20,000 nucleotides of DNA from an uncultured virus (IMG/VR IMGVR_UViG_3300025127_000026) (lineage: Duplodnaviria; Heunggongvirae; Uroviricota; Caudoviricetes; Crassvirales): IMG/VR virus record IMGVR_UViG_3300025127_000026; one strand, written 5' to 3'. Within the stretch, counting starts at the first letter, position 1. Each line of letters begins with the position of its first letter. A model generated the notes under the pieces. The model was not told the origin of the DNA and searched no databases. It saw nothing but the letters and a program-made list of their open reading frames with translations. Below, one piece after another: positions 1 through 20,000 of this stretch. The position numbers and the translations under genes are program-made.

Positions 1-54
1 TTGTCTTTTTTCTTTTCTACTAGGCTTGAAAGGATCTTTATCTTTTACTCGCAT
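1..54 (-). CDS. 5' end of basic hypothetical protein (runs off window)
   Basis: Manual translation from ATG at 54: MRVKDKDPFKPSRKEKRQ...; follows the 61-213 gene co-directionally. Confidence 0.55.
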   Translation of the reverse strand, partial: MRVKDKDPFKPSRKEKRQ

Positions 55-60
55 ATCTTT

Positions 61-213
61 TTATTTAAAAGCGTATAAAAATTCTCTTAATCCCATGCCA
101 AAAGCAATACCAGCATATAGTGAGTGAGAATGCATTATTAAAAGTAAACCAATTGCACCACACGCTATTGATTTAGATAATGGATGATTTACTATTTCTT
201 TTATTGTTTCCAT
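61..213 (-). CDS. small hydrophobic membrane protein, 50 aa (not in ORF track)
   Basis: Manual translation METIKEIVNHPLSKSIACGAIGLLLIMHSHSLYAGIAFGMGLREFLYAFK; fills the gap after 216-557. Confidence 0.7.
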   Translation of the reverse strand: METIKEIVNHPLSKSIACGAIGLLLIMHSHSLYAGIAFGMGLREFLYAFK

Positions 214-215
214 AA

Positions 216-557
216 TTATTTTCTAAATTGAGCTTCTTGGTTTATCATATATTTCTCCATATCATTACTTTTCGGATTGTTGAGTAATTGAAGTTTTCCC
301 GTTGGTGTTGTTGTTGTTGTTGGTGGTGCAAGTGCTTTTGCCGGATTAGCACTTGTAGTTGGTGCAGATGTAGAAGTTTTTGTTTTTGAATCAGAATCTC
401 TATCATCATCTTCGCAAGCACCAGGATTATCCCTACAAAATGCAGCATCACGTTGTGATTTAGCTTCATCAGCAAAAGCTTTCATGCTATCATTGAATTT
501 ATCAATCGCAATGTTAGCATCAGCTGGAGCTATATATTTAGGTTGTCTATAACTCAT
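216..557 (-). CDS. hypothetical protein with Thr/Pro-rich low-complexity segment
   Basis: ORF track; ATGA overlap with 554-802; PTTTTTTP tract. Confidence 0.75.
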   Translation of the reverse strand: MSYRQPKYIAPADANIAIDKFNDSMKAFADEAKSQRDAAFCRDNPGACEDDDRDSDSKTKTSTSAPTTSANPAKALAPPTTTTTPTGKLQLLNNPKSNDMEKYMINQEAQFRK

Positions 558-802
558 GATTTTCTATTTTTTAATTTACTACCTTTTTTCAACTCTGGAT
601 ACTTAGAATAAACACAGCTTTTAATAGCTTCAGGATTTTCAGCATTGTGCGCTAACTTTAAAGCAGACTTTGCTCTTCTTAAACTATTTACAGGGTATGT
701 TTCATCTGGTCCACAAAAATCTTGTTTTGATACATTATCGTATTTATATGCGTTTGATTTTCCTGGTTCTTCTCTAAGTTCTGTTAAGTTTTCTTTTTTC
801 AT
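554..802 (-). CDS. hypothetical phage protein
   Basis: ORF track; operon-like packing; YPVNS..RAKSAL..AH segment. Confidence 0.75.
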   Translation of the reverse strand: MKKENLTELREEPGKSNAYKYDNVSKQDFCGPDETYPVNSLRRAKSALKLAHNAENPEAIKSCVYSKYPELKKGSKLKNRKS

Positions 803-804
803 AA

Positions 805-960
805 TTACTTTTTATTATAAGGAAACATATTGTTTAATTTTTCTTTTCTTTTAGCGCAACCGCAACCACCAGGTATTTTATCAGCTAATTTTTTTATACC
901 AGTAGCTTTTGTAAATTTTTCAATACTATCTCCAAGTCCTGTTGATTTATTTGATTTCAT
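805..960 (-). CDS. small conserved phage protein (GLGD...CGC..R...LN type)
   Basis: ORF 805-993 trimmed to ATG at 960 (MKSNKSTGLGD...), 1 nt after the stop of the upstream gene; motif recognised from recurrent phage hypotheticals. Confidence 0.7.
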   Translation of the reverse strand: MKSNKSTGLGDSIEKFTKATGIKKLADKIPGGCGCAKRKEKLNNMFPYNKK

Positions 961-961
961 T

Positions 962-1237
962 TTATTTATCTTTTTTATTTTGTAATTTTCCATCTACCTC
1001 TCTACACCAAAACAATATTTCATCTACTTTTTCTTCTAAATCACTTATATGTTCGGTTTGCCATTGTTGTTTTAGATCATACTCAATACGATCTATAACT
1101 GCAGGTGGTAATTTTTTAGCATCTTCTATATCTGACTGCAATGTGTAATACATGCCAACAAACATTGAAGTAACTACTATTATACTTATTACAGTTTTTA
1201 TGTCAATTTTAAATTCTGTTCCTTCAGATATTTTCAT
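962..1237 (-). CDS. single-pass membrane protein with predicted helical/coiled-coil C-terminus (lysis-cassette associated)
   Basis: ORF 962-1306 trimmed to MKISEGTEF (ATG 1237, overlapping the amidase 3' end); hydrophobic VISIIVVTSMFVGMYY. Confidence 0.7.
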   Translation of the reverse strand: MKISEGTEFKIDIKTVISIIVVTSMFVGMYYTLQSDIEDAKKLPPAVIDRIEYDLKQQWQTEHISDLEEKVDEILFWCREVDGKLQNKKDK

Positions 1238-1637
1238 ATTCATTAGTAGCATCAAATGATGGACATGCTTTATTAGCAAAATCCTTGTGTGAATGTATTT
1301 TAGCACTTGGGTACATAGCTTTTAAAGTTCTAAGTACAGCAATTAATGCTTCTTTTTGACAATCAAGTCTAGTATCTTTGGGAGTCTTACCATCTGCTTC
1401 AACGCCTCCGCAATAGCATATACCAATCGAATTACGATTGTGCCCCTTCGTATGAGCTCCCATTTTAGCTATATCTCTACCTTTGTGTATTTCTCCATAT
1501 AGGTCGATATAGAAGTGGTAGCCAATATCGCTCCAGCCACGTCCTTCAACGTGCCATCTACGTATTTCAGCTACATCAAAATTTTCACCTTCTCTTGTCG
1601 CGGAGCAATGTACAATTATTTTATCAATCTGTCTCAT
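1224..1637 (-). CDS. endolysin, N-acetylmuramoyl-L-alanine amidase (Amidase_2, T7 lysozyme-like)
   Basis: IIVHCSAT, WSDIGYHF, GAHTKGHN..SIGICY, H.....KACPSFD zinc-amidase motifs. Confidence 0.95.
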   Translation of the reverse strand: MRQIDKIIVHCSATREGENFDVAEIRRWHVEGRGWSDIGYHFYIDLYGEIHKGRDIAKMGAHTKGHNRNSIGICYCGGVEADGKTPKDTRLDCQKEALIAVLRTLKAMYPSAKIHSHKDFANKACPSFDATNEYENI

Positions 1638-1783
1638 TTACCTTTTTTCATAATCCACCACTTGTGAGCAGTATAACCTATTGTCACAAGTAATAAAGTT
1701 ATTTTTAACATTGGTTCAAGCCAATCCATCATAGTTACTCCAAATGCACCTGCATTTAACAAGTATAATTTTAAATCTTCCAT
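1634..1783 (-). CDS. putative holin, 49 aa (not in ORF track)
   Basis: MEDLKLYLLNAGAFGVTMMDWLEPMLKITLLLVTIGYTAHKWWIMKKGK; hydrophobic helix plus basic tail; TGA overlaps the amidase ATG. Confidence 0.65.
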   Translation of the reverse strand: MEDLKLYLLNAGAFGVTMMDWLEPMLKITLLLVTIGYTAHKWWIMKKGK

Positions 1784-1784
1784 C

Positions 1785-1964
1785 TTACTGGTTGGCACGT
1801 AGTACTACGTTGCCTTTGTAGGGTATATTATCTATAGCTAGATCAGAAACAATATTCTTATCTCTTGACATCATTTTTCTTTCTCCTGCTGTTCCTTTGT
1901 AATAATTGTGATTACACATTTTCTTTTTACCCGCAGGCATTTGTTTTTCTCCGTAACTTGGCAT
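1785..1964 (-). CDS. small basic hypothetical protein, 59 aa (not in ORF track)
   Basis: Manual translation MPSYGEKQMPAGKKKMCNH...VVLRANQ; fills the gap between 1976 and the holin candidate. Confidence 0.65.
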   Translation of the reverse strand: MPSYGEKQMPAGKKKMCNHNYYKGTAGERKMMSRDKNIVSDLAIDNIPYKGNVVLRANQ

Positions 1965-1975
1965 AATATTTATTT

Positions 1976-2191
1976 TTAACTCATTTGTATAGGTTGTCCT
2001 GTAGAAGGATCTATTTCAGTTGTTCCACCTAACTGGTTGAACTTGGCTGTGGTAGAGTAAACAGGATTCATTGGTAAAGTACCTGCACCCGATATATCTT
2101 GATACTGCTGAAACGTTCTATTCATTTGTGGATCTTGTGCTGCTTGAGGCACGCCGCTAAGTATCTTGTTTGGTTTAGAATTATTAATCAT
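1976..2191 (-). CDS. hypothetical low-complexity (Q/P/G/T) protein
   Basis: ORF track; co-directional packing. Confidence 0.7.
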   Translation of the reverse strand: MINNSKPNKILSGVPQAAQDPQMNRTFQQYQDISGAGTLPMNPVYSTTAKFNQLGGTTEIDPSTGQPIQMS

Positions 2192-2209
2192 AATTTTTAT
2201 TTTTATTGA

Positions 2210-2638
2210 TTATCGCTTTTCAAGTAGTTGACCGTATGGTGTGTTAAATGTTTTAACTTCATAAGATTTTGGACCTTTTTTTCTTTGTTTACTCAAGTCT
2301 GTTTCGCTTAAACCAAAATCACTACCACCTAAATAATCACCTTCTTTAACTGGTAGTTTACCTGTAAATACAGTATCGCCAACAGCTGGCGTGTTTGCTC
2401 TTCCTCCAAAAGATCCTTCAGGAGCATTCATACCAGAAAATCCTGTCCAATCTGAATCAGAACCTTCTCCTCCATATATTCCATATAGCTTACCTTTGCT
2501 GTCTTTTTTTAACGCAGGCATACTTTCACCAGCCATTGTTTTACTTGGTGGATCCGTAGGTTTTTTGTTTCCTAACACATCAGTGCTTGTATTTTTAAAT
2601 TTATCAAAATCTTTTTGGTTATTTTTTCTTAGTGCCAT
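2210..2638 (-). CDS. hypothetical Gly/Lys-rich protein
   Basis: ORF track; co-directional packing. Confidence 0.75.
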   Translation of the reverse strand: MALRKNNQKDFDKFKNTSTDVLGNKKPTDPPSKTMAGESMPALKKDSKGKLYGIYGGEGSDSDWTGFSGMNAPEGSFGGRANTPAVGDTVFTGKLPVKEGDYLGGSDFGLSETDLSKQRKKGPKSYEVKTFNTPYGQLLEKR

Positions 2639-2643
2639 TTTTT

Positions 2644-2889
2644 TTATTTATATGATTTTTCATAATCACCCATATCATAATCATAATGATCTGTGCTTCC
2701 TGTTTCATGAAAACTATCTAAAGCACCTTTTTGTTCTTTAGTTAGTTTAGGAGAATTAAATTTATCTAGATCAGCTTGCCTTGTGTTATATTCATCTAAT
2801 TTAGCTTTTTGCTTTTTAGTTAAATTTTTCTTAGCTGCAAGTTTTTTCATACGTCTAGCTTTTCTATTTCCTTTTCCTAATTTACTCAT
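2644..2889 (-). CDS. small protein, basic N-terminus and acidic C-terminus
   Basis: ORF track; TAATG overlap with 2889-3317. Confidence 0.75.
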   Translation of the reverse strand: MSKLGKGNRKARRMKKLAAKKNLTKKQKAKLDEYNTRQADLDKFNSPKLTKEQKGALDSFHETGSTDHYDYDMGDYEKSYK

Positions 2890-3317
2890 TACCTTGTTTT
2901 ATCTTTATTTACGTTGTTTATGGAAGTTTTTAAAACAACGTCCATATAATTACTTTTAAGTCTTTTGCTAGGCATATCTTCTTCGCCTAGCATAATTCGG
3001 TACATACGACTAATTAACTGTTTACACTTTGTAGAAACTTTATATATATTGTATTTCTGTGTTGTTCTATTTCGTTCTCTCCAAACTACTATCCAACCAC
3101 TTTTCAACAACCTGTTCCAGCGTCTGTTATCCCAGCTGTATGAGTACGTACCGGTTTTAAAATCTTGTTTTGTAAATAAATTTACTGCTTCTAAATATAT
3201 TAATAATTCTAAATCAGCGTCATTTAAGTTATTTGTTTTGCAAGCCCACTTGCGTATTATTCTATAATGTTTAAGTAAATTTAATTCTCTAAGATCACTT
3301 GACGTGAGCTTTCTCAT
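2889..3317 (-). CDS. hypothetical protein, possible winged-helix DNA-binding fold
   Basis: LNDADLELLIYL...WNRLLKSGWIV...YNIYKVSTK pattern resembles MarR-like winged HTH (inference). Confidence 0.55.
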   Translation of the reverse strand: MRKLTSSDLRELNLLKHYRIIRKWACKTNNLNDADLELLIYLEAVNLFTKQDFKTGTYSYSWDNRRWNRLLKSGWIVVWRERNRTTQKYNIYKVSTKCKQLISRMYRIMLGEEDMPSKRLKSNYMDVVLKTSINNVNKDKTR

Positions 3318-3772
3318 TTATTTCTTTTTTGTCCTTTTTTTCTAGCATTAACTTTGTGTCTTTTTGTTTCTACCTCTCCTCTAACATTCCCGTATTTATC
3401 AGCTTTAGACCCAGTTTGTTTAATCTTATATCCTCCTCTAAACTCACTAGTGCCTCTTGATTTTTCTTTACTTTTTTCTACAGCAGATCCATCTTTTTTA
3501 ACTCTTGCTTTTTCTTTTTCTTTATGATAATCTGTTTTGTGAGTTTTCTTTCTTTTTACAACATTACCATCAGCGTTTTTAGTTGATTTTCTTTTATACG
3601 TACCTTTTTCGCCTTTACTCTTGTATTTTTCTACTGTTTTTCCAGATCTTTTTTTAATGGTTTTTTTAGTAACTGTTTGACCATCGTCTCTAGTTTCTCT
3701 AGTTTTTTCTACCATACGTCTCATGCGTTCTTTACTTCCCGCACTTCCGCTTTCTTTTAAGTCTTTTGCCAT
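3314..3772 (-). CDS. highly basic Lys/Arg-rich protein
   Basis: ORF track; N-terminus shared with 3783-4190. Confidence 0.8.
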   Translation of the reverse strand: MAKDLKESGSAGSKERMRRMVEKTRETRDDGQTVTKKTIKKRSGKTVEKYKSKGEKGTYKRKSTKNADGNVVKRKKTHKTDYHKEKEKARVKKDGSAVEKSKEKSRGTSEFRGGYKIKQTGSKADKYGNVRGEVETKRHKVNARKKGQKRNK

Positions 3773-3782
3773 TATTATTAAT

Positions 3783-4190
3783 TTACAATTCTGTATTTTT
3801 ATACTTTTTGTTTTTACGTTTTTTTATTCTGTTATATTTTTTTTCAGAAATTTCTTTCCCTTTGCCATAAGTAATTACCGTGGCCCCAAATTGATTTTTG
3901 CTTTCCACTGGTTTTCTTAAAGGCTTATATTGAGTATATGTATTTTCTCCTGTAGGTGTCCATTTTCCACTACCTCCTTCAATACCGTCATCATCGACAA
4001 ATTTTCGCTTTATGTGTTTGTCTAATCCACCTTTGTATTTTCCTTTTTTTGAGTATGATGTACTTTCGTATCTATCAAATCCATCCATAACACTTCCTCG
4101 AAGCCCGGTTGACTCATAACGTTTTTTAACCATTTTCCTCATACGGTCTTTACTTCCTGCACTACCACTTTCTTTTAAATCTCTACTCAT
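3783..4190 (-). CDS. basic Lys-rich protein
   Basis: ORF track; N-terminus shared with 3314-3772. Confidence 0.8.
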   Translation of the reverse strand: MSRDLKESGSAGSKDRMRKMVKKRYESTGLRGSVMDGFDRYESTSYSKKGKYKGGLDKHIKRKFVDDDGIEGGSGKWTPTGENTYTQYKPLRKPVESKNQFGATVITYGKGKEISEKKYNRIKKRKNKKYKNTEL

Positions 4191-4684
4191 TATTTAAAGT
4201 TTTTTCCTAAGTTTCTTTTTCTAATACCTTTTGTTATTGGTCTATCAGCATCATCACTAGGTAGAAGCTTTACTCTTCCTTTTTGTAGTGCTCCACCAGT
4301 AAAATAAAATTCACCTTTTTCCGTGTTGTATTCATCTATATTTTGTTGAGGAGTTACAGCTCTTTCAAACCGAGTACCGGTCATTTTAGTTTTTCTATCT
4401 GTATAACCTTTTTTAAATTCTTGAATAGCTTTTTTTCTACTAGTAGGCTCTGGAAAAGGTGTGTAAACTTCATCTTTTAGTTTTTTATATCTATCAGTTT
4501 CAGTTTTTCCTTTCTTTTCCATTTTTCTTACTTTAGCAAGTTTTTTAACTTGTTTATCTTCACGCTTTTTTTCCTCCCACTCTCCATCTTGCTTCATTTC
4601 TCTTCTTCGTCGTAGTTTCTCTAATATACCTTCTCCTCTTACTTCATCAGGGCGTTTTGATCTTTTTTTAGAACTTGGAAACAT
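4190..4684 (-). CDS. basic Lys/Arg-rich protein
   Basis: ORF track; TAATG coupling to the next gene. Confidence 0.8.
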   Translation of the reverse strand: MFPSSKKRSKRPDEVRGEGILEKLRRRREMKQDGEWEEKKREDKQVKKLAKVRKMEKKGKTETDRYKKLKDEVYTPFPEPTSRKKAIQEFKKGYTDRKTKMTGTRFERAVTPQQNIDEYNTEKGEFYFTGGALQKGRVKLLPSDDADRPITKGIRKRNLGKNFK

Positions 4685-4689
4685 AATTA

Positions 4690-4950
4690 TTATATTACTA
4701 TTACTATATCTTGCTCTTTGATAACTTTGAACATTTTATCTTTTATTTCAATATTAAAACCAGCGTGCCTATCATAATATATTTTATCACCAGATTTTAA
4801 TAATGTTACATCAGAACCTGGGTTTAACACCTCAGCTTTTTGATATCTTATATCTTCTCTTTGTTTATCAGACAAAAGTAAACCACCTTTTGTTTTAGTA
4901 GTTTTTTCTTGCAATTCTTTTATTACTATATATTTACCTACTGCTTTCAT
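4690..4950 (-). CDS. groES: co-chaperonin GroES (Cpn10)
   Basis: 86 aa; mobile loop KTKGGLLL, LKSGDKIYY, VIKEQDIVIVI; overlaps the groEL 3' end. Confidence 0.92.
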   Translation of the reverse strand: MKAVGKYIVIKELQEKTTKTKGGLLLSDKQREDIRYQKAEVLNPGSDVTLLKSGDKIYYDRHAGFNIEIKDKMFKVIKEQDIVIVI

Positions 4951-6487
4951 TTGCTCTCAAATTATTGATTACACAATCAGTTGATAAAATCGTGGTTGCT
5001 ACTGAAGCCGCGTTTTTTAAAGCGCTTTTAGTAACGAGTAGTGGATCTATTATTCCGGCTTTTACCATATCCACGGAATTTCCTGTAACCACGTCTAATC
5101 CTAATCCTTCGTCTTCGCTTTTGGTATTTGTTATACCTGCATTTTTTAAAATAGTATCATATGGCGATGTTATAGCTTTTAATAATACTTTTTCTCCTTC
5201 AGATTCAGGTTTTATATTTTGTGAAGCATTTAGCAAAGCTATTCCTCCACCTGGAACTATACCTTCCTTTATCGCGGCTTTTGTAGCACATATAGCATCT
5301 TCAACTCTATCTTTTTTTTCTTTTAATTCTACTTCTGAATTAGCTCCTACTTTAACAATAGCAACTTTACCTGTTAATCTAGCTATTCTTTTTTCTATTT
5401 GTGTAACTAATGTAGGATTTGAAGTTTCTTTTATTTGTTGTTTTAAATCATTGATAATTTCATCAATATCTTCAGAAAAATAATCTCTTTGTATAATGGT
5501 TTCAGCTGAATTACTTACTGCTTTCAAGCAACTACCTAGATGGTCTTCAGTGATCATTTCCATATCATCACCTAAATCTTCATTTATAATAGTAGCACCT
5601 GTAATTAAAGATAAATCTTTTAAAGTGTTTAATTTATTTACCCCATATGTAGGAGCTTGTATAACGTTGACTTTAATATTACCTTTTATTTTGTTCATAG
5701 CTAATGCAGACGAGACACTTGGTTCTACATCTCCAATTATTAATAATGCCTTATTTCTTTTTATAACATGTTCTAATACAGATTGTATTTGTCTAATGTT
5801 TTCAATTTTGTTTTCTACTAAAAGAACTAATGCATTATCTAATTCTGCTACACCTGTATCTTGATTTGTTATAAAATGAGGATTTAAAATTCCTTTTTCA
5901 TATTGAGCACCATCTACTACTTCTACTGTTGTTTCAGCTAAATCATGTGTTTCCATCATTACTATGCCTGTTTCGTCAACAGCTTTAAATGCATTAGCAA
6001 TAATTTCTCCAAGTTTTTTATCATTATTAGCCGATATAGAAGCAACTTGGTTTATCGATTTACCTGAAACTTTTTTAGACTTTTTCTCTAAATATTTAAC
6101 AACTTTGTCTACACAAGAATTTATACCTTCTTTTATTTCTCTGGTGTTGTTATTTGCTAAGTTTTCATATGCAGTATTAAGTATAGCATGTGCTAATACT
6201 GTAGCTGTAGTTGTACCATCTCCAGCTTCTTTTACTGTTTTTCTTGCAGCTTCTTTTAATAATTTAGCTCCCATGTTTTCAACTGGATCTAATAATATTA
6301 TACTATCAGCCACTGTTACACCGTCTTTTGTTATTTGCGGATTTCCTAAACTATCTTCAAGTATTACACACTTGCCGCTAGCTCCTAATGTGGAGCTAAC
6401 AGCTTTAGTAAGTTTTTCAATACCTTTAAAAATAGTTTCTTTTGCATCTTTACCGAAGTTAAGATGTTTAACTATTGTTTCGTTCAT
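4934..6487 (-). CDS. groEL: chaperonin GroEL (Cpn60), phage-type
   Basis: ITKDGVTVA, AGDGTTTATVLA, ISANND, KKDRVEDA, EGIVPGGG, GIIDP; 517 aa with no GGM tail. Confidence 0.97.
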   Translation of the reverse strand: MNETIVKHLNFGKDAKETIFKGIEKLTKAVSSTLGASGKCVILEDSLGNPQITKDGVTVADSIILLDPVENMGAKLLKEAARKTVKEAGDGTTTATVLAHAILNTAYENLANNNTREIKEGINSCVDKVVKYLEKKSKKVSGKSINQVASISANNDKKLGEIIANAFKAVDETGIVMMETHDLAETTVEVVDGAQYEKGILNPHFITNQDTGVAELDNALVLLVENKIENIRQIQSVLEHVIKRNKALLIIGDVEPSVSSALAMNKIKGNIKVNVIQAPTYGVNKLNTLKDLSLITGATIINEDLGDDMEMITEDHLGSCLKAVSNSAETIIQRDYFSEDIDEIINDLKQQIKETSNPTLVTQIEKRIARLTGKVAIVKVGANSEVELKEKKDRVEDAICATKAAIKEGIVPGGGIALLNASQNIKPESEGEKVLLKAITSPYDTILKNAGITNTKSEDEGLGLDVVTGNSVDMVKAGIIDPLLVTKSALKNAASVATTILSTDCVINNLRANESSR

Positions 6488-6529
6488 TTGATTAAATTAA
6501 ATTGGTTTTAAGTGGTGGTATATAAAGTT

Positions 6530-6796
6530 TTATTTTCGACCTTTATTGTAAGATGCAACTTTTTTATTATATCCCATAACAGCTTTTTTATTTTTACTTG
6601 CAGCTTTTCCAGCTTTCTTTTGCAATTTCATTCCTGTCTTGTTAACTTTCTTAGCTGTCTTAGGATCTGCTTTTCCACCCATTCCAGCTATTTTTTTGTT
6701 TAATGCAGCTATTTTTTTATTTGCAGCAGCTAACTTAGCAGCTGTTGAAACCACTTTTTTCTTTTTAGGTGGTTTAGGTTTACTTCCGTATGCCAT
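6530..6796 (-). CDS. Lys/Ala-rich, histone-H1-like composition small protein
   Basis: ORF track; internal repeat ANKKIAALNKKIAG; almost no acidic residues. Confidence 0.75.
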   Translation of the reverse strand: MAYGSKPKPPKKKKVVSTAAKLAAANKKIAALNKKIAGMGGKADPKTAKKVNKTGMKLQKKAGKAASKNKKAVMGYNKKVASYNKGRK

Positions 6797-6807
6797 TTTA
6801 TTTTTTT

Positions 6808-7095
6808 TTATTTTGTAAATGTTTTGACCACTTTTGGTCCTTTAAGAAATTCTAATTTCTTTGTATAATGTTCTATAGATCCATCAATAGCGGCTTCAGC
6901 ACCATCCATTGTTTCTCTCCTTGTTACATCGATCCAGTCGTCTTCTTCTGGATGTTTATATTCTGTTTGGAAAAATCCATTTGGTAACTGAACAATTCTC
7001 CAATTGCTTTTTTCGGTTATATGTTTCCAATGGTTGATCATACTTTGATCGGGTTGTGTAGCAGCTCTAAAGCTACTGGTATATAAAAACGTCAT
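6808..7095 (-). CDS. hypothetical phage protein
   Basis: ORF track; globular-looking composition (WRIVQLPNGFFQTE). Confidence 0.8.
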   Translation of the reverse strand: MTFLYTSSFRAATQPDQSMINHWKHITEKSNWRIVQLPNGFFQTEYKHPEEDDWIDVTRRETMDGAEAAIDGSIEHYTKKLEFLKGPKVVKTFTK

Positions 7096-7152
7096 GGTTT
7101 TATGTTTTTTGGTTATTATTATACTATCACATGATAGTTTGTTTTTCTACTA

Positions 7153-8916
7153 TTATTCTAAACATTGGTCAGGTAAACTGTCACAAGTGAAATTAGCCCC
7201 AGTTAAAATTGCTATGTTTGGTGTTACTTCCTTGTCTGTTACTGATCCTTTAACATAACAACAAGATAAAGATTTATCTACAGTTGATTCAAATATTAAG
7301 TTATTTAATAATGCAGATGATTCAGCTTCAAAATAAATTGGATCTGGCATGCCATCACAAGCTTCACCTGCTACATTAGCACATTTTGTATATTCAAATC
7401 TTTCTGTTGGATTTTCTTGAGTCTCTCCTTTATAAAAATGAAGAGATAACCTATACGCACCAGATGCTTCAATTTCTCCACCAGGAAGAGAACTTTGAAC
7501 TTGAGTTACAGTTTCGCCTAAAGTTAAATCAGCTGCTTGAACTCGATCACCTGCAACTCTTTGAGCTAGCCAAGATTGAGTTGGCGTATCAGATACTCCT
7601 TTGCCTAATAGTCCACCAACTGTTGAAGGTTTAGACCACATTATAATAATGTCATCTCCTGCTTCAATAGTTATATCATTACCAGTAGATGTTCCATCAT
7701 CGCTTAAACTCATAGTGTTTATACCAACAGATGTTCCTGATGGCATTTCACCCCAACCAATTAATGTAGCAGAACTACCGGCTGATGTATCTAAAGTTCC
7801 TTTAAACAATGCAATTGTAAATTCTTCACTGTTTCCTCCTATAGCACCATAATCAACTTTGTTAATTACACATGCATCTTCAACTACTGTTTGACAAAAA
7901 ATAGTTTCTTCTACACCAGCGCCTTGACCAGCTTTACCATCGTATATGCTTAATGGAGTAAAACCGTTGTCAGTACTTCCACCGCCGCCGCCAGTTGTAA
8001 TAGACACATTGGTATTACCAGCTTGATTAGCTGTAAATGTATTAGGTGTTCCATCAACTGTTATAGTTAACGTACCGTCATTTACAGTTTGTGAATTTGG
8101 TATTTTAACAACAGCAGTACACTCTGCAGCGCTTGTTGGATCTTCCGTAGATATTGTTTCTACAGGATAATAATTACCTTCTGACGAAACAGATGGCACT
8201 TCAATATTAGTTACTTTACCTGTTTTTATACCTCCTAGAGTAGTTGGAGTAGAACAAGGTAATACGTAGGAAGATGAGGATGGTATTCTTACAACAGCTG
8301 TGCATTCCTGCGAAGGTAGAATAAGCTCGTTTTTTAATACTTCTATTGGGTAATATAAACCATCTTCTGATGGAGTTGGTATTACGCTTGTACTAGTATT
8401 TTGAAAAGCTTTTATACCGCCTAAAGATGTCGACCCAGCGCATGGAAGTTCATAAGTACCACTCGCTTGTATACCTACAACAGCTTTACATCCATCTTCA
8501 ATTATTTGTACTGGATAATATACTGGGTTATCTGCAGCTTCTGGTTGTTCTATTTCTACAGTATCCGCTGAAATACCACCTAACTCATCTTTACTAGCAC
8601 ATGGTAAAACATAAGGATCTGGTATCGTGACTTGTAAATCTATACCGTTGCCAATGCTAGTTATTGAAACGCTGCTATCAGCTGAGGTTAGTGCCATTGG
8701 TGAACATGCTGCTGCTGCAAATAGGTTAGCTCCTTGACCATCAACAATGGAAGTAATTGCTGTACTACATCCATCTCCACCTCCACCTGGAATTAATCCT
8801 GCTATTTGACTTAAAGTTATTTGTTTAGTAAACTTTTTATCGTTTGGATCTGTAATAACAACTAATTCATCACCTACTGGATTTTTTAACTTAGGATATG
8901 TATATATTATAGGCAT
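7153..8916 (-). CDS. putative virion fibre/structural protein with internal repeats
   Basis: 587 aa, acidic, G/S/T-rich; three Y.LPC......LGGI repeats; VNDGTLTI...FTANQ segment; poly-Gly linkers. Confidence 0.7.
   Translation of the reverse strand: MPIIYTYPKLKNPVGDELVVITDPNDKKFTKQITLSQIAGLIPGGGGDGCSTAITSIVDGQGANLFAAAACSPMALTSADSSVSITSIGNGIDLQVTIPDPYVLPCASKDELGGISADTVEIEQPEAADNPVYYPVQIIEDGCKAVVGIQASGTYELPCAGSTSLGGIKAFQNTSTSVIPTPSEDGLYYPIEVLKNELILPSQECTAVVRIPSSSSYVLPCSTPTTLGGIKTGKVTNIEVPSVSSEGNYYPVETISTEDPTSAAECTAVVKIPNSQTVNDGTLTITVDGTPNTFTANQAGNTNVSITTGGGGGSTDNGFTPLSIYDGKAGQGAGVEETIFCQTVVEDACVINKVDYGAIGGNSEEFTIALFKGTLDTSAGSSATLIGWGEMPSGTSVGINTMSLSDDGTSTGNDITIEAGDDIIIMWSKPSTVGGLLGKGVSDTPTQSWLAQRVAGDRVQAADLTLGETVTQVQSSLPGGEIEASGAYRLSLHFYKGETQENPTERFEYTKCANVAGEACDGMPDPIYFEAESSALLNNLIFESTVDKSLSCCYVKGSVTDKEVTPNIAILTGANFTCDSLPDQCLE
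8098..8613 (-). repeat. three tandem 53-62 aa protein repeats
   Basis: YVLPCASKDELGGIS (8613), YELPCAGSTSLGGIK (8454), YVLPCSTPTTLGGIK (8268), each followed by YYP[VI] and C.AVV.I. Confidence 0.9.
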
Positions 8917-8919
8917 AAT

Positions 8920-9591
8920 TTATAATTTTTTTACTTTTTTTGCTGTTTTTGCTGTTTTTGTATATCGCCTTTTACTCTTTGGACTCATTGATTTAGACTT
9001 AGGTCTTTGAGGTTTAGGACCTTTTCTAGTTACAGTTGGTGGTTTTACAGCTCCTCCAGCTTTTTTAAATGTTAATTCAGCAGGTTCTGCTGATTGCTGA
9101 GATGAACTACCTAAATGCGCCTCTTTTAATTCCATATCTCTTTTAGATGGAGTGAATGTTTTATTGGATGCTGAACTAGTTTTCTTTGGTTCAGACCAAG
9201 TTGCTTTTAATGGGCCCAACTTTGGGGGTTCGATTTTTTCAGCTAATGGCTGTTTAATTGCCTTAGGCATTTTAGGTTTTGGCATTACAGTTGCTTTTGC
9301 TAATCTTGATCCTAAGTCAGCTGCTAATCCTGATTTTAATGCATTTTTCAACATAGCATTCATAGCCACTGTGTTACCTAATTTTTTAGTTGAACCTTGA
9401 AAGCGTTTTACAACAGGCTCTTTAGATCTATTTACTACAGGATTTTCTGTAAGTAAGTTTTTTCTTTCTTGCTTAGCTGACTCTTTTTTAACTTTTCTAG
9501 GAACTTTCATAGGTTTAGGTCCTTTACCTGACCTACGACCTTTGTTTTCGTTGTCGTCTTTTTTTCTTTTTGGTTTATCTCCGTATTCCAT
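8920..9591 (-). CDS. highly basic Lys/Pro-rich, probably disordered protein
   Basis: ORF track; composition. Confidence 0.8.
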   Translation of the reverse strand: MEYGDKPKRKKDDNENKGRRSGKGPKPMKVPRKVKKESAKQERKNLLTENPVVNRSKEPVVKRFQGSTKKLGNTVAMNAMLKNALKSGLAADLGSRLAKATVMPKPKMPKAIKQPLAEKIEPPKLGPLKATWSEPKKTSSASNKTFTPSKRDMELKEAHLGSSSQQSAEPAELTFKKAGGAVKPPTVTRKGPKPQRPKSKSMSPKSKRRYTKTAKTAKKVKKL

Positions 9592-9601
9592 TGTGAATAT
9601 T

Positions 9602-9817
9602 TTAAGATCTTGAACCCATATGTTTCATTACTTTGCTTCTCGAATGTCTATGGAAAGCATCGTCGTGTGCATCTCTTTTTAAAGCATGTGCGTGATCAAA
9701 ATCATTTTCAGCATTTGCCATCTTTCCGTGAGCAGCTTCGTATCTACCGTCAATTCTTAACTTTCTTTCGTGAGAGTAGTCATCCATAGCCGCTTCTTTG
9801 TCTTGATATTTGTTCAT
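9602..9817 (-). CDS. His/Asp-rich small protein; first gene of the leftward arm
   Basis: ORF 9602-9919 trimmed to MNKYQDK (ATG 9817); the upstream part is AT-rich and overlaps regulatory repeats. Confidence 0.7.
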   Translation of the reverse strand: MNKYQDKEAAMDDYSHERKLRIDGRYEAAHGKMANAENDFDHAHALKRDAHDDAFHRHSRSKVMKHMGSRS

Positions 9818-9911
9818 AATTATGATTTTTTTTAATATTTTTAGTTTTATACGTATAATATAGTTATTTACAGGTAAAATTACAAATTTACTTAAAAAAA
9901 TAAGGGTACAC

Positions 9912-9958
9912 TGTGACAATAGGGTACTACTCTTAATATTTAACTAGCTTATGTCACT
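9912..9958. promoter_or_regulatory. TGACA-type imperfect inverted repeat, site A
   Basis: TGTGACA-N33-TGTCACT; arms related to sites B and C. Confidence 0.7.
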
Positions 9959-10136
9959 ATTTTTATAGCCCGGCTTAGATATATAGGGAATTTTTGCTAT
10001 ACTTTGAAATTTTATTTTGTTTTTTTAAAAAAAATTGAATTTATATTTTGGCCCCTACGTGTTTTTTGATATATTTTTGCGTATATTTTTATGTTTTCAA
10101 TGTTATATTTCATGCTTTTCATGTTTTGTTTTATAT

Positions 10137-10173
10137 TATAAAATAAATACGGATATTTCTAGATAATAATTAT
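10137..10173 (+). promoter_or_regulatory. repeated phage promoter-like motif, copy 1
   Basis: tataaaaTAAATACGG-atatttcta-GATAAT. Confidence 0.75.
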
Positions 10174-10193
10174 AAATAATAAAACTAATAACA

Positions 10194-10448
10194 ATGAATA
10201 TAAATAAATTACCTCAATTAAATAATAATCACGAATATCTAATTGACAACTCAGATTACTCAGAATTATTTGAACGACTAAACTATAATACAGAAGACTA
10301 CCTCATCGTCTACTCATATATTCACGACATAATAGACGTAGTAAAAGAATTAATAAACTACAATGTAGAATTCTCACATCACTCTTGTCATTTATCTGAC
10401 GAATCATACTTACTAATTAACTACAAAGAAGAAAATCTACATATATAA
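10194..10448 (+). CDS. acidic hypothetical protein; first gene of the rightward arm
   Basis: ORF track; downstream of motif copy 1. Confidence 0.75.
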   Translation: MNINKLPQLNNNHEYLIDNSDYSELFERLNYNTEDYLIVYSYIHDIIDVVKELINYNVEFSHHSCHLSDESYLLINYKEENLHI

Positions 10449-10450
10449 AT

Positions 10451-10487
10451 TATAAACTAAATACGACTAACAACAGATAATAATATA
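10451..10487 (+). promoter_or_regulatory. repeated phage promoter-like motif, copy 2
   Basis: tataaacTAAATACGA-ctaacaaca-GATAAT. Confidence 0.8.
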
Positions 10488-10522
10488 AACTAAACTAAAT
10501 TAATAATAAATAAATAATAACT

Positions 10523-10759
10523 ATGAAAAATTCTAAATTAACAACAAAAAGATTTGTAATAAGAAAATCTTTAATCGGTGAAAATACAATTATAACTTTC
10601 ACTAACAAAAAATCTCAAACTTTCACTTATAATCACGACGAAATATACTCACTATTTCAAGAAAAATTTGAGTCAATGCCATGCTTTCAAGAATATGGAA
10701 GTTATACTAACTCTAACATTGTACCTAAATTCTGCAGAGAATATAGTGAAATGTCATAA
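10523..10759 (+). CDS. hypothetical phage protein
   Basis: ORF track; KRFVIRKSLIG...YNHD...YTNSN. Confidence 0.8.
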   Translation: MKNSKLTTKRFVIRKSLIGENTIITFTNKKSQTFTYNHDEIYSLFQEKFESMPCFQEYGSYTNSNIVPKFCREYSEMS

Positions 10760-10765
10760 GTAACA

Positions 10766-10812
10766 TGTGACAGTAGCCTGTTACTATTATATACTAACAA
10801 GCTATTGTCATA
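10766..10812. promoter_or_regulatory. TGACA-type inverted repeat, site B
   Basis: TGTGACAGTAGCCTGTTACTAT versus reverse complement of right arm TATGACAATAGCTTGTTAGTAT (18/22 match). Confidence 0.8.
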
Positions 10813-10926
10813 CTATACTTATATGAATAACGTTACATACTAATGTAAGTTATCGCGAGACTTCGCGCAACAATACTAAACTAAAAATAATAACTAAACT
10901 AATATACACCTTTAAAATTAAATAAA

Positions 10927-11016
10927 ATGTCTAAATATAAAATACAAGAAACATTAACATATATCTTCCTTACTTCATGGCTAATTGGAATTATCTTAAT
11001 CTCAATTGTCAACTAA
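10927..11016 (+). CDS. 29 aa single-TM microprotein (not in ORF track)
   Basis: MSKYKIQETLTYIFLTSWLIGIILISIVN; preceded by the same CTTTAAAATTAAAT leader as neighbouring genes. Confidence 0.6.
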   Translation: MSKYKIQETLTYIFLTSWLIGIILISIVN

Positions 11017-11043
11017 ATACGATATAGTAACGATATTAATAAT
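11007..11043 (+). promoter_or_regulatory. repeated phage promoter-like motif, copy 3
   Basis: tgtcaacTAAATACGA-tatagtaac-GATATT. Confidence 0.7.
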
Positions 11044-11134
11044 AAATAAATAAACATGTAGTTGATCGCCATAATTTAGCATGTATAAATAATACGAACA
11101 CTTGGCGCAGCACAACTTTTTAAAATTAATACTT

Positions 11135-11329
11135 ATGCAAAAATTAAATCTTATACACTCAATTTTAAATCACAAAAACCTATTTAAACCTCAACCAAAA
11201 ACAGGCAATAATTACTCAGACCCTATTACTCCAAATATGCTTTGCTCTAATTATTTATTTAACTACTATTACTACTTAAATAATTCTGACCTAACTCATA
11301 TTTTAAGCAACTTAAATAAACTAAAATAA
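11135..11329 (+). CDS. hypothetical protein
   Basis: ORF 11102-11329 trimmed from TTG to ATG 11135 (MQKLNLIHS). Confidence 0.6.
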   Translation: MQKLNLIHSILNHKNLFKPQPKTGNNYSDPITPNMLCSNYLFNYYYYLNNSDLTHILSNLNKLK

Positions 11330-11350
11330 TAACTTTAAAAATTAAATACT

Positions 11351-11551
11351 ATGTATAATATAAATAATCCTTCAAACTGGTCATGGTCAAAAGCGTTTGA
11401 CGAAATGGCTAAAACAGTAAATCAAGCTGAACTCACTCAGCAATCTATAAATCATGTACTCGATTATCCTGGTGAAGCTAATGGTGTTTTCATGACACTA
11501 AGTAAATCAAAACAAGATGATGTTTACGAAATACTAAATCAAATACTATGA
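11351..11551 (+). CDS. hypothetical phage protein
   Basis: ORF track. Confidence 0.75.
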   Translation: MYNINNPSNWSWSKAFDEMAKTVNQAELTQQSINHVLDYPGEANGVFMTLSKSKQDDVYEILNQIL

Positions 11552-11685
11552 ATAATCTAAATACAACTATAGATAAAGTAGCAATGTCAGAGTTTGGTAT
11601 TCACTACTATTTACTCGGTGAAAACGAGCAACAATGGTGTCACGATGAATTAGTAAATAACCCTAAATGGCTATCAAAAATATGA
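11548..11685 (+). CDS. 45 aa hypothetical protein (not in ORF track)
   Basis: MNNLNTTIDKVAMSEFGIHYYLLGENEQQWCHDELVNNPKWLSKI; ATGA overlaps at both ends. Confidence 0.75.
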   Translation: MNNLNTTIDKVAMSEFGIHYYLLGENEQQWCHDELVNNPKWLSKI

Positions 11686-11888
11686 AAACTAAAATATACT
11701 CAAATCAAACACTAACTGTACTAGATTTTGGCAGTGGTGAAATACATCAGTATCACGATGTAGACTATGAGAAATATCAAATGGAACTTGACGAGTTTGT
11801 CGGAGTACAACTCGGTTATAACTTAAATGAAGTAGAATATATGTTCCATACTGACAAAACCGTTTATAACTTGACACTTGAACTATGA
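11682..11888 (+). CDS. hypothetical protein
   Basis: ORF 11667-11888 trimmed to ATG 11682 (ATGA overlap). Confidence 0.75.
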   Translation: MKTKIYSNQTLTVLDFGSGEIHQYHDVDYEKYQMELDEFVGVQLGYNLNEVEYMFHTDKTVYNLTLEL

Positions 11889-11977
11889 AAATAACTAATA
11901 AGCAATTTAATATAATAACAATAATGATAGCAACTATGTTACTAATAGAATTAATAAAAGTAGCTACATTTATATAA
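11885..11977 (+). CDS. 30 aa single-TM microprotein (not in ORF track)
   Basis: MKITNKQFNIITIMIATMLLIELIKVATFI; ATGA overlap. Confidence 0.6.
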   Translation: MKITNKQFNIITIMIATMLLIELIKVATFI

Positions 11978-11987
11978 CTTAAATAAT

Positions 11988-12362
11988 ATGAAAAAAATAA
12001 TAATGACAATAGGTGCTTTCGCTATGTTAACACTTGGCCAATCACAAAACTGGAAAGCTAACGAAGCACTAAATACATTAGCAGATATGGAAGAGTGGAT
12101 GCGTGAAGATGTAGCTAACGGCAGAATAAATCCTGAATTAGGCGAAGAGTATATTAATAATATTCAAAGCGTACTAAAACTAGTATTAACTATTGATGAC
12201 GAAGATGCTTGTGTTAGAGATAACGACATAGAGTTTGACAGATTAAATAGTAGAAGTGAAATAGATACTGACCCTACTTATTACGAACGTAAAAAGAAAA
12301 GGTCATTCACTTTATTCAAAATAGTAATTGAAAATCCAGTTGCTTCTAACGACTCTTTATAA
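11988..12362 (+). CDS. predicted exported protein with signal peptide
   Basis: MKKIIMTIGAFAMLTLGQSQ; domain shared with 13120-13359. Confidence 0.75.
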   Translation: MKKIIMTIGAFAMLTLGQSQNWKANEALNTLADMEEWMREDVANGRINPELGEEYINNIQSVLKLVLTIDDEDACVRDNDIEFDRLNSRSEIDTDPTYYERKKKRSFTLFKIVIENPVASNDSL

Positions 12363-12394
12363 TATAAATACGATTACTATCAGATTATAATAAT
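12358..12394 (+). promoter_or_regulatory. repeated phage promoter-like motif, copy 4 (leaderless geometry)
   Basis: tataataTAAATACGA-ttactatca-GATTAT-aataat-ATG(12395). Confidence 0.8.
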
Positions 12395-12829
12395 ATGAAA
12401 TGTAAATGTAATAAAATTATTCCACCTGCTCGTGTTGCACTCGGTTATACTACTTGTGTCGAGTGTTCCACAGTTGAGCGGTATGGTTGTATAGATACTA
12501 TTAACCACAAAACAGGTAACTCAATACAAGTTATGTCACGTAGCGATGCAGATAAAGCTAGTAAATTACTAAAACGCGCAGGTTACTCAACTCTTCGTGC
12601 TTTATCAGGTAAATCTGTAACTAAAAAATCTAAAATCAATAAAGGTTGTCGCTTAACTAATATAGGTAATCAACAACTATACGAACAAATAGGTAAAATG
12701 TATGTAGATTACTACGATGTTGATGAGAAATTAGCAAATCGTTATTTACTACGAGCATTAAACAACTTAGAAATAAATCAACTACAGTACAATACTATTA
12801 TAAAACTAACACAACTAATTACAAATTAA
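12395..12829 (+). CDS. protein with N-terminal DksA/TraR-type C4 zinc finger
   Basis: CKCNKIIPPARVALGYTTCVEC matches the C..C...IP..R......TC..C pattern. Confidence 0.75.
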   Translation: MKCKCNKIIPPARVALGYTTCVECSTVERYGCIDTINHKTGNSIQVMSRSDADKASKLLKRAGYSTLRALSGKSVTKKSKINKGCRLTNIGNQQLYEQIGKMYVDYYDVDEKLANRYLLRALNNLEINQLQYNTIIKLTQLITN

Positions 12830-12856
12830 ATACGAACAAGTAACGATAATATAAAT
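12820..12856 (+). promoter_or_regulatory. repeated phage promoter-like motif, copy 5 (leaderless geometry)
   Basis: tacaaatTAAATACGA-acaagtaac-GATAAT-ataaat-ATG(12857). Confidence 0.85.
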
Positions 12857-13135
12857 ATGATGCACGAATCAATAGAAACATATATAATGACCGATAACCT
12901 CGACGCTATCATCTACAAAGATGGCGATATGAAGCTCCAAATCTTCAATAAATACAAATCTCCATACGGTTGGTCACCAAGAAAGCTAATGCTTAGTTGC
13001 TATGGCGTGCAAGCAAACGAATTCACTTACGATTATGTAAGTAACAAGGTAGATGAGGTCTATTCTACCTTTAACAAAGACGAAATAGACGAGTTAATAA
13101 CAAAAGTAAATAAATACAAATGCTTAAAAAAATAA
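12857..13135 (+). CDS. hypothetical protein
   Basis: ORF track. Confidence 0.8.
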   Translation: MMHESIETYIMTDNLDAIIYKDGDMKLQIFNKYKSPYGWSPRKLMLSCYGVQANEFTYDYVSNKVDEVYSTFNKDEIDELITKVNKYKCLKK

Positions 13136-13359
13136 GTATATTACTTATAGCTTGTAATTCATGTGCTATGAATGAAAATGTGATATTCTATACACATAAT
13201 GTAAAAAAATGTGTACATAATTTACAACAAATAGAGTCATGGATCCACCACGATATAGAAAATGGTAAAATACCAGTTGATATTGGTGAAGACTACATGA
13301 TAGCGATAACACATACTAAAATTAGTTTACAAGAAAAATACAAGAAACATGATAAGTAA
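13120..13359 (+). CDS. possible lipoprotein/exported protein, paralog of 11988-12362
   Basis: MLKKISILLIACNSC leader; L..IESWIHHDIENGKIPVDIGEDY. Confidence 0.65.
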   Translation: MLKKISILLIACNSCAMNENVIFYTHNVKKCVHNLQQIESWIHHDIENGKIPVDIGEDYMIAITHTKISLQEKYKKHDK

Positions 13360-13501
13360 AAAAATTAAACAACTTCAAAACCTGTACTCATGGAATGAGT
13401 TTTACCAAGGCACAGGTAATAAAACACAGATGAGAAAGTGCCAAACTGAAATCCACCAGTTGAAAAGTGAGATTAACGAATTAAAAACTAAGAAAAAGTG
13501 A
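13349..13501 (+). CDS. 50 aa hypothetical protein (not in ORF track)
   Basis: MISKKIKQLQNLYSWNEFYQG...KTKKK; GTGA overlap with 13498. Confidence 0.65.
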   Translation: MISKKIKQLQNLYSWNEFYQGTGNKTQMRKCQTEIHQLKSEINELKTKKK

Positions 13502-13782
13502 AAGATACTAACGCGATAGAAAAAGCACTTAAAGTTAAAGTAAGCGAAGAGTGCAGAGAAATAGTAGACAAATTCATTACTGATTTAGAAAAACTATCAA
13601 ACAAGTATGGTGGTTGTAATTTTTACGACTTTAAAAAACCTAGTGATGAAAACTATGAATTTATGGTAACAGGAACTCACGGAGTAACTAGTGTACTACA
13701 TAGAATGATATTAGATAATCACGGTGGACAAATGTTGAAACAAAAGTCACAAGAGCTAATCAAAAAACTAGATTTAATATGA
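13498..13782 (+). CDS. hypothetical protein
   Basis: ORF track (GTG start). Confidence 0.75.
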   Translation: MKDTNAIEKALKVKVSEECREIVDKFITDLEKLSNKYGGCNFYDFKKPSDENYEFMVTGTHGVTSVLHRMILDNHGGQMLKQKSQELIKKLDLI

Positions 13783-13949
13783 CTGAGCAAGAAGTAATAT
13801 GGAAAGTGTGTGACAGAATAGTTGATACACTATATAACGAGCTAGACTACTATATGTTTGAAGAATTAGGTTATACTGAAACTGACGACAAGTATGTTGA
13901 AGACGCTGACAAACTAATAACTAAAGTAATAAATGAATTAATAAAATAA
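13779..13949 (+). CDS. 56 aa acidic protein (not in ORF track)
   Basis: MTEQEVIWKVCDRIVDTLYNELDYYMFEELG...; ATGA overlap. Confidence 0.75.
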   Translation: MTEQEVIWKVCDRIVDTLYNELDYYMFEELGYTETDDKYVEDADKLITKVINELIK

Positions 13950-13951
13950 CT

Positions 13952-14143
13952 ATGGCAAATATGAGTTACTGCAGGTTTGAAAACACTGCAAGAGATTTAG
14001 TAGACTGTGTAAACGCTATAAGACAAGGTGATATACACGAGTTGAACAACTACGAGCTAGATGGTTTAAAAGATATACTAGATCTAGCTGAACAAATAGT
14101 AGAAGATAAAGAATATATACAAGAAATTATAAACAATGACTGA
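13952..14143 (+). CDS. small conserved phage protein (MANMSYCRFENT family)
   Basis: N-terminal motif recurrent among phage hypotheticals. Confidence 0.8.
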   Translation: MANMSYCRFENTARDLVDCVNAIRQGDIHELNNYELDGLKDILDLAEQIVEDKEYIQEIINND

Positions 14144-14309
14144 AATACAGAAAATACAGGCGATAACACAAGATATATTAGCCGGATATTATGGTAGCGT
14201 ACAGAAATGCGGTACAGAAACACAGAAATATACTTACGCTTTTGAACAAGCTAAGAAAATATTTGCAGGTGAATTACTAATAGATCCTAATCACTTTCCT
14301 ACAATATGA
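14136..14309 (+). CDS. 57 aa hypothetical protein (not in ORF track)
   Basis: MTEIQKIQAITQDILAGYYG...HFPTI; overlaps both neighbours. Confidence 0.7.
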   Translation: MTEIQKIQAITQDILAGYYGSVQKCGTETQKYTYAFEQAKKIFAGELLIDPNHFPTI

Positions 14310-14464
14310 GCGATCACAGAACAATACAAGAGTATTTAACTTACCAAGAAGAGGTTGCAATACCGAAATTAAGATGGTTACAGGTCAAAACTCTTAAAGA
14401 ACAATACCCAAATGATCAAGAATTTGGTTCAAAAGTAAGAGAACTTGTTAATAATACAAAATAA
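14306..14464 (+). CDS. 52 aa protein with YPND..G..VR motif (not in ORF track)
   Basis: MSDHRTIQEY...EQYPNDQEFGSKVRELVNNTK; ATGA overlap. Confidence 0.75.
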   Translation: MSDHRTIQEYLTYQEEVAIPKLRWLQVKTLKEQYPNDQEFGSKVRELVNNTK

Positions 14465-14491
14465 ATACGAATAGTAATCGATAATAAAAAT
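14455..14491 (+). promoter_or_regulatory. repeated phage promoter-like motif, copy 6 (leaderless geometry)
   Basis: tacaaaaTAAATACGA-atagtaatc-GATAAT-aaaaat-ATG(14492). Confidence 0.85.
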
Positions 14492-14659
14492 ATGAATACA
14501 ATAAAAACACATACAGCAGATCGATCAAAAGTAACAATAACCAAAATAATCGATGGTAAAACAGAGAAAAGAACTTATAAAGGTTATACTATAAATAATA
14601 TACCAGAAGAGTGTAATCACTGGTTCAACTACAAAGGTTTGACTTTTGTAATAAACTAA
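14492..14659 (+). CDS. 55 aa hypothetical protein (not in ORF track)
   Basis: MNTIKTHTADRSKVT...WFNYKGLTFVIN; starts at the fixed motif distance. Confidence 0.75.
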   Translation: MNTIKTHTADRSKVTITKIIDGKTEKRTYKGYTINNIPEECNHWFNYKGLTFVIN

Positions 14660-14737
14660 AAACCACGACTTCAACACACCGTGTCGTAGCGGTGAAGAAG
14701 ACAAACAGTGGGGTTGAGTGACGGCTCAGCTTGGACA

Positions 14738-14839
14738 GCGAGGTCAGGTTTAATAATGAGATATAGGTTAAGCGGAAGACACACCTAGCGTTATTAATGA
14801 CTGTTCTAGACATGAGAGGTTCGACTCCTCTCTCTCGCT
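14738..14839 (+). ncRNA. tRNA-like structured RNA (acceptor stem plus T-arm, atypical body)
   Basis: T-arm AGAGG-TTCGACT-CCTCT (14815-14831); GCGAGG (14738) pairs with TCTCGC (14833-14838); internal TTAATAATG/CGTTATTAA and TAGGT/ACCTA helices; no canonical D or anticodon arm. Confidence 0.6.
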
Positions 14840-14841
14840 CT

Positions 14842-14976
14842 ATGAAAACAATAAAAGTAACTATGAAGGAAATATACGACGCTATGCGTCCTTCAGTGCA
14901 GAAAAATAAAAAGAAGTACACACGCAAAACTAAACACAAGAAAAATGGCGAAGAAAAGAACTATAAACGAACTTAG
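14842..14976 (+). CDS. 44 aa basic peptide, ArfA-like motif (not in ORF track)
   Basis: MKTIKVTMKEIYDAMRPSVQKNKKKYTRKTKHKKNGEEKNYKRT. Confidence 0.6.
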   Translation: MKTIKVTMKEIYDAMRPSVQKNKKKYTRKTKHKKNGEEKNYKRT

Positions 14977-15376
14977 ACAAACCAAAGATGCGGTCTATAC
15001 TAATCCAAGCGCTAATAAAGGTTGGGATATAGAAGGTCACATAAAATATAATAAAGAAATAAGCAATCAAGGTGGTGACTTTATAAAACCAACTAACGAA
15101 CCAGCTAAAACAACAGGAGAAATAATGAATCCAAGTAAATACACAGAAAACGATTTAGAACAAGCTAAATGTTCTATAGCAGAAAAAATAACTAAGCATA
15201 TGAATGACACTATATTCGAAATAGTGTGCGAAGAAATGAGTAATAACTATTTATTTCAATCAGATAATTACTTAACTGAAGCAGGCTATGATATGTTTGA
15301 AGATGAGTGGTTTGAATTTTACCACGAACATCACGGAGATATTATGCATCAAGTAATGCAAAATATTACAAACTAA
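14945..15376 (+). CDS. hypothetical protein, basic N-terminus and acidic C-terminus
   Basis: ORF track. Confidence 0.8.
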   Translation: MAKKRTINELRQTKDAVYTNPSANKGWDIEGHIKYNKEISNQGGDFIKPTNEPAKTTGEIMNPSKYTENDLEQAKCSIAEKITKHMNDTIFEIVCEEMSNNYLFQSDNYLTEAGYDMFEDEWFEFYHEHHGDIMHQVMQNITN

Positions 15377-15403
15377 ATACGAACACTAACAGATCATAAT
15401 AAT
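15367..15403 (+). promoter_or_regulatory. repeated phage promoter-like motif, copy 7 (leaderless geometry)
   Basis: tacaaacTAAATACGA-acactaaca-GATCAT-aataat-ATG(15404). Confidence 0.85.
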
Positions 15404-15598
15404 ATGAAAAAATTTAATCAAATGGAGTCTAATCTTATCTGCGATGCTTTACAATTTTATGTAGCTCAAGTAGAAAGAGATATATTACAAATGGAAAAAG
15501 ATGGTAAAAGATCTATCTTTGCACAAGGTTTTTATACTCAAGTATCAAAAGAGCTAAAAGACAAAGTTAAGACTATGACTAAAAAACAAAAAGTATGA
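15404..15598 (+). CDS. hypothetical protein
   Basis: ORF track. Confidence 0.8.
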   Translation: MKKFNQMESNLICDALQFYVAQVERDILQMEKDGKRSIFAQGFYTQVSKELKDKVKTMTKKQKV

Positions 15599-15828
15599 CA
15601 CTATACGACAAACTTAAACCAGAAATCAAAGCTAAACTCGAAGAAAACTATAAAGAATATAAAACAGTAAGCTTTATCTTTGATAAATTAAAATCAACAG
15701 ACTATTACTCTGAGTTAACTATTGATGATATAAGATCTATATGCACATTCGGCGACGTATGGCATCACGATCTTACTCAAACACAGTTAATTTATGGAGA
15801 ATGGCTAACAAATAAACCACAAATATAA
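15595..15828 (+). CDS. hypothetical protein
   Basis: ORF track; ATGA overlap. Confidence 0.8.
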   Translation: MTLYDKLKPEIKAKLEENYKEYKTVSFIFDKLKSTDYYSELTIDDIRSICTFGDVWHHDLTQTQLIYGEWLTNKPQI

Positions 15829-15833
15829 ATCTA

Positions 15834-16178
15834 ATGACAGAAAAACAATATGAAGATGCGTTAGTTGCACTAGGTTGCAAAGACGTTACAAGTAAAACAC
15901 AAAAGAAAAACGGCACTACAGCATTTAGGATGCCTGATGGTAAAAACATGGTTACTGAACACAAGTCAGGCTATATTAGAAGAACAATGCTAAGTCCAAC
16001 AGGTAGAGTAAGAAGTTGCTATCAACTAAATCCTCAATACCTTACAGATTATAAGTACTTTGACACTCATGGTAACGAAAAAACTTTTAAAAGAAATAAC
16101 AGAGCTCTTATATGGTCAAGAAAAGCAAGACTTAAAAGACTATTTTTATACACAATTAAAGCAGTAAATAATGGGTAA
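15834..16178 (+). CDS. basic hypothetical protein
   Basis: ORF track; DVTSKTQKKNGT...SGYIRR...YQLNP. Confidence 0.8.
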   Translation: MTEKQYEDALVALGCKDVTSKTQKKNGTTAFRMPDGKNMVTEHKSGYIRRTMLSPTGRVRSCYQLNPQYLTDYKYFDTHGNEKTFKRNNRALIWSRKARLKRLFLYTIKAVNNG

Positions 16179-16626
16179 TTACGCAAGAGAAGGACATATG
16201 CTTGATGAAAGAATGATTGAGCTTGTCAAAAATCATTTAGAACTATCAATATCTCAAAATATAAATGATTTTGATAACGTAGATTGTATGATCTATAATG
16301 AGTCAAGTGCAGATGGATATGATCTATGGGTTGTAACCAATGACAGTAGAAACGTTAGTATATGTGAAAATGTTTACTATTATGAAAATGATCTTGCAAA
16401 TGCTTTTGAAGAGCAAGTAAGATGGGGTGATAAAACTTTTTATATTGATAACTATGTGTACGAAGACGCTTACATTGAAGATAAACTCATTGAGATGTTT
16501 TCAGAAAATGTCGAAGATATTGTAGAAAATGATGAACTAGATATTACATTAGAAGAAGTTAATTATTTAAAGAAAGAATATGAACTCGAAGAAACTGAAG
16601 AAGCCGACAGCCCCGAAGTGGTTTAA
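16171..16626 (+). CDS. very acidic hypothetical protein
   Basis: ORF track; strongly D/E-rich. Confidence 0.8.
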   Translation: MGNYAREGHMLDERMIELVKNHLELSISQNINDFDNVDCMIYNESSADGYDLWVVTNDSRNVSICENVYYYENDLANAFEEQVRWGDKTFYIDNYVYEDAYIEDKLIEMFSENVEDIVENDELDITLEEVNYLKKEYELEETEEADSPEVV

Positions 16627-16852
16627 AGGCATGATATATACAAAAGGTGAGAAAGTTCAAAACCCTTTTTCAGGTGAAAGTTATGAGCTAACTGGTTTAG
16701 AACTAAGCATTTACGACTTTATTATAGGTTGTCAAATGGTTTTTGACTCAGCACCTAATACTATGACAAATAAAAGAATAACTGAATTTCAAAAAGCATT
16801 GAACTGGTTTAGGGTGAATAACCCTGAAGCATACTACGTGTTGTTAGATTAG
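16580..16852 (+). CDS. hypothetical phage protein
   Basis: ORF track; V.NPFSGE...L...E.SIYDFI.G...WFR.NNP.AY..LLD. Confidence 0.8.
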   Translation: MNSKKLKKPTAPKWFKGMIYTKGEKVQNPFSGESYELTGLELSIYDFIIGCQMVFDSAPNTMTNKRITEFQKALNWFRVNNPEAYYVLLD

Positions 16853-16866
16853 TAGTAGTTTAGTTT

Positions 16867-17035
16867 CCGCGAATAAGCGCGTGAGATGTGTAGAATAGCA
16901 ACTGCTCTGAATGTCAGACTTTCGAGTCCATCATCAGGACTATTCATCTTACTCACTTGGCAAGCTCGTACTTAAGATACCTCAGTCATGGCTGTATAGC
17001 TATATGAAGCGGGTGACGGTACGGGCTATTCGTGG
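16867..17035 (+). ncRNA. putative multi-stem structured RNA, ~170 nt
   Basis: Closing helix CCGCGAATAAGC/GCTATTCGTGG; GTGAG/CTCAC; GAATAG/CTATTC; GACT-TTCG-AGTC; CGTAC/GTACG; GC-richer than flanks. Confidence 0.6.
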
Positions 17036-17036
17036 T

Positions 17037-17234
17037 ATGAAACAATTCTTAAAATTTACAGTAATATGGATAAGTCAAAACTTAGCAACTCCATTTTGGA
17101 TTGTAGGTCATATACACTTATCTGTTAATGTATACAAAGATATTTACGAAATACTAAGCTCTATAGGTTTAAATATTATAGTAGCAATAGGTTTTTATAT
17201 AGATTATAAAACAAATACGAATACTAATAGATAA
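17037..17234 (+). CDS. small membrane protein, 65 aa
   Basis: ORF 16911-17234 trimmed to MKQFLKFTVIWISQNL...; two hydrophobic segments. Confidence 0.7.
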   Translation: MKQFLKFTVIWISQNLATPFWIVGHIHLSVNVYKDIYEILSSIGLNIIVAIGFYIDYKTNTNTNR

Positions 17235-17241
17235 TATTAAT
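17205..17241 (+). promoter_or_regulatory. repeated phage promoter-like motif, copy 8 (leaderless geometry)
   Basis: tataaaacAAATACGA-atactaata-GATAAT-attaat-ATG(17242). Confidence 0.8.
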
Positions 17242-17538
17242 ATGGATAAAAAAATAATGAATGAACTAGCTGATCTTATTGTAGCTAAGCTAGAATTAAA
17301 ACAACAACAATGGGATGATGAATTTCACAATTCTATTGCTGACATGTATGGTAAAGAAGGTCATAAAGAAGCTTTTGTAATGACAGAAGAAGAAATGTTA
17401 ATAGGTGAATTAGCGAGACTTCAAACTATATTAATGATATATGAAAATAACGAAGAATACGAAAAAGCTGCTATTGTACTTAGTAAGCTTAATGCAGTTA
17501 AAACAAAATTAAGAAAAGGAGATTACAATGACGATTAA
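17242..17538 (+). CDS. protein with C-terminal UVR (UvrB/UvrC)-like motif
   Basis: ELARLQ...ENNEEYEKAAIVLSKL resembles the E.YE.AA helical hairpin. Confidence 0.6.
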   Translation: MDKKIMNELADLIVAKLELKQQQWDDEFHNSIADMYGKEGHKEAFVMTEEEMLIGELARLQTILMIYENNEEYEKAAIVLSKLNAVKTKLRKGDYNDD

Positions 17539-18358
17539 ACCTATGCTAGCGCATAAATATAACCCTGACAAAGCTGATTACCCTGCATACATACAGCCAA
17601 AACTAGACGGCGTAAGATGTGTATTTACAAAAGACGGCGCATACAGCAGAACAGGTAAAGAGTTTATGAATGTAGATCACATTAAAAAAGCACTTAAAAA
17701 CTTTTTCAATGCTAATCCTACATTTATACTAGATGGTGAATTATATAACCACGGACTAAAAGATGACTTTGAAAAGATTATATCTTTAGTAAGAAAAACT
17801 AAACCAACTGAAGAACACAAGCAAGAAGCTGCAGAACTTATACAATATCACGTGTATGACGTAGCTAATCTTGCTCATGCTACATACACTAACAGACTAA
17901 ACATACTAACTAGCTCATTTACGTATACATATCCTATATGTAAAGTTGAAACTAAAATTGTACTAGACTATGACGAAGCTGTTAAACAACACAATAAATA
18001 CTTAAAACTAGGTTACGAAGGTAGTATATACAGATCTACAGATGGTAAATATAAAAATACTAGATCATGGGACTTAATGAAGTTCAAAGATTTTGAAGAC
18101 TCAGAAGCTACGATCGTAGGCTATGAAATAGGTAAAGGTAAGAGACAAGGCACGGTTGGTAAGTTCATCATGCAAGATGACGAAGGCGTAGAATTCGGTT
18201 GTCCACCGGGTAAAGGCTACAACTACAAGGATCTTGCAGGTATGCTCGATAACATTAGTGACTATATAGGTCAACGTGCTACCTTTACTTATTTTCAACG
18301 AACTCAAGCAGGTTCTTACAGGCATCCGCTATACAAATGTATTAGGAACTATGAATAA
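17528..18358 (+). CDS. ATP-dependent DNA ligase, minimal (nucleotidyltransferase plus OB domain)
   Basis: KPMLA; motif I QPKLDGVR; motif III LDGELY; IIIa YHVYDV; IV GYEGSI; V LMKFK; C-terminal YRHP. Confidence 0.95.
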   Translation: MTIKPMLAHKYNPDKADYPAYIQPKLDGVRCVFTKDGAYSRTGKEFMNVDHIKKALKNFFNANPTFILDGELYNHGLKDDFEKIISLVRKTKPTEEHKQEAAELIQYHVYDVANLAHATYTNRLNILTSSFTYTYPICKVETKIVLDYDEAVKQHNKYLKLGYEGSIYRSTDGKYKNTRSWDLMKFKDFEDSEATIVGYEIGKGKRQGTVGKFIMQDDEGVEFGCPPGKGYNYKDLAGMLDNISDYIGQRATFTYFQRTQAGSYRHPLYKCIRNYE

Positions 18359-18446
18359 ATGTGAATTTTGCGGCAAGTTTATGACAGAAAAAGAATATAA
18401 CTTCTGTGATATTTGCCCTAATTGTAGAGATGAAAATGAAGAATGA
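18351..18446 (+). CDS. 31 aa zinc-finger microprotein (not in ORF track)
   Basis: MNKCEFCGKFMTEKEYNFCDICPNCRDENEE; overlaps the ligase stop. Confidence 0.7.
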   Translation: MNKCEFCGKFMTEKEYNFCDICPNCRDENEE

Positions 18447-18654
18447 AGAAGAACACTGTCATTACTCAGGTTTACCTTCACCTAAAGCTTATGAAAAAGA
18501 TTTAGATTATGACGGTATGGGTAATCAAGGTAGAATACCTAAACCAAAAGAACAATATGGTTTAGACTATGCTAGAATATTTTTATATTGTGCAATAGTT
18601 TTATTTACTGCACTTTTAATACACTTTATATATGAATATATTTTATTTACATAA
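18430..18654 (+). CDS. small protein with HCHYSGLPSP motif and C-terminal TM helix
   Basis: ORF 18406-18654 trimmed to ATG 18430. Confidence 0.7.
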   Translation: MKMKNEEEHCHYSGLPSPKAYEKDLDYDGMGNQGRIPKPKEQYGLDYARIFLYCAIVLFTALLIHFIYEYILFT

Positions 18655-19117
18655 AGATCCAGTTAAAGCTGCGCAGTATCAATACAACAAACATATTGTT
18701 AAAATGATCTTAGAATCAGCCCAGATGCTATGTACGGCACATCATGAGATAATGGGAGACGATGCAAATGTACCATATAAACGTGCACATGTAAATCACC
18801 CATCAACTATATGGTGTCGTAGATCAGCTGAAAATTATACATGGTTATATATACATATGCTAGCTTTAGGTAATGAATACTCAAGGCGATATGGAAAGAC
18901 ACATTTAAGCATAACTAAGTGCGGTATACCACTAGGTAAACTGCCAGGTGGTTTAGCTTATACAGGCTTTACGCAACCACCTCAATGTATGCCTGATGAA
19001 TATAAAGATGACTGCAGCATAAAAGCTTATTGGAATTATTACATAGGCGAAAAACATGATGTTGCAGGTAAATACGAAAAGATATATGAGAAAATTGATA
19101 TGGAAGCTTTACAATGA
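18632..19117 (+). CDS. pyrimidine-dimer DNA glycosylase / T4 endonuclease V-like family protein
   Basis: MNIFYL...KHIVKMILESAQMLCTAH...HVNHPSTIW...NYTWL...EYSRRYGKTH...PQCMP...AYWNYY. Confidence 0.85.
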   Translation: MNIFYLHKDPVKAAQYQYNKHIVKMILESAQMLCTAHHEIMGDDANVPYKRAHVNHPSTIWCRRSAENYTWLYIHMLALGNEYSRRYGKTHLSITKCGIPLGKLPGGLAYTGFTQPPQCMPDEYKDDCSIKAYWNYYIGEKHDVAGKYEKIYEKIDMEALQ

Positions 19118-19172
19118 TAACATGATAAGCGAAGAAGTAGCACATATGTTACTAGATAAATACTACGAATGA
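19086..19172 (+). CDS. 28 aa microprotein (not in ORF track)
   Basis: MRKLIWKLYNDNMISEEVAHMLLDKYYE; ATGA overlap with 19169. Confidence 0.55.
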   Translation: MRKLIWKLYNDNMISEEVAHMLLDKYYE

Positions 19173-19366
19173 GAAATTACAAAAACGAACTAATTAAGTA
19201 TCTTAAATACAAAAAGCATTATGCTTATGTAGAACAAAGAACTGTACAATTAAGAGCTAAAATATGTAGAGATGCTACATTATACGGTACTATAGGTACA
19301 GTTACAAGAAAATTATACTTAAAATACAATAAATATCTAATTAAATTAAAAAATGGCAGGAAGTAA
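19169..19366 (+). CDS. basic hypothetical protein
   Basis: ORF track. Confidence 0.65.
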   Translation: MRNYKNELIKYLKYKKHYAYVEQRTVQLRAKICRDATLYGTIGTVTRKLYLKYNKYLIKLKNGRK

Positions 19367-19499
19367 AAGAGATTATATGAATTACTATGATCATGCGACG
19401 TTACATGATGTGATACAGAAGTATAACCTTGATATGGAAGAACAAGAAGAATACATGATGTATGAAACATTGTGTGACACAAGGTCTAAAAATAAATAG
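19353..19499 (+). CDS. 48 aa hypothetical protein (not in ORF track)
   Basis: MAGSKRDYMNYYDHATLHDVIQKY...TRSKNK. Confidence 0.6.
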   Translation: MAGSKRDYMNYYDHATLHDVIQKYNLDMEEQEEYMMYETLCDTRSKNK

Positions 19500-19517
19500 T
19501 AATAGGCTAATGTCATA
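19473..19517. promoter_or_regulatory. TGACA-type inverted repeat, site C, overlapping ATG 19510
   Basis: TGTGACA-N31-TGTCATA; reverse complement of right arm TATGACATTAGCCTATTACTAT is close to the left arm of site B. Confidence 0.75.
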
Positions 19518-20000
19518 TAGAGCTATGAAATACCTAAATGATAACCGCATCGTGTACAGGAAGTATTCAGAAGATCAACCAACTCAAGAATATGAGTGGG
19601 GTTGGTACTATGCTGATGGTACTCACGGGTATTATAGTCTATTTAATAGTGATGCTAAGATTAATACTTTAAGATCTTTAAAATGGCATTTATTAACTTT
19701 ATGGTGGTTAAATCCTGATATGAGTTTAGATAAATTCAAACAATTATCTGAAGTTATTTGTTATAAACCAAATGGATTTGTTACATTTAATATACCTGAA
19801 GAATTATTAAATCAAGTTGTACAAGACGTTTTTATGCAAGATCTTGAAAGACCACCTAAAAACAAGCTGCGTAAAGTAGTGTTTAAAGATGGGACAGGAT
19901 TAGATAAAAAACAAAAGCTTAGTATTGTAGGACAATTAATAGGTAGAAAAAGTATGGATGAAGAAAGAATTTACCAATGTATGTTAGATTTACATGATAT
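19510..20000 (+). CDS. hypothetical protein, 3'-truncated (at least 163 aa; not in ORF track)
   Basis: Open from ATG 19510 to the window end: MSYRAMKYLNDNRIVYRK...SLKWHLLTLWWLNPD...RKVVFK...KLSIVGQLIGR... Confidence 0.85.
   Translation, partial: MSYRAMKYLNDNRIVYRKYSEDQPTQEYEWGWYYADGTHGYYSLFNSDAKINTLRSLKWHLLTLWWLNPDMSLDKFKQLSEVICYKPNGFVTFNIPEELLNQVVQDVFMQDLERPPKNKLRKVVFKDGTGLDKKQKLSIVGQLIGRKSMDEERIYQCMLDLHD

Follow-up and report, generated by a model that had tools for sequence, protein, structure and literature searches.

RESULTS

A GC-rich element between closely packed early genes

The window, by which we mean the whole stretch of 20,000 nucleotides analysed here, taken from an uncultured virus (IMG/VR IMGVR_UViG_3300025127_000026), is a low-GC phage segment with a GC content of about 30%. 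Late-type genes, a GroEL-like protein among them, lie on the minus strand up to about position 9900; they are followed by small, closely packed genes on the plus strand, the last of which encode an ATP-dependent DNA ligase and a DNA-binding protein. The plus-strand open reading frames between 11351 and 19500 are closely packed, and the largest gaps among them are the region of the element beginning at 16867, the interval 14660–14841, and 11889–11987 (99 nt). The GC content is 0.40–0.43 at the 17-kb element as against about 0.30 in its flanks, and 0.45–0.47 at 14600–14824, where a sister element lies. A GC-rich element in an arm with almost no intergenic space, as the original prediction from the bare sequence described it, is indeed what the composition and the gene packing show. 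The features of the region, all on the plus strand, are the following.

14660–14841, plus strand: sister element (the 'first' GC-rich RNA) in another slot, ending 2 nt before the ATG at 14842
16853–16866, plus strand: conserved 5' flank TAGTAGTTTAGTTT, AU-rich, downstream of the 90-aa ORF's stop and with further stop codons
16867–16874, plus strand: 5' strand of the lower or closing helix (P1), CCGCGAAT, paired with 17028–17035 in the minimum free energy (MFE) fold
16877–16961, plus strand: arm 1, an optional insert on the 5' side of the internal loop, missing from minimal forms
16895–16943, plus strand: arm 1 apical module including the GACT-TTCG-AGTC hairpin, identical at 48 of 49 nt to L017 3822–3870
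16963–16972, plus strand: 5' strand of arm 2 (the upper helix), AGCTCGTACT, conserved in all family copies
16973–17017, plus strand: arm 2 apical-loop insert (ACC/GGT, CAT/ATG, GGCT-GTAT-AGCT), common only to L011 and L001
17018–17027, plus strand: 3' strand of arm 2, GGTACGGGCT, supported by covariation and the consensus fold
17028–17036, plus strand: 3' strand of P1, ATTCGTGG, with the spacer T, together the invariant 3' end of the family
17037–17234, plus strand: ORF of a 65-aa hydrophobic protein (MKQFLKF...), with its true start conserved in L001, L011 and L013
17207–17241, plus strand: promoter- or leader-like motif of 35–40 nt ending at the ATG of ORF 17242, the other conserved cassette seam

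The ORF track hides the element inside an N-terminal extension of the 65-aa protein, which had been suspected to be false, and comparison with relatives bears out this suspicion. The 65-aa proteins of L001, L011 and L013 all begin at the same MK(Q/R)F; the in-frame open stretch upstream of it measures 23–32 codons in the relatives and differs in each, and among these three loci no conserved upstream start codon was found. Since the upstream frame and its start codons differ among relatives having the same 65-aa protein, we regard the 107-aa ORF from 16911 as an artefact and 17037 as the conserved start. The 65-aa gene is itself a cassette, present in some relatives and absent from others (L008, L009 and L005 are without it).

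The phages that carry the element family form an uncultured marine clade with low GC and genomes of about 55–68 kb, and the element lies in their early or middle operons. A blastn search with both GC-rich regions against 50,697 phage records gave no match, and tblastn with the ligase and a 587-aa protein found no close cultured relative. The nearest record to the window, G001, spans neither GC-rich element, and PHROG, Pfam and PDB searches with the 3041-aa ORF of another relative, G002, gave no match. In RNA runs X3 and X6, whose oligo-dT contigs are uninformative on ends, strand and level, cover of the flanking genes was partial and stopped inside or beside the element.

Fold of the window copy

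The ends of the element, CCGCGAATAAGC at 16867–16878 and GCTATTCGTGG at 17025–17035 as read from the sequence, form the long-range closing helix, and T17036 is the only base that separates it from the ATG at 17037–17039, exactly the one-nucleotide distance that had been proposed. CGTAC at 16967–16971 and GTACG at 17019–17023 were likewise confirmed in the sequence, as were GTGAG/CTCAC, CTGA/TCAG, GACT-TTCG-AGTC and GGCT-GTAT-AGCT. Unconstrained MFE folding of 16853–17045 on the plus strand returned the closing helix, both arms and nearly every helix that the original prediction had named, arranged as a three-way junction, with GAATAG/CTATTC present as a 4-bp version only. The comparison with shuffled sequences that had been put forward as a check gave a plus-strand energy of −58.8 kcal/mol, where shuffles average −49.5 (z −2.18; 7 of 200 shuffles as good), and on the minus strand a z of −1.04 (33 of 200 shuffles as good). 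Taken alone, the folding-energy signal of the window copy is modest. Comparative evidence, given below, places the conserved core far above chance and indicates that the arms are not conserved.

A conserved two-stem core in a family of related loci

Searching IMG/VR with the two flanking proteins yielded 19 loci, among which near full-length matches to the element were restricted to L011/L002 (83% over 187 nt) and L001 (76% over 189 nt); all other relatives retain just its first 20–33 nt and its last 20–29 nt. An exact scan of IMG/VR with the 15-nt 3' end gave 122 matches at 119 loci. In 51 of them GTAY lies directly upstream, which marks them as clearly the same element, and the remaining 71 are mostly chance matches in unrelated, often GC-rich contigs, with about a dozen diverged members having other upper-stem sequences. 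Over all loci we counted 55 distinct copies, two of which are chance matches in bacterial contigs, leaving 53 genuine ones. The AU-rich 5' flank of the TAGTAGTTTAGTTT type stands upstream of 20 of the 55 distinct copies, after at least two different upstream genes.

Judged from these alignments, the 170-nt feature is one decorated copy of a family whose two-stem hairpin core measures about 42–47 nt. The core consists of a lower helix P1 (CCRCGAA/TTCGTGG), an internal loop and an upper helix (AGCTCRTAC/GTAYGGGCT), with an invariant 3' strand joining both helices; the sequence common to all hairpin-bearing loci reads CCRCGAA ... AGCTCRTAC ... GTAYGGGCT(T/A)TTCGTGGTA. An RNA of about 170 nt, as first proposed, is real as a folded stretch, but only the core of about 45 nt is conserved, the arms being swapped or absent in relatives. 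Minimal natural forms measure 40–47 nt, and all eight that were folded (44–49 nt) form P1, the internal loop and the upper helix, with energies of −15 to −26 kcal/mol, z values of −4.0 to −6.5 and none of 200 shuffles as good. The apical loop of the upper helix varies (UCAAAAG, UUAACCG, UGUAAAUA and others).

The upper helix was assessed on 19 short copies, where 93.4% of its positions are paired and four of its nine pairs show two-sided changes. The variants include G-C, A-U and U-A at one position as well as whole exchanged stems (GGCAC/GUGUC, AGUAU/AUACU). None of 500 shuffles matched the covariation score, and sliding the partner strand lowered pairing to 31–47%. One pair, in GCTC/GGGC, is a conserved U-G in 17 of the 19 copies and would be an A-C mismatch on the opposite strand. 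In P1, changes of C to U and of A to G on the 5' strand preserve pairing as U-G and G-U. Because the U-G and the P1 wobble pairs become A-C mismatches on the other strand, we assign the structure to plus-strand RNA (or plus-strand single-stranded DNA) and not to a symmetrical DNA site. Homologues with compensatory changes and an unconserved 16911 frame are the reverse of the pattern that the original prediction had named as speaking against it.

The sampling of the family had fixed the 3' strand, so P1 was judged on its 5' strand only and its changes are mostly one-sided. A later scan in which the last 7 nt were left free gave 49 matches, of which 36 end in CGTGGTA and 11 are unrelated sequences or plain terminators. 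Two loci provide two-sided P1 variants, each a single case: CGTGTTA with a matching 5'-strand change in L284, and TTGG opposite CCAA in L312. Constrained folding for P1 partners proved unreliable (17 of 52 gave no result and several paired far upstream) and was used only for clear cases.

Wider scans of other kinds added little. The covariance model R1 found no second copy in the window and scores the window's own copy at only 14.7 bits, owing to the large inserts. With a loose gapped pattern, 120 loci were collected, almost all of them chance matches. Six matches came from a scan of bacterial genomes, four on short phage-like contigs in MAGs and two by chance in GC-rich genomes, which gives no host signal.

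The large arms are swappable inserts

Comparison of the copies indicates that both large arms of the window copy are swappable inserts at two permissive sites. The consensus fold of five long forms keeps P1, with one pair that is A-U in three copies and G-U in two, and the bases of arms 1 and 2; the sequence between them is unrelated or missing. Only two sites accept inserts: the stretch that leads from the 5' strand of P1 into the upper helix, and the apical loop that caps this helix. No copy has an insert in the 3' strand, which consists of the upper-helix strand, at most one base and the P1 strand, and in every copy examined the P1 3' strand follows arm 2 with no more than one base between. 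The base of arm 1 (GC..GTGAG / CTCAC..GC) is common to the window, L001, L011, L005 and L056, with a different top in each, and at the apical position of arm 2 other copies have a loop of 5–8 nt or a different hairpin.

The inserted modules are hairpins that are reused in other combinations. The L017 stretch that matches the arm 1 apex (16895–16943) lies in the middle one of three tandem copies, and the flanking protein of L017 is only 64% identical to that of the window despite the identity of the module at 48 of 49 nt. The arm-2 loop of L083 and L101 and the arm-1 site of L127 contain one and the same module; another, with conserved loops and compensating stems, recurs in seven loci (L013, L011, L017, L029, L109, L121 and L126). 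In a DNA run containing the window's phage, one contig (depth 10) joins 16873 to 17016 and omits 142 nt (16874–17015), a hint that the community also contains variants in which arms are missing or replaced.

Fixed slots and a single orientation

The slot that follows the 90-aa gene's orthologue is empty in L018, holds a tRNA-Met in L016 and L019, a bare hairpin of about 43 nt in L009, and a hairpin with one extra arm in L008, L005 and L010. In the window, L001, L011, L012–L015 and L017, an armed hairpin is accompanied by at least one extra gene, or there are tandem copies. The first slot, after the orthologue of ORF 14492–14659, holds a copy of the hairpin family in many relatives; in the window it is occupied by the sister element, a different one, whose last 69 nt are weakly similar to the acceptor and T arm of a tRNA (16.2 bits). 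At these fixed positions the hairpin element, the tRNA-like element and a true tRNA substitute for one another.

Exact copies of the 3' end number one to four in each of five relatives, of which four are at least 94% complete, and all lie on the gene strand of the early region. R1 gave one to six matches in each of the five at E≤1, in the same places plus a few weak ones, and all strong matches were on the early-region gene strand. The four copies of G002 reduce to two slots 2.3 kb apart once the contig end, a diverged duplicate of its start, is collapsed, and with this correction each relative has only one or two strong R1 matches. The two GC-rich elements of the window, with ends 2.2 kb apart, are the counterparts of the two G002 slots. 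A mobile repeat of the MITE or REP-BIME type was rejected on the basis of few strong copies, a single orientation and fixed slots.

The same observations bear on the idea that the element has no RNA function of its own, its ends being recombination seams and its hairpin modules selfish or neutral passengers that spread between copies. Modules do reappear in different copies, slots and even arms (L017; L083/L101 versus L127), different gene cassettes lie between the element and the downstream motif, and the variant that omits 16874–17015 (one contig, depth 10) fits as well. Against it, the copies are few, in fixed slots and in one orientation, terminal duplications or a transposase were not seen, and the strand-specific G-U pairs, the compensatory changes, the UUCG and GNRA loops and the fixed spacing to the AUG suggest selection on RNA. 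We therefore give the passenger idea little credence. An integron attC site, which the element resembles in having only conserved ends around a variable centre, was also rejected: the element is not duplicated where the 65-aa cassette has been gained (window versus L008). Pfam and PHROGs scans, each of 15 window proteins, revealed no integrase.

What follows the conserved 3' end

In 38 of the 53 copies an ATG begins with the A that closes the conserved GGTA, and in four more the ATG lies 2 nt further, so that an ATG stands 0–2 nt past the conserved end in 42 copies. The remaining 11 are followed by a promoter-like motif (five), by an ATG 15–17 nt on (three), by a tandem copy (two) or otherwise (one). 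The element had been taken for a leader tied to the membrane protein that starts at 17037, a link that did not hold up: the same 3' end is found next to the promoter-like motif or at the starts of downstream genes of at least seven unrelated kinds.

This motif has six plus-strand copies in the window, each ending in the ATG of an ORF at a fixed spacing, with linked starts at 12395, 12857, 14492, 15404 and 17242 and, more loosely, near 11018. It is a good candidate for a phage promoter or leader, and its core presumably resembles promoters of the T7 group. A search of five relatives for a T7-like RNA polymerase (PF00940) gave no match, and control genomes were likewise unmatched, which makes this search uninformative. 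The 65-aa gene sits exactly between the end of the element and the motif. The element joins the motif directly in L008, L009 and L005, and across these loci, the window, L001 and L012–L015 the interval holds 0, 1 or 2 different ORFs.

The spacing to the AUG raises the possibility of a translational gate or operator, in which P1 would bury the region 5' of the AUG, and opening of the helix or release by a phage protein would permit translation. The end of P1 lies 1 nt before the AUG in 38 of the 53 copies, the 3' strand is invariant in sequence beyond what pairing alone demands, and genes after the element are without the A-rich upstream context found before other genes of the window. On the other side of the balance, no candidate binding protein was identified, five copies precede the promoter-like motif instead of a start codon, and the upstream stop, 14 nt before P1, is probably too far away for a terminating ribosome to melt P1. 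A gate is accordingly an unlikely explanation in our judgement.

Tests against known classes of RNA elements

A search of the whole window with 4227 models of Rfam 15, known small ribozymes included, gave no match at gathering score and none near threshold, and ARAGORN found no tRNA in it, in agreement with the view that the element belongs to no known family. At E≤10 on 16850–17050 the best Rfam match was an archaeal C/D-box model on the minus strand (17.1 bits versus 38), and a CRISPR-repeat model (13.5 bits) was far below threshold and on the wrong strand. The covariance-model check thus returned nothing at gathering score for the window, its two GC-rich elements included, and on 20 related loci Rfam detected only two true tRNAs and one sub-threshold tmRNA-like match. 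Known small ribozymes were rejected on this ground.

The original prediction had offered an ncRNA, a ribozyme or a processing or regulatory leader. The last fits best. In close relatives nothing beyond the ends and the two basal helices persists, which makes the other two unlikely. A separate ncRNA of about 170 nt that acts in trans, or a ribozyme of that size that cleaves itself, would be in keeping with a multi-stem fold having UUCG-type loops, and some modules of the family do retain loop sequences on covarying stems. With only about 45 nt conserved, arms replaced or absent in close relatives, no Rfam model near threshold and no promoter-like motif upstream of the element, we consider such an RNA very improbable.

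A tRNA or tRNA-like structure was rejected as well. Models of the tRNA clan had no match on 16850–17050 at E≤10, there is no T-loop motif, the apical loops vary, and only the strand order, namely acceptor, variable arms, T arm, acceptor, resembles a tRNA.

The element shares with Rho-independent terminators a GC-rich hairpin followed by U's, and its upstream strand pairs with the U-side strand. The stable GC-rich hairpin is present, with an upper helix of 9–10 bp, but a U-rich tract after the stem (at least 5 T in 8) is lacking in the window copy and in the minimal 46-nt copy of L062; the terminator scan does flag L280, which has the same stem and then seven T's. An attenuating intrinsic terminator, in which the upper helix and UUUU would partly stop transcription and P1 would form only in read-through RNA, is the main alternative, if a doubtful one. 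It draws on the GC-rich 9–10-bp stem with UUUU directly after it in most copies, on the classical terminator-then-promoter order in the five of 53 copies followed by the promoter-like motif, on three other low-GC viral contigs in which the same 8-bp stem and seven T's were scored as a terminator by the scan, on the six T's of L312, and on the stem-loops of T4-type PeSL cassettes, which are described as working likewise (PMC2839356). However, the consensus scan flags neither the window copy nor the minimal copy, and the run of U's is only four long, fewer in the window copy, where it is broken (CUAUUCG). Termination would also leave unexplained the conserved P1 and the invariant CGUGGUA that, unlike in a Rho-independent terminator, comes after the U's, as well as the AUG 0–2 nt downstream, with no intervening promoter, in 42 of 53 copies. 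Nor does a tRNA, which takes this slot in some relatives, terminate transcription.

All eight minimal forms have two stems with an internal loop between them, a feature of RNase III-type signals, and 14–17 bp in total; an idealised RNase III substrate is given as 22 bp (PMC3867540). As for features of the PeSL type, the stem-loop does lie at junctions of gene insertion or replacement among related phages, but an internal promoter was not seen: there is no strong sigma-70-like site within 16853–17036 on the plus strand, and between helix and ATG there is no space for a promoter in 42 of the 53 copies. Hairpin promoters of the N4 type are described as having a 5–7-bp stem, a conserved 3-nt loop and a start 11–14 nt from the loop centre (PMC4496689, PMC9163698). 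We rejected this class, since the loops of the element are 5–8 nt or hold inserts of more than 40 nt and are unconserved, and its U-G pair would be an A-C mismatch in the template strand.

DISCUSSION

A candidate punctuation signal of early messages

The feature is real, uncatalogued and, by comparison of its copies, well supported in its core. We hold it highly probable that it is a cis-acting, RNA-level intercistronic element of the two-stem hairpin family. Its best reading would be an intercistronic punctuation signal of early mRNA, for which processing appears the most likely mechanism and an attenuating terminator the next. Endonucleolytic processing as such can be advanced only tentatively. 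The element would be transcribed within a polycistronic message and act there as punctuation. A host endonuclease would cut its invariant 3' side. This could be a cut of the RNase III type, located at the base of P1 or within the internal loop, or one of the RNase P or Z type, as on a tRNA minihelix. After the cut, the hairpin would remain on the upstream message as a 3' stabiliser, and the downstream AUG, no longer held by P1, would have at most a very short leader. The conserved ends may double as seams for the exchange of small gene cassettes between related phages.

We favour processing because two stems with an internal loop direct single-strand cuts by RNase III, as described in PMC3867540, and because the strand order matches that of a tRNA minihelix and real tRNAs occupy the same slot. 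Several points weigh against it. The core, with 14–17 bp in two stems, falls short of the 22-bp idealised RNase III substrate (PMC3867540), the apical loop is not a T loop and tRNA models had no match at E≤10, and 11 of the 53 copies have no ATG immediately after them. The slot could also be merely a permissive site where tRNAs and hairpins accumulate.

A bolder version of the processing mechanism would make the core a tRNA surrogate, a minihelix mimic excised from the early transcript by the host enzymes of tRNA processing, with RNase P acting at the 5' base and RNase Z or a like enzyme one base past the 3' end. This seems improbable. If true, excision would give the accessory cassettes mRNAs with no leader or almost none, and the swappable arms would be a cargo, set free as stable small RNAs, for example as decoys against host defences. 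Such a role would explain the fast turnover of arms in a region rich in small accessory genes.

Relation to known systems

The division of phage early transcripts by signals between cistrons is well documented, from the RNase III sites of T7 to the PeSLs of T4-type phages, and to our knowledge such signals are essentially uncharted in uncultured ocean phages. As read from the sequence, the start sites here have none of the G-rich Shine-Dalgarno words of those T7 and T4-type models. Polycistronic transcripts are also punctuated by tRNAs in mitochondrial genomes and in phage tRNA clusters. The marine element is like these tRNAs in being a compact structured RNA between coding regions with an AUG directly after it, in sharing its slots with tRNA-Met genes and a tRNA-like element, and in its matching strand order; unlike them, it has neither a T-loop motif nor an anticodon arm, and tRNA models do not match it.

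In behaviour, the closest system is that of the PeSL cassettes of T4-type phages, which are described as carrying a sigma-70-type promoter and a Shine-Dalgarno site and as numbering about 50 per genome (PMC2839356, Arbiol et al. 2010). As set out there, PeSLs resemble our element as repeated intergenic stem-loops between small early ORFans, with stop codons upstream and reaching to the next start, and as parts of the most plastic region of the genome that serve as seams for swaps of gene cassettes. In contrast to a PeSL, the marine element is without an internal promoter or ribosome site and has few strong copies per complete relative, its helix reaches the AUG, and its stem-loop bears swappable nested hairpins.

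In described anatomy, the closest are the RNase III signals of T7. Five such signals punctuate the T7 early precursor, and single-strand cuts in their internal loops leave stabilising 3' hairpins (PMC3867540, Nicholson 2014). Common to both, in the terms of that account, are two stems and an internal loop between cistrons of a polycistronic early mRNA, and a predicted cut in one strand would similarly leave a 3' hairpin that stabilises the upstream message and give the following message a fresh 5' end. The marine helices differ in being shorter than two turns, many copies are three-way junctions, and cleavage is here only inferred.

The element is best placed among the intercistronic punctuation or regulatory cassettes of phages, as a new form of them, and not in a class of RNA of its own. 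What it offers is a compact, strongly covarying core of 45 nt, a one-base spacing to the AUG and a natural exchange with tRNA-type RNAs. Its natural variants, from bare to heavily decorated, form a comparative series on how a message may be cut, ended or opened for translation. For annotation the locus carries a warning, as both elements of the window were swallowed by false N-terminal extensions.

The family stem in other contigs and a recurring two-hairpin module

In three other viral contigs (L280, L293 and L322), the 8-bp stem GCTCATAC/GTATGGGC, as found in the family of two-stem RNA hairpins to which the element at 16867..17036 belongs, is followed by seven T's, an arrangement that constitutes a canonical terminator. 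Locus L312 has six T's and a lower helix CCAA/TTGG. The family core may have originated from an ordinary terminator hairpin. A module of ~48 nt with two small hairpins also recurs, within family copies or directly 5' of them, in L013, L011 (second copy), L017, L029, L109, L121 and L126. Its loops, GAGTGTG and the A-rich ACCyAAAAACAwA, are conserved, the changes in its stems are compensating, and no Rfam family matched it.

The 'first' GC-rich element and tRNA-type RNAs

In a search of 221 nt, the last 69 nt of the 'first' GC-rich element, 14660-14841, gave a weak tRNA-Sec-like alignment (16.2 bits, E 0.91) covering the acceptor and a T arm whose loop is GGTTCGACTCC. The fold of the entire element has a z of -1.51; a false ORF extension from 14797 hides it, and the ATG at 14842 starts 2 nt past its end. 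In two related loci, the slot that the element at 16867..17036 occupies in the window holds a true tRNA gene:

L016 3274-3347, tRNA-Met (CAT)
L019 3422-3496, tRNA-Met (CAT)

L019 additionally carries a tmRNA-like match at 701-792, below threshold (35.8 bits vs 47), at approximately the place of the 'first' element in the window.

A repeated motif before ORFs

The motif TACAAAyTAAATACGAAnAnTAAnnGATnATAwwAAT, of 35-40 nt, occurs in six copies in the window:

11018, + strand, motif copy
12369, + strand, motif copy
12831, + strand, motif copy
14466, + strand, motif copy
15378, + strand, motif copy
17216, + strand, motif copy

Each of the six ends where an ORF has its ATG, and the distance from TACGA to ATG is fixed at 26 nt (looser near 11018). 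The motif is likely a phage promoter or leader, and its core may resemble T7-group promoters.

Other features of the window and of a 68-kb relative

The 68-kb relative G002 contains a 3041-aa ORF (43516-52641) that had no match among PHROG, Pfam or PDB sequences and possibly encodes a giant virion protein. This contig begins and ends with diverged versions of one sequence: 65026-68054 duplicates 1-3028, exactly so over only 127 nt, which probably reflects two strain variants joined in assembly. The duplication inflates repeat counts in this record. In the window itself, 4934-6487 on the - strand encodes a phage GroEL-type chaperonin (Cpn60_TCP1, E 5.6e-58).
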